A stretch of 64,000 nucleotides of DNA from a candidate division FCPU426 bacterium (GTDB lineage Bacteria > Oederibacteriota > JAAXVQ01 > JAUVAV01), in contig JBFLYH010000002.1 in NCBI GenBank assembly GCA_040756875.1, forward strand, positions 991,078-1,055,077. The letters are read 5' to 3'. Each line of letters starts with the position of its first letter. The first letter of the stretch is position 1. This document shows, one piece after another, positions 1 through 64,000 of this stretch. A program made the translations under genes and the position numbers. The notes beneath the pieces were generated by a model. It was not told where the DNA came from and made no database searches. It was given only the letters and a program-made list of their open reading frames with translations.

Positions 1-911
1 TCAACGTCAGCCTGCGCCAGCTGCTCGACCTCTACGCCTGCGTGCGGCCGGTGCGTTACTACGCCGGCACCCCGGCGCCGGTGAAACAGCCCGAAAAACT
101 CGACGTGGTGATCTTCCGCGAGAACACCGAGGACGTGTACGCCGGCCTCGAATGGCCCAGCAACAGCCCCGAGGCGCGCAAGCTCGCGGCCTTTGTCACC
201 GCTGAGCTCAAGCAGCCCGTGGCCGGGGACGCGGGCCTGGGCTTGAAGCCCATGACCCGCGCCAACACCCAGCGCCTGGTGCGGGCCGCGATACAATTCG
301 CCCTGGACCACGGCCGGCCTTCGGTCACCCTGGTGCACAAGGGCAACATCATGAAATACACCGAAGGCGCGTTCCGCGACTGGGGCTACGAAGTGGCGGC
401 CGCGGAATTCGCCGGCCGCGCGGTGACGGAAAAAGACCTGGCCGAAAAACACGGCGGCAAAGCCCCGGCCGGCTGCGTGGTGATCAAGGACCGGATCGCG
501 GACGCCATGTTCCAGCAGGTGCTGCTGCGGCCGGACGAATACTCGGTGCTCGCCACGCCCAACCTCAACGGCGATTACCTCTCCGACGCCTGCGCCGCCC
601 AGGTGGGCGGCCTGGGCATGGCCCCGGGCGCGAATCTCGGCGACGGCCTGGCCGTGTTCGAAGCCACGCACGGCACGGCGCCCAAGTACGCGGGCCAGGA
701 CAAAGTCAACCCCGGTTCGCTGATCCTTTCCGGCGTCATGCTGTTGGAGCATTTGGGGTGGGTGGAGGCGGCCCGCGCGATTCAACAGGCGCTGGAGCGC
801 ACGATCCTCTCGGGCGTGGTAACCTATGATCTGGCCCGGCAGATGCCCAAAAGCCGCGAGGTCAAGTGCAGCGCCTTTGCGGCCGAGATCGTTTCCCATT
901 TGTCCGCCTGA
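1..911 (+). CDS. icd: NADP-dependent isocitrate dehydrogenase (5'-partial, begins before window)
   Basis: Frame reads [16 protein letters not shown] from position 3; motifs [50 protein letters not shown]. Confidence 0.95.
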
Positions 912-1015
912 CCACCGCCCCCTCCCCGTTCCGGGAAAAACAGCAAAACCATCCTCCCTTCGCCCCGTTGGATACCGGCGGAAGACGTCCTTACCAGCCT
1001 ATCCGTAAAAAGGTT

Positions 1016-1051
1016 TGTTCGGATTCGGATTTGCCCTTCCGAATCCGAACA
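1016..1051. repeat. 14-bp perfect inverted repeat (stem-loop) between icd and mdh
   Basis: TGTTCGGATTCGGA-8nt-TCCGAATCCGAACA. Confidence 0.6.
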
Positions 1052-1191
1052 TGGAATGCCAGAGGCCTTAAGGCGGATTCCGACGGTATCCTGCGGAGCG
1101 GTGAATGGGCTTTGTTGTTCGAATCTGGTTTTTTTTAGAAAGTATGTTAAGATAGCCCCGGAATTTATTCGTTCCTCCGAAGGAGCTCCTT

Positions 1192-2145
1192 ATGGCACGT
1201 CGAAAAATCACGGTCATCGGCGCGGGCAACGTGGGCGCGAGCGTGGCGCAGCAGGTGCTGGCCCAGCACCTGGGGGACGTGGTGCTGGTGGACGTGCAGG
1301 AAGACCTGGCCCAGGGTAAAGCCCTGGATTTGTCGCAGGCCGGCGCGATCCTGGGATATACCGGCAGCTGCGTGGGCACGGGCAAATACGAAGAGACCAT
1401 CGATTCCGACGTCATCGTCGTGACCTCGGGTTCGCCGCGCAAGCCGGGCATGAGCCGCGACGACCTGCTGAAAATCAACTGCGAAATTGTGCACACCGTG
1501 GTCGGCCACGCGGCCGCCGCCTCGCCGGACGCCGTGCTGGTGGTGGTGACCAATCCGCTCGACGCCATGACCTATGCCGCCCTGAAGGCTTCGGGGTTTC
1601 CGGCGCGGCGCGTAACCGGCATGGCCGGGATTCTGGACACGGCCCGCTACCGTTTTTTCCTGTCCCTGGCGCTGGGCGTGTCGCCGGAGAACGTGGAGGC
1701 CATGGTCCTGGGCGGGCACGGCGATGAAATGGTGCCGTGCGTGCCCCTGACCCGCGTGGGCGGTTCGCCGGTCGCGGACTGGCTGCCTGCCGAGGAGCTG
1801 GAGCGGCTGGTGGCCCGGACCCGCGCCGGCGGCGCTGAAATCGTCCAGTTGCTGAAAAGCGGCAGCGCCTATTACGCGCCGGCCGCGGCCGCGGTGCGGA
1901 TGGTGGGCGCGATCCTGCGCGACGAGCAGGCGCTCCTGCCCTGCGCCGCCTGGCTGGAGGGGGAATACGGACTGCGCGACGTCATGGTGGGCGTGCCCGT
2001 GGTCCTGGGGCGCGCGGGCATCCTGAGAATTCCGGAACTCAAGCTCGCAGCCGAAGACCTGGCCGCGCTCCGGCGTTCCGCCGAGGCGGTGCGCGAGCTG
2101 ATGCGCCAGGTGGATGAGTGGTGCCTGGGGAACCTGCCCAAATGA
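1192..2145 (+). CDS. mdh: Malate dehydrogenase (LDH-like MDH)
   Basis: GAGNVG Rossmann motif, PRKPGMSRDDLL MDH loop, VTNPLDAM, GGHGD, SAYYAP; SD AAGGAG upstream. Confidence 0.95.
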   Translation: MARRKITVIGAGNVGASVAQQVLAQHLGDVVLVDVQEDLAQGKALDLSQAGAILGYTGSCVGTGKYEETIDSDVIVVTSGSPRKPGMSRDDLLKINCEIVHTVVGHAAAASPDAVLVVVTNPLDAMTYAALKASGFPARRVTGMAGILDTARYRFFLSLALGVSPENVEAMVLGGHGDEMVPCVPLTRVGGSPVADWLPAEELERLVARTRAGGAEIVQLLKSGSAYYAPAAAAVRMVGAILRDEQALLPCAAWLEGEYGLRDVMVGVPVVLGRAGILRIPELKLAAEDLAALRRSAEAVRELMRQVDEWCLGNLPK

Positions 2146-2249
2146 CGCGGGAGCGGGCGGGCGAAAGCGGAAAATAGGGAACAGACCGCCGTTCGGGTTG
2201 CCGGAGGGTCCGGCGCCGGTTCCGGAGTGGCCAAGAGAGGGGTGGGCGC

Positions 2250-3092
2250 ATGCGGGAAATCACCGTTGAATCCGTGCAGAAGGCCGTGGTCACGGCCTTG
2301 AAAGAGCTCCATTACCAGTTGCGGCCCGATTTACGGACGCGCATCCAATCCGCGATCGAACAGGAAGCGTCGCCCCTGGGACGTCAGTCCCTGGAGCTGC
2401 TTCTGGACAACGCCAAAATGGCTTCGGCCGGCGTGCAGCCCTTGTGCCAGGACACGGGGCTGACCACGATCTTCGTGGAACTGGGGCAGGAAGTGCAAAT
2501 CACCGGGGGCTCCCTCGAAGCCGCGCTGCAGGAAGGCGTGCGCCAGGGGTCCGCGGAACTGCGCCTGCGGCACTCCGTGGCCGGGCATCCCCTGAAGCGC
2601 GTCAACACCGGTGACAACACGCCGGCGTTTATTCATTACGAGATCGTGCCGGGCAAAGGCTGCAAGCTGCGGGTGCTGGCCAAGGGCGGCGGCAGCGAGA
2701 ATATGAGCGCCCTGGCCATGCTGCTGCCTTCGGCCGGCATGGAAGGCGTCACGGATTTCGTGCTCAACCATGTCCGCCTGCACGGCGCCATGGCCTGCCC
2801 GCCCCTGATTGTCGGCGTGGGCGTGGGCGGCAGCTTCGAGACCGCGCCGCTGCTGGCCAAAAAAGCGCTGCTGCGCCCGGTGGGCCAGCCCTCGTCCGAT
2901 CCGGAGACCGCGGCGTGGGAGGATAAGTTGCTCGGCTGGATCAACCGCCTGGGCATTGGCCCGCAGGGGTGGGGCGGCACGACCACCGCCCTGGCCGTGG
3001 CCATCGAGACCGCGCCCTGCCACATCGCGTCCCTGCCCGCGGCCGTGAACATCGAATGCCACAGCCACCGCATGGCGGAGGTGATGCTATGA
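2250..3092 (+). CDS. Class I fumarate hydratase / tartrate dehydratase alpha subunit
   Basis: PLCQDTG, NTGDNTP, KGGGSEN, ACPP..VGVGVGG, HIASLP, CHSHR. Confidence 0.92.
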   Translation: MREITVESVQKAVVTALKELHYQLRPDLRTRIQSAIEQEASPLGRQSLELLLDNAKMASAGVQPLCQDTGLTTIFVELGQEVQITGGSLEAALQEGVRQGSAELRLRHSVAGHPLKRVNTGDNTPAFIHYEIVPGKGCKLRVLAKGGGSENMSALAMLLPSAGMEGVTDFVLNHVRLHGAMACPPLIVGVGVGGSFETAPLLAKKALLRPVGQPSSDPETAAWEDKLLGWINRLGIGPQGWGGTTTALAVAIETAPCHIASLPAAVNIECHSHRMAEVML

Positions 3093-3649
3093 GCGGCAAA
3101 TGGTTGCAGTTGCCCCTGGATCCCAAGGCGGTGGAAGAGCTGGCCGTGGGCCAGTGGGTGAATTTGTCCGGGCCGCTCATCACGGCGCGCGACGCGGCCT
3201 TGAAGCGCATCTATAACCTGCTGCTGGAATACAAAAAGCCGCCGGTGGACCTGCAAAACCAGCTGGTGTATTTCGTCGGCCCCACGCCCGCGGCGCCGGG
3301 CGAGCAGATCGGTTCCGCCGGGCCCACCACCAGCCGCCGCATGGAGCCGTACCTTCCCTCCCTGTTGTCGGCCGGCGTCAAAGCCGTCATGGGGAAGGGT
3401 CCGCTGTCCGAGGGCATGGTCGCCGAGTTCCACCGGCGCGGCGCGATCTATCTGGCCGCGGCCGGCGGCGCGGGCGCGTACTACGGCTCCAAAGTGCGCG
3501 GCGCCATGGTCATGGCCTACGAAGAACTGGGGCCCGAAGCCGTCTACAGCCTGATGGTGGACAATTTTCCGGCGGTCGTGGCCATTGACCTCAAGGGCGG
3601 CAATCTGTTCGAGCAGGGGCCGAAAGCCTATTTCAGGGAGCAAGCATGA
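3089..3649 (+). CDS. Class I fumarate hydratase beta subunit
   Basis: ATGA overlap with alpha subunit; TARDAA, SAGPTTSRRM, GKG, ELGPEAV. Confidence 0.92.
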   Translation: MSGKWLQLPLDPKAVEELAVGQWVNLSGPLITARDAALKRIYNLLLEYKKPPVDLQNQLVYFVGPTPAAPGEQIGSAGPTTSRRMEPYLPSLLSAGVKAVMGKGPLSEGMVAEFHRRGAIYLAAAGGAGAYYGSKVRGAMVMAYEELGPEAVYSLMVDNFPAVVAIDLKGGNLFEQGPKAYFREQA

Positions 3650-5604
3650 AGCGAAAGACCGTCTCCAGCCGCGCGCCGCTGACCGCGGCTGAAAAAATCC
3701 TGGCCGCCCACGGCATGGCCGCGGGGAGCCGGCCCGGCGATGAAATCGCCCTGCGCATTGACCAGACCCTGACCCAGGACGCGACCGGTACCCTGGCCTG
3801 GCTGCAGTTCGAGGCGCTGGGCCTGCCGCGGGTCAAGACCCGCCTGTCGGTTTCCTACGTGGACCACAATACCCTGCAAACCGGATTCGAGAACGCCGAC
3901 GACCACGCCTATCTGCAGAGCGCCGCCCGAAAATTCGGCGCGGTGTTTTCGCGGCCCGGCAACGGCATCTGCCACCAGGTGCACCTGGAACGGTTCGGCA
4001 AGCCCTGGGCCACGCTGCTCGGCTCGGATTCCCACACGCCCACGGCCGGCGGCCTGGGCTCGCTTGCCATCGGCGCGGGCGGGCTGGATGTGGCCGCGGC
4101 CATGGCCGGCGCGCCGTTCTACCTGCTCCATCCGAAGATCCTCAACGTGCTGCTCACCGGCCGGCTGGCCAGGCGCGTTTCGGCCAAGGACGTGATATTG
4201 GAAGTGCTGCGCCGGATTTCCGTCAAGGGCGGGGTGGGCAAGATCCTCGAATACTCCGGTCCGGGCGCGGCCTCGCTCTCCGTGCCCGAACGGGCCACGA
4301 TCACGAACATGGGCGCCGAGACCGGCGCCACCACCAGCCTGTTTCCCGCGGACGCCACCACCCGCGCTTTTCTGGCTTACCAGGGCCGGGCCAGGGAGTA
4401 CCGGCCTTTGGCCGCGGACCCGGGCGCGGTTTATTCCGGCGGCGAGCTGGCGATCGACCTGTCGCGCCTGGAGCCGCTGGCCGCCAAACCCCACTCGCCG
4501 GACGCGGTCGTGCCGGTCCGCGAGCTGGCCGGGCTCAAACCCCAGCAGGTGGTCATCGGCTCCTGCACCAACTCCTCCCTGGCCGACCTGGCGACCGTGG
4601 CCGGGCTGCTGGCCGGCCGGCGCGTCCACCCCGACGTGTCGCTGGTGATCACGCCCGGCTCCCAGCAGGTGCTCAACGCCCTGGCGGAGAACGGCGCGCT
4701 CGCGGCCCTGATCACGGCCGGCGCGCGGGTCATGGAGCCCGCCTGCGGCGCCTGCATCGGCATGGGCCAGGCGCCGGCCACGGGCGCGGTGACCCTGCGC
4801 ACCTTCAATCGCAATTTCAAGGGCCGGTCCGGCACGCCGGACGCCCAGGTGTACCTGGTTTCAGCCGAGACCGCGGCCGCGGCCGCGGTCATGGGATCGG
4901 TCGTGGATCCGCGCCGCTTTCAGGCCGCCAAGACCTTCCGCCTGCCGAAACGCGCCGAGGCCTCGGACAGCCTGCTCATCCGCCCCGCGGCCCGGAAGCA
5001 GGCGGTTGAGATCGTGCGGGGGCCCAACATCAAGCCCCTGCCGCAGTTCGCGCCGCTCGCGGACGCGGACCAGGGCCAGGTCCTGGCCAAGTTCGGGGAC
5101 CACGTGACCACGGACGACATCATGCCCGCGGGCGCCAAGCTTCTGCCCCTGCGCTCCAACATCCCGGCCCTGGCGCAGCACGTCTTCTCGCGTCTGGACG
5201 CGGACTTCAGCCGACGCAGCCAGGAGCAGGGGGGCGGCTACGTGGTGGGTGGCGACAACTACGGCCAGGGCTCCTCGCGGGAGCACGCGGCCCTGGCGCC
5301 GCGCTACCTCGGCGTGCGCGCCGTGCTGGTCAAGTCCTTCGCGCGCATCCACCTGGCCAACCTCATCAATTTCGGCATCGTGCCCCTGACCTTCCGCGAT
5401 CCGGCGGATTACGGCCGGGTGGAGGCCGGGCACACGCTGAGCCTGCCGGACCTCAAGGCCGACCTCGCGGCCGGCCGGGCCGTGCGCGTGAAAAACCTCA
5501 CCACGGGCGCGGCCTGGGAGATGGAGTGCACCCTGACGCCCCGCCAGCGCGAGCTGGTGCTGGCGGGCGGGACGCTCAATTATCTGAAACGGCATTTTGC
5601 CTGA
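3646..5604 (+). CDS. Aconitate hydratase (single-chain, about 650 aa)
   Basis: DQTLTQDATG, DHN, GICHQ, GSDSHT, IGSCTN, CGACIG, RTFNRNF, NYGQGSSREHAA. Confidence 0.9.
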   Translation: MKRKTVSSRAPLTAAEKILAAHGMAAGSRPGDEIALRIDQTLTQDATGTLAWLQFEALGLPRVKTRLSVSYVDHNTLQTGFENADDHAYLQSAARKFGAVFSRPGNGICHQVHLERFGKPWATLLGSDSHTPTAGGLGSLAIGAGGLDVAAAMAGAPFYLLHPKILNVLLTGRLARRVSAKDVILEVLRRISVKGGVGKILEYSGPGAASLSVPERATITNMGAETGATTSLFPADATTRAFLAYQGRAREYRPLAADPGAVYSGGELAIDLSRLEPLAAKPHSPDAVVPVRELAGLKPQQVVIGSCTNSSLADLATVAGLLAGRRVHPDVSLVITPGSQQVLNALAENGALAALITAGARVMEPACGACIGMGQAPATGAVTLRTFNRNFKGRSGTPDAQVYLVSAETAAAAAVMGSVVDPRRFQAAKTFRLPKRAEASDSLLIRPAARKQAVEIVRGPNIKPLPQFAPLADADQGQVLAKFGDHVTTDDIMPAGAKLLPLRSNIPALAQHVFSRLDADFSRRSQEQGGGYVVGGDNYGQGSSREHAALAPRYLGVRAVLVKSFARIHLANLINFGIVPLTFRDPADYGRVEAGHTLSLPDLKADLAAGRAVRVKNLTTGAAWEMECTLTPRQRELVLAGGTLNYLKRHFA

Positions 5605-5626
5605 TTCCACCAAGGAGGTTAGGATC

Positions 5627-6166
5627 ATGCGCCAATGGATCGTCCTGGGCACGGCGGCGCTGCTGCTGGCCGGCGGCTGCGCCAGCGTGCCCGAAATCAA
5701 AGGAAAGGAAGCGAAGACCGAAACCATGACCGAAAGCACACCTGCCACCGAAGCTGTTATTCAGACCAACAAAGGCGAGATCGTGTTCAAGTTCTACCCT
5801 GAAGACGCACCCAAGACCGTGGAGAATTTCGTCAAGCTGGCGCGCAAGGGCTTTTACGACGGGCTGACTTTCCACCGCGTGGTGCCGAACTTCGTCATCC
5901 AGGGCGGAGATCCCAAGGGCGACGGCACCGGCGGGCCCGGTTACACCGTTCCCGCGGAATTCAACAGCCGCTCGCACCTGACGGGCACGGTGGCCATGGC
6001 GCGGGCCTTGGATCCCAACTCCGCGGGCAGCCAGTTCTACATCTGCCTCGCCCGTCAGCCCGGCCTCGACGGACAGTACACGGTCTTCGGCCAGGTCACC
6101 TCGGGCATGGACGTGGTGCAATCGATCCGCGTGGGCGACAAAATGCTCAAGGTCACGGTGCGCTGA
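5627..6166 (+). CDS. Cyclophilin-type peptidyl-prolyl isomerase, probable lipoprotein
   Basis: SD AAGGAGG; lipobox-like LLLAGGC; APKTVENF, FHRVV..FVIQGGD, AMAR, SAGSQFYI, YTVFGQV. Confidence 0.92.
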   Translation: MRQWIVLGTAALLLAGGCASVPEIKGKEAKTETMTESTPATEAVIQTNKGEIVFKFYPEDAPKTVENFVKLARKGFYDGLTFHRVVPNFVIQGGDPKGDGTGGPGYTVPAEFNSRSHLTGTVAMARALDPNSAGSQFYICLARQPGLDGQYTVFGQVTSGMDVVQSIRVGDKMLKVTVR

Positions 6167-6223
6167 AGCGGATAAAAAAATTTGCGGAACGCAAGAAAAC
6201 ATTTCTCCTTTGACGCGCGAATG

Positions 6224-6232
6224 TGCTATAAA
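6224..6232 (+). promoter_or_regulatory. Putative extended -10 promoter (TG-C-TATAAA) for the small Lys-rich ORF
   Basis: TGCTATAAA in AT-rich intergenic DNA about 40 nt upstream of the ATG; a TTGACG at 6210 is too close to serve as a canonical -35. Confidence 0.45.
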
Positions 6233-6270
6233 AGAATTAACACATGCACGTCGAAAAAGGAGGTGACAGC

Positions 6271-6321
6271 ATGGCGGTGAAGAAGGCGAAGAAAAAGGCC
6301 ACGAAGAAGAAAAAGAAATAA
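6271..6321 (+). CDS. 16-aa lysine-rich small protein MAVKKAKKKATKKKKK
   Basis: Very strong SD AAGGAGGTGA just upstream of ATG 6271; TAA at 6319-6321; own upstream promoter-like site and downstream terminator; below the ORF-track length cutoff. Confidence 0.7.
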   Translation: MAVKKAKKKATKKKKK

Positions 6322-6362
6322 GTTGATTCGATTTCGTGTGCATTGATACGCTTTGGTTTGCG

Positions 6363-6396
6363 AACCGGAGGGGGCCCTGCTCCCTCCGGTTTTTTA
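6363..6396 (+). terminator. Rho-independent terminator after the small Lys-rich ORF
   Basis: ACCGGAGGG-loop-CCCTCCGGT followed by a T tract. Confidence 0.85.
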
Positions 6397-6447
6397 TTCA
6401 TCTCCTTTAATCTCCCGCGTCGGCGTTTTTAGCGGCGTCCTTAACGC

Positions 6448-6476
6448 TTGACATTCATGCGGGTCAGGCGTATCTT
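6448..6476 (+). promoter_or_regulatory. Sigma70-type promoter of the pyr operon
   Basis: TTGACA (6448-6453), 17-nt spacer, TATCTT (6471-6476). Confidence 0.75.
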
Positions 6477-6489
6477 CTTAAACGGTCGC

Positions 6490-8098
<1,609 letters not shown>

Positions 8099-8115
<17 letters not shown>

Positions 8116-9412
8116 AGGCGGACGCTTGCTCGACCCGGCCAGCCGGCACGACGCGCCGGCGGACCTATGGCTGGAAAACGGACGCGTGGCGGAGGTCACT
8201 CCGCCGGGCGCCCGCAAACCCCAGGCGCAGGACGAGGTCTGGGAGGCCGGCGGCCTGGCCGTGGCGCCCGGGCTGGTGGACGCGCACGTGCACCTGCGCG
8301 AGCCGGGCGCGGAATACAAGGAAACCATCGCCTCGGGCACGCGCGCAGCCGCCGCGGGCGGCGTGACGAGCCTAGCCTGCATGCCCAACACCACCCCGCC
8401 CATCGACAATCTGGCCATGGTGGAGCTGGTGCTGTCCAAAGCCAAAAGCCAGGGCGCGGTGAACGTCTTTCCCGTGGCCTGCATCACCCAGCGCCGGGAA
8501 GGGAAGCAGCTCACCGAAATGGGCGAACTCAAGGCCGCGGGCGTGGTGGCCGTGTCCGACGACGGCGAGCCCGTGGAATCGCCGACGCTCATGCGCAGCG
8601 CCCTGCAGTACGCCGGCATGCTCGACCTGCTGGTCATCAACCACGCGGAAGACAAGTCCCTCGCCGGCAAGGGCGTGGCCCACGCCGGGTTCATGGCCTG
8701 CAAGCTGGGCCTGGCGGGCGTGCCCCGCTCGGCCCTGGAGGTCATGATCAGCCGCGACCTGCTTCTGGCCGAGGAGACGGGCAGCCGCATCCACATCCCG
8801 CACGTGTCCACGGCCGGGGCCGTGCGCCTGATCCGCGAAGCCAAGGCGCGCGGCGTGCGCGTGACGGCCGAGACCGCTCCCCACTACCTCGCGCTCACGG
8901 ACGAGTGCCTCGCGGGCTACGACACCAACGTGCGCGTCAACCCGCCGATCGCCGAGGCCGCGGACCAGGCGGCGCTTATCGACGGGCTGGTCGACGGCAC
9001 CCTGGACGCGATCGCCACGGACCATGCCCCGCACTCGCGCCGCGAAAAGGAAATGGAGTTCGCCCTGGCCGCGCCGGGCATCTGCGGCCTGGAAACTTCG
9101 CTCTCCCTCTGTCTCACGGTCCTCGTGGCCTCGGGCCGGATGCCGCTGCTCGAATTGATCGACCGCATGTCGCTGCGGCCGGCCCGCCTGCTGGGCGTGC
9201 CCAAGGGCACGCTCGCGGCCGGAGCGGACGCGGACCTGGTGCTGTTCGACCCGGACGCGGACCGCACGGTCCAGGCGTCGGAGTTCCACAGCCAGTCGGA
9301 CAACACGCCCTTCGACCAGTGGCGCGTGAAAGGCCGCGTGGCCGCCACCTTCGTGGCCGGAGAACCGGTGTATATCGCTCCTCAAGACCAAGCCAGGCGG
9401 AAGCCATCGTGA
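8099..9412 (+). CDS. pyrC: Dihydroorotase (type I)
   Basis: [28 protein letters not shown]. Confidence 0.96.
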
Positions 9413-10173
9413 ACTGCCGCGTGCTGCGCGTCCGGCGGGCGGGTTCCTATGCCCGCCTTTGGCTGGAGGCGCCGGACATCGCCCGCCGGGCCCGGCCCGG
9501 GCAGTTCGTCATGGTCCGGCCCCGGGGCGCGGACGCGCCGTTTTGGCGCCGGCCGTTTTCCCTGTGCTCGGCCGACGGCCGGCGCAGCGTGGAACTGCTG
9601 ATCAAAGCCGTGGGTCCGGGCTCCCGCCTGCTCGCCGCCTCGCGTCCGGGGGACCTCCTCGACGTCACGGGCCCCTTGGGCACGGGGTTCAGCCTGGACG
9701 TCACGGGGCCTGTGCTCCTGGTGGGCGGAGGCTTCGGCATCGCGCCTCTGCGATTTTTAGCCGAGTGCCTGCGCCGCCGCCGCATTCCCTGCGAGGTGTT
9801 CCTGGGCGGTCGATGCCGCGAAGATCTGCTGCTGCAAAGCGAGCTTAAACTCGCGGCCGCGGGCGTGGCCTGCACCACCGAAGACGGCAGTTTTGGCCGG
9901 CGCGGCCGCGTGACCTTGCTTCTGGCCGAGCGCCTGGCCGGCAGCCGGAAACCGGCGCGCATCGCGGCCGCCGGGCCCGAAGCCATGCTCGCGGTCGTGG
10001 CGGACCTGGCGGAAAAGCACGGCGTGGCAGCCGAAGTTTCGCTGGAGACGGTCATGGCCTGCGGCCTGGGCGTGTGCAACGGCTGCGTGCGCCGCGTCAA
10101 CGGGCAATACCAGCGCGTGTGCGCCGACGGCCCGGTCTTCGACGCCGCGGCCGTGGATTGGAGCCAAGCATGA
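9409..10173 (+). CDS. pyrK: Dihydroorotate dehydrogenase electron transfer subunit
   Basis: GTGA overlap; PGQFVM, RRPFS, GPLG.GF, GGG.GIAP, MACGLGVCNGC...CADGPVF. Confidence 0.93.
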   Translation: MNCRVLRVRRAGSYARLWLEAPDIARRARPGQFVMVRPRGADAPFWRRPFSLCSADGRRSVELLIKAVGPGSRLLAASRPGDLLDVTGPLGTGFSLDVTGPVLLVGGGFGIAPLRFLAECLRRRRIPCEVFLGGRCREDLLLQSELKLAAAGVACTTEDGSFGRRGRVTLLLAERLAGSRKPARIAAAGPEAMLAVVADLAEKHGVAAEVSLETVMACGLGVCNGCVRRVNGQYQRVCADGPVFDAAAVDWSQA

Positions 10174-11099
10174 GCCCGCGTGCCGCAGCACCTTCCCTGT
10201 CCTGCACGGTGGGCCGCGTGCGCCTGGCCGCGCCGGTCCTGCTCGCTTCTGGCACCTGCGGCTACGGCCTGGAGCTGGCCGGGCACGTGGATTTCCCGGC
10301 TCTGGGCGGCGTGGTCCTGAAAAGCCTGACCCAGGAGCCGCGCGCTGGCAATCCCATGCCCCGCGTGGCCGAATGCAGCCAGGGCATGCTCAATGCGATC
10401 GGCCTGGCCAATGTGGGCGTGGAGGCGTTTTGCCGCGAGAAGTGGCCCAAGGTCAAAGCGTTGCCTTGCGCCGTGCTGGCCAACGTGGCTGGCGCTTCGC
10501 AGGCCGAGTACGTGGCCGTGGCGCGGCGCCTGGACCGGCTGGACGGGCTCGCGGGCCTGGAGCTGAACGTGTCCTGCCCCAATGTCAGCCACGGCGGGAT
10601 GGAATTCGGCCGCGAGCCCCGCGTGCTGGAACGGCTGGTGGCCGCGGTGCGCAAAGCGACGAAGCGTCCGCTGTGGGTGAAGCTCACGCCCAACGTGGCG
10701 GACATCGCGCCCCTGGCCCGGGCGGCCGAAGCCGCAGGCGCGGACGCAATCACGGTCATCAACACCCTGCGCGGCCTGCGCATGGACCTCAAGCAACAGC
10801 GGCCTGTGCTGGGCAATGTGACGGGCGGGCTCTCGGGCCCGGCCATCATGCCCGTGGCCCTTTTTCACGTCTACCGCGCGGCCGGAGCGGTGAAGATCCC
10901 CGTGGTGGGCTGCGGCGGCATCGAGACCGCGGAGGACGCGCTCGAATTCATCCTGGCCGGCGCCAGCGCGGTGCAGGTCGGGACCGCGACCTTCCGCCGG
11001 CCGCGGGCCGCGGAGCTGATCGCGGCCGGGCTGCGGCGCCAGCTGCAGGCCCGGGGCCTGCGCAGCCTCAAGCCCCTGATCGGAGCCGGAAGGATATGA
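10170..11099 (+). CDS. pyrD: Dihydroorotate dehydrogenase (family 1B) catalytic subunit
   Basis: LASGT, GMLNAIGL.N, ELNVSCPN, VKLTPN, INT, GGLSGPAI.P. Confidence 0.96.
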   Translation: MSPRAAAPSLSCTVGRVRLAAPVLLASGTCGYGLELAGHVDFPALGGVVLKSLTQEPRAGNPMPRVAECSQGMLNAIGLANVGVEAFCREKWPKVKALPCAVLANVAGASQAEYVAVARRLDRLDGLAGLELNVSCPNVSHGGMEFGREPRVLERLVAAVRKATKRPLWVKLTPNVADIAPLARAAEAAGADAITVINTLRGLRMDLKQQRPVLGNVTGGLSGPAIMPVALFHVYRAAGAVKIPVVGCGGIETAEDALEFILAGASAVQVGTATFRRPRAAELIAAGLRRQLQARGLRSLKPLIGAGRI

Positions 11100-11695
11100 A
11101 CTGGCAGGCAGCGGTGATCCAGGCGGTGTCGTGGGACGCGGCCGGGCTCCGCCTGATCAACCAGGGCGCCTATTGGCGTCCGCTCGCGGATCTGACTTAC
11201 TGGGTGGCGCGCGACCAGGTCATTCTGGGCGTGCTCGGCGGCGCGGTCGCGGCCTACATCCTGTACGCGGGCCTGCGCCGCGCGTTGTGGGTGTCCGCCT
11301 GGAGCGCCGCGGCCGTAATGCTCACGCAATTGATCCACAACAGCTGGTTCAAGCTTTTTTTCAACCGCCCCCGGCCGTTTCTCCGCCAGGAGGGCGTGCG
11401 GCTGTGCGTGGCTTTGAACGATTTATCGCAGGTTTCGCTGTCCTTCCCGTCCACTCATTCGGCCAGCGCCGCGGCCCTGGCCGTGGTAATCGCCGGTTTG
11501 GATCCGGCGCTCAAGTGGCCGGCCATCGGGTTCGCCCTGCTGATCGGCCTGGGCACCGTGTATTCCGGCGGGCATTATCCGGCGGACGTGCTCGCGGGGT
11601 ATGCGGCCGGTGGCGGCGTGGGCTGGCTGTTGCTGCGTCTACGGCCGTTCCTGTCCTGGGCGGACCCTTGCAGCGCAGGCCAGGGCAGGCCATGA
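11096..11695 (+). CDS. PAP2-family membrane phosphatase (undecaprenyl-pyrophosphate phosphatase-like)
   Basis: KLFFNRPRP, SFPSTHS, GHYPADVLAG motifs; hydrophobic segments; ATGA overlap with pyrD. Confidence 0.85.
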   Translation: MNWQAAVIQAVSWDAAGLRLINQGAYWRPLADLTYWVARDQVILGVLGGAVAAYILYAGLRRALWVSAWSAAAVMLTQLIHNSWFKLFFNRPRPFLRQEGVRLCVALNDLSQVSLSFPSTHSASAAALAVVIAGLDPALKWPAIGFALLIGLGTVYSGGHYPADVLAGYAAGGGVGWLLLRLRPFLSWADPCSAGQGRP

Positions 11696-12792
11696 GCAGG
11701 GGAGCGGGCATCCGGATGCTGCTGGCCGCGGCCGCGTTTCTGGCCGCAGGCCCGGCGGCAAGGGCGCAGGACGGGAACACTCTGTCCGCGGCCTCCATAC
11801 CCGTGCTGTGCTATCATCGCTTCGGCGGGCACAACGCCCAGGACGCTTATTCGGTCACGCCCGAGGAATTCGCGGCGCAACTGGAAATGATCCAGGCCGA
11901 AGGCATGACCCCCGTTTCCCTGAGCAGCCTGGCCGCAGGGCTCAAGGGCGCGAGCCGACTGCCGGCCAAACCCGTGGTGATCACGGTGGACGACGGGTAC
12001 CGGGACTTCAACAAACACGCCCGGCCCCTGCTCGCGGCCAAGGGCTATGCGGCCGCCTTGTTCGTCTACCCCGCGTTCGTGGGCACCAAGCACGGCTTTT
12101 CGCGGCAGGACCTGGCCGAGCTGCAGGCCGCGGGCTTCGAGATCGGCTCGCACTCCGCGACGCACGCCTATCTGACGCGCCGTCCCGCGGGAGAAACGCC
12201 GGAAGCCCGGCAGGCGCGCCTGCAGGCCGAACTGGCGGGTTCGCGGGAAAAACTCAGGGAGTGGTCAGGCGGCGAAGTGCTGGCCCTGTCCTATCCCTAC
12301 GGCCTGTGGGACCAGGAAACGGCGGAGGCGGCGCAGGCCGCGGGGCATGAGTTGATGTTCACCGTGGATCCCGGGCCGAACGACGCGGCGACGCCCCGCT
12401 ATGCCTTGAAGCGCACCATGATCCTGCGCGGCCTCACGCCCGGCATTTTCCTCAGCATCCTGCGGGAGGCGCCCCTGCGCGTCGGCGGCTGGGAGCCGGC
12501 GCTCGGCGCGCGGGTGGCCGGGCCGCTCCTCAGGCTGACCTTCAGCCTGGACCCGGAGCAGAGCCAACGCCTTAAGCCGAACACCCTGGCCGTGACGCGC
12601 CAGAACCAGGCGCTGCCCCTGCGCTTCGACGCAGCGCGCGGCCGCTACGAAATCACGCTGCCCAAACCGTGGCAGCGCGGCACGGATTTGCTGATCCTGA
12701 CCGCGCGGGACCAAGGCAACCGCCGCCTGCGCGACAGCCGCCTGGTCATCGTGGACCCGGCAATGGAAGCGAAAGGACTCACAACCCCATGA
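11692..12792 (+). CDS. Secreted polysaccharide deacetylase (NodB/CE4) with C-terminal Ig-like extension
   Basis: Signal peptide; PVLCYHRF, ITVDDGY, IGSHSATH, SYPYG. Confidence 0.88.
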   Translation: MSRGAGIRMLLAAAAFLAAGPAARAQDGNTLSAASIPVLCYHRFGGHNAQDAYSVTPEEFAAQLEMIQAEGMTPVSLSSLAAGLKGASRLPAKPVVITVDDGYRDFNKHARPLLAAKGYAAALFVYPAFVGTKHGFSRQDLAELQAAGFEIGSHSATHAYLTRRPAGETPEARQARLQAELAGSREKLREWSGGEVLALSYPYGLWDQETAEAAQAAGHELMFTVDPGPNDAATPRYALKRTMILRGLTPGIFLSILREAPLRVGGWEPALGARVAGPLLRLTFSLDPEQSQRLKPNTLAVTRQNQALPLRFDAARGRYEITLPKPWQRGTDLLILTARDQGNRRLRDSRLVIVDPAMEAKGLTTP

Positions 12793-13520
12793 CCGTCAAA
12801 CCCAAAGACCGCCTGTTCATCGCCCTGGATGTGGATGATTTGAAGGCCGCGGACCATCTTATGAGCCGCATGCAGGGCGTGGTGTCACAGTACAAGCTGG
12901 GCGCGCAGCTGCTCACGGCCGCCGGACCGGAGGCCGTGATGCACGTGCGCCGCCGCGGCTTCGGCGTCTTTTACGACGCCAAGTTCCACGACATCCCGCG
13001 CACGGTCGGCGCGTCCGTGGCCGCGGCCTGCCGCATCGGCGCCACCATCGTCAACGTGCACGCCGGCGGCGGCAAGGACATGATGGCCGCCGCAGCCCAG
13101 GCGGCCCGCGACGTGGCGCACAAACTGCGCCAGCCCCGCACCCTGGTGCTGGGCGTGACCGTGCTGACGTCGCTCACCCAGGCCAACCTGACCCGGGAGC
13201 TGGGCGTGCGGCGCCGCCTGCAGTCGCAGGTGGTGCAGCTCGCGCGCCTGGCGAAAGCCTCGGGATTGGACGGCGTGGTCGCCAGCCCGCAGGAGATCGC
13301 GGCCGTGCGCCGGGCCTGCGGCCGGGATTTCGTGATCCTCACACCGGGCATCCGGCCGGCCGGGGCCAGCCTCAATGACCAGAAACGCACCCTGACCCCG
13401 GGCCAGGCCATGGCCGCGGGCGCCGATTACCTGGTGGTCGGCCGTCCGGTGTACGAGGCGCGCGACCCGCTGGCCGTGGTGCGGTCCATTTTCAGCGAAA
13501 TGGAGGAGTTCATGCGATGA
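12789..13520 (+). CDS. pyrF: Orotidine-5'-phosphate decarboxylase
   Basis: IALD, DAKFHDIP.TV, VTVLTS, TPGIRP, DQKR, VVGRP. Confidence 0.97.
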   Translation: MTVKPKDRLFIALDVDDLKAADHLMSRMQGVVSQYKLGAQLLTAAGPEAVMHVRRRGFGVFYDAKFHDIPRTVGASVAAACRIGATIVNVHAGGGKDMMAAAAQAARDVAHKLRQPRTLVLGVTVLTSLTQANLTRELGVRRRLQSQVVQLARLAKASGLDGVVASPQEIAAVRRACGRDFVILTPGIRPAGASLNDQKRTLTPGQAMAAGADYLVVGRPVYEARDPLAVVRSIFSEMEEFMR

Positions 13521-14110
13521 CACCCGCGCAAGTGCAAACCCTGTTCGAAGAGTCCGGCGCCCTGCTCAGCGGGCACTTCCAGCTGACCTCGGGCAACCAT
13601 TCCAACCGCTACCTGCAGTGCGCCCTGGTCACCCAGCATCCGGGGCATGCCGCGAGCCTGGCCGACGCCCTGGCCGGACGGTTCAAGGACCAGGACGTGG
13701 ACGTGGTCCTGGGCCCGGCCGTGGGCGGCATCGTGCTGGCCCAGGAAGTGGCGCAAGCCCTGTACCGCCAGGGTCGCCGGCAGGTGCGCGCCATTTTTTG
13801 CGAACGCGTGGACGGCCGCATGGCCCTGCGCCGCGGGTTTTCGCTCTCGTCCGGGGAACGGGTGCTGGCCGTGGAGGACGTGGTGACCACCGGCGGTTCG
13901 GTGCAGGAAGCCGTGGCCCTGGCCCAGGCCGCGGGCTGCACGGTGGTCGGCGTGGGCTGCCTGGTGGACCGCAGCTCCGCGCCGCCGCAACTCGGCGCGC
14001 CCCTGGTCTCGCTGCTCAAGGTGAACGCCGATTTGTTTCCGCCGGACAACTGCCCCTTGTGCCGACAGGGCCTGCCGGCCATCAAGCCCGGCAGCCGGGG
14101 ATTAAAATGA
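13517..14110 (+). CDS. pyrE: Orotate phosphoribosyltransferase
   Basis: GHFQLTSGNHS.RYLQC, GPAVGG, VEDVVTTGGS, C-terminal CPLC..PGSR. Confidence 0.96.
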   Translation: MTPAQVQTLFEESGALLSGHFQLTSGNHSNRYLQCALVTQHPGHAASLADALAGRFKDQDVDVVLGPAVGGIVLAQEVAQALYRQGRRQVRAIFCERVDGRMALRRGFSLSSGERVLAVEDVVTTGGSVQEAVALAQAAGCTVVGVGCLVDRSSAPPQLGAPLVSLLKVNADLFPPDNCPLCRQGLPAIKPGSRGLK

Positions 14111-14117
14111 AAGGGAT

Positions 14118-14234
14118 GGGTCGAAGATTCACCCTAGGGCGGACGGCGGTTTGCTCTGCAAACCGCCTCGGATCGAAAAATCCCCTTGCCAATGCGGTTT
14201 TTCTCAACGCCGCCTGCGGGTGAATCTTCGACCC
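14118..14234. mobile_element. 117-bp MITE/REPIN-like element with 17-bp perfect terminal inverted repeats and an internal hairpin
   Basis: GGGTCGAAGATTCACCC (14118-14134) and GGGTGAATCTTCGACCC (14218-14234); internal GGCGGTTTGC-TCT-GCAAACCGCC; no obvious target duplication. Confidence 0.5.
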
Positions 14235-14284
14235 GTGTTGGGTGTGATGAGAAGGATGTTACACAAACCGCAAGGAGCAATGAC

Positions 14285-15202
14285 ATGCCTTCCCGCATGA
14301 AGAGCGCGCTCTGGTACCTGGCGCTCACGTTCATCCTCAGCTGGAGCTTGGTGGGCGTTGCGTTCTACGGGCTCAAACTCCACCTCAACCAAGGCGCCGG
14401 GCTGGCGGTCGCGGTCCTTTATATGTTCATGCCCCTGTGCGCGGTTGTCCTCGTGCGCAAATTCATCCTGCGCCAGCCTGTCCGGGAAGCGCTGGGCCTG
14501 TCCTTCAAGCTCAATGCCTGGTGGCTTGTGGCCTGGCTGCTGCCGCTGGTTTTAAGCGTGGGCGCCTTGTTCGCTTCACTCCTGGTCCCGGGCGTGGAAT
14601 GGTCCTGGTCCATGGAGGGGATGATCCAGCGCTTTGGCAGCCAGTTGACGCCGGCCCAGATCGAAGCTATGCGCCAGCAAACCGCGGCTTTGCCCTTGCA
14701 TCCCTTGTGGCTGGGGATGATCCAGGGGCTCCTGGCCGGCGTAACGGTCAATGCCGTGGCCGGGTTCGGCGAGGAAGCCGGGTGGCGGGGCCTCCTGCAG
14801 CGCGACCTGCAATTCTTGGGATTCTGGCGCTCATCCATCTTCATCGGGCTGGTTTGGGGCATCTGGCACGTGCCGATCATTCTGCTGGGCCACAATTATC
14901 CCCAGCATCCTCGCGAAGGCGCTTTTTACATGGCGTATTTCACCATTTTAATGGCCCCCTTGTTCGCTTATATCCGCGCCCGCACCCGCTCCGTGGTGGC
15001 CGCGGCCGTCATGCACGGCACGCTCAATGCCGTGGCAGGCATTTCCTTCATGACCCTGGCGGGCGGGAGCGATTTGTCCGTGGGCCTGACCGGCCTGGCC
15101 GGCCTGGCGGTGCTGGCCGGCGCCAACGGCCTGCTGTGGGTGTACGACCGGTGGTTGAGCAAAGACCCGCTGATTCCGAATTACAGAACCTGGGTTTTCT
15201 AG
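14285..15202 (+). CDS. CPBP (CAAX/Abi) intramembrane glutamic endopeptidase
   Basis: SD AAGGAG; GEEAGWRG, WGIWH.P, MHGTLN motifs; multiple TM helices. Confidence 0.9.
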   Translation: MPSRMKSALWYLALTFILSWSLVGVAFYGLKLHLNQGAGLAVAVLYMFMPLCAVVLVRKFILRQPVREALGLSFKLNAWWLVAWLLPLVLSVGALFASLLVPGVEWSWSMEGMIQRFGSQLTPAQIEAMRQQTAALPLHPLWLGMIQGLLAGVTVNAVAGFGEEAGWRGLLQRDLQFLGFWRSSIFIGLVWGIWHVPIILLGHNYPQHPREGAFYMAYFTILMAPLFAYIRARTRSVVAAAVMHGTLNAVAGISFMTLAGGSDLSVGLTGLAGLAVLAGANGLLWVYDRWLSKDPLIPNYRTWVF

Positions 15203-15210
15203 GGGAGAAA

Positions 15211-15732
15211 ATGGAACCTTGGTTGTACGCTGCTTTGTTGGCTGTGCACAATCTCGTGCTGGTGATTTTCGGCGGCGGGATGTTCAGCGTCTGGCTCTTG
15301 AACCGGAAGCGTTCGGATTACGACCGGACGTCCCTGCACCCGGGCGACCATTTGCTCGAAGCATCAATGATCGCCCATCCGGACGGCTACTTGCGTGGCC
15401 TGATCATGCTCGCGCTCACGGGCGGCGGCATGCCCCTGGTCCACTTTCTTTATCACGGCCACATCAAGCCGCAGACCGCGGTCTCCTGGTCCGCTTTCGG
15501 GTTTAAAGGCGTGCTGGTGACCGTGCTTTTTGTCGTGCTGATCCGGTGGCTGAAGCAGGTCGAACTCCCGCTGGGCCGGGCTTACGCCGAAGCCAAGGCT
15601 GCGCCCACGCCCGCGAACTGCCAGCGCTACTTCGAGCTCTCGGCCCGGCGCACGCGCTGGTGCCTATGGGGCTGGGTGGTGGCCCTGCTGGTGCTGCTGG
15701 TCACGCCGCTGGTGACTTTTTTCCAGGGCTGA
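15211..15732 (+). CDS. Hypothetical membrane protein (about 4 TM)
   Basis: SD GGGGAG, ATG at 15211; four hydrophobic segments; no recognised motif. Confidence 0.7.
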   Translation: MEPWLYAALLAVHNLVLVIFGGGMFSVWLLNRKRSDYDRTSLHPGDHLLEASMIAHPDGYLRGLIMLALTGGGMPLVHFLYHGHIKPQTAVSWSAFGFKGVLVTVLFVVLIRWLKQVELPLGRAYAEAKAAPTPANCQRYFELSARRTRWCLWGWVVALLVLLVTPLVTFFQG

Positions 15733-15814
15733 GCGTGACGGCAATCTATAAATGATTGAGTTTGGCCCGGACCCGGTGTAAAATAAGCTCAACTTCACGA
15801 CGCCGGGGGGACTT

Positions 15815-16222
15815 ATGCGACGCTATCTCAACATTCTGGAAGAGAAAAACGATCCCCGCCACATCGAGGAATACCTCGGCGCCTTCAGCGAGAGCCTCAA
15901 ACTCATCCTGCAGCAAAATCCGGTGGAGCGCATGGGGCACGCCGTGCTCCTGGCCGCGAAAACCGCCATGCGGCTCAAGGCCGCGGAACCCCGCTTGCGC
16001 GAACATGAAATCGCCAACCGCCTGCAGTTCATCGCCCGCAACATCCGCCTGACCACTATTCTCAAGGACCTGACTCCCGAGGAGAAACGCATTCTCAAGC
16101 TGCATCCGAGCAATCACAACGCTCCGGTCTCCAAACCGCGGCGCAAGCCGGCGGCTTCCTCCGGTGTGATTCCCCGCGGCGTCCGCAAGAGATCACAAAG
16201 GAGTAAGCCGCGGGGACGCTGA
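15815..16222 (+). CDS. Hypothetical protein with basic C-terminal tail
   Basis: SD GGGGGA; host-like codon usage; helical core plus R/K-rich tail. Confidence 0.65.
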   Translation: MRRYLNILEEKNDPRHIEEYLGAFSESLKLILQQNPVERMGHAVLLAAKTAMRLKAAEPRLREHEIANRLQFIARNIRLTTILKDLTPEEKRILKLHPSNHNAPVSKPRRKPAASSGVIPRGVRKRSQRSKPRGR

Positions 16223-16298
16223 ATGTCACACCCCGAACCTGTCATCCTCCCTCCGAATCCCCGATGCATACTGCGAGGCGCTGGTGAAGGGGTGAAAC

Positions 16299-17624
16299 GT
16301 GCCTGAATCTTTCTCCGCCAGACAATTAATCGGTTGCGCCCTGGCTATCGGGCTGCTGCTTACAGGCTGCCGCGGCGCCACCCAGGCCCCGGCCTGGTCC
16401 CAGCGCTCCCTGATCGCCGGCCCTGAAATCCTCGTCCGTCTCTGGCGCAAAACCCCCTTCACGCAAGTGCAGCTCTCCTGGGACGGCACGCCGCTGCTGG
16501 CGGTGGATGCCAACGGAGAAATCATCCCCCTGCCGCAGGTCAACCGGCTCTATTTCTACCAGCGCGGCGAGCAGGTGGCCCTGGCATTCAAAGCCGGCCG
16601 CAAGGCGGCCCGCGAAGCCCAGGCGTACTCCTCGCTGGTGCTGCGGGTCCCGGGATCCGAGGTCAAGGCGTTCACGGTGTTGATCCCGGAATACGGCCGG
16701 CGGCGCAACTACGGCGCCCAAGCCGTGAGCCTGTCCGTGAAATACGGGCACTTGGCGCTGATCAACCATCTGCCGCTGGAAATGTACCTGGCGCGCGTGC
16801 TGCCCGAGGAAATGGATCCGGAGCATTTCACGCTGGAGGCGCTCAAAGCCCAGGCCGTGGTGGCGCGCACCTGGTCCCTGACCAATCTCAACCGGCACGC
16901 CCGCTATGGGTATCATTTTTGCGACGGGCCCCACTGCCAGGCCTACCGCGGCCGCAAGCGGGTGTCCGGCCGGGCCGAGGACGCGGTGAAGATGACCCTG
17001 GGCGAAGTGGTGCTCTCCGGCGGCGAGCCGGCCGAGGCGTTTTACCACAGCACCTGCGGGGGCAACACGGCGTTCGTGGAAGACGTATGGCCCGGGGCCC
17101 GGCTTCCGTATCTGAGGCGCGTCGAGGACCGCTTCCGCCCCGGTCAGCGCGCCTACTGCGCCCATTCCCCCTATTCACGCTGGACGCTGTGGACTTCGCT
17201 CCGGCACGTGGAGCGGGTATTGAAACGCCGCCAGGCGATCGCCGCCGAAACCAATCTGCTGGACGTCAAAGTGGACGCGGTCAACCGTTCCGGCCGCGTG
17301 CTCAGGATTTGGCTGGCCACAGACCGCGGCGAATTGACACTGGGCGGGGAGTCCTTTCGCGCGTGGCTGAACGAGGAGTTCGGGCGAAAGCTCCTGAGCA
17401 CGTTTTATTCCATCAGGGTGGAGGACGGGCAGTTTAAGCTGGAGGGGAAAGGCCTGGGACACGGGGTCGGCATGTGCCAATGGGGCGCCCGGGGCATGGC
17501 CCAGCTCGGTTTTTCCTACCAGGACATCCTACAGCATTACTTTCCGGGGACCACGATCGGCCGGTTCGAGGGGGCGGCCGTGGAACCCGGGGCGACCACG
17601 GTGAATTCGCACGCCGGGAAGTAG
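16299..17624 (+). CDS. SpoIID/LytB-domain protein (peptidoglycan lytic transglycosylase-like), probable lipoprotein
   Basis: LLTGC lipobox; LE.YL..VLPEEM, EALKAQAVVART, CQAYRG, YHSTCGG, GHGVGMCQWGA, ILQHYFPG. Confidence 0.9.
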   Translation: MPESFSARQLIGCALAIGLLLTGCRGATQAPAWSQRSLIAGPEILVRLWRKTPFTQVQLSWDGTPLLAVDANGEIIPLPQVNRLYFYQRGEQVALAFKAGRKAAREAQAYSSLVLRVPGSEVKAFTVLIPEYGRRRNYGAQAVSLSVKYGHLALINHLPLEMYLARVLPEEMDPEHFTLEALKAQAVVARTWSLTNLNRHARYGYHFCDGPHCQAYRGRKRVSGRAEDAVKMTLGEVVLSGGEPAEAFYHSTCGGNTAFVEDVWPGARLPYLRRVEDRFRPGQRAYCAHSPYSRWTLWTSLRHVERVLKRRQAIAAETNLLDVKVDAVNRSGRVLRIWLATDRGELTLGGESFRAWLNEEFGRKLLSTFYSIRVEDGQFKLEGKGLGHGVGMCQWGARGMAQLGFSYQDILQHYFPGTTIGRFEGAAVEPGATTVNSHAGK

Positions 17625-19789
17625 CGGGGCGTGCGGGTTACCTGCAGGGGCGAACGCGAACGGCGGGCCGATCCCATGGGCGCCACTTTCAGGTTCACCT
17701 GATACCGGCCGGCCGGAAGGCCCGGCGGCACTGCCAGCTGATAAATTTCCTCCAGATTGCCGGGCGCGTAGGCCCACGAGGGCGGGGGCCAGTAACCCAG
17801 GCGCCGGACCGCTTTCCAGGGCCGGCGCAGGGTTCCGGAAACGGACGGCTGGATCCAAAAATACACCACCCATTGTTCGCCGTTGGGCGCGGGCAGAAAT
17901 TGCCAGCGCAAGGAAACAGTCAGCACGGAATCCAAACCCTCCGAAGCGGCCGGCGGCTGCACGCCGGCTGCCACCAGGCGCATGGGTCCTGCCGTCTCCA
18001 GCGGAGACGGGGTTTTGGCCGGGCCCAGGCCTGATTCGCCCCAGACCGGGCCGCGGGCCACGGGAAACGGTTCAACGTGATAGGCTGAAAACCGCCGGTT
18101 GGTTCCGTCCGGGCCGTTCACTAAATAGCCTCCATCCTCCATTGCCAATAATCTGAAGCTTTGCAGAAAGTATTCCCAAGCCGGAGAGGACAGTTTGGGC
18201 CTGGCCAAGACCACCACCGGTTTTCCCGCCGACACCTGTTGGCCGAGTTCCCGGTTCCAGGCGGCCCATTTGCGCCAGGCCTTGCCTTTTTCCGCAGCGC
18301 GGGCGCCGGCGGCAGCCGGCCAGGGTTTGGACAGAGGTTGCAGCAGCAAATCCGGACGCACGCCTTTGCGGGTTTGCAGCAACAAAGGCAGCAGCCCCTG
18401 CTGCATGTCCGGAAAAACCACGATGGCGGATTCGGGCAGGCTTTTCATCCCGCGGCCGACTTCGTCCACGTCGGAAATCCGGGGGCCGGATGCCGCTTCC
18501 GGCCATCCCTGCAGCAACATCAGCACCGGGGCCAGGGCCACCAGGCTCATGCCGATCCAGGTGGGCTTGAGACGCATGCCCAGGCTCAAGCGGTGGTCGC
18601 CCTGCCCCAGCACGGTCAGGACATACTGCAGGGCTTCCAAACCCAGCCAGGGGCCGGCCATGGCCAGCCCCAGCATCACGTCCTCGCTTTGCCGCAGGGG
18701 CAGCAGCAGCAAACCCGCCAGGGAACAGACGATCAGAAGCGCCAGGAACTGGCGTCCCGGCAGGTTGATTTCCTCGGTTACGCGCAGCGGGGTTTTGAGA
18801 AACAACCGGCGCAGGTTGGCGGCCAGCCCCAGGCCGGCCAAGGCCCAGGAAAAAACGGGAAAATGCCGCAGCCAGACGGACCAGACCGTCGACCAAGGTC
18901 CCTGCGGGGCAGCAGGGGGGGACCCGTGCGACTGGAGCTGGGTCAGGAAGCCCTGCCAGGCGTGAAGGTTCAGGGCCGGGCCGAGCGGCTGGAAATGATC
19001 CGTGTTGATGAAGACGTGATCCGCAGTCAAGCGCAGGGGCAGGTACAGATAGGGCAGCAAGGCGCCAACCAGGGCCGCGGCCACGGCCTGGCCGTACATC
19101 CAGGCCTGCACGCGTTGGCGGGGGAGCCCCAGCACCAACCCCAGGAGCAGGGCCGAGGCTGCCCAAGGAAGCAAGCCCAGGGATTGGGAAGCCGTGGCGC
19201 CCAATAAAGCGGCCCAGGCCGTGAGGCGCCAGACGGACACCGGGTGACGGCCGGGCGTGAGCAGACCCAGCGTTAAGTACACGCCAACAGCCAACAGCCA
19301 AAGGTGGAAGGACATCGGGCCGATGCGCAAGCCGGCCTGCCAGACCGGAAAAAACCAAAAACAGGACAAAGCCGTGGCCAGGGAGACGAAGGGCGGAAAC
19401 AACAGGCGGCGCGCGATCAAATAAACGAACAGGCAGGTTCCGGAGCCGAACAGCAGGCTGAGCAGGCGGTACCGCCACAGCTCTTCGCCCAAGGGCAGCA
19501 CGACGGACAGGAACTTGGCGCTGAGCAGATACAACGGATAGCCCGGAAAACGGACCACGCCCAGCGTGCTCGCGCCCAGCACCCATTCGGCCTGGCCGCC
19601 GGCCCACGAGCTTGTGGCCAGCCAGGGCCAGGAAGTCAGCAAGGGCAGGAAAAAAGCCAGCAGGCCGAACCAGCCGTCGGGTTTAAGGAAGAAAATCGTC
19701 TGATCCACCCGTTCCGGGCGAGAGGGTGCGTACACGAGCAGCAAGCCTCCGCGGAGCCTGAGCCGGTGACGGCGTACGCTCCAGAGCAT
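17537..19789 (-). CDS. DUF2723/TMEM260-like GT-C membrane protein (possibly degenerate); start uncertain
   Basis: LGVVRFPGYPLY resembles the LGxxHPPGYPLY motif; YLYLPLR; many TM helices; C-terminal Ig-like beta domain (LPAGRYQVNL). Confidence 0.7.
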   Translation of the reverse strand: MLWSVRRHRLRLRGGLLLVYAPSRPERVDQTIFFLKPDGWFGLLAFFLPLLTSWPWLATSSWAGGQAEWVLGASTLGVVRFPGYPLYLLSAKFLSVVLPLGEELWRYRLLSLLFGSGTCLFVYLIARRLLFPPFVSLATALSCFWFFPVWQAGLRIGPMSFHLWLLAVGVYLTLGLLTPGRHPVSVWRLTAWAALLGATASQSLGLLPWAASALLLGLVLGLPRQRVQAWMYGQAVAAALVGALLPYLYLPLRLTADHVFINTDHFQPLGPALNLHAWQGFLTQLQSHGSPPAAPQGPWSTVWSVWLRHFPVFSWALAGLGLAANLRRLFLKTPLRVTEEINLPGRQFLALLIVCSLAGLLLLPLRQSEDVMLGLAMAGPWLGLEALQYVLTVLGQGDHRLSLGMRLKPTWIGMSLVALAPVLMLLQGWPEAASGPRISDVDEVGRGMKSLPESAIVVFPDMQQGLLPLLLQTRKGVRPDLLLQPLSKPWPAAAGARAAEKGKAWRKWAAWNRELGQQVSAGKPVVVLARPKLSSPAWEYFLQSFRLLAMEDGGYLVNGPDGTNRRFSAYHVEPFPVARGPVWGESGLGPAKTPSPLETAGPMRLVAAGVQPPAASEGLDSVLTVSLRWQFLPAPNGEQWVVYFWIQPSVSGTLRRPWKAVRRLGYWPPPSWAYAPGNLEEIYQLAVPPGLPAGRYQVNLKVAPMGSARRSRSPLQVTRTPRYFPACEFTVVAPGSTAAPSNRPIVVPGK

Positions 19790-19813
19790 TTAAAGCAGAC
19801 AGGGTGATTCGAG

Positions 19814-19870
19814 AGCAGACAGCAGCAAGGTGAAAGGGCAGCCACTGCGTTCACCTTGCTGCTGTCTGCT
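19814..19870. repeat. 21-bp perfect inverted repeat (long hairpin)
   Basis: AGCAGACAGCAGCAAGGTGAA-15nt-TTCACCTTGCTGCTGTCTGCT. Confidence 0.85.
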
Positions 19871-20072
19871 TATATTGTATCTGATTCACTGTCCGAGTGC
19901 CGGATGGCGCTCAGTCCGATTATACCCGCCCGGCGCCTTGAGCCAAGCATTAAGTTGCTGGACGCCCATTTTTCTTCTCTATCTCGCCGCAAGCCGGAGG
20001 CAGGGCAGGGACGGGAGCCGGGTCTGACGAAAATCATTCATTTAAGCTGGTCGGCGTCAAAGGCTTTAAAAG

Positions 20073-20101
20073 TTGACAAGGCCATGACCCCCGACTATAA
20101 T
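20073..20101 (+). promoter_or_regulatory. Perfect consensus sigma70 promoter upstream of the glycosylation cluster
   Basis: TTGACA (20073-20078), 17 nt, TATAAT (20096-20101). Confidence 0.9.
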
Positions 20102-20136
20102 TGCACCAATTGTATTAAATTTTAGGCTTTTTCTGA

Positions 20137-20309
20137 CCCTCGGTCTGTTCCGCCCTACCCGAACGAACGGGTTCCCGCAAGTTATCCCGCAACGCCGAAG
20201 ACCTTGGGTATGCCAGGGTATAAAGGCGTCATCAAGCGTTGCGGGATGTCGCCTGCCACTTGGCCGACGACGCGAGGATGTTTAGTTATACCCCGGGCTT
20301 CGCCCGGGG
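20137..20309 (+). ncRNA. Candidate structured RNA / cis-regulatory leader
   Basis: Nested helices: CCTCG(20138)/CGAGG(20277) outer stem, 12-bp ATCCCGCAACGC/GCGTTGCGGGAT, ACCTTGG/CCAGGGT, ACCCG/CGGGT, then CCCCGGGC-TTC-GCCCGGGG hairpin. Confidence 0.45.
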
Positions 20310-20380
20310 GCTCTATATATATAATGTAGGCGTGGGCTTGGCACGGGAATGGCTTTGACACAGGAAGGGGATTCGCGCTG

Positions 20381-22786
20381 GTGACCGGTATTTTCGTGTG
20401 GTGGTTGTTGATCACAATCATGGGGCTGGCTGTTGTCCCGATCGCGTTCCGGGTTTTTCCGTTTCTTCCTGACCGGGGATATGCGTTTTCCAAACCCTTG
20501 GGGCTGGTGCTGGTCGGGCTGCTGACCTGGTGGATCGGGCAGGTGCATTTTTCAGTCCTTACCATTCTCCTGGCATTCGGGCTGATCGCCGGCCTGTCGT
20601 ATTGGCTGTGGGTCCGCTCGGCCGCGGAGTTCCGTTCCCTGCTGTCCGAGCGGCTCGGGTTGATCGTGGCGGTGGAACTGTTTTTCGCGGTTCTCTTCCT
20701 CCTTTTCTGCTGGTTCCGCATGTACAACCCGGACATCATCGGCACCGAAAAATTCATGGACCTGGCGTTTCTCAATTCGCTCTCCCGCGCCACGTCGTTT
20801 CCGCCGCCGGACCCGTGGATGGCCGGCTCGAAATTTTTCATCAGCTACTATTATTTCGGCTACCTGCTCATGGCCATTCTGCTCCGCCTGTCGGCCGTGG
20901 CGCCGGCCGTGGGCTTCAATCTTTCCCTGGGCATGCTGTTCGCGCTCGCCGGGATCAGCACGTTCGGCGTGCTGTACAACCTCACGCGGCGCCTGAGCGC
21001 GGGCTTTGGCGGCTGGGCGCTGATCTACCTGATCGGCAATCTCGACGGGTTCAGGCAGGTGCTCGCCACCAAAAGCATCGCCAGCTTCAACTGGTGGACG
21101 CCGTCGCGCGTCATCCCCGACACCATCAACGAGTTTCCGTTTTTCTCCTTTCTCCTCGGGGACATGCATCCGCACATGCTGTCCATCCCCGTGGTCATGC
21201 TGACCCTGGGGTTCACGCTGAACCAGCTCAAATCCATGAACCGCGAGCCGAACTTCCGCGAGCCGGAGCAGCTTGCGACTACGCTGCTCTGGGGCCTGCT
21301 GATCGGGGCGCTGGGGTTCGCCAACAGCTGGGACCTGCCCACCACCTTCGGGCTGGCAGGGGCGGCGTTTCTGCTGCAGCAGTTGCGTTTCAAGCCGCGC
21401 CTGGCTGACCTGCCCTGGCGGCAGTGGGGGCTGGGCCTGGCGCTGATGCTGGGCGCCATGTTCGTGCCGTACCTGCCCTTTTATTTCCACTTCCACAGCC
21501 AGGCCAAAGGCCTTGCCTGGACCACGCAGAACACCCGGTTGGGGGATTTTCTGCTCCTCTTCGGCGTGTTCGCCTATCTCGGCCTGACCTTTCTCCTGGC
21601 CCGATACCATGCCTGGTTTTTGGCCGTGCTGTCCCGTCCGCAGGCCGCCTCCGGGGAAGGCAAGGCCGCCAAAGCCAAAGCCAGCCGTTTCTGCCCGCAG
21701 TGCGGGCATACGCTGCGCGAAGGCAAGCGCATTTGCGGCCAATGCGGGTACCAGACGGCGGGCGGAGGGTCTGAACAGGAATCTTCGCTCCTGTTGCGGC
21801 CCGTGGAAGAAACGCCGGAATGGCTGCGCGGGCTGTTCCTGTTCCTGCTGCAGCCCGTGGCGCGCTGGCGCCAGGGCCGGGGCGCGGCCCTGATCACAGC
21901 CGGCGTGCTCGCGGCGGCGGTCGGCGGCGCGCTGGTGAAAGGCCTCTTTTTCTCCACGCCGGGCAATCCCGCGCCCGTGTTCCTCGGCATCATGATTTTC
22001 GCGCTGGCGGCCGCCACCCTGCTGCTGTTCGCCCGCGTGGACAAGCCGGAGACAGTGTTCGCCCTGCTGCTGCTGGCCACGGCCCTGGCGCTGTTCATGG
22101 GCTGTGAAGTGCTGCATATCAACGACACCTTCAATCCGCCGCTGGACAGGATGAACACGGTTTTCAAGTTTTACTACCAGGCCTGGTTCCTGCTGGGCAT
22201 CGCCGGCGTCTACGGCGTTTTCTGGACCTGGAAGTATTCGCTGCGCCACGCGAACCTCAAGGTGGTCTGGCTGTCGGGCCTGGCCCTGCTGCTGGCCGCG
22301 AGCCTGGTTTATCCTTACGCGGCCGCGGGCGTCAAGACCAACCGGTTTGCCACCCTCCCGACCCTGGACGGCTCGGCATACCTGAATCAGGCGTACCCGG
22401 CCGACCGCGCGGGCATCGAATGGCTGCGCCGTTCGGTGGCCGGCAATCCCGTGGTGCTGGAAGCCACGGGCGGCGAATATACGGATTTTGCCCGCGTGTC
22501 CACGTTCACGGGCCTGCCCACGGTCCTGGGCTGGGCCGGCCACGAACTGCAGTGGCGCGGGAACTACGACGAACCCGGCCGGCGGATTCCGGACATCGAC
22601 ACGCTCTACGGCTCTTCGGACGTGGCGGCCACTCAGGCCCTGCTGGACAAATACCAGATTACTTACGTTTTTGTCGGCACCCTGGAGCGGCAAAAATACC
22701 CGGAAGAAGCGCTGGCGAAATTCACCCAGTTGATGGACGTGGCGTTCGAACACCCCGGCGGCGTGCGGATCTACCGCCGGCGGTGA
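20381..22786 (+). CDS. DUF2298 / Chlor_Arch_YYY membrane protein (GT-C-like) with inserted zinc ribbon
   Basis: GTEKFMD.AFLN, PP.DPW.AG, YYYFGY, SRVIP.TINEFPFFSFLLGDMHPH, NSWD, RMNTVFKFYYQAW, TGLPTVLGW.GHE.QWR. Confidence 0.9.
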   Translation: MTGIFVWWLLITIMGLAVVPIAFRVFPFLPDRGYAFSKPLGLVLVGLLTWWIGQVHFSVLTILLAFGLIAGLSYWLWVRSAAEFRSLLSERLGLIVAVELFFAVLFLLFCWFRMYNPDIIGTEKFMDLAFLNSLSRATSFPPPDPWMAGSKFFISYYYFGYLLMAILLRLSAVAPAVGFNLSLGMLFALAGISTFGVLYNLTRRLSAGFGGWALIYLIGNLDGFRQVLATKSIASFNWWTPSRVIPDTINEFPFFSFLLGDMHPHMLSIPVVMLTLGFTLNQLKSMNREPNFREPEQLATTLLWGLLIGALGFANSWDLPTTFGLAGAAFLLQQLRFKPRLADLPWRQWGLGLALMLGAMFVPYLPFYFHFHSQAKGLAWTTQNTRLGDFLLLFGVFAYLGLTFLLARYHAWFLAVLSRPQAASGEGKAAKAKASRFCPQCGHTLREGKRICGQCGYQTAGGGSEQESSLLLRPVEETPEWLRGLFLFLLQPVARWRQGRGAALITAGVLAAAVGGALVKGLFFSTPGNPAPVFLGIMIFALAAATLLLFARVDKPETVFALLLLATALALFMGCEVLHINDTFNPPLDRMNTVFKFYYQAWFLLGIAGVYGVFWTWKYSLRHANLKVVWLSGLALLLAASLVYPYAAAGVKTNRFATLPTLDGSAYLNQAYPADRAGIEWLRRSVAGNPVVLEATGGEYTDFARVSTFTGLPTVLGWAGHELQWRGNYDEPGRRIPDIDTLYGSSDVAATQALLDKYQITYVFVGTLERQKYPEEALAKFTQLMDVAFEHPGGVRIYRRR

Positions 22787-22870
22787 TCGCTGTGTATTGC
22801 CCCGGTGAGGAGCTCTCCGGGGTGACGTTGCCGGAACGACAAATTGAGTGAATATCGAAGGAGGCTCGGC

Positions 22871-24859
22871 GTGAACTGCCCGAACTGCGGCGCGGAAAAC
22901 CCCGCCACCAACCTGTTCTGCGACTCGTGCGGGACCAAGCTGGTCAAACGAGACGCAGAAAAGCAGAAGAAAAAGCACATTCCCGAAGGGAGGGGCGTTC
23001 AGGTGAACACCCCTGCTCAAACCAAATCCTACCTGCCGGCCGAACCCGTAAAGCCGGCGTTGTCCCTGACCGCCGTTCCGCTCGAAACCCTGGCCTGGGC
23101 CGTGGTCTTCGCGGTGGGCGCCTGGCTGCTGTTTTTCCAACTGGGCATGAAGCCCCTCCACCACGACGAGAGCCTGCACGCCTATTACGCCTGGGAGCTG
23201 TTCAAGGGCATGGGCTACAAGTACAACCCCATGATGCACGGCCCCTTCCTGTTCCACGCCAATGCCCTCATGTATTTCCTGTTCGGCGCCTCGGATTACA
23301 CCTGCCGCATCATGCCCGCGCTCGCGGGCCTGACGGTGCTGGTGGTCACGTACTTCCTGCGCCCCTATCTGGGCCGGACCGGCGCCCTGTTCACGGCGGC
23401 CATCATCGCCCTGTCGCCGTCCTTTACGTACTTCGGCCGGTTCATCCGCAACGACATTTACATTGCCGCGGATTCCATGCTCATGATTTACGGTTTTTTC
23501 CGCTATCTGGACACGCGCAAGCCCCGCTTTCTCTACCTGGCCGCCGTCGGCCTGGGCCTGGCGTTTTGCACCAAGGAAGTCACCTACATCAACGGCGCGA
23601 TTTTCGTGACGTTCATGTTTTTCCGCTGGCTGTGGGAGTACACCATGCGCCCCGGCGCGGGCGAGAGCCGCTTCCTGCCGGCGCTGCAGGACCTGCTTAA
23701 ACAGAGGAAGCCGCTGTGGGTTTCAGCCGGCATATTCTTCGGCCTGGTGCTCGTGCTCTACACCACCGTGTTCACCAACCCCAAGGGCTTCCTGGACGCG
23801 TTCACCGCTTCGCTGACCTATTGGCTGGGGCAGCACGAGGTGCAGCGCGGCAGCCAGCCGGTCTACTTCTACGCCGGGTTGATCCCCCTGTACGAAACCC
23901 TGACCACCCTGGGCGCGATCGGCGCCCTGGTTTACTACAGCTTCCTCAAGGACCGGGCCCACCGCGTCTGGCGCCTGTCCGCCTACCTGATCCTGGCCGC
24001 GGCCTGGTGGCTGTTCGCCTCGCAGGGCAACGAGACCTTCGGCCTGATATTCTCGCTGCTGCTCGTCACGCTGGGCGTGGGTATGCTGGCGTATTTTTCG
24101 TTCGCCGAGGGCAATACGTTCGTCACGTTCCTGCAGTTGTGGACCCTGGCGGCTTTTTCGGATTATTCCTTCGCGGGCGAGCGCATGCCCTGGCTGATCC
24201 TCCACCCCCTGCTGCCCATGACGCTTTTGACCGGGTTTTGGCTGGGGGAACTGTGGAACCGCTTCCAGCGCCAGCGGGCCTGGCTGCTCGCCGTCTTTAC
24301 CGCGGGCGCCGTGCTCATGCTGCACAACGCCAGCCTGGTGAACTTCTACGGCGGCGGGGCGAACCCCGCGGAGCTCCTGGTGTACGTGCAGTCCTCGACC
24401 GACGTCAAGCAGGTGGTGCGGCAGCTCACCAATATGTCCAAGCGCCTGACCGGCGGGCTGGAGATGAAGATCACCTGCGAGGATTACTGCTCCTGGCCTT
24501 TCGCCTGGTACCTGCGCGATTTCAAGTTCGTGGGGTATCCCAAGTTTACGGCCACCCAGTCGCCGGGCTCGATCGAGGAAAACCCCGTGATCATCACCGG
24601 CGTGGAAATGGCCGCGCCCGGGCACGATGACCGCGTGGCCGAGCTCCTGGCGGAGAAGTACGTGGCCCAGCGCTACAAATTGCGCGTGTGGTGGGCCCCG
24701 GACAGCCGCGCGTTTTTTGACGACACCTTCGGCGGAAAACTGAAGAAGATCTGGAAATTGGTGGTGTACAAGGAGCCGTGGAGCGGGCTCGGGTCCTACG
24801 ACATGATCGTGTACGTGCGCAAGGACCTGGCCCATTTGTACTGGAGCCACGCGGAGTAA
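22871..24859 (+). CDS. TIGR03663 / Agl23-like GT-C membrane protein with N-terminal zinc ribbon
   Basis: SD AAGGAGG before GTG; CPNCG...CDSCG; LHHDESLHAY, YKYNPMMHGP, RFIRND, TKE, E.MPWL..H, LVYVQSS, WP..WYLR. Confidence 0.88.
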   Translation: MNCPNCGAENPATNLFCDSCGTKLVKRDAEKQKKKHIPEGRGVQVNTPAQTKSYLPAEPVKPALSLTAVPLETLAWAVVFAVGAWLLFFQLGMKPLHHDESLHAYYAWELFKGMGYKYNPMMHGPFLFHANALMYFLFGASDYTCRIMPALAGLTVLVVTYFLRPYLGRTGALFTAAIIALSPSFTYFGRFIRNDIYIAADSMLMIYGFFRYLDTRKPRFLYLAAVGLGLAFCTKEVTYINGAIFVTFMFFRWLWEYTMRPGAGESRFLPALQDLLKQRKPLWVSAGIFFGLVLVLYTTVFTNPKGFLDAFTASLTYWLGQHEVQRGSQPVYFYAGLIPLYETLTTLGAIGALVYYSFLKDRAHRVWRLSAYLILAAAWWLFASQGNETFGLIFSLLLVTLGVGMLAYFSFAEGNTFVTFLQLWTLAAFSDYSFAGERMPWLILHPLLPMTLLTGFWLGELWNRFQRQRAWLLAVFTAGAVLMLHNASLVNFYGGGANPAELLVYVQSSTDVKQVVRQLTNMSKRLTGGLEMKITCEDYCSWPFAWYLRDFKFVGYPKFTATQSPGSIEENPVIITGVEMAAPGHDDRVAELLAEKYVAQRYKLRVWWAPDSRAFFDDTFGGKLKKIWKLVVYKEPWSGLGSYDMIVYVRKDLAHLYWSHAE

Positions 24860-24866
24860 AACGACA

Positions 24867-24888
24867 CCCTCCCCTTTGAGGGGGAGGG
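24867..24888. repeat. CCCTCCCC/GGGGAGGG palindromic repeat (family seen several times in window)
   Basis: Intergenic hairpin CCCTCCCCTTTGAGGGGGAGGG. Confidence 0.55.
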
Positions 24889-24915
24889 GGAAAAATAAAG
24901 ACGGAGGAAAGAAAC

Positions 24916-25872
24916 ATGCGTCAGCAGGAAAAAGTTGCGGCGATTGTGTTGGGTGCCAGCGTCGTGGTTTTGGCGGTCGCCATTTTCTTCGGTTTGCAGC
25001 GCGGCCGCGACGGCAACGCCAAACCCGGCGGCCAGGCCAACCCCATGGCCGGCGGCGACCGGGGCAAGGCGTCCGGGCAGTTGTGGGACCCGCGCGGTGT
25101 GGCCGTGGACGCCAAGGGCTTCGTGTACGTGGTGGATTCGAGCAACCACCGCATCCAGAAGTTCGACGCCGAAGGCAAGTTCGTGGCCAAGTGGGGGCAG
25201 GAAGGGCAGGGCGACGGCGAGTTCAAGACGCCGGGCGGCATCGACGTGGGGCCGGACGGGAACGTGTACGTGGCGGACACCTGGAACCACCGGATACAAA
25301 AGTTCGACAACCGGGGCAAGTTCCTCAAGCAGTGGCCGGGCGAGGGCGGGTTCTGGGGGCCGCGTGACGTAGCCGTGGATTCCAAAGGCTTCGTGTACGT
25401 GACGGACACGGGCAACCGCCGCATCCAGAAGTTCACCGGCGACGGCCAGTTCGTCAAGATGTGGGGGCAGAAAGGCTCGGGCCCCAACGACTACGACGAG
25501 CCCTTCGGCATTAAAGCCGACGACAAGGATTTGCTGTATATCTGCGACCGCCTCAATTTCCGCATTCAGGTCTGCGACACCGAGGGGCGCCTGGTCCGTT
25601 CCTGGCCCGTGGACGGCTGGCAGAAGGAACAGTTCTTCATGGAGCCCTACCTCTCCATCGACAACCGCCGCGACCGGGTGTACGTGACCGACCCGACCAA
25701 GCACCGCGTGCTGGTGTACGACCGCCAGGGCGGATTCAAGCAGCACCTGCTGCAGGACCCGGCCACCCAGCAGGCGTTTTCCACGCCCCTGGGCGTGGCG
25801 GTGAACGAGGAAACCGGCATGATTTATATCACGGATATGACGGCCAACCGGCTGTATAAAATCCAGCCTTAG
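24916..25872 (+). CDS. Membrane-anchored NHL-repeat beta-propeller protein
   Basis: N-terminal TM; repeated P.GVAVD..G.VYV.D..N.RIQKF units. Confidence 0.92.
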   Translation: MRQQEKVAAIVLGASVVVLAVAIFFGLQRGRDGNAKPGGQANPMAGGDRGKASGQLWDPRGVAVDAKGFVYVVDSSNHRIQKFDAEGKFVAKWGQEGQGDGEFKTPGGIDVGPDGNVYVADTWNHRIQKFDNRGKFLKQWPGEGGFWGPRDVAVDSKGFVYVTDTGNRRIQKFTGDGQFVKMWGQKGSGPNDYDEPFGIKADDKDLLYICDRLNFRIQVCDTEGRLVRSWPVDGWQKEQFFMEPYLSIDNRRDRVYVTDPTKHRVLVYDRQGGFKQHLLQDPATQQAFSTPLGVAVNEETGMIYITDMTANRLYKIQP

Positions 25873-25877
25873 GAGGG

Positions 25878-26996
25878 ATGAACATGGCCACCAAACGCAA
25901 ACCAAGCCGGACGCAAACCAAGCCGGCGGCGCGCAAATCCGCGGCGGCGCGCAAGCCTGCTGGCGCCGCACTCAAAACCAGCGCGGCCAAAGCCGCCGCC
26001 GGACGCAAACCCGCCCACCGCGAAAGCCATAAAACCGCCTCCGGCGGCAACCGCGGCCTGGTGTTTTTCGGCGCGATCGCCGTGCTGGTCGTGGCCATGG
26101 CCGTGGTCGCAAAACTCAGGCAGGGGCCGCCGGTGAAGCTCCTGCCCGCGGAGGTGCTGGGCACTTACACCGCGGCGGACAACGCCGCCGGCGCCCTGTC
26201 GTCGCCGCGCGGGATCGCCGTGACGCGTGAAGGGGAAGTGGTGGTGGCTGATCTGGGCAACCACCGGATCGTGGCTTTTGCGCCGGACGGCAGCGTGGCC
26301 GACACCTGGGGCCGCAAGGGCACGGCCGCCGGCGAGTTCAACGAGCCGTCGGGCGTGGCCGTGGACAGCCGAGGCGACTTCTACGTGGCCGACACCTGGA
26401 ACGGACGCATCCAAAAATTCTCCCCCCGCGGCGAGTACTTCGGCGAAATCACCTCGAAAACCGGGAACTTCTATTCGCCGCGCAACGTGGCCGTGGACAG
26501 CCATGGGTTCGTGTACGTGGCGGACACGGGCAATTCCTGCGTGAAGAAATTCGACACGGACGCCAACCTGGTGAAACGCTGGGGCGAATACGGCTCCGGG
26601 CACGACCGGTTCCAGGAAACCTTCGGCCTGGCCGTGGACGCGGCCGGCCAGGTGTACGTGGGCGACGCGGGCAACCGCCGCATCAAAATTTACACCAGCG
26701 ACGGCAAGTTCCTGCGCGACCTGCGGGTCAAGGGCTGGCAGAGCGGGGTGGGCTGGCCCATGCTGGCGCTGGACGCGCAGGGCCGGGTTTACGCCACGGA
26801 CGTGCAGCACAACATGGTATGGATTTACAGCCGCGAGGGCAAGTACCTGGGGAGCTTCGGCAACCAGCCGGGCAAGGAGCTGTTCTCCTCGCCGCTGGGG
26901 ATCGCCATCGGGCCGGACGGCAGCGTGTACGTGTCGAACATGAACCGCGGCGAGATTCTGAAACTCAAAGGCTTGGCCCCGGAGCCGCCGAAATAG
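25878..26996 (+). CDS. NHL-repeat protein with Lys/Ala-rich N-terminal tail and TM anchor
   Basis: ATKRKPSRTQTKPAARKSAAARKP tail, TM, six NHL repeats (VADTWNGRIQKF etc.). Confidence 0.92.
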   Translation: MNMATKRKPSRTQTKPAARKSAAARKPAGAALKTSAAKAAAGRKPAHRESHKTASGGNRGLVFFGAIAVLVVAMAVVAKLRQGPPVKLLPAEVLGTYTAADNAAGALSSPRGIAVTREGEVVVADLGNHRIVAFAPDGSVADTWGRKGTAAGEFNEPSGVAVDSRGDFYVADTWNGRIQKFSPRGEYFGEITSKTGNFYSPRNVAVDSHGFVYVADTGNSCVKKFDTDANLVKRWGEYGSGHDRFQETFGLAVDAAGQVYVGDAGNRRIKIYTSDGKFLRDLRVKGWQSGVGWPMLALDAQGRVYATDVQHNMVWIYSREGKYLGSFGNQPGKELFSSPLGIAIGPDGSVYVSNMNRGEILKLKGLAPEPPK

Positions 26997-27044
26997 GGCG
27001 CGCCCGGGCATCGTGGTCATCCCCGAGGGATGAGGAGGGACGGC

Positions 27045-28091
27045 ATGGCAACAGCAAGCGACAAACGGAAGCCGAAAAAGACAGCGGCCCAGGGAAGCAA
27101 AGCGGCCACCCGGGCCAGACAGGCCAAAAGCCAGGCGGCGATTCCCGCCCCGGTTGCGGCCTCCGCGCCCGCGGCGCCGCCCCGGGCTGCCAAACCGGGC
27201 TTGCCGCACGGAATCATTCTGGGCGTTTTGCTGGCCCTGGTGGTTTTGGTCAGCGTGGAGGTCGTGATCCTCATGAAGGACAAGGCGGACCGGAAGCGCA
27301 TTCTGCGCGTGGTGGAAGTGGTGCCGGAACGCGGCGGGCCGCCGGACATGCCGGGCAAGTTCTGGGGGCCGTACCAGGTCAAGGTCAACGAACAGGCGGG
27401 CCGCTTGGCCCTGGTCGACCACGCGTTCAACAAGGTCGTGCTGTGGGACCTGGCCACCAAGAAGCACGTGGTCGACGTCAACGCCGCCTTGCTGGGACGG
27501 GAGCAGTTCGTTCCAAAGGACGTCGATGTGGCCGATGACGGCGACTATTACATCCTCGACCACTCTGACATGACGGTCAAACGGTTCTCGGCCCAGAACC
27601 AGCTGGTCCAGCAGTGGAAGATTCCGGAGAGCGTCAGCCTGACGGCCGGCAAGGACCGCGATGTGTACGTGCTGGACGGCAGGGCCCAGGAGATCGTCCA
27701 TTATCAAAACGACGGCACCGAACTCGGGCGTTTCGGCAAGGGTAAGTTGAAAAACGGCCTGTTGATGGACACGGATGAGGCCGGCAACATCTACGTGGTG
27801 GATTCCGGCTACAACGGCATGGTGGTTTTCTCGAAGGCGGGCAAGCACCTGTATTCCTGGCCGATCAAGGAAGTGAAGCCCTTGCAGATGTCGCGCATGG
27901 CGGCGGTCAACAACCAAGTGTATTTCTACGACCTGGTCAACAACAACGGGATCATCAGAGTGTACACCCCCAAAGGCCGCCTGGCGTGGGATATCGGCCC
28001 GCAGCGCACAGAATCATTTGACGTCGGCCGCTCGGGGACGGTGTACATGTCCGGCAACGACGGCATCGTCATTCAGCAAATCGAGAAGTGA
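27045..28091 (+). CDS. Divergent NHL-like beta-propeller with basic N-terminal tail and TM anchor
   Basis: SD GAGGAGG; KRKPKKTAA tail; TM; degenerate repeats (D..GNIYVVD). Confidence 0.8.
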   Translation: MATASDKRKPKKTAAQGSKAATRARQAKSQAAIPAPVAASAPAAPPRAAKPGLPHGIILGVLLALVVLVSVEVVILMKDKADRKRILRVVEVVPERGGPPDMPGKFWGPYQVKVNEQAGRLALVDHAFNKVVLWDLATKKHVVDVNAALLGREQFVPKDVDVADDGDYYILDHSDMTVKRFSAQNQLVQQWKIPESVSLTAGKDRDVYVLDGRAQEIVHYQNDGTELGRFGKGKLKNGLLMDTDEAGNIYVVDSGYNGMVVFSKAGKHLYSWPIKEVKPLQMSRMAAVNNQVYFYDLVNNNGIIRVYTPKGRLAWDIGPQRTESFDVGRSGTVYMSGNDGIVIQQIEK

Positions 28092-28105
28092 GGCCCAGGT
28101 AGCCA

Positions 28106-31100
28106 GTGGCGGATAAAATCAAAGCGGCCTTCGAGGCCTTGAAAAAAAGCGGAATCAATGTTTCTTTGCGGTTCGTGTGGCTGGCGCTGGCCGTCGGGCT
28201 GATTGGCCTGGGCCAGGTCAATTTCTTCTCGCGCAATCTGGCCGCGGGCATGGGTCTGACCCTGCTGGGCGCCGTCGTGCTCCTGCTGGCGGCGGGCGAG
28301 AGCGGCAAACAGGCCGCCCTCCTGCAGCGGGCGGGGAAGTGGTTTGGCCGGGCGGCTGAGCGCTTTTCCGCGTTCGCCCGCGCGCGCCAAAAGGCCGAGG
28401 ATCTCGCCACCGGAACCGCCGGCCAGCCGGCCGCCAAGACGAATTGGAAACCGCTGAAAACCCAGTTCGAGGAAACCCGGCGCTCCTGGCTGGCCTTTGC
28501 CGAGGAAACCACGTTCACGGCGCCGAAGAACCTGGTCATGATCCTCGGCATTCTCTTGATTCTGGCCGGCCAGCCCTTCCTCGTCGCCGAGAAGTTCGTC
28601 CTGGCCCTGATCCTCATCATTCCCGGCTTGTACCTGCTGGTCAACGTCATTTTCGCCCCCCAGGAACGGTACGTCATCGGCCGGCTCGACCACATCATCC
28701 GGACCGTTTTATTCCTGATTCCGGGCGTGGGCTTGATCATCCTGGGATGCATGATTCATTTCCAGGCGGTCAGCCTGAGCCTCCCCCGCGAAGCCCTGGG
28801 CTTGGGGCTGAACGCGCTCGGCATTTTCATCATCTTCTCCCTGTTTCCGAGGATCATCCCCGATTCGTTCCCTGAGTCAGGCGATCCGGTGGATCAGGTG
28901 ACCGGCCGGGCCGCGAACCGGACGCAGGTATTCATGAAAATCGGACTGGTGGCCCTGGCCCTGGTGTTTTTCCTGGCTTCCAAGCATTATGCCAACCCGG
29001 CTACCCTGAACCTTTCCGCGCTGATGGCCCTTCTGTTTCTCACGGCGATGAGCCTGTCTTTTCCCTGGAGCGCCGAACCTCGCGACCAAACCAGCGGCGA
29101 AAACATCGTCCTGAAATGGCTGGTGAAATACCTGCGCCTGGCGGCTTTCGGCCTGGGCCTGTATTGGGCCTACCGCGGGCAGGTGCTGATCTCGCACGAA
29201 CAGCTTTATCCGGGGCTGTACCGGTTCCTGGCCGCGGCCATCGCCATGTGGATCGCCCTGCGCGAACCGGACCCCAAGTACGTGGATGAATTGAAGGAAA
29301 AGCCCCTGGCCTGGTACTGGGAGGCGCTGGCCCTGGTGGCCATCCTGTCGGCCGCCACCTGGGTCCGTGTCCATCTCCTGAAGGACATACCTTACGGGAT
29401 CGAGTGCGACGAGGCGGGCGCCGGCGCGCACGCCGTCGATGTTTTGCAGAACCACTTCAGTTCGCTGACGATCCATCCCAGCGGACGCCCGCTGTTCATG
29501 CTGCTGGACAAAGTGGTCACCATCCGCTTCTTCGGCATCGACAACATCGGGATGAAGCTGGGCGCAGCCATCTGGGGGACCGCGGGCGTTTTCTGCGTTT
29601 ATCTCATGACCCGGTTTTTGTTCGGCACGCGCGCGGCCCTGGCCACGGCAGCCCTGATGGCCTGCTCGCGCTGGCACATCCATTTTTCGCGCTACGGCTG
29701 GGCGAACACCCTGATGCTGGTGCTCCAGATCACGGGATTCTATTTCATCGCCAAGGGCATCCAGACGCGGAACAAATGGTTCTTTTTTCTCGCGGGCGTG
29801 GGCCTGACCCTGTCCATCCACACCGAGACCGCGGCGCGCATGGTGCCCTTCATGTGCCTGGGCCTGCTGGTGTACTTCGTCCTGTTTTACAAGCGGTTTT
29901 TCCGGCGCAATTGGCAGACCCTGCTGGTGTTCCTGCTCGGGGTGTGGCTGGCCGGCGCCAGCCTGTTCCTGTTTTGGGTGAAGCAGCCGCGCTACCTGTT
30001 CAACCGCGTGTACGAAGTGTCGGTGTTTTCCGGCGACGCCAACGCGCCTCGGAACCTGGTCAAGGGGCTGGTCGAAAGCACCAAGCTCAGCCTCACGCAG
30101 ATGAACTGGCACGGGGACACCCGGACCCGCCACAACGGCGGCCTTTCGGGCGAGCCGGTGCTCGATTTCTGGTCGGCCATCCTCTTCGCCCTGGGGTTCG
30201 GCTTTTCGCTGTATTACTGGAGGCGGTTCCGATACACCATACTGCTAATGTGGTTTTTCGGGTCCATGGCCGCCTCGATCTTCGCCCTGGAGGCGCCGCA
30301 ATCCCACCGGGCCTTTGGCGCGCTTCCGCCGATTTTCATGCTGATGGGCGCGTTCATCGACCGCTCCCGCAGGCTGCTGCGGGAGACGCTGGGCAAGCCC
30401 GGCACCCTGGCCGGCGGCCTGGTGCTCCTGCTGCTCCTGGTTCCCATCGCCAAGATCAATTACAAAAAATACTTCGACGCGTATCCGGGGTTCGACACGG
30501 CCTGCACGGCCGCGGCCAAGTACATGGGGCGCGTCTGGCCGAAGGCGGAGCAGGTCATCATGTCCGCTTATTTGTGGATCGGCCATCCGCCCTTCGAGCT
30601 GTACGCCCGCGGGATATCCGGCCACTTTTACTTTGCGGCCTCCGAAGCGGTTCCGTTCCGCCAGCAGACCGACCGGGATGTGAATTACACCCTGATCCTG
30701 GAATATCCGGAGATCATGCCGACCATCCAATGGTACTATCCGGAAGGCGAATATTCCGAGGAGACGCACGTCCGCTACGGGCTGCAGTACCGCGGCTGGG
30801 GCGTGAAACACGAGATCATCCAAAAATACCGCGGCCTGAACGCTTCGTACTGGTCGAATCCCTATTGGGCCGGGGAGCCGAAACTGCGGCGCAAGGACGC
30901 GGATTTGAACCTGACCTTCGACCAGACCACCTGGCCCTGGAACGGCCCGGGGTCGGTGAAATGGGAAGGGACCGTGTTCATCCCCCGCGAAGGGAAGTAC
31001 GTTTTCTACCTGTACGGCACCAATGAGGTCGAAGTCAAGGTCGGCTCCCAGGTGCACCTCCGCGCCGGCAACAAGCAGGAACAAACCTACGAAACGTATA

Positions 31101-31705
31101 TGGCCGGCGGCTTGCACCGGCTGGACGCCCGGGCGGTTCACAGCGCCCCGGGCGAAAGGATCCTGTTCGCCTGGAGCTGCAGCCAGGATGTGCCGTACTA
31201 CCTCTATGACGAAGCGCACCAGAACCGGTTTGCCAAGGAGCCTGTCCCGAACACGCACCTGTTCACCTACCCCGAACCCAAAGGGCTCCTGGCCACTTTT
31301 TATTACAAACCGGACTGGACCGGCGGGATCGCCCGGCAAGTGGTGGAACCCGCCCTGTTCTACTTGTGGATGGGGCCGCCGTACGGCCTTAACATGCCCT
31401 TCTCAGCGGATTGGAAAGGCTGGATCGACATCGAAAAACCCGGCACGTACCAGTTCGGCGTGGACTGCAGCGGGTACTCGGATGTCACGATCGACGGCAT
31501 CCCGGTCGTCGTCCAGGGCGAGCCGCCTTTTTCCGGCGTTCCCCGCCTGCAGGGCCGCAATTCAGTCCAGCTGGCGGCCGGGCGCCATCCGGTGACTGTC
31601 CGCTGGTCGCAGCAGTACGGGCTGTTGTTCAGGTTCTGGTGGGTTCCGCCCGGCCAAAAGAAGGAAATCGTTCCCGTTTGGGTTCTGACGCCTCAGGACA
31701 AGTAA
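28106..31705 (+). CDS. PMT/ArnT-like GT-C glycosyltransferase with N-terminal membrane extension and two PA14 domains
   Basis: GIECDEA acidic loop, WHIHFSRYG, GD.R.RHN...P.LD, EAPQSHR; PA14-type GL.A.Y...W.G, W.G.I....G.Y.F, L.AG.H. Confidence 0.85.
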   Translation: MADKIKAAFEALKKSGINVSLRFVWLALAVGLIGLGQVNFFSRNLAAGMGLTLLGAVVLLLAAGESGKQAALLQRAGKWFGRAAERFSAFARARQKAEDLATGTAGQPAAKTNWKPLKTQFEETRRSWLAFAEETTFTAPKNLVMILGILLILAGQPFLVAEKFVLALILIIPGLYLLVNVIFAPQERYVIGRLDHIIRTVLFLIPGVGLIILGCMIHFQAVSLSLPREALGLGLNALGIFIIFSLFPRIIPDSFPESGDPVDQVTGRAANRTQVFMKIGLVALALVFFLASKHYANPATLNLSALMALLFLTAMSLSFPWSAEPRDQTSGENIVLKWLVKYLRLAAFGLGLYWAYRGQVLISHEQLYPGLYRFLAAAIAMWIALREPDPKYVDELKEKPLAWYWEALALVAILSAATWVRVHLLKDIPYGIECDEAGAGAHAVDVLQNHFSSLTIHPSGRPLFMLLDKVVTIRFFGIDNIGMKLGAAIWGTAGVFCVYLMTRFLFGTRAALATAALMACSRWHIHFSRYGWANTLMLVLQITGFYFIAKGIQTRNKWFFFLAGVGLTLSIHTETAARMVPFMCLGLLVYFVLFYKRFFRRNWQTLLVFLLGVWLAGASLFLFWVKQPRYLFNRVYEVSVFSGDANAPRNLVKGLVESTKLSLTQMNWHGDTRTRHNGGLSGEPVLDFWSAILFALGFGFSLYYWRRFRYTILLMWFFGSMAASIFALEAPQSHRAFGALPPIFMLMGAFIDRSRRLLRETLGKPGTLAGGLVLLLLLVPIAKINYKKYFDAYPGFDTACTAAAKYMGRVWPKAEQVIMSAYLWIGHPPFELYARGISGHFYFAASEAVPFRQQTDRDVNYTLILEYPEIMPTIQWYYPEGEYSEETHVRYGLQYRGWGVKHEIIQKYRGLNASYWSNPYWAGEPKLRRKDADLNLTFDQTTWPWNGPGSVKWEGTVFIPREGKYVFYLYGTNEVEVKVGSQVHLRAGNKQEQTYETYMAGGLHRLDARAVHSAPGERILFAWSCSQDVPYYLYDEAHQNRFAKEPVPNTHLFTYPEPKGLLATFYYKPDWTGGIARQVVEPALFYLWMGPPYGLNMPFSADWKGWIDIEKPGTYQFGVDCSGYSDVTIDGIPVVVQGEPPFSGVPRLQGRNSVQLAAGRHPVTVRWSQQYGLLFRFWWVPPGQKKEIVPVWVLTPQDK

Positions 31706-31707
31706 GC

Positions 31708-32985
31708 ATGGCCGCGGAACGGAAGGAAGGCTTGGTCGGCGTCTCCCTGCTGCTGTTCCTGCTGACCATGGGGAACAGCGTCTGCGGCTTTGCGCTCCAC
31801 GCCGTGGCCAGCCGCGTGCTGGGCCCGGAGGACTATGGCGCCTTCGTAAGCCTGCTGGCCCTGCTGATGATCCTGGCCGTGCCCAGCCAGGCGGTGCAAA
31901 TGATCGTCGCCAAACAGATCACGCTCGAGTTGATCCAGAACCAGCTGCGCCGCGCCGTCGTCCTGACCTGGCAGGCGGTGCGCTGGTCGGCGGCCGCCGG
32001 AATGCTGTTGTGGCTGGCCGTGACGCTCGCCCTGCCGGTCCTGAAATCCTTCCTGCACCTGCCTTCCGCGTCCCCCCTCCTGGCGGTCGGCGCCGCGATC
32101 GTCCTGACGCTGATCACCCCGGTGCTGCGCGGTTTTCTGCAAGGCACTCAGCGTTTCCAGGCTTTGGGCTGGAACTTCTTTTTAGAGGGCGTGGGGCGTC
32201 TGGCCTGGGGCGCACTGTTTCTGCTGGTGGGGTGGGGCGTCCTGGGCGCGGTCCTGGCCAGCGCCGCCGGCGCCTTGACGGCCGCGCTGATCGCCGTCTG
32301 GCTGCTGGGCGCCGCAGCCAAGGGCCTGGACCGGAACGGCCCGGAGCAGCCGGCCGCCCGGACGTCGCTGGGGCTGCAGGATTACGGCTGGCTGGTGCTG
32401 GTCACCATGGCCGCGTTTTTCGCCCTGTCCAACCTGGACGTGCTGATCGTCAAACACCTCTTTCCGCAGGCCGACGCCGGATATTATTCGGCCGGTTCTC
32501 TGATCGGCAAGGCGTTTCTGTTCCTGCCCTACACCTTTGCCCAGGTCCTGTTTCCGAAAGCCAGCCGCCACCATGCCCTGGGCGAGAGCACCCTCTCCCT
32601 GTTGAACCGCAGCCTGCTGTACACGGCCGCGGCCCTGCTGCTGGGGATGATTGCGGTCTACGCGCTGGCGCCGGTCCTGCTGTCGGTGCTGTTCGGGCCG
32701 GAATACAACAATCCCACCACCCTGCGCATGATCCGCTATTTCGGCGCGGCCATGACGCCGCTGGCCCTGGTATACGTGATGATGCAGTACAGCCTGGCGC
32801 TTAAAAACGCCGAGTTGTCCCTGCTGATGCTGGCGGATCTTCCGGTCTTCATTATCCTGCTCATGACTCTGCCCCGCAGCCTGGAAGGCGTACTCCTGGC
32901 CATGGGCTTGAATTTCCTGATCCTGGCGGCGGCCGGCTACGCGGCCATCCGGGCCAAGGCGCAGCCCCTGGCCGCGAAAGCCTAG
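31708..32985 (+). CDS. Oligosaccharide flippase (Wzx/MOP family)
   Basis: SRVLGPEDYG, RGFLQG.QRF, NLDVLIVK, AGYYSA, LFPKAS; about 12 TM. Confidence 0.88.
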   Translation: MAAERKEGLVGVSLLLFLLTMGNSVCGFALHAVASRVLGPEDYGAFVSLLALLMILAVPSQAVQMIVAKQITLELIQNQLRRAVVLTWQAVRWSAAAGMLLWLAVTLALPVLKSFLHLPSASPLLAVGAAIVLTLITPVLRGFLQGTQRFQALGWNFFLEGVGRLAWGALFLLVGWGVLGAVLASAAGALTAALIAVWLLGAAAKGLDRNGPEQPAARTSLGLQDYGWLVLVTMAAFFALSNLDVLIVKHLFPQADAGYYSAGSLIGKAFLFLPYTFAQVLFPKASRHHALGESTLSLLNRSLLYTAAALLLGMIAVYALAPVLLSVLFGPEYNNPTTLRMIRYFGAAMTPLALVYVMMQYSLALKNAELSLLMLADLPVFIILLMTLPRSLEGVLLAMGLNFLILAAAGYAAIRAKAQPLAAKA

Positions 32986-32998
32986 AGGGAGGCGGCGC

Positions 32999-33853
32999 AT
33001 GGACCCCCTTCGCCCGCAGGATGCCGGCGTGGACGTCACCCTGGTCATTCCGGCTTATAATGTGGAAACCCGCATCGTGCCCCTGCTCCAGTCGGCCCGG
33101 GACCAGCAGGGAGCGAAGGTTGAGACCCTGGTGGTCGACGATGCGTCGACCGACCGCACGGCCGAGGTGGCCGAGCACTGGGGCGCGCGGGTCGTGCGCA
33201 ACGAGGTCAACCTGGACCGCTCGGAGGCCCGCAACGTGGGGGCCCGGGCGGCGCGGGGCAAATACATCTGGTTCATCGATTCGGACATGGAACTGACCCC
33301 GGGCATCGCGCAGGCGGCTTGGGAGGCCTGCGAACGCGAACAGCTGGACGGGCTGGTCATTCCGGAGCGCATCCGGCCGGCGAACCTGTGGGCCAAGAGC
33401 CGCAACCTGGAATTTATCATCAACGACAGCGACGAGGAGCGCTTTGTCCTGCGCTTCGTCCGCCGGGACTTCTTCCTGCAAACCAAGGGGTTCGACGCCA
33501 GCCTGATCGCGGCCGAGGATTACGACTACCACCGCCGCATGCTGGACCATGGCGCCCGTTACCGGCTGCTGACAGGCTGGCACGTCTGGCACCACGAGCT
33601 GACCTCCATGCGGCGGGTGCTGAAAAAGTACTATTACTACGGGCTGACCATGTCGCTGTACATCCGGCGGCACAAGCAGCTGGCCGTGCGGCAGTTCTCG
33701 TTTCCCCGGCGCGGCTACCTTAAGCGGCTGGACCTGCTGCTGGGCCATCCCTGGCTGACGGCGAGCCTTTTTTTCTTCAAGACCCTCCAGTACGCGGCCG
33801 GCTTGGCGGGCATTGTGATGGCCTGGCTGGGATGGGACCGGGCGAAAAAATGA
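32999..33853 (+). CDS. Glycosyltransferase family 2
   Basis: VIPAYN, VVDDASTD, ARN.G, FIDSD, AEDYD. Confidence 0.9.
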   Translation: MDPLRPQDAGVDVTLVIPAYNVETRIVPLLQSARDQQGAKVETLVVDDASTDRTAEVAEHWGARVVRNEVNLDRSEARNVGARAARGKYIWFIDSDMELTPGIAQAAWEACEREQLDGLVIPERIRPANLWAKSRNLEFIINDSDEERFVLRFVRRDFFLQTKGFDASLIAAEDYDYHRRMLDHGARYRLLTGWHVWHHELTSMRRVLKKYYYYGLTMSLYIRRHKQLAVRQFSFPRRGYLKRLDLLLGHPWLTASLFFFKTLQYAAGLAGIVMAWLGWDRAKK

Positions 33854-34995
33854 GGCCCGCGCCCGCGTATTTCATCGCCTGCCATATCGGAGACGACTAC
33901 GGACCGCAGTTCGCCCTGCGCAACCACCTGGTCAAGCGGCGGGCGTCGTTCGTGTTTGTCACCTGCCCGTTCGATTTCGCCCGGGTTCCGGCCGCGCGGC
34001 TCGAACGGTACGAACAGGGGCAGTGCGTGGAAACCGTCGTCGGGCACGCCAACCGGAGCAAAGGGGTGGTCAGCTGGGTCAAGGACGTGCTGTTCGTGCT
34101 GGCCGCGGGCTTGCGCTGGTGCGGGCGCCGGACCCAGTTCATCGGCATCAACAACCTGCACGCCTCGGTGGGGGTGTTGCTCCGCTGGCTGAAGCGCTGC
34201 CAAAGCGTGGTGTACTACATCGTGGACTACACGCCGCGGCGCTTTCCCTCGCGGGTGCTGAACCTGGTCTACCAGCGGCTGGCCCGGTTCGCGGGCCGGC
34301 ACGCGGATTGCCTGTGGGCCGTGTCGGAGCGGATCAAGCGGGTCTATACGGCCTGGGGGGCCGCGGAGCCGGCCAGCCTGGTGGTTCCCATCGGCCTGGA
34401 CCCCGAGGACATCAGCGTGGCCGAACCCGGCCAGGTGGAGCGCAACACGCTGGTGGTCGTCAGCACGCTCTTCGAGAACAAGGGGGTCCAGCTGGCCATC
34501 GAGGCGCTGCCGGCCCTGCCCGGGGCGCGGCTGAAAATCATCGGCGTGGGCCCGTACGCCGACGCCCTGCGCGGCCTGGCCCGGTCCCGGGAAGTGGAAG
34601 ACCGGGTGGCGTTCCTCGGGCATCTGGACCGCAAGGCGCTGTTCGCGGAGGTGGCGCGCAGCCGTATCGCCCTGGCGACGTACGTGGCCGACGCGGCCAA
34701 CTATTCCTACTACGCGGATTCAGCCAAGCCGAAGGAGTATCTGGCCTGCGGCGTGCCGACGGTCATTACCCGGGTGCCCTGGATCGCCGAACTTATTGCG
34801 GAAAAACCCATGGGTCTTGCGATAGAATATCGGGTCGAGGAACTGGTCGCGGCCTGCCGCCGCCTGTTCGAGGACGACGCCTTGTGGCGGACCTGCCGCG
34901 AGAACGCCCTGCGTTTCTCGCAGGGGCAGACCTGGGAGGCCATTTACGACGCGGCCCTGTCCCGGACCGGGGCCGGGCGCGGGAGGACGGCATGA
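33850..34995 (+). CDS. Glycosyltransferase family 4 (GT-B)
   Basis: ATGA overlap; KGVQLAI, IIG.GP, FLG, KPKEYLACGVPTV. Confidence 0.88.
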   Translation: MRPAPAYFIACHIGDDYGPQFALRNHLVKRRASFVFVTCPFDFARVPAARLERYEQGQCVETVVGHANRSKGVVSWVKDVLFVLAAGLRWCGRRTQFIGINNLHASVGVLLRWLKRCQSVVYYIVDYTPRRFPSRVLNLVYQRLARFAGRHADCLWAVSERIKRVYTAWGAAEPASLVVPIGLDPEDISVAEPGQVERNTLVVVSTLFENKGVQLAIEALPALPGARLKIIGVGPYADALRGLARSREVEDRVAFLGHLDRKALFAEVARSRIALATYVADAANYSYYADSAKPKEYLACGVPTVITRVPWIAELIAEKPMGLAIEYRVEELVAACRRLFEDDALWRTCRENALRFSQGQTWEAIYDAALSRTGAGRGRTA

Positions 34996-35765
34996 ACCCG
35001 TTTAAACGGCTGCTCAAATGGTACGCGCCCATGGCCTTCGGCGACGGGTTGAACCGCTGCAATCAGCTGGCCCTGCGGCTGGCGCGGCGGGAGCCGTGGC
35101 AGCGGCTGCTGGATGTCGGCTGCGGTGACGGGGAACTGACCGCGAAATTCCTCGCGGGCGCGTCCGGCCGCCGGGCGGACGGCATCGAATACGTCGCCGC
35201 GCTGCACGAGGCGGCCGGACGGCGGGGGATCGCCTGCCGCAGCCTGGACGTCAACCTGCCGTGGACCGGCGTCGGCGATTCGGCCTACGACCTGGTGCTG
35301 TCCAGCCAGAACATCGAGCACGTGCACAACACGCGCCTGTACCTGGAGGAGTGCCGCCGCTGCCTGAAACCCGGGGGGAGGCTGCTGGTGCTGACCGAAA
35401 ACCTGGCCTCCTGGATCAACATCGGCGCGCTGCTGTTCGGGTGGCAGCCCTTCTCGACCACCAACATCGACGGCTGGAGCGTCGGCAATCCCTGCGTGTG
35501 GCACGCCGACGAGCCGAAGGACATGGCTTTCGTCGAGGAGCAGAAAAAGCACGGCGTGACCGGGACCACCGGCCACATCCGGGTGTGGACCCGCGCCGGC
35601 CTGGCGGATCTCCTGAAACGCGTGGGCTTTGAGGATGTCCGGCTCTACGGACGGGGGTATTTGCCGTTTTGGGGCTGGCTGTCGGACTGCCTGAGCGCGC
35701 TGGACGGCCGGCACAGCCATTTTCTCGTCGCCAGCGCCCGGAAGCCGGGCGGAGCGCCGGCCTAA
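34992..35765 (+). CDS. Class I SAM-dependent methyltransferase
   Basis: LLDVGCGDG, YDLV...IEHV, LKPGG. Confidence 0.88.
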   Translation: MNPFKRLLKWYAPMAFGDGLNRCNQLALRLARREPWQRLLDVGCGDGELTAKFLAGASGRRADGIEYVAALHEAAGRRGIACRSLDVNLPWTGVGDSAYDLVLSSQNIEHVHNTRLYLEECRRCLKPGGRLLVLTENLASWINIGALLFGWQPFSTTNIDGWSVGNPCVWHADEPKDMAFVEEQKKHGVTGTTGHIRVWTRAGLADLLKRVGFEDVRLYGRGYLPFWGWLSDCLSALDGRHSHFLVASARKPGGAPA

Positions 35766-35822
35766 GGCGGCCGGAAAGGCTCCGCAGCACGTCCATTCTG
35801 AAGCAAAGGGGGATGAACCCGC

Positions 35823-36791
35823 ATGCCTTCCCAGCCCCGCTCCGGAACGGCCAAACCCCGCTTGGTGGTGGTGGCGCCGTTCTACAATGAGCAGGAAGTG
35901 CTTCCCGAAACCGCCAAGCGTCTGACGGCGGTGCTTGACCAGTTGAAGCGGAAGGGGCGGATATCGCCCCAGAGCCACCTGCTGTTCGTGGACGACGGCA
36001 GCGAGGACGGCACCTGGAACCGGCTGAAAGAGCTGAAGAAGCGCCAGCCGTCCCTGGCCGCGCTGCGCCTATCGCGGAACTGCGGGCATCAGAACGCCTT
36101 GATGGCCGGATTGATGGCCGCGCGCACGCAAGCGGACTGCGTCATTTCCATCGACGGGGACCTGCAGCAGGACGAAAACGCGATCCCGGCGTTCGTGGAG
36201 AAGTACCGCGAGGGCTATGACCTCGTGTACGGCGTGCGCAAGAACCGGAGCACGGACTCGTTTTTCAAACGGGCGACCGCGGAGATATTCTACCGGTTCA
36301 TGCACATGCTGGGCGTGCGGGTGATCCGCAACCACGCGGATTACCGGCTGGCCAGCCGGCGGGCGCTCGACGCCCTGGCCGAGCACGGCGAGACCATGCT
36401 GTTCCTGCGGGGGATTTTCACCACCCTGGGGTTTAAAAGCACGGTCGTCTACCACGACGTGCGCGAACGGTACGCCGGCGCCTCGAAGTACTCGGTGCGC
36501 AAAATGATGTCCTTCGCGCTGAACGGCATCACCTCGTTCACGTTCAGCCCCATCCGCTTCGTGAGTTTTCTGGGGCTGGGAGTGGTCGCGGCCAGCATCG
36601 TGGTGGGCATCCTGACCTGGCTGCTGACCAAGCCCGGCCAGGTCATTGATTTTAAAATCATCCTGTTTTTCGCGATCTACTTCCTGGGCGGCGTGCAGCT
36701 GGTCTGCCTGGGCGTGATCGGCGAATACGTGGGCAAGGTGTACGTGGAAGTGAAGAAGCGCCCCAAATACATCGTCGCCGAGGAGTTCTGA
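35823..36791 (+). CDS. Polyprenol-phosphate glycosyltransferase (GtrB/ArnC/DPM-synthase-like GT2)
   Basis: P.YNE, VDDGS.D, LSRN.GHQ.AL.AG, IDGDLQ, DYRL, two C-terminal TM, GEYVGK.Y.EVK.RP.YIV. Confidence 0.92.
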   Translation: MPSQPRSGTAKPRLVVVAPFYNEQEVLPETAKRLTAVLDQLKRKGRISPQSHLLFVDDGSEDGTWNRLKELKKRQPSLAALRLSRNCGHQNALMAGLMAARTQADCVISIDGDLQQDENAIPAFVEKYREGYDLVYGVRKNRSTDSFFKRATAEIFYRFMHMLGVRVIRNHADYRLASRRALDALAEHGETMLFLRGIFTTLGFKSTVVYHDVRERYAGASKYSVRKMMSFALNGITSFTFSPIRFVSFLGLGVVAASIVVGILTWLLTKPGQVIDFKIILFFAIYFLGGVQLVCLGVIGEYVGKVYVEVKKRPKYIVAEEF

Positions 36792-36794
36792 TCC

Positions 36795-37433
36795 GTGCGT
36801 CCCATGGAGCGGTTGTACCTGGACCGGCTTTTCCGCCGGGTGGAGGGCTTGCTGGCGGCCGGCGGCCTGAGGCCGGGCGCCTCGGTGCTGGATATGGGCT
36901 GCGGCGTCGGCCTCGACGCGGAATATCTGCTGGAGCGCGGTTTTCAGGTCACGGGCCTGGATGTGGAGCGGCACGACGGCGACTGGAAGGCCCTGGCCGG
37001 CCGCGGCATCCGTTTTGAATGCGCTTCAGCCGAGGACCTGCCGTATCCGGACGACAGTTTCGACGCCGTGTGGATCAAGGACGCGCTGCACCACATGCAA
37101 CAGCCGGAACGGGCGCTGGCCGAAGCGCGCCGCGTGGCCAAGCCGGGCGGGCCGGTCATCGTGATCGAAGCCAACCGGTACAACCCGGTTTTTTACTTCC
37201 ACCTGACGCTGTTCGGCGGGCACCAGCACTTCTCGCGGCGCCGGTTCAGGCAATTGCTGGGCACGGCTGCGGGCGACTACGCCCTGGCCCGGGCCGAGAG
37301 CCGCTGCCTGCCCTGGGACGCCGCCTGGCTGCGGGCCCTGCTGGGCTGGTTCGAGGACCGGGTGGAAGGCTGTCCGCTCCTCGCGCCGTGGCTCACGTAT
37401 CAGATCGCAGTAATAAAAGGCGGGGCAGCATGA
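36795..37433 (+). CDS. Class I SAM-dependent methyltransferase
   Basis: VLDMGCGVG, AEDLPYPDDSFD, LHH, RVAKPGG. Confidence 0.88.
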   Translation: MRPMERLYLDRLFRRVEGLLAAGGLRPGASVLDMGCGVGLDAEYLLERGFQVTGLDVERHDGDWKALAGRGIRFECASAEDLPYPDDSFDAVWIKDALHHMQQPERALAEARRVAKPGGPVIVIEANRYNPVFYFHLTLFGGHQHFSRRRFRQLLGTAAGDYALARAESRCLPWDAAWLRALLGWFEDRVEGCPLLAPWLTYQIAVIKGGAA

Positions 37434-38227
37434 AACATCGATGGCTGCGCGGGCTCTACCATTGGGCCTACCAGTTTGGCTGGGACGGTTTGCGCTGGCT
37501 GCAGGCCTGGCGGGGCCTGCCGGCGTTCCTGCGCAACCGGGCGCGCTTCAAGCGCCAGTGGAAACGAACTCCGTCTCCCTTTGCCTGGGGCAAGCTGAGG
37601 CCCTGCCCGGCCGACCGCTTTGCCGACGCCGGCCAGGCCCGCGGGCATTACTTCCACCAGGACCTGTGGGCAGCCCAGCGCCTCTTTGCCAACCAGCCGG
37701 ACCAGCACGTGGACGCCGGCTCGCGCGTGGACGGCTTCGTGGCGCACGTGGCCTCGTTCCGCGAACTCGAGGTCTGGGATCTGCGGCCCCAGCCCGGGCC
37801 CCTGCCGCGCAATCTCCGTTTCCGGCGGCAGGATCTGACCCAGCGGCCCTGGCCTTTGAACGGATACTGCGGCTCGCTCTCCTGCCTGAGCGTGCTCGAA
37901 CACCTGGGGCTGGGGCGCTACGGCGATGCCGTGGACCCGGAGGCTTATCTGGCCGGCTGGGAGAACCTGCACGCCGCGCTGAAACCTGGGGGGCGGCTGT
38001 ATTTCTCCGTGCCCATCGGGCCGGGCCGCATCGAGTTCGACGCGCACCGCGTGTTTGATTTGAGTTATTTGCTGCCGCTGATCGAGGAAAAATACCTCGT
38101 CGAAGCCCTGGCGTATGTGAACGACGAGGGCGATTTGGTGGAGCCGGCGGGCCGGGACCAAGGGGCGGAACGCGCCAGCTTCGGCTGCTGGTTCGGCTGC
38201 GGACTGTTTGTGTTGAAGAAAAAATAG
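37430..38227 (+). CDS. DUF268-like methyltransferase-fold protein
   Basis: GHYFHQDL, HVD.GSRVDGFVAHVAS, SCL..LEH.GLGRYGD, F.AHR. Confidence 0.8.
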   Translation: MKHRWLRGLYHWAYQFGWDGLRWLQAWRGLPAFLRNRARFKRQWKRTPSPFAWGKLRPCPADRFADAGQARGHYFHQDLWAAQRLFANQPDQHVDAGSRVDGFVAHVASFRELEVWDLRPQPGPLPRNLRFRRQDLTQRPWPLNGYCGSLSCLSVLEHLGLGRYGDAVDPEAYLAGWENLHAALKPGGRLYFSVPIGPGRIEFDAHRVFDLSYLLPLIEEKYLVEALAYVNDEGDLVEPAGRDQGAERASFGCWFGCGLFVLKKK

Positions 38228-38243
38228 GACTGCCAAGCTCAAG

Positions 38244-38271
38244 GTAGGGGCGTTCAATTGAACGCCCCTAC
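38244..38271. repeat. GTAG-type REP palindrome, copy 1
   Basis: Perfect 28-bp palindrome GTAGGGGCGTTCAATTGAACGCCCCTAC; identical copy at 62118-62145. Confidence 0.85.
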
Positions 38272-38304
38272 AAAACGAAAACCCACCGAAAGGAAGAAAC
38301 ATCC

Positions 38305-41046
38305 ATGTCCCGCGTTTCCTGGGGCGCCCTTAGCCTGGGCGCCCTTTTCCTGATCGGCCAGGTGGTGATACTGGCCGGAAATCCGCCGCTGGGAGGCGCT
38401 GCCAGCCTCCTGGCCGTGGCGCTCAGCCTCGGCTGGTGGCTGAAGCGTTCCGGCAAGCCCATTGCGCCCTGGGTCGCGGTGGCGGCCCTGGGCTGTGCGG
38501 CCTGGGCCCAGGCCCTGGTGAAAGCCGAGCCCAAGGACGCGCTGTGGCTGTTTATTTTGTCCGGCCTGCTGCTTTTTTTGGCCAAGCCCGCCGGGCTTGG
38601 CTGGAAAGAGGACGGCGCCGTGCCGTCCGGGCGAGCGCCCCTGGAAAAATGGGAACCCTGGTTTGTGCTGGGGTTGCTGGGGCTGGCAATAGTGACGCGC
38701 TTCGTACCGATCAACGGTTTTCCCTTTGGGTCCATCGCCGAGGAAGCCCAGCACGTGCCCGTGCTCGAGGGCGCCATGGCCAGCCAGGTTTACGTGCCGC
38801 ATTTCACGCACGGCAATATGGGCACACCCACCCTGATGAGCTACCTCGGCGCGGCCGCGTCCCGCGTTTTTGGCCGGCACATCAACAGCTACCGCATGGG
38901 CGTGGAGTTGTTCAGCGTCTTTTCCATCCTGGCCTTCTATTTCACAGCCCGGCGGGCAAGTTCGCCTTTCACGGCCGCGGTCACCAGCATCCTCTATTCG
39001 GTCTCCCTCTTGCACCTCACGCTCTCGCGGCGTTTTTATCCCTACATCGTGATTTTTTTACCCGTGGTCCTGGGCTGGGGGCTGTGGCTGGAGGGGCTGG
39101 CGCGCAGGCGCTGGTACTGGTTTTTCCTGGCCGGCCTGGCCGCGGGATTCAGCCTGCACGGCTATGAACCGGGCCGGGGTGTGTTTCTGATCTTTTTAGC
39201 CTGGGCTGCCTGGATGTGGCTGGCCCACCGCCCCCGCCGGATGGTGAAGGGACTCACCCCAGGGGACTCCCTGCAGCCGGCTTCGCCTGGCCCCGCCCTG
39301 CCCTCTGGCCGGGACTTCGCCCTGTTTTGGGTGGGGTTCCTCATAGTCGCCGGTCCGATTTTTTATCATATGAGCGTGCATTGGGACAATTACTGGCACT
39401 ATGTGGCCAGCAAGAACCCCAACCGCACGCAAACACTGGCTGCGTATGTCAAGCAGGTGTGGTCCTTGGTCGGCGTTTATGCGCACTTGTTCCAGGTTAA
39501 GAGCGACGGCAATTACACGATGTACACCACCTACCAGCCCCTGCTTGACCCAGTGACCAGCGCCCTGTTCGGGCTGAGCTTCTTTTTCGTGCTGGCCCGC
39601 GCCTGGCAGCCCATGCCTTCCTTTGTCCTGCTGTTCTTTTTCGCCGGCCTGGCGCCTGCGCTGATCGGCGGCGGGGAGGAGCATCCGACCGCCCGCCGCA
39701 CCTGCCTGGCCACCCCGGCCATCTATCTCATCATAGCCTTGGGCCTGGAGCGCCTGCGGCTGCTTTTCCGTCAGGGCCTGCCGTCCTGGGGGCGCAGGAT
39801 CTTGCTGGCCGCGGCTGTTTTCCTGACCGCGGGCGTGGCCGCCTATTCGCTGCATTACTACTTCTTCGTGTTCGGCGACTCGCCCGAGGCGCGGACCGGG
39901 TATTGCTGGCGCGGCTTGAAGATCGCCCAGGCCCTGGACGCCCATCCCAAGGCGTACAGCCGGCTGCAACCCCTGTTGTATCACGAACAGATTTGGGTGC
40001 TGGCCAAGCACCCCGGACAACCCGGGCTAGTGCCCACCCAGGAGGACCTGCTGGTGCTGGCGCCTGACCAGGACCAGCAGCTCTTTTTGGAAGGCTACAT
40101 GGAGCCGACCCTGCCGTTTTGGCGCTCCCAATTTCCCAACGCGCAGGTCACCGTTTACCGGGAGAAATATCCGGACCGGCCCTTTTGCGAGACCTGGCCG
40201 TACTTCAAACTGGGCACGGATCCCAACAATCCGGCCACGTACTTGATCCAGATCAACATTCCCAGGCAGGACGTGGCGTTTTTCCAAATGCTGGTGGACG
40301 CCACCACCGGACAGCACCTGCCGGTCTGGAATCCCGAGTTCGGAGCCGGACTGGTTCCCGGCCAGCGCCTGCGCCTGGCCGGCGCGGTGGTCACCCATCC
40401 TGGAGCGGTTTATTCCTGGAAACTGGGCTGGCTTGGCTGGCAAATAACCGTGGACAAAAAACCCGCGGAGTGGAGCCAAGACATCCCTCTGGACCAGGGC
40501 GTGCACTATTTCGAAATTTCCGGGCCGGTTCCTGCCGGCTGCGAGGGTCCGCTGCCCCTGGTGGTGCTGGAAAACGGCCGCAATGTGCAGCGCCTGGGGA
40601 GCGTGGTGGGGTTGCCCGCCAGGCAGGGCATGCTGGCCGAATACCGCAACAGTCCCAGCCGCTGGGACGGGCCGGCTGAGGTTACCAGCCAAAAGCTATT
40701 CGGCCAGGAGCGATTCTACAGCGTACCTCCGGGCTTTGGGCTGCCGTTGTCGGCGATTTACCGCTGCCGGCTGCAGGTGCCCGAGGACGGCGAGTATTCT
40801 TTCGAGACCAAGCATTTTTCGCGCTGCCGGCTGCTGCTCGACGGCCGCGAAGCTTTCAATAACTTCAACAATGTACAGGCGCCCGTGATCACGCCCATGG
40901 CCCTCGCCGCCGGCAAGCCGGTTGCGCTTGAAGCCCAGTTCATCGTCGAGGGCGAAACCCTGACCATGACTTTTCAGCTTTTTTACCGCCGTCCGGGCCA
41001 AAAACAGGCGCAATGGGTGCCCATGGAGTGGCTCCGGTTGCCTTGA
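38305..41046 (+). CDS. PMT/ArnT-like GT-C glycosyltransferase with C-terminal PA14 domain(s)
   Basis: IAEEA acidic loop, LSR, P.LDPVT.ALFGL, PTARR; C-terminal GML.EY...W.G, VPEDGEYSF, VP.EWL. Confidence 0.8.
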   Translation: MSRVSWGALSLGALFLIGQVVILAGNPPLGGAASLLAVALSLGWWLKRSGKPIAPWVAVAALGCAAWAQALVKAEPKDALWLFILSGLLLFLAKPAGLGWKEDGAVPSGRAPLEKWEPWFVLGLLGLAIVTRFVPINGFPFGSIAEEAQHVPVLEGAMASQVYVPHFTHGNMGTPTLMSYLGAAASRVFGRHINSYRMGVELFSVFSILAFYFTARRASSPFTAAVTSILYSVSLLHLTLSRRFYPYIVIFLPVVLGWGLWLEGLARRRWYWFFLAGLAAGFSLHGYEPGRGVFLIFLAWAAWMWLAHRPRRMVKGLTPGDSLQPASPGPALPSGRDFALFWVGFLIVAGPIFYHMSVHWDNYWHYVASKNPNRTQTLAAYVKQVWSLVGVYAHLFQVKSDGNYTMYTTYQPLLDPVTSALFGLSFFFVLARAWQPMPSFVLLFFFAGLAPALIGGGEEHPTARRTCLATPAIYLIIALGLERLRLLFRQGLPSWGRRILLAAAVFLTAGVAAYSLHYYFFVFGDSPEARTGYCWRGLKIAQALDAHPKAYSRLQPLLYHEQIWVLAKHPGQPGLVPTQEDLLVLAPDQDQQLFLEGYMEPTLPFWRSQFPNAQVTVYREKYPDRPFCETWPYFKLGTDPNNPATYLIQINIPRQDVAFFQMLVDATTGQHLPVWNPEFGAGLVPGQRLRLAGAVVTHPGAVYSWKLGWLGWQITVDKKPAEWSQDIPLDQGVHYFEISGPVPAGCEGPLPLVVLENGRNVQRLGSVVGLPARQGMLAEYRNSPSRWDGPAEVTSQKLFGQERFYSVPPGFGLPLSAIYRCRLQVPEDGEYSFETKHFSRCRLLLDGREAFNNFNNVQAPVITPMALAAGKPVALEAQFIVEGETLTMTFQLFYRRPGQKQAQWVPMEWLRLP

Positions 41047-41057
41047 CGATGAAAGAC

Positions 41058-41088
41058 ACCCCTCCCCAGGCATTATGGTGGGAGGGGT
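41058..41088. repeat. CCCCTCCC/GGGAGGGG palindromic repeat
   Basis: ACCCCTCCC-13nt-GGGAGGGGT directly after stop codon. Confidence 0.55.
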
Positions 41089-41185
41089 TAGAGGAGGAGA
41101 GTAACTGATGAAAATGGATATGCTCAAATTTAATTATGCATGGAAAATTTGGGCAACCCGGTCTAAATAAGCAGGAAGATAATCA

Positions 41186-41298
41186 TTCCCCCTCGCCCCG
41201 CGGGAGCGGGGAGAGGGTGGGGTGAGGGGTACAACTAATAAATCTGGGGATGACCCTCACCCTAGCCCTCTCCCTATTAGTAAGCAGGGAGAGGGGAA
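41186..41298. repeat. Inverted doublet of REP-like units (REPIN-like) upstream of the giant ORF
   Basis: CCCCTCGCCCC...GGGGAGAGGGTGGGGTGAGGG followed by the inverted unit CCCTCACCCTAGCCCTCTCCC...GGGAGAGGGG. Confidence 0.7.
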
Positions 41299-41324
41299 GC
41301 GTTGTCTAAGATCCGGGAGATGGC

Positions 41325-44300
41325 ATGGTACTGCGCAAGCGGCAAAGCTCCATAACCCTGTTGCTTTCCTTATTATTAGTCATACCGCCCGGTACGCTGC
41401 AAGCCAAGAGCCAGCCCGAACCAACCGAGCCTTCCACCCGCCCTGAGCGCCTGACTCCCGAAATCGTCGTCCTGGTGCCGGATGTGCTGGATTCGGCCAA
41501 GACCTTAGCCAATGCCAGGCAGCGGTTGATCAAACGCGGCTTGAAATCCCGGGACGTGGTCGTGACCGCTGAACAGCCGGGGTTCAGTCGTTCGGGCGGG
41601 TTGGACCAGCAGGCGCGGCAGCTGGAAAAAATCCTGATTGATCTGAAAATCCGTCAGCCAAGCGCACGGTTGCACGTGGTCGGCAAGGGCAGCGGCGGCT
41701 TGGTGGTCCGGCAGTACCTGGCGAGGCAGGCGGGCCTCGGGCCACAGGCAGTGACCGTGGAAAGCGCGGTCGGCTTGGGCGTGCCGCACCACGGCCGCTG
41801 GTGGGCGGGCGTGGCCAGCAGCCTGGGCGCCAAGTCGCAGGCCCTGGCTGACCTGGCGCCGGGTTCTGCGTTTTTAAACCAGCTTAACCAGCCCATTGAA
41901 GCGCGCCGGGCCGAGGTCAGGCGCGTGCAGGGTGTGCTGGCCAGCCTGCGCCAGCCGAACCTGCGGGCCCAGGTCCGGGGCAAACTGTCAGCCATTGAAA
42001 GCCAGCAGGCGGACATACGCGAATCCGTGGAGCGGGCTCTGCACTTTCCACAGCGCGCCGCTTTGAGTCCTGATGACCAGAAACGCCGCCAGGAAGCGGA
42101 ACGGTTCAAGGCGAAACTCAACCGCCTTCCGGCCGCGGAAGCGCGGCACCAAGCCGCGTCCCTGGCCGCTGCCAGCCAGCGCCAGGTTCTGGCCGCGGAA
42201 AAATTCGCAGGACAATCCCTCCCTTGGCAGGCGCCGGCCCGGCAATCAACCCGTACGGCCGAAGAGGCCCTGGTTCGCGCCCAACAAACCCTGCTGGAAA
42301 AACTGTCCCAGCCCCAGGCCAAGTTGCCGGCCGGATTCCAGCCGCCGAAGACCCAAGCCCAGCCAGGGCAATGGCTTTCCGTTTTGCAGGCCCTGGAGCA
42401 CAGCAGCCAGGCTGCGGCTGAAAAAGCCGCCAGCCAGGCTGGCGGCCTGCAAAAACAATTCGCGTCCCTGGATTTCGAAGGGCTCGAAGCCCGTTTAAAA
42501 AACGCCGGCACGGAGGCAGCGGGGCGCCTGCCTGCCGACTTGCTGCAACTCAAGCCCCAGCACATGGCCAGGGACCTGGAGCGCGCCGCGCGCAAATATG
42601 AAACCGCGGCTGCGTTGGAAGCTGCCTGGCGGCAGAGCCAGGCCGGCAAAGAGCAGTGGCTCGATCAAGTGGAGCGGTTGACCCAGGTCGCGGCCAAACA
42701 GCAACTGGCCCGGGACCTGGCGGCGTACGCCGCAAAGGCCGGACTTGCGCCGGCCCGGCTGCGCGCCGGGGCGGCTGAGGCAGGGGATTTGCCCGAGCGC
42801 GCCCAGGCCGCGTACCGCGCGTGGCGCCAGAAGGAAGCCGCCCTGGACCAGGCTTTTGCCGCGGCCAAGGAACAGGGGTTGGAAACAATCGTCAAACCCG
42901 AGTTTTGGAAACTGCGCGAGCGGACGGCCCAGGTGGCTGAGCGCACCCACCAGGCGATTGCGCGCGACAGCCTAAAAGCCTGGGAAGGACTGGCAGCCCT
43001 GCGCCTGGGGCCCGCGGCCAAGGAACAGGCCATGTTCGCCCAGGCCACTGAGCACCGCCTTAACCGCGAACTGGCAGCCTGGAAGCAGGAACTGCTGAAG
43101 CCGGATTGGGAAGCGCGCTTTTCGCAGGCTGCCTCGGCCCTGAACCGCAGCCTGCCGGCGGCAGAACAGGCCGGAGCCTTGAAGCAGGCTTTAGTACAGC
43201 AGGCAGGCGCTTTGCAGTCGGCTTTGGCCGCTGTTCGTTCCGACCTGGCGGCGCGTGAGCGGCAAAGCGCCTGGGAGCGGTTGGCAGCTGACAGCCGACA
43301 GGCAGCTGCGCAGTTGCTGCAGCAACAAGCGGATCATGGCTTCGTGGCCGACGCCCTGGCTGCCGGCAATTTCCTGGCCGCCGGCAGAAAACAGGAACAG
43401 CAACGCCTGCTGGACCTGGTCAGGCAGAATGATCCGGCTGCCAGCCGTCAGGTGGCGGTGCTGGCCCAATTGGCGCTTCAGCGCCACGGGCTGCAGTCCA
43501 GGCTGCTGGAGACCGGCGGCCTGGATGCAGGGCCTGCCCCGCAGTTGCTGGAGCGGATCGCCGGGCAAGCCAAGGCCCTGGGGCTGAAGACCGCCCTGCC
43601 ACCCAAAGCAATGGAGCACCTGGCCCAGGCCCAGGAGGAGCGGCAAAACCGCTGGAAACAACTGAACACCAGCTGGAAGCGGCAGTGGTCGCAGGCTGTC
43701 CAGGAGGACCGCGAACGCAACCAGCCGGCCAAAGCCTGGTCAGCCTGCCAGGAGACAGTTGCCGTCAGCCGCAGCCTGGCTGTGCTGGAAGACTGCTCGG
43801 CCGCGCTTTCGCAAATGAAATCCTGGCGGGATATGGGAACCCAAGCCTCGGGCCAGCAAGGCCGCTGCCAGGTCCTGGAGCAGCAGTTGTCCGCTTGGCT
43901 GCAAACGTCCGGACTTGGCAGCCGGATCCCGGCCGTGCAATCAGCCGCAGCCGCGGCCCAGGAAAAATTTGCGCCCGCGGCCTGGCAAGCCATTCTCAGC
44001 CAGTGCGGCCAGAAGCAGGAACAGGCAAGCGCCAGACTGCAAAACTTGAGGCGCGAACTGGCCAGGCAGCCTGAATGGATTTTGCCGCAAGTCGCCGGAG
44101 TGTCGGAACAGCTGGCTCAGGCAGCCCAGGACCCCAGCCGGATCAAGGGCTTGTTGCTCGAAATTTCCGGCTTGCGCGAGCAAACCCAAAAACACCTGAC
44201 ACAGGCGCGGGAACAAACCCTGGAGGCGCTCTGGCCCGGACAGGGCAAGGGGAAAGCTTCGGCCCTGGGCCAGGAGTTGAATCAAGTTTTATCCAGCCTG

Positions 44301-47300
44301 CAGGACTACCGCCAGTTGAGCCGGATGAATGCCCAGGCTGATACCCTGCAAGACCTGCTGTCAGCGAAAGCGCTGTTGTGGCAGCAACAGAATCTGCAAG
44401 CCCAAGGGCTCGGAGCGGTCAAGACCCTCGAATCCCTGCTCGCCCAAACAGCCGGAATCCCGGGCAAACCCTCCGGGCAAGTCTTCAGCCAGATCACCGC
44501 CACCCTGAGCCTGATGCAAAAGCTGACTGCCAACCAGATGCAATCCGCGGGATTGCTGCCAGGCCTTATGGATCGGGAGTGCGGGATGCCGGCCAAAGCC
44601 GCGCTCCAAAAAGAATGGAGAGCCTGGCTGGACGGGCAGTTTTCCGCCCAGCAAGGCTTGGATTGGGCCGGCGGGCAGCTTCAATTAAGCACAGTGCTGT
44701 CAAACCCAGGGGCAGGCTGGCGGCAACAGACCAACGCCCTGGCCACTGGCATGCTGGAGAATCTGGTGGACCAGGCGGCTGAGCGCCAGATCAGCCTGGG
44801 CCTGGCTGAAGTGCAGCGCTTGAGCAACGAGGCGCGGGAACTGCTTTCAGCGCCTGTGCGCCAATTGCGCGCCGAACTGGGGCAATTGGGGCTGTTGGAC
44901 CCAAGGCAGGATCAGGGGCCGGGCCTGAGTATCGTGTCCTGGGCGCAGCATTTCGTGCAGCAGGGCGTGGCCCAGGGCGTGGCGCAGGCCCTGGCCAGCC
45001 TGGAGCGGACGCAGGCCCAGTTCAGCAACCGCCTGGAGCGGGGCCTGCTGGAACTCGCGCGCGCCCAGGCCACCATGGCGATCAATGCCCTGAGCGGCCA
45101 ATACGCGGGCCTGGCCGTTGAGGTGAAGCGCCTGTGGGAGGGCGTTGGGCCTGAGGCCGGCGAAGCGTTGAACCTGCAGGGATTGCTGAACGTGGCCCAG
45201 GACCAGGAGTTTCTGCAAACCTGGCAGGAAGATATCTTCAGCAAACTGGTGGCGGAGAATCCCTTGCAGGCTGACCTGGGACGGCTGGGCCAGGTTGCCT
45301 CCTCGCTTCAGGCTTTGATCGACCAGCCGGCCAGCCAGCTCGGCGACTGGCTGGTGAGGAGCGGAGTGAACCTGGGCGTGGAGCGGCTGCAGTCCCTGCA
45401 GGCCGAAGCCCAGAAGCTGCTGCACGAGGCTATGACCACGGGCGCGGTCAACGAGCTGCGGACGCGCCTGAATGCCGTTCTGCTCAAGTTGGACCAGGAA
45501 GCAGGCCGCTTGAGCCGTTATCTGGACCAGACCCTGGCCAAGCTTCCGTCCGGAGTGGTTCCCGCGGGCTTGCGGGACGCGCTGCGGGAATTGCGCGACC
45601 TGCCCGGCACCCTGGCTGCCGGGATCGACGGCCTCATGCAGGACGTGGAGAGTTACCTTGCCAACCAGGTGCTGCAGTCCGGATTTGACCGCCTGAACGC
45701 CATGCTCAACCAGTACGGCGGACAGGCGTCCTTGTGGGCCGTGGGCGCCAGGCTGCAATTGTCGCTGACCGAGATTTCCAGCCTGGGCCAAACCGCGGTG
45801 GCGCAGTTGGAAGTGTCCCTCGCGGATCTGGGGACCGGAAATCTGACCGGTTTGTGGGAAAACGTGGCAGCCGGGCTCTCGGATTTCGGCGGGAACCTTC
45901 TGAACCTGCTGCAGGATTTCGTGGCTAGCGCGAGCCCGGTGGATTTGGGCGGGTTTCTCAACATCACGGGCCTGGCTGATTCGCTGTGGGCCTCGGCCGG
46001 CGAAGTGCTGGGGCAATTCACGGGCCTGTTCGAGCTACAGGTGCCAATGGCCGGCGATTGGTGGCAGGCAGACGAGCTGTGGCAGCAGTTGTCCGGCATT
46101 TTCAATGCGGAGAACTGGCAGCTTGATTTCTATCAGGCTGCGGACGGGTTCCTGCGCAATATCAGCGAAAACCTGGAAAACCTGCTCAACTCGGGTCTGG
46201 CCTGGGTGAACGACCGCTGGACAGAATACATGAACCAGGCGCGGGAATACTGGGACATCCTGGCCGGCGGGCCTGGCCGGTGGTGGGATGAACTGGCCAG
46301 CGGCCGCTGGGACCAGAGCCTGGGCAACCTGATGACGCAATACCTGCCGCCTGAATACCAGCCTGCTGTGAGCGCCCTGCAGCAGGTGCGCCTGGCGTTC
46401 AACGCGGACTTTCAGCTGAGCGCGGAGTGGATTACGAACATTTTGGACAACTTAAGCGCCTACCTGAGCGAGGACGCGCGGGCCGTGTACCAGCAGGTGC
46501 GCGAGTTATATGATACGGGCAGCGAATATTATTCCGCTGGCAGCGACATCCTCAACGCCATTTCGAGCGGGGATGTCACCAGCGTGCTGACCAACATCAG
46601 CCGCCTGGGCAGGTTTCATTTCAACACCGGCGGACAGATGTACCAGTGGGGCAAAGGCCGGGCCAATAAAAAAGGGAAGTACGACGGCCAGGCCCTGTCG
46701 GCTGCCAGCGAGGAAGAAGTGCTGGCAGCGTACGTCAATGCCCTCCCAGCCAGCATGCGCGAACAGGCCCTGCGGATGCTGGAAAACGGAACCCTGCCCG
46801 GCAGTAATCCCGAACGCGAAATCGACGTCGCGGACTACGACCCGGACGTGGACGGCCAGCCAGCTGGCCCGGCAGCCTATGAAGCCGCCCAGGAAGCTGA
46901 CGCGTCTGCCACTTTGCCAGATGTAGCAGCCGCATCCGCTTCGGATCGTCACCCCGGCGTGCCTGAAGCCGGGGTCCAGGAGCAAACTCCCCCCCGCAGG
47001 TCCCCCTCTTTGCCAAAGAGGGGGCGGGGGGAGTTGGATAGTGGCTTAGGCGGGAACGACAGTCAAGGCTCAACAACCGATGAGGGTGATGCTTCTGCTG
47101 CCGGCACCCAGCCAGGCGGTGAAGGCGAATCCGGCCCCCCAGACCTCGGCCCGCCGCGCATGTCCGGCGTGCCCACCCCGCCGCCTGTAAAGCAGAGCTT
47201 GTTGGATAAGATGAAAAATGTATACACCAACCTAAATCCAGTTGGATTATCCAAGAACGCCGCCCAGGCTGCCGCACCCGATGGGGCTAAAAAGGTGTCG

Positions 47301-48104
47301 AAGAAAGCTAAAGAAGCTTTGAAAAAAGCAGCCGATAAAACAGCAACTATGGCTAAAAATGCCAAAGATAATCTGGGTATGACGGTAGATGCTTTCAATA
47401 ATACCAAGGGTTTGGATAAAAAAACCAGAATAGCTCAGGGTGTTGGGACAGGGGTGTTGTCAGGGGATTTATTGGACAATCCCGACCCTGCTTCATCTGA
47501 ATTCGATCCAGATGGCCCGGCTATTTTATATATCAATGGGATGAGAACGCCGAATGATAAAGCTGAAAAAGATCAAAAAGCTTTATTTGATAAATGTGGC
47601 TATAAAGTTGCGCGGGTTCAAAACAACTCAAGTTTGGAAGGCGCAGGCGACATTGCTCAAATAGCTGGTCAAGAACAGGGCAACATTGATATCACGGCAA
47701 TTCGCACGGCAGCTATGATTCGGAAAGGGCTTGAAAACCGTGATGAAATTTATGTGGTTGCGCACAGTCAGGGTACCAAAACATTTGAACAGGCATTGGC
47801 GCTATTAACCCCCGAAGAACGTAAGAAAATCAAGTTTCAAGGGTTTGGGGGAGAGCAGTATATTGATAAAAATAAATATGGATTGGCAAGTGCCCGTAAT
47901 GTGCGGCATGAAAAAGACCCTGTGCCAAAAGTCAATGACGCAAGGATAGGTAACAAAGATTGGGAAACCCTCGGGCATCAACCTGAAGTGAAACCGGGGA
48001 CAGAACCTGGGATTCTGGATTATCATGATTTTCGAAAGACTTATGTGGATAGCGTCGAATTGCCCGTTAATACGAACGCAACACGAAAGGAAGATGACCA
48101 ATGA
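41325..48104 (+). CDS. Giant secreted protein (2259 aa): pseudo alpha/beta-hydrolase, long helical stalk, C-terminal lipase-like domain; candidate polymorphic toxin
   Basis: Signal peptide; LHVVGKGSGGLVVRQY, LG.PHHG, LAPGS.FL..LN at N-terminus; Q/A/L-rich helical middle; C-terminal YINGM, VVAHSQG, DPVP, YHDF. Confidence 0.75.
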   Translation: MVLRKRQSSITLLLSLLLVIPPGTLQAKSQPEPTEPSTRPERLTPEIVVLVPDVLDSAKTLANARQRLIKRGLKSRDVVVTAEQPGFSRSGGLDQQARQLEKILIDLKIRQPSARLHVVGKGSGGLVVRQYLARQAGLGPQAVTVESAVGLGVPHHGRWWAGVASSLGAKSQALADLAPGSAFLNQLNQPIEARRAEVRRVQGVLASLRQPNLRAQVRGKLSAIESQQADIRESVERALHFPQRAALSPDDQKRRQEAERFKAKLNRLPAAEARHQAASLAAASQRQVLAAEKFAGQSLPWQAPARQSTRTAEEALVRAQQTLLEKLSQPQAKLPAGFQPPKTQAQPGQWLSVLQALEHSSQAAAEKAASQAGGLQKQFASLDFEGLEARLKNAGTEAAGRLPADLLQLKPQHMARDLERAARKYETAAALEAAWRQSQAGKEQWLDQVERLTQVAAKQQLARDLAAYAAKAGLAPARLRAGAAEAGDLPERAQAAYRAWRQKEAALDQAFAAAKEQGLETIVKPEFWKLRERTAQVAERTHQAIARDSLKAWEGLAALRLGPAAKEQAMFAQATEHRLNRELAAWKQELLKPDWEARFSQAASALNRSLPAAEQAGALKQALVQQAGALQSALAAVRSDLAARERQSAWERLAADSRQAAAQLLQQQADHGFVADALAAGNFLAAGRKQEQQRLLDLVRQNDPAASRQVAVLAQLALQRHGLQSRLLETGGLDAGPAPQLLERIAGQAKALGLKTALPPKAMEHLAQAQEERQNRWKQLNTSWKRQWSQAVQEDRERNQPAKAWSACQETVAVSRSLAVLEDCSAALSQMKSWRDMGTQASGQQGRCQVLEQQLSAWLQTSGLGSRIPAVQSAAAAAQEKFAPAAWQAILSQCGQKQEQASARLQNLRRELARQPEWILPQVAGVSEQLAQAAQDPSRIKGLLLEISGLREQTQKHLTQAREQTLEALWPGQGKGKASALGQELNQVLSSLQDYRQLSRMNAQADTLQDLLSAKALLWQQQNLQAQGLGAVKTLESLLAQTAGIPGKPSGQVFSQITATLSLMQKLTANQMQSAGLLPGLMDRECGMPAKAALQKEWRAWLDGQFSAQQGLDWAGGQLQLSTVLSNPGAGWRQQTNALATGMLENLVDQAAERQISLGLAEVQRLSNEARELLSAPVRQLRAELGQLGLLDPRQDQGPGLSIVSWAQHFVQQGVAQGVAQALASLERTQAQFSNRLERGLLELARAQATMAINALSGQYAGLAVEVKRLWEGVGPEAGEALNLQGLLNVAQDQEFLQTWQEDIFSKLVAENPLQADLGRLGQVASSLQALIDQPASQLGDWLVRSGVNLGVERLQSLQAEAQKLLHEAMTTGAVNELRTRLNAVLLKLDQEAGRLSRYLDQTLAKLPSGVVPAGLRDALRELRDLPGTLAAGIDGLMQDVESYLANQVLQSGFDRLNAMLNQYGGQASLWAVGARLQLSLTEISSLGQTAVAQLEVSLADLGTGNLTGLWENVAAGLSDFGGNLLNLLQDFVASASPVDLGGFLNITGLADSLWASAGEVLGQFTGLFELQVPMAGDWWQADELWQQLSGIFNAENWQLDFYQAADGFLRNISENLENLLNSGLAWVNDRWTEYMNQAREYWDILAGGPGRWWDELASGRWDQSLGNLMTQYLPPEYQPAVSALQQVRLAFNADFQLSAEWITNILDNLSAYLSEDARAVYQQVRELYDTGSEYYSAGSDILNAISSGDVTSVLTNISRLGRFHFNTGGQMYQWGKGRANKKGKYDGQALSAASEEEVLAAYVNALPASMREQALRMLENGTLPGSNPEREIDVADYDPDVDGQPAGPAAYEAAQEADASATLPDVAAASASDRHPGVPEAGVQEQTPPRRSPSLPKRGRGELDSGLGGNDSQGSTTDEGDASAAGTQPGGEGESGPPDLGPPRMSGVPTPPPVKQSLLDKMKNVYTNLNPVGLSKNAAQAAAPDGAKKVSKKAKEALKKAADKTATMAKNAKDNLGMTVDAFNNTKGLDKKTRIAQGVGTGVLSGDLLDNPDPASSEFDPDGPAILYINGMRTPNDKAEKDQKALFDKCGYKVARVQNNSSLEGAGDIAQIAGQEQGNIDITAIRTAAMIRKGLENRDEIYVVAHSQGTKTFEQALALLTPEERKKIKFQGFGGEQYIDKNKYGLASARNVRHEKDPVPKVNDARIGNKDWETLGHQPEVKPGTEPGILDYHDFRKTYVDSVELPVNTNATRKEDDQ
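46985..47035. repeat. REP-like hairpin embedded in frame in the giant ORF
   Basis: AACTCCCCCCCG...CCCCCTCTTT-GCC-AAAGAGGGGG-CGGGGGGAGTT. Confidence 0.6.
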
Positions 48105-48601
48105 CCACCGAAAAAAAACTTGCTATAGTTGGGATAGTTGCCCTATGCGGGCTTATAGTATTTCAAATATGGTCACATGGCACAACCAAGACTATTAATG
48201 ATGATCCAATATACGGGAAATTAGTTGGAAAAACATATGAAACAAGAACAGATTTGTATTTATCTCAAGATCGCCAGTCTGCCAATTATTCAATTAAAAT
48301 TCCGGGAGTCTTATATCCTGAAATAAAAGAAATAAAAGAGTATCCGCATGGTACTGCGCACAATATTATTCACAAATTAATTCCTTCTAAAACTAGAATT
48401 AAAATTAGCAATGTTGTTTTAACTAACGTGCCTTTCCGAGGGACAGACCTCTGGCTGAAAGCCAGATTTGAAGACTCAAGCATTTATGAAGGAGAAGTTG
48501 ATGCTACATTTATCTCCGACTTTAGCAGCTATCACGAAAAAATGGATTCCAAATACGTCACCGAAATCACGCCTGAGGGGGAACCGGTTAATGCCAAATA
48601 A
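48101..48601 (+). CDS. Small N-terminally anchored protein, candidate immunity protein
   Basis: ATGA overlap with giant ORF; AT-rich like the toxin tip; single N-terminal TM; no recognised family. Confidence 0.7.
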   Translation: MTTEKKLAIVGIVALCGLIVFQIWSHGTTKTINDDPIYGKLVGKTYETRTDLYLSQDRQSANYSIKIPGVLYPEIKEIKEYPHGTAHNIIHKLIPSKTRIKISNVVLTNVPFRGTDLWLKARFEDSSIYEGEVDATFISDFSSYHEKMDSKYVTEITPEGEPVNAK

Positions 48602-49532
48602 AACCAAAATATTCTTTGCCAGTCTTTGCTGCCTTATTCCTTTAACTGCCTGCTTGCAACAGGATAAAATAGTCAACAAGCTCGCTGGTATCTACGATGG
48701 CCTTAGTTACACTTCCCCTTATGGCTTCTTCTCCACGCACCTCAAGGATTGGGCAGATCTCAAAAGCGTAAAAGACGGCCAGGAAAACAACGGCGCCACA
48801 ATGGTGCTGAACTTTCAGGATAAATCCATGAACGAATATCAAATCGCAGCTTCTTTGGCTAATCCGGAGCTCAATGCCCACGACTTGGTCACCCGCATGG
48901 TGGCCAAAGGACAGGCAGAAGGCAAGAACGTGGTGGCAGCCACCACGGCTGACGGCGAGGAATGCCTGATGGCCCAATCCCTGCTGAAAGAAAAAGATTC
49001 AGACAAGGGCTATGCGCTGATGACGGTCATTTTTCTACGAAAAGGCACGATATTCGATTTAGGCATCAAAACCCACCCGGAAAAGGAACCGGAAAAAGCC
49101 GCGGAGTTGGCCAAACAGTGCTTCCGGGATCTATGGAACCGGTCGGCCTTGCGCGGGCAAGTGCAGGATTTTGAAAAATATCCCGAAGATATTGATCCCC
49201 GCGTGCCGGTGGTTACCCTGGCAGCCGGCCGGGTGGCTGTGGAAATGGGACTGGAAGCAGTGATTGAACGGGGCAAGAAGGCAATTGTCAGGATAATAGG
49301 CAAGGGCAGTGAAGGGCCGATGACCTTGAGCCTGGGCATTGCCGCCAAAGAGAACGAAATCATCACGACTGAAGCAGTATCCAGCAAAGCCAATGACATG
49401 AAGACCGTAAGCCAGATGCAGAGCGAGTTCTATCGCAAATTCGGCGAAGCAGTTGCTGCCGAGCAACTCACTATAAACCGTTCCAATGCCTTTGACCCGG
49501 ACCTTGCGCAATTGCCGGTAAAGGGGAAATAG
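48591..49532 (+). CDS. Hypothetical lipoprotein
   Basis: SD GAGGGG; lipobox LTAC; overlaps previous gene by 11 nt. Confidence 0.7.
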   Translation: MPNKTKIFFASLCCLIPLTACLQQDKIVNKLAGIYDGLSYTSPYGFFSTHLKDWADLKSVKDGQENNGATMVLNFQDKSMNEYQIAASLANPELNAHDLVTRMVAKGQAEGKNVVAATTADGEECLMAQSLLKEKDSDKGYALMTVIFLRKGTIFDLGIKTHPEKEPEKAAELAKQCFRDLWNRSALRGQVQDFEKYPEDIDPRVPVVTLAAGRVAVEMGLEAVIERGKKAIVRIIGKGSEGPMTLSLGIAAKENEIITTEAVSSKANDMKTVSQMQSEFYRKFGEAVAAEQLTINRSNAFDPDLAQLPVKGK

Positions 49533-49624
49533 GGCCGGTTTTGTATGACAATTACAGCACTGAATGAGATAAAATAAACTCAATTTTATTCGCTGCTGCA
49601 AGTCAAAATGATATCCTTCAAAGG

Positions 49625-50218
49625 ATGATGATTATGCCGAGAAAAACCATTGTGGTTTTTATAATGGCCTTTTTTACATCTTTCCCGCTCCATGCCGCCA
49701 CTTCCGACCAGCATGGTCTGGAGCCAGTGGTTGTCAATGCCGGGGGATCGACCCTTTCCGGCAATGGCCGGCAGTTACTGGATTCCATAGGCGAATCCAT
49801 TATTAACCAAACCTGGGGAAGCTCCTTCTCGATCCAAGCCGGTTTTTTCAGCGATTATTTTATTCTGCCTCCCACGCCGACCGTAACTCCCACGGTAACA
49901 GCCACCAGCACGCCCATACGCGGTTTTGGCGGAGAATTGCTGAGCGAATCATGGGTTTATGCCGCCCCCAATCCTATCCGGGGATTTCGCGCCAATATCG
50001 TCTATCACCTGGCTGAACCGGCGGAAGTGGAGATCAAGGTATTTACGGTCAACAATGACCTGGTTATTTCCAAGCATTGGGATAATGTTGCGGCTGGCGA
50101 AAACCATTGGTATTGGAACACCTCAGGAATATCCAATGGGGTATATTTGCTGTTGGTTAAAGCCAAGGGGCAGGGCAGGAGCACGATTATAAAGAAAAAA
50201 ATCGCATTAGTGCATTGA
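49625..50218 (+). CDS. Secreted protein with Pro/Thr linker and FlgD-Ig / T9SS-CTD-like C-terminal domain
   Basis: Signal peptide; VVNAGG...SIGE...QAGFF; PTPTVTPTVTATSTP; YAAPNP, I.Y.L, V.IKVFT, W.......GVY. Confidence 0.75.
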   Translation: MMIMPRKTIVVFIMAFFTSFPLHAATSDQHGLEPVVVNAGGSTLSGNGRQLLDSIGESIINQTWGSSFSIQAGFFSDYFILPPTPTVTPTVTATSTPIRGFGGELLSESWVYAAPNPIRGFRANIVYHLAEPAEVEIKVFTVNNDLVISKHWDNVAAGENHWYWNTSGISNGVYLLLVKAKGQGRSTIIKKKIALVH

Positions 50219-50225
50219 TATAATA

Positions 50226-50255
50226 ATTCCCCTCCTGTCCAGCAGGGAGGGGAAT
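50226..50255. repeat. CCCCTCC/GGAGGGG hairpin (repeat or terminator-like)
   Basis: ATTCCCCTCC-10nt-GGAGGGGAAT. Confidence 0.55.
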
Positions 50256-50316
50256 GTAGAAGAAAGGGAAGGGGCCAAGTACGTAAACCATTTGTAGTTT
50301 AAACAGGAGGCGGGAA

Positions 50317-51150
50317 ATGAAAAAGATAGCAGGAGTATTGGCAGTATTGCTCGGTCTTTCAGCGCAAATAGCGCTGGCGGACATTCCGGGAACCATCAAT
50401 TACCAAGGCCGGCTGACAGATACTGCCGGTAATCCGGTGGCAAACGGAACGTATGGGGTAACCTTTGCGCTGCATTACACGGCCGAAGGCAACAGCCCAA
50501 CAGGTTGGAGCGAAGTGCAAAACGTGGAAACAAAAGGTGGATATTTTATTATTGCCCTGGGCAGCCAGAACTCGCTGAGTGGCTTGGGTTTCAATTACCC
50601 GTATTATTTGGAGATCCATGTTGCAGGTGACGCCCAATCCATGAGCCCAAGGCAGCTTCTGAGCAGTGTGCCGTATGCCATGAGGGCGAGGGAAGCTACG
50701 CATGCTACTGCGGCCGATAGTGCTACAACTGCGAATAACGCGAGCAATCTAGGCGGGTTTGCTGCAAATACTTTTATTAGGAATATTGCAAATTCAGTAT
50801 CTAATACAAACCTTCAATCAGGTTCAGTTACGCAGGACAAGGCGCAGTTCGCACCAGCGGTTTCTTTCAATGGCGCATTAATATCTTATCCGAAAATAGC
50901 AGCTGGTTATATTGATACCAATGAAAGCGGGGAAGCTAATGTCGCTTTTTCGGGGATTACTTTTTCTCAGCCTCCGGTAATATCATGTGTTATATATCAT
51001 ACCAATCCCGCTTATATCAATCCATCGGTCGTTACAATCGAGAGCGTCTATTCGACGGGGTTTTACGCTAGATCATGGTATCAGAATGGGTCCGGCACAC
51101 ATGTCCAGACGGGGCCACTTAGGTTTTCGTATATTGCTATTGGACAATAA
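50317..51150 (+). CDS. Secreted tail-fibre-like / adhesin protein (INYQGRL-type N-domain, lectin-like tip)
   Basis: SD AGGAG; signal peptide; IPGTINYQGRLTD..GNP, PRQ.L.SVPYA..A, fibre-like repeats, C-terminal F...FSQPPV...Y.A.G. Confidence 0.7.
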   Translation: MKKIAGVLAVLLGLSAQIALADIPGTINYQGRLTDTAGNPVANGTYGVTFALHYTAEGNSPTGWSEVQNVETKGGYFIIALGSQNSLSGLGFNYPYYLEIHVAGDAQSMSPRQLLSSVPYAMRAREATHATAADSATTANNASNLGGFAANTFIRNIANSVSNTNLQSGSVTQDKAQFAPAVSFNGALISYPKIAAGYIDTNESGEANVAFSGITFSQPPVISCVIYHTNPAYINPSVVTIESVYSTGFYARSWYQNGSGTHVQTGPLRFSYIAIGQ

Positions 51151-51159
51151 ACAATAATT

Positions 51160-53055
51160 ATGAAATTGAATTCAACTGACATTAAGTATTGGGAAATACT
51201 ATTTTGGGGTCTGGTGTTACTCAGCTTAAAAACATACGCCGTTCCTGTGACTCCTGGGTTGGATCCGTCGTGGAACTTGGGCATGAATTTAATTTCTGCC
51301 TATGGAATTCAATGCGGCAAAGAAGTGTTTTTCAATTATGGACCACTTTTCCCATTAATCAACCTGTTGCCAGTAAATCCAATTTATGAAACATGGGTAA
51401 TCATCACCTGTCTCATTCAGGGGATATTTTTCTATAGCATTTGGTCGTTAGTTAAAAATAATGATGCAAAAACACGGGAGTATACTGTTGGTGGAATCAT
51501 ATTCCTTCTTCTAATTAGTTCGTCAGTTGGGATTGAAAACATATTAGTATTCACACCAATAATCTGCTTGCTCAATTATCACGAGAACGACAAAGCTAGA
51601 TGGCTCTGGATTGCCGCGGGAGTTACTTCGATATCTGCGTTAACGAAGACTATTCCGGGTTTGTGTGGATTTGGAGCGGTTGTTTTATATAGCATTTACA
51701 GGATTATTACCGATAGAAACGGGAGTTGGAAAATAGGCATTTTTGGCACAATATTAATCTATCTCACGATGTGGTTGCTTATTTATCGTGATTTCGGCGG
51801 GGTGATTGGTTATTGGAAAGGTGCCTTGGAATTATCATCGGGTTTTTCGACGGCAATGGCTTTGTATTCAAACAATGATTGGGTTTTCTTGGGGCTTTTT
51901 GTGTTATCTCTTGTGGTGATGCCATGGCTATTAAAGAACTCAAAGATATGGTTGCTTTTTTTACTGGCGTCGCCAATGATATTTTATGAATGGAAGCATG
52001 GAATTGTACGTCAATGTGCCCCAAGCATCGCATCTGCGATCGTATTTATGTATACATTTACATTGTTTATAGCGATCTATTATTTTGTTCAGAAACGACG
52101 TGTAACTTGCAAATTAACGGTTATTTTACTGCCACTGATATTTTTATCTGTTTTTTATCAAAGAACGTATCACGAGTCTTGGTTGACTGTGCTCCAATAC
52201 TCTATATTCCAGCCTATACATCAAATGCAAAGGCATCTACTGATAAATTGGCCAAATAAAAGCAAAACGTTAAAGGAGTCTCGACGGAATGTAGAAAGAT
52301 ACGCGGTTGATAAAATAGTGCGAGATAAAATTGGCAGTGAAACTGTTGACTGTTATCCTTGGGAAGTAACATATATATTCGCTAATGATTTTAAATGGAA
52401 ACCACGGCCAGTATTTCAAGCTTATACAACATATACTCCGTGGTTACAAAAGCAAAACGCCGAATACCATCGATCAAAAACATCGGCTCGTTATTTACTC
52501 TGGCATTATGATCACGAAGATGAACCGTTTATTAGCGGAAAGGGATTGGTGGAGATTGACAATAAATACTTATTGAACACCGAACCCGCCGCATTATATC
52601 AAATAATCAGTATTTATTCGCCGGTTTATCAAAGTGAAAGATTGATATTGTTTGAAAAAAGCGAAGAAAATAGCATTCGAAGGGTAATCGAGAATAACAA
52701 ATATGAAGCCAAATGGGGTGAGTGGATTGCCGTATCCACAAATCCTGGTGAAATTATTCGAGCGCAAATAAATGTAAAGAGGCATTTAATAGGACAAATA
52801 CGGAAGTTTCTATATAAAGACGGCGATTGCCATATTTATTATAAAACGGATGAAAATGAAGAAATCAAATACAGATTGAATATATTAAATGCGTCTGAAG
52901 GTATTTGGGTTTCCCCTTTGATAAACAAAATGGACAAACCCAACGATGGCAGACATATTAAAGAAATAAAATTGGTTAAATCGCCTAATACGTATTTTGA
53001 AGACCTATACTCAATTCGTTGGGAACGAATAATTATTCAAAAGAGAGACTTGTGA
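51160..53055 (+). CDS. AT-rich multi-TM GT-C-like membrane protein
   Basis: GLDPSW...G....FNYGPL near N-terminus; about 11 TM; extracytoplasmic YPWE, PRPVFQAY. Confidence 0.7.
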   Translation: MKLNSTDIKYWEILFWGLVLLSLKTYAVPVTPGLDPSWNLGMNLISAYGIQCGKEVFFNYGPLFPLINLLPVNPIYETWVIITCLIQGIFFYSIWSLVKNNDAKTREYTVGGIIFLLLISSSVGIENILVFTPIICLLNYHENDKARWLWIAAGVTSISALTKTIPGLCGFGAVVLYSIYRIITDRNGSWKIGIFGTILIYLTMWLLIYRDFGGVIGYWKGALELSSGFSTAMALYSNNDWVFLGLFVLSLVVMPWLLKNSKIWLLFLLASPMIFYEWKHGIVRQCAPSIASAIVFMYTFTLFIAIYYFVQKRRVTCKLTVILLPLIFLSVFYQRTYHESWLTVLQYSIFQPIHQMQRHLLINWPNKSKTLKESRRNVERYAVDKIVRDKIGSETVDCYPWEVTYIFANDFKWKPRPVFQAYTTYTPWLQKQNAEYHRSKTSARYLLWHYDHEDEPFISGKGLVEIDNKYLLNTEPAALYQIISIYSPVYQSERLILFEKSEENSIRRVIENNKYEAKWGEWIAVSTNPGEIIRAQINVKRHLIGQIRKFLYKDGDCHIYYKTDENEEIKYRLNILNASEGIWVSPLINKMDKPNDGRHIKEIKLVKSPNTYFEDLYSIRWERIIIQKRDL

Positions 53056-53193
53056 CAATAATTCTTCTGATGAATCCCACTTTTACGCTCGCTCTTGGTA
53101 TCAACCAAACAATGACCGCTTCCAACAGAAGGGACCGATTTATTTTTGGTGGATAGCCGTCGGCAAAAGGTGAAAACCGAAAGGACGAAAGGC

Positions 53194-54195
53194 ATGAAGC
53201 GGATTATTGTTGGTATAATAGGATTAATGATGCTCGTCATATGTATTCGCGGGTTTTGGTATTATCCATTGTTTCGAAAACCGCCTATTTTGGAAATGAT
53301 CTCCGACGTCCCGTGTAATATTCCTTATATAAAACTTAAAAATCAAAAAGGTATTTTAAAAAGATATTTTGTTGTTATTGGCGATAAAAAGGCTTCCTTT
53401 CCAGATGCGGGGCAAAAAGGCTGGTCAGAATGGGCAAGTAGTCATGAGATATATATCGATAGCGTGAAAAATTGGATAAAGGTATTCATTGATGAAAAGT
53501 GGTTGATATTCAGAAAAAAAACAGCGTACCTATTCTACCAGCAACCTGGCGGGTTCAATCAATACACAGTATTATTCCGTCATAGATATCAGGGTGACAA
53601 TGAAAAACTTAAAAATAAATACAATATTTATTTTATAGGGGATAGCATCACCCGGGGATTGTATGCGATAAATGAAAGCAATAGTTATTCAGCGCTAGTG
53701 AACGCGAAAGCGGGCATGAAAGGTACGCCTGTAAAATATGCAATTAAAGGGATTGGGATTAGTGACATAGATAAAACTCAAATATTATCGGATTTAACTA
53801 AAAATCAGCCAGAATTAATTATTATCGAGTTGGGTACAAATGATTGGAAGGAAATGGATATAGAGAAATTCAAAAGGAAGTATGAGTCAATGCTCTCGGC
53901 GATAGTCGAAAACGCCAAAGGGACGAAGACAGTTTTACTTGGCCTTTGGGGTGGCTATAAAGCTCTGCCATATGACGCTGTCATTTATGATATAGCGAAG
54001 CACTATCAATATGAATATGTATATTTGGAAGATATTTATGAGGAAAGCGAATATCATAATGAGGAAAACACCGCAACTTCTTTTGGACCTGCCGACTTTT
54101 ACCATCCGTCAGATAAAGGTCATAGGGAAATTGCTAATAGGGTTATATCGGCGATTGTATCGCTTGAAAATAAGCCTTCGCAAGTTCAACGATGA
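53194..54195 (+). CDS. Membrane-anchored SGNH/GDSL hydrolase (esterase or O-acetyltransferase-like)
   Basis: N-terminal TM; FIGDSIT, ELGTND, DFYHPS. Confidence 0.88.
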   Translation: MKRIIVGIIGLMMLVICIRGFWYYPLFRKPPILEMISDVPCNIPYIKLKNQKGILKRYFVVIGDKKASFPDAGQKGWSEWASSHEIYIDSVKNWIKVFIDEKWLIFRKKTAYLFYQQPGGFNQYTVLFRHRYQGDNEKLKNKYNIYFIGDSITRGLYAINESNSYSALVNAKAGMKGTPVKYAIKGIGISDIDKTQILSDLTKNQPELIIIELGTNDWKEMDIEKFKRKYESMLSAIVENAKGTKTVLLGLWGGYKALPYDAVIYDIAKHYQYEYVYLEDIYEESEYHNEENTATSFGPADFYHPSDKGHREIANRVISAIVSLENKPSQVQR

Positions 54196-54484
54196 AGTAC
54201 AGCACTTAACGAGCTGGAGATCTCCGCGCTATAACAGCTACCATACAGATTAAGAAAAAGGTTTGCATTTGGTAAATTAGCCAGATAAAAGAAGATAAAT
54301 GTGCTGACAATTAAAGGAAAAGTGCTGTCACTGCGCTTGCGTAATATAATATAAACCAATTTAGTTAATAAAAAATGCGATTATCACTCGGTTCAATAGA
54401 TTACTAAACTACCTATTATTTCCTGGAACCCACTCCAATAAAAATATTAGAATAAGCTGGCATTTTAATGGTCCGGGAGAACCA

Positions 54485-56020
54485 ATGGACGTGAAATCCT
54501 GGCTTGAAAAAAACGGGAAATGGGCTGGGTGGGCGGGTTTGGCTGCACTTGGGGTGGTGATGGTGCTGATCCGTATGCACTTTGTCGCCGAACCCCTGGA
54601 GCGCAATTACACGGGCTGGGCCTACATCGCCCATCAACTGCTTGCCGGCGAACGTCTCTATACCGACCTTTGGGACATCAAGCCGCCTGGGATTCATATT
54701 CTTTATGTGTTGGGGCATATGCTGTGGGGTTACAAAGCTTCTGCGCTGGTGTATTTGGGCATGCTCCCGGCCCTGGCCTCGCTGCTGCTCATCTACTTTA
54801 TCTTGAATCGCATCTCCAACCGCGCGCTTGCTTTGCTGGGATCGTCGTTTTGGGCCTTGGCTGCCAATGCCCTCCAACTCCAGGGGAACATGCCTGCCAG
54901 CGAGGTATTCATCAATGCCTTTAATCTGTTGGCTATCTGGGGTCTGGTTGAATACTTTTATAAGAAGAACCTCCTCTATCTGTGGCTGGCTGGCGCGGGC
55001 ATGGCGTTTTCATCCTATATCAAGATGCACGCCTTATTCCCGTTTTTACTGTTCTGCCTGTATATCCTTGGGAACAACCTGAAAGATAAAGAACGCCCCT
55101 GGCTTTCAACCACGCTGCGCGAATATATTGCGTTCTCAGTACCCAGCCTGGTTCTGTGGCTGGGGACGTTCGCTTATTTCTACCTGCAACACCGCTTTGC
55201 TGATTTTTACGGAACCGTGTTTGTCGAAATCAGCGGCCACGCGGGCAATATCTTCGGGAACTTTTTCAGATATTTGACGCACAAAAGCCTGTTGCTGCCC
55301 GGATTCATGGTTGAAGTCAAAATCCTGGTGTTGTTTACCTTAGGCTGGGCGTTGCTCAGCTTGGGCGACGCGAAGCCCACGGTGGTCGGCCGTCGGTTTT
55401 GGTTCGTGGTGCTGCTGGGGGAATGCCTTTCTTTGAGCAGCGCGCAGCAATTCTTTGCTTCATATTATCTGCTCTTGCTGCCAGGCATGGTCATTTGCTC
55501 GGTTTTGTTTGTCCGGGAAGTGTTTGAGTTGCTGAAGACCCAATCAGCTCCGGCGCGCTGGCGGATCACGGGGGTTTTGGCTGCGGTCGTCCTTGCCTAC
55601 CTTGGGGCCTATCAAATCAGAGCTTTGAGTCTGACCATGGAACAGGTCACCCGGCTCAAATACAACAGCCTGGAATTCGAACATGCCCGCACTCTGGGTG
55701 AAATCGTCAAAGGCCTGACCCGGCCCGGGGATCTGGTCAGCGGATATTTTTCCAACCCTTCGCTGTACTTCTACAGCGGCCGCAAATGCGCCACCCGGGC
55801 GATATTTTTCGCGCCCAGCACGCAAGTTTTGGTCACACCCGAGGACAGGACCCGCCAGTATTATCAAGACCTGGTTGCCCGTCCACCCGCGGTTTTTGTC
55901 TGGGCCACTTCCTACGGCGACATCAACGGGAGCATGGTCGGGCCGTTTATACATGATAATTATCAATTGGTGCAGCAATATATGTATTATGATATTTATC
56001 AACGAAAACGGGCGGATTAA
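54485..56020 (+). CDS. PMT/ArnT-like GT-C membrane glycosyltransferase
   Basis: IAHQLL.G..LY.DLWD.KPPG; many TM; LYFYSGR soluble C-terminal domain. Confidence 0.8.
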   Translation: MDVKSWLEKNGKWAGWAGLAALGVVMVLIRMHFVAEPLERNYTGWAYIAHQLLAGERLYTDLWDIKPPGIHILYVLGHMLWGYKASALVYLGMLPALASLLLIYFILNRISNRALALLGSSFWALAANALQLQGNMPASEVFINAFNLLAIWGLVEYFYKKNLLYLWLAGAGMAFSSYIKMHALFPFLLFCLYILGNNLKDKERPWLSTTLREYIAFSVPSLVLWLGTFAYFYLQHRFADFYGTVFVEISGHAGNIFGNFFRYLTHKSLLLPGFMVEVKILVLFTLGWALLSLGDAKPTVVGRRFWFVVLLGECLSLSSAQQFFASYYLLLLPGMVICSVLFVREVFELLKTQSAPARWRITGVLAAVVLAYLGAYQIRALSLTMEQVTRLKYNSLEFEHARTLGEIVKGLTRPGDLVSGYFSNPSLYFYSGRKCATRAIFFAPSTQVLVTPEDRTRQYYQDLVARPPAVFVWATSYGDINGSMVGPFIHDNYQLVQQYMYYDIYQRKRAD

Positions 56021-56083
56021 CGGCCCGCTGAGGCAAAAGCAAACCGGCGGCATTCATCCCTCCATCAGGAGCCTTGATTTCCC

Positions 56084-57721
56084 GTGAATTCCTGGTCCAA
56101 GCAAACATCTCCGGAACGTCTGGCATTATGGGCGCTGGTTCTGGCCGCGCTAGCCGTGCGCCTGGGACTGGCCTGGCAGCCCCTGGAACGGCTGCTAGTG
56201 ATGACGGTCTCGGACGATATGTTCTACTACCTCAAGCTGGCGCAGAACTGGGTGGCCGGCCTGGGCGTGACCTTCGACGGCCAGAACCCCACCAATGGCT
56301 TCCATCCGCTGTTTTTCCTCGCGGCTGCCGCGCTGTTCAAGGCAGGGGCCGGCCAGGAAGCAGCCGTCCATTTGCTGCTGATGGTTTCCTCCCTCTGCGG
56401 GTTGGGGACCGCGTGGCTGATCCGGCATTTGGTTCTCAGAATAACCAACGAAGCGTTCCTCGGCCTGCTGGGGTTCGCGCTTTATGCCTTCAACCCGTTT
56501 GCCCTGGCCCTGGAATTCAACGGCCTGGAAACCGCGCTTTACGGGATGCTGCTGATGGCGACTCTGGTTGCTTACCTGGACGTGCGGCAGCAGCCTGCGG
56601 TCAGATGGCCCCGCTGGTTGGGCGTGGGGGCCCTGGCGGGCTTGACGTTTCTGGCGCGGACCGAGGGTATCTTTCTGCCCGCGGTAATGGTCCTGGACTT
56701 TGCCTGGCTGGCGCTGCGAAAACGCCTGCCGGCCGGGCATTGGCAGGGGCTCGGCCTGGGACTGCTGGCAGGCCTGGCCGTGGCTTCGCCCTGGCTCATT
56801 TGGAACCTCGCCCAGTTCGGCACCATTGAACAGGCCTCGGGCAAAATATTTCCCCTGCGCGCGCAGCTGATTCTGGAGCGGACCCTGGGGCGCCTGCCCG
56901 GCTTGGGCGATCATGTCCAATCAGCGCTCAGGAGTTTGGCCTGGAACATTTACATTCTCGCCAGCATGCTGCTGGGAATTCCATATACCGCGTCGAAACG
57001 CGTCGTGCTGTTTTTCGCGGTAGTGCCGGCCTTGGCAGCAGGGTATTTGCTGGGCCGCGGCCGCGGCCAGAAGCAGGCGGGTAGGGCAATGGATTCCCTG
57101 GCGCCGGCCCTGGGATATATCGCGCTGTTGTTCGCCTATTATTCCTTCTACCACCGGGCCTCCCACTGGCGCTATTTTTACTCATTGCTGCTGGTTTTGA
57201 TCCCCACGGGCGCTGCGCTGCTGGCCGGCTGGAAGGACAGCCTGGGAGCGACCGCTTTCCGGCGTTTCGCGGGTTTGGGGGCACTGGTTGTCTATCTTCT
57301 GGCCGCGTCCTGGATCTTGATTGTCCGCGAGCCCAGCTTCCCGCATCAAGCCCGCATGGCCCAGGCCGCGCACTGGATGAAGCAGAACCTGCCCGGAGAA
57401 GCCCGCATCGGCGCGTTCAACGCGGGCATCATGGGCTATTTCAGCGGCCGCCGGGTGGTCAATTTGGACGGGGTGGTGAACAACGCCATGCCCGAAGTGA
57501 TCATCAACCGCAGGCTGGACGGCTATATCCAATCCGAACACCTGACCCATGTGTGCGATTCGCCGGAAGCAGTGGAACTGTATTTCCGGCTTTTCGCGGA
57601 ACACCCGCCGCAGGACCTGCTGGTCGAGGAGCAGGTTTTCGGAGATCCTGTTCATGCGCCCGGCCAGGCGGTCAGCGTGTACCGGATCAAGCAGGATCAG
57701 CCTGCGGCCGGCGGCCAATAA
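56084..57721 (+). CDS. GT-C membrane glycosyltransferase
   Basis: SDDMFYY.K.A.N...G.G.TFDG..PTNGFHPL, NGLET, LARTE, FNAGI.GY, NLDGVVN. Confidence 0.85.
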   Translation: MNSWSKQTSPERLALWALVLAALAVRLGLAWQPLERLLVMTVSDDMFYYLKLAQNWVAGLGVTFDGQNPTNGFHPLFFLAAAALFKAGAGQEAAVHLLLMVSSLCGLGTAWLIRHLVLRITNEAFLGLLGFALYAFNPFALALEFNGLETALYGMLLMATLVAYLDVRQQPAVRWPRWLGVGALAGLTFLARTEGIFLPAVMVLDFAWLALRKRLPAGHWQGLGLGLLAGLAVASPWLIWNLAQFGTIEQASGKIFPLRAQLILERTLGRLPGLGDHVQSALRSLAWNIYILASMLLGIPYTASKRVVLFFAVVPALAAGYLLGRGRGQKQAGRAMDSLAPALGYIALLFAYYSFYHRASHWRYFYSLLLVLIPTGAALLAGWKDSLGATAFRRFAGLGALVVYLLAASWILIVREPSFPHQARMAQAAHWMKQNLPGEARIGAFNAGIMGYFSGRRVVNLDGVVNNAMPEVIINRRLDGYIQSEHLTHVCDSPEAVELYFRLFAEHPPQDLLVEEQVFGDPVHAPGQAVSVYRIKQDQPAAGGQ

Positions 57722-57744
57722 CCCGCAATCAGGAAGGAGAATCT

Positions 57745-58314
57745 ATGCGGCGTTTCGTAATTCTGGGAGCGATGATCATGCTGGTCGGGTGCCAGCGGAT
57801 GGTTTCTTTGCCCGGTGACTTCAAACTGGAGACCTTCAAACGCTGGGAGGTCAAACGGCAGGCGAAATTCATTAATTCCCTCCAGCCCGAGGCCAAACGC
57901 GCTTTTCTGAGGATTCTCATGCCCAACGGTTATTTTAATATCGAGGAAAACGAGGTTAAATTCCTCGGCGGCGAAGTGTTCGTGTGCGACTTCAAGAAGG
58001 ACGTGGGCGGTTATGCGGGCGATCCGGGGCCGGACGGACGGTTCAATTATATCCTGGGACGCTGGCGCCTGATTTTCGACGAGCTGATTCTGCTCAACCC
58101 CCGGAGCGATGAAAACATCCATTTCATGGGCAAGGAACTGATATTGGACAATTCTTCCTACACGGCCGAGGACAATTCGGGCCTGCTGGTGCTGATTTTT
58201 ACGATCATGAAATCATCGCGCATGGAGAACTACGGGGAAATCCCGCTGGTGTTTCTGCCCAACCCCGTGGAATCTCCGGCCATCGCAGATTATACCAAGC
58301 AACTGGGGAACTGA
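57745..58314 (+). CDS. Hypothetical lipoprotein
   Basis: SD AAGGAG; MRRFVILGAMIMLVGC lipobox. Confidence 0.75.
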   Translation: MRRFVILGAMIMLVGCQRMVSLPGDFKLETFKRWEVKRQAKFINSLQPEAKRAFLRILMPNGYFNIEENEVKFLGGEVFVCDFKKDVGGYAGDPGPDGRFNYILGRWRLIFDELILLNPRSDENIHFMGKELILDNSSYTAEDNSGLLVLIFTIMKSSRMENYGEIPLVFLPNPVESPAIADYTKQLGN

Positions 58315-58393
58315 ATCAGAGCCTTCCTGCTGGATGATCCCAATTGAATATGTTATGCTATGGCCATTTTATAAGCCCTGGAAAGGTACCTGC

Positions 58394-59563
58394 ATGCCCA
58401 AATCCTCCAAATCCCGTCCGGCCCGGACCGCTGCGCCGGTCCGCTACGTCAACATCGCCGCCCAACACCGCGCTTTGAGACCCGCGTTGCTGCGGGCCAT
58501 GGACCGGGTGATCCAGGACGGGCATTTCATCCTCGGGCCTGAAACCCAGGCCCTGGAAAAAGAGCTGGCCGGCCGCTGCAGGGCCGGGTACGCCCTGGGC
58601 GTCAACTCCGGAACCGACGCGCTGGTGCTGGCGTTGCGCAGCCTCAACATCGGGCCTGGCCACGAAGTGATCGTGCCGGACTTCACTTTCGTCGCCACGG
58701 CCAGCGCCGTGCTCCTGGTCGGCGCCACGCCGGTGCTGGCGGACGTGGAGCCGGGCACACTGACCCTGGACCCGGCCCAGGCCGCGGCCAAAGTGACGCC
58801 GCGCACGCGCGCGCTGATCCCGGTGCACCTCTACGGGCAGGCCGCGGACATGACGCGGCTGCTGAAGCTGGCGGCGGAGAAAAAACTGGCGGTGGTGGAA
58901 GACGCGGCCCAGGCCCTGGGCGCCACCTGGCAGGGCCGGCCCGTGGGCGCGCTGGGCGATGCGGGCTGCCTGTCGTTTTATCCCACCAAAAACCTGGGCG
59001 GAATGGGCGACGGCGGCATGCTGCTGACCAACCGGCCCGATCTGGCCGCCAGGCTGAAACGCCTGCGGGACCACGGCTCGGACAAGAAATACATTCACGA
59101 GGAACTCGGCCTTAACTCCCGCCTGGACGAGATCCAGTCCGCCGTGCTGCGGATCAAGCTTAAAAAACTGGAGGCCTGGCACAAGCGCCGCCGGGCCATT
59201 GCGAACCAATATTTCCGCGCCTGGCAGGATCTGCCGCTCGTGCTGCCCAAACCCCGCCCGGGCGCGGAGCACGTGTACCACCAATTCACCATCCAGACCC
59301 CCCGCCGCGACGAACTGCAGCGCCACCTTGCGGCCCTGGGCATCAGCACGGGAGTGCACTATCCCATGCCCCTGCATTGCCAACCCCTGCTTTCGGGCCT
59401 CCCCTCGGCTTCGGCCGCCTTTCCGGTGAGCGAACGGGCTGCAAAGGAAATTCTCTGCCTGCCCGTTTTTCCGGAACTGAAGGAGGCGGAAGTCAAGCGC
59501 GTGATCCACGGAGTCCGGCTATTCTTCGTGGCCGAGACGGAGACCGGCAAGCATGGCCGTTAG
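58394..59563 (+). CDS. DegT/DnrJ/EryC1/StrS PLP-dependent sugar aminotransferase
   Basis: NSGTDAL, FTF.ATA, PVHLYGQ, VEDAAQA.G, SFYPTKNLG..GDGG, NSRLDE.Q, HYP.PLH. Confidence 0.95.
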   Translation: MPKSSKSRPARTAAPVRYVNIAAQHRALRPALLRAMDRVIQDGHFILGPETQALEKELAGRCRAGYALGVNSGTDALVLALRSLNIGPGHEVIVPDFTFVATASAVLLVGATPVLADVEPGTLTLDPAQAAAKVTPRTRALIPVHLYGQAADMTRLLKLAAEKKLAVVEDAAQALGATWQGRPVGALGDAGCLSFYPTKNLGGMGDGGMLLTNRPDLAARLKRLRDHGSDKKYIHEELGLNSRLDEIQSAVLRIKLKKLEAWHKRRRAIANQYFRAWQDLPLVLPKPRPGAEHVYHQFTIQTPRRDELQRHLAALGISTGVHYPMPLHCQPLLSGLPSASAAFPVSERAAKEILCLPVFPELKEAEVKRVIHGVRLFFVAETETGKHGR

Positions 59564-62093
59564 ACGACGCTCCCCGCGGCGGTCTGCTCCCGCCTGGCGG
59601 GAAAAGATCGCCGGGTTCTATCATTTGACCCAACCCGGCTGGCTGGGCCTGGCCGTGGTCCTGGCCTGGATGGGGCAGGACGCTTTCGCCGGCCGCCATC
59701 TCGCGGTCGGCCTTGTTTGGTGGCTGGCGGCCATGGTCCTGGCCGGCAGCGCCTACTGGCGCCAGCCCGACCGCATTGACTCCGAAAAAAACCTGACGCC
59801 CAGACTGGAGGGCTGGATCCTGGCGGCGGTCGTGGCCGTCGCGGCCGTGGTCCGCTGGTGGCACCTGGCGGACATTCCGCACGGCTACCATTTCGACGAG
59901 GCCATGAACGCACTCATCGGCCTGCAAATGCTCCAGGACCCCGCCTATGTCCCGATTTTCGGCCCTCCGGACGCGCCCCTGCCCACGCTGTACCATTACT
60001 ACAATTTGATTGCCCTCAAGCTCGGCGGCATCAGCGCCTATGCCACCAAGTGGGTGCCGGCCATGGCCGGCACGGCCACGGTGGCGGTCTTTTATTTTCT
60101 GGCCCGCAGGGTGGTCTCGCGGCCCGTGGCCCTGGCCGCGGCTTTGCTGCTGGCGCTGATGCGCTGGCACATCAATTTTTCGCGCATCAACTACGTGGGC
60201 ATTCTCACGCCCCTGTTTGCGGCCTCGGCCGGGTATTTCCTCCTGCGCGGCCTGGAGACGAAAAACCGCTGGCACATGGCCTGGTCCGGGCTCTCGGTCT
60301 CCCTGGGGCTTTACACGTATTACGCCTCCAACCTGGTGCCGTTCGTGCTGGGGCCCTACCTGGCGCTGCAGCTGGTGTGGGACCGGGACTTCCTGCGGCG
60401 GCAGTGGCAGGGCCTGCTGTTTTTCCTGGGCGTGTCCCTGGCGGTGTTCGCGCCCCTGGGCATCTTCGCCCTGACCGAGCCGCAGCGCTTTTTCGTGCGC
60501 AACCAGCAGGTGCTGATCTTCAACCACGTCCCGCCCGAACAGGCCGTGTCCGCGTTTTGGAACAACGTCAAGACCACGCTGCTCATGTTCAATTATTTCG
60601 GCGACTGCAACGGCCGCCACAACCTGCCCGAAACGCCCATGCTCGATCCGGTGACCGGCGTGCTTTTCGGCCTGGGCCTGGCCTGGAGCCTGGCGCACCT
60701 GCACCGGCCGCACGCCTTTTTGGCCGTGTGGTGGTTCCTGGTGGCCCTGGTGCCGGGGTTCCTGACCATCGAAGCGCCGCAGGGCTACCGCTGCATCGGC
60801 GCGATCGTGCCTGTGGCCCTGCTCGCGGCGATCGGGTTGGAACGCCTGTGGCAGGCGGCAAAAGATTTGGTCACCGGCACTCGCGTGAGCCGCTGGTTGT
60901 GGCTGGCGCTCCCGCTGCTCCTGGCGTGGATCGGCGTGCACAACGTGGGCATTTATTTCGGGCGCCAGGCCAATCATACGGCCTGCTGGTCCGAATTCAA
61001 CGCGGCCGAGGCGGGCATGGGCTGGCACCTGGCAAAACTCGGCCCCCGCACGCACGCGTACATTTCCGCCGGGTCGTACAACTATCCCACCATCCGCTTT
61101 TTGGCCCAGGCGGCGCTGGATTCCGAACCCTTCCAGCTCATCCACTCCCTGCCCTCGAACGATCCGGGCGACAAGGACCTGAGTTACCTGCTCCTGCCGA
61201 TCCACGACGGCGCGCTGGAACTGCTGCGCTTCTACTATCCGGGCGGCAAGGAAACCGCGCACCGCAGCCCCTTTGATTTCACGCTTTTTACCTCCTACGA
61301 GGTCAGCCGCCAGGAAGTGCTGGCCAACCGGGGCCTGGCCGGAATTTATCTGGGCGCGGAAGGGAAACGGAAGGAAGTCCGGACGGTTTTTCCTTTCCGT
61401 CCCGCTTCCTTGGAGATGAGCGGGCCGGTCACGGCGAAATGGGAGGGGAGCCTGCGTTTTCCAAATTCAGGCCGCTACCTGCTGCGCCTGGAAGGCGCTG
61501 CGACGGCTCGGATTTACCTGGACGGCCGCCTGCTGGGTTCGGAAGGTGTGGCTGCCGCCGAGGGCTGGCATCGGCTGAGCGTGTCTGCCACGCTGTCCGG
61601 CGAGCGCGCGGTTGCGCTGTATTGGCGGCGGGACAGCGCGGCCGCCCCCTGGAATTTGGTGCCGGACTGGTCGCTTTCGCCCAAAACCGAAGTGCACGGC
61701 CTGACCGGGGCCTATTTCCGCACCACGGATTGGAGCGGTGACCCGCTGTTCAGGCGCGTGGACCCGCTGCTGTCGCTTTTGGGCCACGACTTTTCGCTCT
61801 CCGCGCCTTTTTCCGTGCGCTGGGAGGGAACGATCAACGCGCCGCGCGACGGCCATTATCTTTTTGAGGTATTATCCAACGAAGCCGCCTGGTTGTATAT
61901 TGACGGCAAACTGGCGGTCGCCAACGAGGAAGCCGACCGCACCAGCCAGTCGACGATCCGCCTCGCCGCCGGTCCGCACGCCATCCGCATTGACTACCAG
62001 AAAAAAGCCGGCGCCTACCCCCGCCTAGTGCTGTCCTGGCAAGCGCCCGGACAGGCCAAGACCAAACTTCCGTTCACCGTCCTGTCGCCGTAG
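59553..62093 (+). CDS. PMT/ArnT-like GT-C glycosyltransferase with two PA14 domains
   Basis: HFDEA, WHINFSR, GDCNGRHN...PMLDP, EAPQ.YR; PA14 FSVRWEG.I.AP..G.Y.F, L.AG.H.I. Confidence 0.88.
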   Translation: MAVRRRSPRRSAPAWREKIAGFYHLTQPGWLGLAVVLAWMGQDAFAGRHLAVGLVWWLAAMVLAGSAYWRQPDRIDSEKNLTPRLEGWILAAVVAVAAVVRWWHLADIPHGYHFDEAMNALIGLQMLQDPAYVPIFGPPDAPLPTLYHYYNLIALKLGGISAYATKWVPAMAGTATVAVFYFLARRVVSRPVALAAALLLALMRWHINFSRINYVGILTPLFAASAGYFLLRGLETKNRWHMAWSGLSVSLGLYTYYASNLVPFVLGPYLALQLVWDRDFLRRQWQGLLFFLGVSLAVFAPLGIFALTEPQRFFVRNQQVLIFNHVPPEQAVSAFWNNVKTTLLMFNYFGDCNGRHNLPETPMLDPVTGVLFGLGLAWSLAHLHRPHAFLAVWWFLVALVPGFLTIEAPQGYRCIGAIVPVALLAAIGLERLWQAAKDLVTGTRVSRWLWLALPLLLAWIGVHNVGIYFGRQANHTACWSEFNAAEAGMGWHLAKLGPRTHAYISAGSYNYPTIRFLAQAALDSEPFQLIHSLPSNDPGDKDLSYLLLPIHDGALELLRFYYPGGKETAHRSPFDFTLFTSYEVSRQEVLANRGLAGIYLGAEGKRKEVRTVFPFRPASLEMSGPVTAKWEGSLRFPNSGRYLLRLEGAATARIYLDGRLLGSEGVAAAEGWHRLSVSATLSGERAVALYWRRDSAAAPWNLVPDWSLSPKTEVHGLTGAYFRTTDWSGDPLFRRVDPLLSLLGHDFSLSAPFSVRWEGTINAPRDGHYLFEVLSNEAAWLYIDGKLAVANEEADRTSQSTIRLAAGPHAIRIDYQKKAGAYPRLVLSWQAPGQAKTKLPFTVLSP

Positions 62094-62106
62094 GCACGAT
62101 CTGGAA

Positions 62107-62156
62107 ATATTTATTTTGTAGGGGCGTTCAATTGAACGCCCCTACAAAATAAATAT
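62107..62156. repeat. GTAG-type REP palindrome, copy 2, extended to a 50-bp perfect palindrome between convergent genes
   Basis: ATATTTATTTT-GTAGGGGCGTTCAATTGAACGCCCCTAC-AAAATAAATAT. Confidence 0.88.
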
Positions 62157-62231
62157 CCTTTCGCCCTGCGTCAGCGGGCGAGGGTGCGGGCGAGGGGGAC
62201 TCCCAACGACAGTGCTTTGAAACCATGCGTC

Positions 62232-63689
62232 CTACCCAGCGCTACTTTTGTAAGCCTGTTTGTCCGAGTGGTCTTTGAGGAAGATCCGGGTCACCAGGGC
62301 CTGCAGGCCGTTCCACAGGCGCAGGAGATTGCGCGGGTGGCGCAGGAGCATGCCCAGGTAGCCCAGGAGCACGCGCGGCCGGAAGTAGAAGCGCCGGTAG
62401 GCCAGCTTGGAATAGGCCTCCAGGTCCTGGGCCGTGAGGCCGTGGGGGATGAAGGACGGGTACTGCAGATTCATCTTGCTCCAGGTCCGGTCAAAGGTTC
62501 CGTACTGGTCGGCGATCTCGTAGGCCGGAGTGCCGGGCAGGGGCGTGAAAGTCGTGAAGTGGAAGTCGTCCAGGGGCAGGCGCAGCAGGAAGTCCAGGGT
62601 CTGGCGGATGGTGTCGTGGGTTTCCCGCATGTGCCCGATCATGAAAAATCCGCGCGTGCGCAGGCCGGCCTGTTTGGTCGCGACCAGCGTGCGCTCGATC
62701 TGCTCCAGGGTCACGTGCTTGCGGATGAAATCCAGGATCAGCTGGGAGCCGCTCTCCACGCCGTAGCTGACCTGCCAGCAGCCCGCCTTTTTCATGAGCC
62801 GGAACAGCTCCGGATTGCCCTGGTCCACCCGCGAATAGCAGGACCAGGTCAGGTCGATCTTTTCGTCGAGCAGGGTGCGGCAGACGGCCTCCACCCGCTC
62901 GGGATGGAAAAGAAAGTTATCGTCGTAGAGGCTGAGGTCGCGCAGGCCGTAGTGCTTGACCAGGTGCCGGATGAGCTTCAGCACGTACTCCGCGCTGAAA
63001 CAGCGCAGGTACCCGTGGATGGACTTGCTGTTGCAGAACAGGCAGTTACCCACGCAGCCGCGCGAGGTCACGATGGTGGTGGAAGGCAGGCGCAGGTAGG
63101 AAGGCGCCGAGGGGCGGTAGCGCCGGACCACGTCCGGCACCAGGTCCCAGGCCGGCAGGGGCAGGACGTCCAGGTCCTTGATCAGCGCCTGTTTGGGCGT
63201 GCGCACCAGGTCGCCCTCGCGGCGGAAAATGATTCCGTTCACGCCGCCGAGGTCCGCGCCCGCGTCCAGGGCCCGAAGCAGGGCGACCACGCTGACTTCC
63301 GCCTCGCCGATCACGCCCAGGTCGAAGCCCGGGAAACGGCGCAGGGTCTCCTCGGGCACGGAACTGAGGTGCGCGCCGCCGACGATGATGGGCAGCGAAG
63401 GCGCCTGCCGCTTGATCAGGTCCGCCAGTTCGGCGGTGCGGTCAATGGAGACCGTGACCGTGGTGATGCCGAGGTAATCCGGCTTGGCGGCCAGCACGCG
63501 CTCCGCGGTTTCAGGGAGGCCGAGGCCGTCGATGGCCGCGTCCAGGATTTCCACCGCATAGCCGGCTTCGCGCGCCACGGCGGCCACGCTCAGCAGGCCG
63601 TAGGGCAGGGAGCGGGCCGTGGCTTTGGCCAGGGCGCCGGAGCGCTCGACTTCGGAAAGCGGGGGATTAAGCAGCAAAAATTTTTTCAT
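62232..63689 (-). CDS. B12-binding radical SAM protein (class B methyltransferase-like)
   Basis: LLNPP, PYGLLS.AA, IIVGG.H, GE.E, TSRGC...C.FC, DDNF, GVESGSQ, FFMIG, PLPGT. Confidence 0.92.
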   Translation of the reverse strand: MKKFLLLNPPLSEVERSGALAKATARSLPYGLLSVAAVAREAGYAVEILDAAIDGLGLPETAERVLAAKPDYLGITTVTVSIDRTAELADLIKRQAPSLPIIVGGAHLSSVPEETLRRFPGFDLGVIGEAEVSVVALLRALDAGADLGGVNGIIFRREGDLVRTPKQALIKDLDVLPLPAWDLVPDVVRRYRPSAPSYLRLPSTTIVTSRGCVGNCLFCNSKSIHGYLRCFSAEYVLKLIRHLVKHYGLRDLSLYDDNFLFHPERVEAVCRTLLDEKIDLTWSCYSRVDQGNPELFRLMKKAGCWQVSYGVESGSQLILDFIRKHVTLEQIERTLVATKQAGLRTRGFFMIGHMRETHDTIRQTLDFLLRLPLDDFHFTTFTPLPGTPAYEIADQYGTFDRTWSKMNLQYPSFIPHGLTAQDLEAYSKLAYRRFYFRPRVLLGYLGMLLRHPRNLLRLWNGLQALVTRIFLKDHSDKQAYKSSAG

Positions 63690-63820
63690 GCGTTGTGTCC
63701 GTTTCCTATCCAATCCCAGGCCGGTGGTATGTTCGCCGAAACGGCCTCAAGGCTTCCGGTATTTGCAGTTCGGATCCGGAAAAGATACCCGGAGCAGGGA
63801 ATTCCAGAGCTGAAAAATGA

Positions 63821-63850
63821 TTGACCTATTTTATTATTTCAGCTTACAAT
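63821..63850 (+). promoter_or_regulatory. Putative sigma70 promoter for the next gene, which appears to start at GTG 63979 and run off the window
   Basis: TTGACC-18nt-TACAAT; SD AGGAG at about 63967-63971. Confidence 0.55.
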
Positions 63851-64000
63851 CAGCAAGCTCTGAAATACATTGGGGATAAAAACCCTTTGGTTTTAACTCC
63901 AACAAACACAATGAAAAGCGTTTGTAGGCCGCGGCCGGTCCGGCCGCGGTGCTGCTTTTTTTAGGCAGGAGCACTCGAGTGGCTGATTCCAACACCACGA

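Follow-up and report, generated by a model that had tools for sequence, protein, structure and literature searches.

The window, i.e., the whole stretch of 64,000 nts of DNA that was analysed, contains on its forward strand a giant gene of 2259 codons that overlaps a small gene at its stop codon, which in turn overlaps a lipoprotein gene. The features of the locus are the following (positions are those of the window):

41325-48104, + strand: giant gene, ATG start, ORF of 2259 aa
41325..41405, + strand: Sec signal peptide, residues 1-27 (from the translation; predicted cleavage after LQA)
41445..41939, + strand: N-terminal alpha/beta-hydrolase-like domain of the Lipase_2/PGAP1/DUF676 type, residues ~41-205 (weak Pfam matches, protein atlas, alignment)
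41940..44741, + strand: Q/A/L/R-rich, poorly conserved region, residues ~206-1139 (composition from the translation)
44742..46709, + strand: conserved core of the scaffold, residues 1140-1795 (alignments; predicted all-helical)
46710..47141, + strand: P/G/D/E low-complexity linker, residues ~1796-1939 (alignment)
47142..47183, + strand: junction motif DLGPPRMSGVPTPP (regular-expression search, GC break)
47184..47369, + strand: pre-tip segment of the KNVY..NP.GLSKNAA.AAAPDGAKK type, low GC
47370..48101, + strand: tip, predicted minimal alpha/beta hydrolase (alignment of 40 sequences, AlphaFold2)
47766-47768, 47916-47918 and 48024-48026: predicted catalytic triad of the tip, Ser2148, Asp2198 and His2234
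48101..48601, + strand: 166-aa membrane-anchored protein, candidate cognate immunity protein (ATGA overlap)
48591..49532, + strand: lipoprotein, 313 aa from ATG 48591, lipobox LTAC

Architecture and distribution of the giant protein

The giant ORF and its signal peptide, both described in an earlier note made from the letters of the window, are present. Its translation begins with the Sec-type signal peptide MVLRKRQSSITLLLSLLLVIPPGTLQA, in or after which no lipobox cysteine is found, and a signal-like N-terminus is kept in the six homologues that include this end. Residues ~41-205 form a second alpha/beta-hydrolase-like domain, overlooked by the earlier note, which has lost its nucleophile. 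Its elbow is degenerate, reading GKGSGG here and AKGTGG in relatives, whereas active enzymes have GHSxGG, and in an alignment with the lipase 5h6b, K-G takes the place of the H-S of the enzyme. The loss is conserved in 6 out of 6 homologues. Pfam matches to this domain are all below the cut-off (Palm_thioest at 19.1 bits, Hydrolase_4 at 17.1 and DUF7379 at 15.9), and in a protein atlas (score of 0.93) the 10 best family-bearing matches all belong to one clan.

The Q/A/L/R-rich region that follows, presumed to be helical, shares 10-26% identity with proteins of other genera per window of 100 residues. The core, in which 26 columns are invariant in the alignments A2 and A5, includes the best conserved part of the giant protein, a Trp-rich stretch (residues 1580-1720), and identity to other genera reaches up to 50-57% over residues 1601-1700. 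An AlphaFold2 model of the core, built from 10 sequences, is all helix but of low confidence (mean pLDDT of 51.3), too poor to interpret, and was therefore not used for fold searches; the best score of the core in the protein atlas (0.82) was not informative. Hence, of the long Q/A/L-rich helical sequence described previously, the composition is observed, while helicity is predicted only at low confidence (pLDDT 51, residues 1140-1795). The linker, also present as described, varies in length and sequence between genomes and holds an in-frame repeat element of ~100 nts (46944-47043) with a 35-nt palindrome (47001-47036). Four further copies of this palindrome occur in the same genome, and it is covered by many loose-ended contigs in the four runs compared.

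The giant gene is not a chance ORF, because a full-length homologue with 57% protein identity exists in a sister species or genus (G001), and homologues at 25-37% identity exist in seven further genomes. Of the 99 genomes of the phylum, the core was found in nine, which belong to a single order and have one gene each, i.e., in the genome of the window (G000), in 6 of the 10 other genomes of family f1 and in 2 of the 4 genomes of family f2. A search for loci with alignment A4 recovered three genome loci and one metagenome locus. The homologues of G004, G011 and G013 end at contig ends before their tips. A word-based protein search with residues 1-1900 returned a single relative and missed the homologues later shown by genome searches, and therefore says nothing on the rarity of the scaffold. 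Similarly, none of the contigs listed for the four runs covered most of 46000-46800 at 90% likeness, which is not evidence that these samples lack the scaffold. Together, the signal peptide, the inactivated lipase-like domain, ~1750 mostly helical residues with the conserved core, the linker and the junction motif make up a single-copy gene.

Exchangeable cassettes, the hydrolase tip and its partner gene

A junction with the consensus PPRxG(V/I)P(T/M)PP lies between the conserved first ~1950 residues and the unrelated ends of the scaffold proteins. The motif was found by regular-expression search in 5 of the 9 homologues, and G003-type sequences have the variant GRVPMPP. Its DNA is identical at 38 of 41 positions between G000 and G001, while their giant proteins as a whole are 57% identical, and it occurs on short contigs in all four runs compared, with 2-4 differences in ~42-67 nts. 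The GC content is 0.72 over 47115-47204, drops to 0.48 over 47205-47294 and is 0.30-0.53 further on, which places the break near 47200, immediately behind the junction motif. This confirms the AT-richer DNA that had been reported from about 47200 at the tip; the low GC extends to about 55500, further than was described then. GC is lower at every tip examined (G000, G001, G002, G003, G008 and G010). The pre-tip segment is of a type that also precedes other tips, on contigs C35 and C48 of G003, on the metagenome contig L032 and in P0161, and other scaffold members have KTWADPRR..KAEKVN repeats in its place.

At least four unrelated types of tip follow the junction: the alpha/beta hydrolase, carried by the protein of the window and by G001, a beta-rich domain, a third domain without a family, and an Ntox46/TNT-like domain, represented by P0163, which scores 40 bits against Pfam Ntox46, above the cut-off of 25. 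The beta-rich and third tips matched no family, and PDB sequence searches with them were empty. All types of tip except Ntox46 are seen with downstream DNA, and each of these three has its own unrelated small gene overlapping or abutting the stop codon. The gene encodes an anchored protein of 166 or 163 aa after the hydrolase tip, a membrane protein of 108-111 aa in which three stretches are hydrophobic after the beta-rich tip, and a 181-aa lipoprotein (1-nt overlap with the stop codon) after the third tip. In the MAG G003, contigs C35, C48 and C50 are 88.5-93% identical in their DNA over the junction and diverge after it into three different cassettes, which may stem from one genome or from pooled strains. 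The swappable tip proposed in the earlier note is thus borne out, as homologues of residues 1-1900 differ both in their C-terminal domains and in the small genes that come after them. Because G001 has the same tip and neighbours as the window, swapping is visible only between genera and inside MAG G003. The break in GC and a junction common to these proteins point to an exchange of cassettes and not to slow divergence, and the exchangeable low-GC cassette consists of the pre-tip segment, the toxin tip and the tightly coupled small gene. No orphan cassette was found in G000. L032 was considered as a shufflon-type inversion and rejected, since there is only 8 nts of inverted microhomology at the joint and a chimera is as likely.

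The hydrolase signature read earlier (YINGM, AHSQG, DPVP and YHDF) is complete, with AHSQG at 47760-47774. Across 40 aligned sequences, the tip conserves NG (G57), D94, HSQG (132-135), D183 and H219; Ser and Asp of the triad are invariant and His is nearly invariant. Structure prediction of the tip, as suggested in the earlier note, gave a confident alpha/beta hydrolase (AlphaFold2, pLDDT of 92.8), for which the best structural matches are cutinases, minimal lipases and esterases; “lipase” is used here as a call made at the level of the predicted fold. The domain stands at the extreme C-terminus of 195 protein clusters (E<=1e-3), in proteins of 89 to 3481 aa, and was found within its own phylum in only 2 of the 99 genomes. 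Among nine long carriers scanned, three are RHS-repeat proteins (P0045, P0075 and P0101) and five are without any Pfam family. A DPxGL motif, which presumably marks the end of the RHS core, lies just ahead of the tip domain in several of the tip-family matches. Judging from these sequences, the tip is a toxin-type module common to other scaffolds, including RHS.

The 166-aa gene starts at 48101 within CAATGA, in the ATGA overlap with the stop codon of the giant gene that had been noticed before. Its product begins with LAIVGIVALCGLIVFQIW, a single hydrophobic helix, and the gene shares the low-GC block with the tip. Between G000 and G001, where the counterpart has 163 aa, it encodes the fastest diverging protein (26% identity, against 47% for the tip). 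Six relatives of 166 aa were found in metagenomes. A contig of an RNA library (run X12) lies over 48191-48604, which is not proof of transcription.

Of the complexes between the tip and a downstream protein envisaged in the earlier note, the one with residues 27-166 of the 166-aa protein received weak support (score of 0.35, best control 0.00), with runs agreeing in at least 0% of contacts and a partner pLDDT of at least 78. The mark for support was reached by 58 of 80 solved complexes and by 2 of 110 mismatched pairs, and at 0.60 or under by only 7 of those 80 together with both mismatches. The 166-aa gene is likely to be the immunity gene of the tip. LpxC and Omp85 are present in the genome, hence the host is diderm, and an immunity protein that is a lipoprotein or has a membrane anchor would be exposed to the periplasm.

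For the lipoprotein gene, the most likely start is ATG 48591, 11 nts before the end of the 166-aa gene, an overlap that had also been described. Its role as a second tip-specific immunity gene was rejected, because the protein is 77% identical between G000 and G001, which is above the identity of the scaffold, and because its family occurs in 9 of 21 relatives, in four of which no giant gene was found. The GC content of the gene is intermediate (0.48-0.54). The lipoprotein is probably a neighbour and not specific to the tip; consequently, of the two coupled immunity-like genes proposed in the earlier note, the 166-aa gene behaves as cognate and the lipoprotein gene does not. Upstream of the giant gene lies a gene for a PMT_2/PA14 protein, and downstream lie genes for GT-C-like membrane proteins, an INYxGxLTD protein and a T9SS-tail protein. 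This envelope and glycosylation neighbourhood partly recurs in G002, G008 and G003, i.e., it is partly syntenic across the family.

Proposed mechanism and alternative readings

The locus likely encodes a polymorphic toxin on a new, lineage-specific and previously undescribed giant scaffold of a diderm Firestonebacteria-type bacterium. The giant protein would be exported by Sec and could be anchored in the envelope by its dead lipase-like domain, while the helical body would present or move the tip. In the periplasm of a competitor, the tip may hydrolyse an ester-linked envelope component, most likely a membrane lipid. The 166-aa protein would be held in the inner membrane by its anchor, with most of the chain in the periplasm, and would protect the producer and its kin by blocking the tip. 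New tips would be gained by recombination at the junction.

The body matched no family in Pfam, NCBIfam or PHROG, and the same searches with the N-terminal region gave no match to RHS, TPS/haemagglutinin, LXG, PAAR, VgrG or MuF, i.e., to no known toxin-delivery class, in line with the earlier note, in which none of the corresponding motifs was recognised; RHS_repeat (PF05593) had no match on the giant protein at E<=0.1. No outer-membrane export or translocation module is recognisable on the scaffold, and VipB/TssC, the sheath gene of the T6SS, was not found in the genome, which is rated 100% complete. The two Omp85 matches are both on contig C1, away from the giant gene, with no CdiB-like gene adjacent to the latter, and nothing ties either of the two secretin genes of the genome to the giant locus. 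A search for SprA_N gave no match in the genome and likewise none in the control genomes, and is hence uninformative.

A more far-reaching idea, regarded as rather doubtful, is that the helical body is by itself a new type of delivery device of diderm bacteria. In that case a Sec-exported stalk with a dead-lipase anchor would carry exchangeable toxins out of the producer and into the neighbouring cell (the Ntox46/TNT tips into its cytoplasm), and, with related cassettes mounted by the same bacteria on TadE-like pseudopilins, a Tad/T2SS-like fibre would be a second toxin-presenting device. The C-terminal 534 residues of the protein of the window have no significant similarity to TadE-fused proteins, and the link is made only through other scaffold members.

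Among the explanations that compete with a polymorphic toxin, a stalked exo-enzyme or envelope protein is unlikely but survives best. The giant helical protein would then be structural, at the cell surface or in the periplasm. Its C-terminal enzyme, in this locus an esterase or cutinase, would serve nutrition or the remodelling of its own envelope, and the other ends would reflect adaptation to different niches. Such a role is suggested by the envelope and glycosylation genes nearby and by the closest solved folds, those of common secreted enzymes (cutinases and lipases); large lipase-bearing surface proteins are also noted in sections of Zhang et al. 2012 (PMC3482391). However, the tip family also ends RHS-repeat proteins, another scaffold member bears the Ntox46 toxin domain, and a tightly coupled small gene of its own follows each type of tip for which downstream DNA is available. 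In addition, the abrupt change of GC at a shared junction speaks for cassette exchange and against slow divergence.

Less likely again, and improbable overall, is a toxin acting against prey or eukaryotic cells instead of kin or competitors, the downstream genes serving as self-protection during export. Ntox46/TNT-type tips act on a universal cofactor, which would suit such targets, and the literature matches listed include no paper on how these bacteria live. Furthermore, sections of PMC3482391 place copies of Tox-ABhydrolase2 in an amoeba endosymbiont and in fungi. However, tip-specific partners, membrane proteins or lipoproteins, that change along with the tip are the pattern of interbacterial systems, the genome is of free-living size (3.2 Mb), and the one run found to contain the whole stretch is a metagenome of groundwater, its possible source. 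Finally, it is very improbable that the junction of high-GC body and low-GC tip is an assembly chimera and the fusion protein does not exist, since, although the GC break is abrupt, the genomes are metagenome assemblies and L032 does look rearranged, the fusion was recovered in independent assemblies of G000 and G001, within contigs of 1.13 and 1.19 Mb, the open frame continues without a stop, the junction motif leads into this hydrolase tip in the fragment P0004 as well, and the GC pattern recurs in every other homologue.

Comparison with known systems

Known bodies of polymorphic toxins are a limited set (RHS, CdiA, LXG, T6SS parts, MafB and a few others), to which the giant locus, read as a polymorphic toxin, would add a different build, in a candidate phylum without a cultured member and in a genome in which no T6SS sheath gene was found. 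The clean junction motif and the at least four tips offer material for the study of cassette exchange. In addition, the tip family, with its 195 clusters, is absent from Pfam, and the tip and the 166-aa protein are a candidate toxin/immunity pair. The locus also raises the question of how a Sec-exported giant protein would cross two outer membranes.

The LXG/WXG toxins of the T7SS differ from the giant protein, which has no Pfam match to them, carries a Sec signal and belongs to a diderm host. SitA-type outer-membrane-exchange toxins have a lipoprotein signal with a lipobox cysteine, whereas the giant protein has no cysteine in or after its signal peptide. The Tle lipase effectors of the T6SS pair with Tli immunity proteins located in the membrane or the periplasm. 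The locus likewise couples an alpha/beta-fold hydrolase to a putative protective protein of such a location, which points to periplasmic action, and a structure search with the tip returned at rank 38 the chain 9cys, taken here to be of the T6SS Tle/Tli type. However, the tip has no match to DUF2235 or another Tle family (Pfam, E<=10) and its elbow is AHSQG and not GxSxG. Unlike T6SS effectors, the giant protein is without PAAR, VgrG and Hcp parts, and its genome yielded no TssC gene.

By structure, the tip best matches cutinases (CE5) and Bacillus LipA, with a Foldseek E of 1.4e-4 to 4pse. Against cutinases and minimal lipases, VIA Z is 11.0-11.2 over 147-165 aligned residues (rmsd of 3.3-3.8), and the SQG elbow aligns with GYSQG of 4psc in a local match of 48 residues (E of 0.0012). 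However, identity is only 10-18% and the match is one of a generic core, which hundreds of chains share at Z>=5; Pfam Cutinase has no match on the tip at E<=10.

CdiA is a giant exported protein in which an exchangeable CT follows a conserved junction, with the immunity gene directly behind it (PMC3482391, Table 1 in part). The giant protein and its partner gene resemble CdiA/CdiI in these traits, the immunity gene being a candidate, and alternative cassettes at a shared junction would be a further likeness. Unlike CdiA, the giant protein has neither a TPS domain nor haemagglutinin repeats (Pfam, NCBIfam), and no CdiB-like gene is adjacent to it.

RHS/YD toxins have the same hydrolase tip family at the C-terminus, and in both cases a conserved boundary motif precedes the tip. 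Unlike them, the giant protein is without RHS repeats, is predicted to be helical and not a beta-shell, and has the boundary PPRxGxPxPP in place of DPxGL. The signature of Tox-ABhydrolase2, a family on RHS/FilH toxins, is printed in a section of PMC3482391 as NG, [DE], [KR], HSxG, D, H; the conserved NG, HSQG, D and H of the tip agree with it, and the tip is set beside that family by description only.

The Sec/T2SS-class polymorphic toxins of Zhang et al. 2012 (MAFB-N, Microscilla N-terminal domain, APD1/APD2; PMC3482391), as the relevant sections describe them, likewise have a signal peptide, a lineage-restricted N-terminus, polymorphic toxin ends and adjacent immunity genes. These sections also describe inactive transglutaminases directly behind the signal peptide, proposed as anchors, and an inactivated enzyme domain in this position is therefore common to these toxins and the giant protein. 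Unlike the MAFB-N, Microscilla and APD1/APD2 toxins, the giant protein has no such Pfam match and combines a constant part of ~1950 residues, predicted to be mostly helical, with a dead lipase-like domain, in a single order of the Firestonebacteria-type phylum.

Layout of the giant gene and distribution of its body

The genome of origin (G000; 3.22 Mb in 7 contigs, completeness rating of 100%), in which the window occupies G000:C2:991078-1055077, carries LpxC and Omp85 genes, which indicates a cell with an outer membrane. Two secretin genes are located elsewhere in this genome, and a search of it for the T6SS sheath gene (VipB/TssC) found none. The giant exported protein and its downstream neighbours are encoded as follows:

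41325-48104, + strand: open reading frame of the giant, 2259 residues
48101-48601, + strand: 166-aa protein with a single N-terminal hydrophobic helix, start codon within CAATGA
48591-49532, + strand: lipoprotein (ATG at 48591, lipobox LTAC), overlapping the end of the 166-aa gene by 11 nt

The giant starts with a Sec-type signal peptide without a lipobox cysteine, followed by a Q/A/L/R-rich body, a P/G/D/E-rich linker and a C-terminal domain, the tip, which contains the motifs YINGM, AHSQG (47760-47774), DPVP and YHDF. The GC content falls from 0.72 at 47115-47204 to 0.48 at 47205-47294 (90-nt windows) and, in 2-kb windows, stays at 0.36-0.49 up to ~55500, the remainder of the window being at 0.57-0.71. 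The 2259-aa frame with its signal peptide, Q/A/L-rich stretch, P/G/D/E linker and hydrolase motifs, the AT-richer DNA from ~47200 at the tip, the 166-aa gene starting on the stop codon and the overlapping lipoprotein gene had all been claimed in the earlier note, and each was found as described there. The linker also contains an in-frame repeat element of ~100 nt (46944-47043) and a 35-nt palindrome (47001-47036), of which 4 further copies are present in G000; the repeat segment is covered by many loose-ended contigs in 4/4 metagenome runs compared.

Downstream of the cassette, a low-GC island (49600-55500, GC 0.35-0.50) encodes the following proteins:

49625-50218: small protein with a sub-threshold match to a T9SS sorting domain
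50317-51150: protein with an INYQGRLTD motif
within the island: multi-pass membrane protein, 631 aa
53146-54195: 349-aa protein, SGNH-like by eye
within the island: membrane protein, 511 aa

The island is not found at this place in the sister genome G001 and partly recurs behind the giant gene in the related genomes G002 and G008 and on contig C48 of the MAG G003.

No paralogue of the giant was found in G000. The whole protein matched in 10 of 41 related genomes, and a profile of its best conserved stretch (residues 1575-1795) matched in 9 of the 99 genomes of the phylum, namely G000, 6 of the 10 other genomes of its family and 2 of the 4 of the sister family, with 0/84 in the remainder. The scaffold gene is single in every genome with a match to this profile. 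The G001 homologue has 2234 aa and a body identity of 57%; those of other genera (2359-2438 aa) are 25-28% identical overall, with a peak of 50-57% at residues 1601-1700 and a low of 10-26% between residues 200 and 1100. Pfam, NCBIfam and PHROGs gave no family for the body, and residues 1140-1795 are predicted by AlphaFold2, at low confidence (mean pLDDT 51.3), to form helices only. Four partial or shortened scaffold copies from one NCBI 'bacterium' assembly (P0161, P0162, P0164 and P0165) contain many in-frame repeat insertions of the VGA(D/N).. type, and one of them, P0162 (1389 aa), lacks a tip and stops soon after the junction motif.

Behind the signal peptide, residues ~41-205 resemble alpha/beta hydrolases of the Lipase_2/PGAP1/DUF676 type. 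Every Pfam match of this segment is under the cut-off, and a protein atlas gave a score of 0.93, with one clan for 10/10 of the best family-bearing matches. Because the giant has K-G where lipase 5h6b has H-S, and because KG[ST]GG occupies the nucleophile site in 6/6 homologues having an N-terminus, this domain has, as judged from the alignments, most likely lost its nucleophile.

Different C-terminal ends, probably exchanged, behind a common junction

All homologues complete at the C-terminus have the body in common as far as residue ~1790. A linker of variable sequence follows, then a junction motif (DLGPPRMSGVPTPP in the giant, LSPPRGGIPMPP in genus g2 and DRGMIGRVPMPP in G003), beyond which they diverge.

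Tip types behind the common body and junction, with their carriers
alpha/beta hydrolase: G000, G001
beta-rich domain ending in ..GEAHIHLDKL..: G002, G008, G010
third domain (..KYHQ..GREVIYDG..DPRY.GTYNY..): G003 contig C50, database protein P0161
Pfam Ntox46 (40 bits, cut-off 25) with a sub-threshold TNT match: database protein P0163, which has a G003-type core

The tips of G004, G011 and G013 are outside this comparison, as the contig ends precede them. The segment between junction and tip (pre-tip) is of at least three kinds, which are freely combined with the tips; between G011 and P0163 the pre-tip identity is 48%. A drop in GC of 0.10-0.25 was observed at all tips examined. The earlier note had set as a test whether homologues of the body carry different C-terminal domains followed by different small genes. 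They do: at least four tip types follow the common body and junction, and each of the three seen with downstream DNA has its own partner.

In the MAG G003, the same junction is present on three contigs. C50 contains the body with the third tip, while C35 and C48 begin at the junction and run into beta-rich cassettes that differ from each other and have separate partner genes. C35 and C48 are 93% identical over the first 166 aligned nt and unalignable beyond; for C48 and C50, the identity is 88.5% over 156 nt. Two origins would account for this pattern: orphan cassettes within a single genome, or variants of different strains pooled in the MAG. Between G000 and G001, 38 of 41 nt of the junction DNA are identical (counted by hand).

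The stretch 46000-49600 was compared with contigs from four metagenome runs (sludge, digester and others) belonging to four studies. Very short contigs cover the junction (47142-47223) in 4/4 runs with 2-4 differences. Further downstream, a 1340-nt contig of one run covers 47323-48652 with 115 differences, another run covers 47323-48207, and three runs, including an RNA library, cover 48178/48191-48604 with 10-14 differences, indicating that the tip and its partner have relatives circulating in other habitats. A further metagenome contig, L032 (3013 nt), consists of nt 1-359 of C48 joined to the reverse complement of its nt 668-2092, a rearrangement which cuts the giant frame short after DTLKQ by comparison with L040, which is G003:C48 itself. 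As the joint has an inverted microhomology of only 8 nt, L032 may be a real cassette inversion or a chimera of assembly or amplification.

The pre-tip of P0163 and G011 also matches two other genes of G000, with 41-42% identity (E 2e-23 and 2e-19), both outside the window:

G000:C1:570473-572431 (L042:4477-6432), + strand: TadE-fused gene
G000:C2:153521-155542 (L043:4022-6037), - strand: TadE-fused gene

Both encode proteins of ~650-670 aa that begin with a TadE-like pseudopilin domain (PF07811; 25.3 and 23.6 bits against a cut-off of 22.9) and continue with a low-complexity linker, the pre-tip and a low-GC variable end, and each gene is overlapped by a small downstream ORF. Three TadE-fused genes with other ends are present in G001, where the matches end at residues 496-529 of 671. 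These proteins look like a second polymorphic toxin family in the same genomes, having cassette parts in common with the giant; a literature search found no description of TadE combined with a polymorphic toxin. A 645-aa open frame, also outside the window (match at G000:C2:553724-554146, - strand), matches only the C-terminal tip of the TadE-fused protein (residues 515-657, 35% identity); it may represent a third gene bearing this tip, behind a different N-terminus.

The hydrolase tip and its partners

An exhaustive HMMER search with the tip (residues 2016-2259) gave 195 protein clusters at E<=1e-3, 93 of them at E<=1e-10. The 150 matches listed are between 89 and 3481 residues long and have the domain at the C-terminus or close to it; 0 of them aligned to the giant upstream of residue 1951. 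Nine long carriers were scanned, of which three contain RHS repeats, one a RES domain and five no family. In several short matches the domain is immediately preceded by DPxGL, the mark of the RHS core end.

No Pfam family was found for the tip. Its AlphaFold2 model (mean pLDDT 92.8, pTM 0.90) is closest in Foldseek to a Trichoderma cutinase (E 1.4e-4), Bacillus LipA and an Archaeoglobus lipase; VIA-align likewise returned lipases, cutinases and esterases (Z 10-11.3), and the 562 chains at Z>=5 indicate a match to the generic alpha/beta-hydrolase core. In a PDB-sequence profile search, the SQG elbow was aligned with GYSQG of cutinase 4psc (E 0.0012). Ser133 and Asp183 of the tip (Ser2148 and Asp2198) are invariant in a 40-sequence alignment and His219 (His2234) is nearly so. 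The conserved residues agree with the Tox-ABhydrolase2 signature of RHS and FilH toxins (NG, [DE], [KR], HSxG, D, H) as printed in Zhang et al. 2012 (PMC3482391). The presence of the tip in 2 of the 99 phylum genomes, together with its low GC, argues for horizontal acquisition.

Each tip type seen with downstream DNA is followed by a different protein. Behind the hydrolase tip this is the anchored protein, of 166 aa in G000 and 163 aa in G001; behind the beta-rich tip, it is a protein of 108-111 aa that has three hydrophobic stretches and whose copies are 37-62% identical among themselves. The third tip is followed by a 181-aa lipoprotein overlapping the stop codon by 1 nt. Since 3/3 of these partners are membrane proteins or lipoproteins in a diderm cell, the site of action, at least for tips with these partners, points to the periplasm.

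The earlier note had proposed that both genes behind the giant are immunity-like. This stands for the 166-aa gene, which lies within the low-GC cassette (low GC in G001 is confined to pre-tip, tip and anchored protein) and whose product is only 26% identical between G000 and G001, compared with 57% for the body and 47% for the tip. It probably does not stand for the lipoprotein, which is 77% identical and whose family, present in 9 of 21 relatives, occurs in G006, G007, G009 and G012, four genomes without a match to the giant core; in G003 its relative is on a different contig from the core. Relatives of the lipoprotein are located 4-8 kb from standalone TadE-like genes on G003:C11, G005:C28 and G006:C274. 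The lipoprotein is taken as a neighbour of the toxin cassette, and the TadE-like genes close to its relatives hint at a family associated with a Tad-like system and not with the toxin.

For the 166-aa protein, six relatives of the same length were found (55-83% identity), all metagenomic. Prediction of a complex between the tip and its residues 27-166 was rated 'weak support' (median score 0.35, best control 0.00), a mark reached by 58 of 80 solved complexes and 2 of 110 mismatched pairs, with a score of 0.60 or under in only 7 of those 80 and in both mismatches; contact agreement between runs was at least 0% and partner pLDDT at least 78. The 166-aa protein is likely the immunity protein.

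Proposed mechanism and comparison with known systems

In the proposed mechanism, the giant would be exported by Sec and the dead lipase-like domain would serve as an anchor, a role for which inactive transglutaminase domains, described directly behind signal peptides (Zhang et al. 2012, PMC3482391, section 19), provide the analogy. The helical body would present or translocate the tip, which would hydrolyse an ester-linked component of the envelope in the periplasm of the target, the anchored 166-aa partner providing protection. Replacement of the tip would occur by recombination at the junction. The Ntox46 and TNT families act on NAD+. A sister protein bears a tip of this type, which suggests that cytoplasmic targets, too, are open to tips carried by the body.

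The reading of the locus as a polymorphic toxin, put forward in the earlier note, is supported. Shown directly are the order of domains, the restricted, single-copy distribution, the junction, the varied tips and partners, the intact triad and the occurrence of the tip family in toxins. The note had recognised no RHS, CdiA haemagglutinin, LXG, PAAR, VgrG or MuF motifs, in agreement with the domain tests run for the RHS, CdiA, LXG, T6SS and MuF classes, every one of which was negative. Among the matches listed from the Firestonebacteria literature there was no toxin work, and among those on polymorphic toxins, Rhs, lipase tips and immunity the scaffold is undescribed, neither of which proves absence from print. 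By its architecture, the locus falls among the classical polymorphic toxins of the Sec/T2SS class, and it is filed as a new scaffold bearing a tip of known type. Its body is lineage-specific in a similar way to constant regions listed by Zhang et al. (PMC3482391), such as MAFB-N, the Microscilla N-terminal domain and APD1/2.
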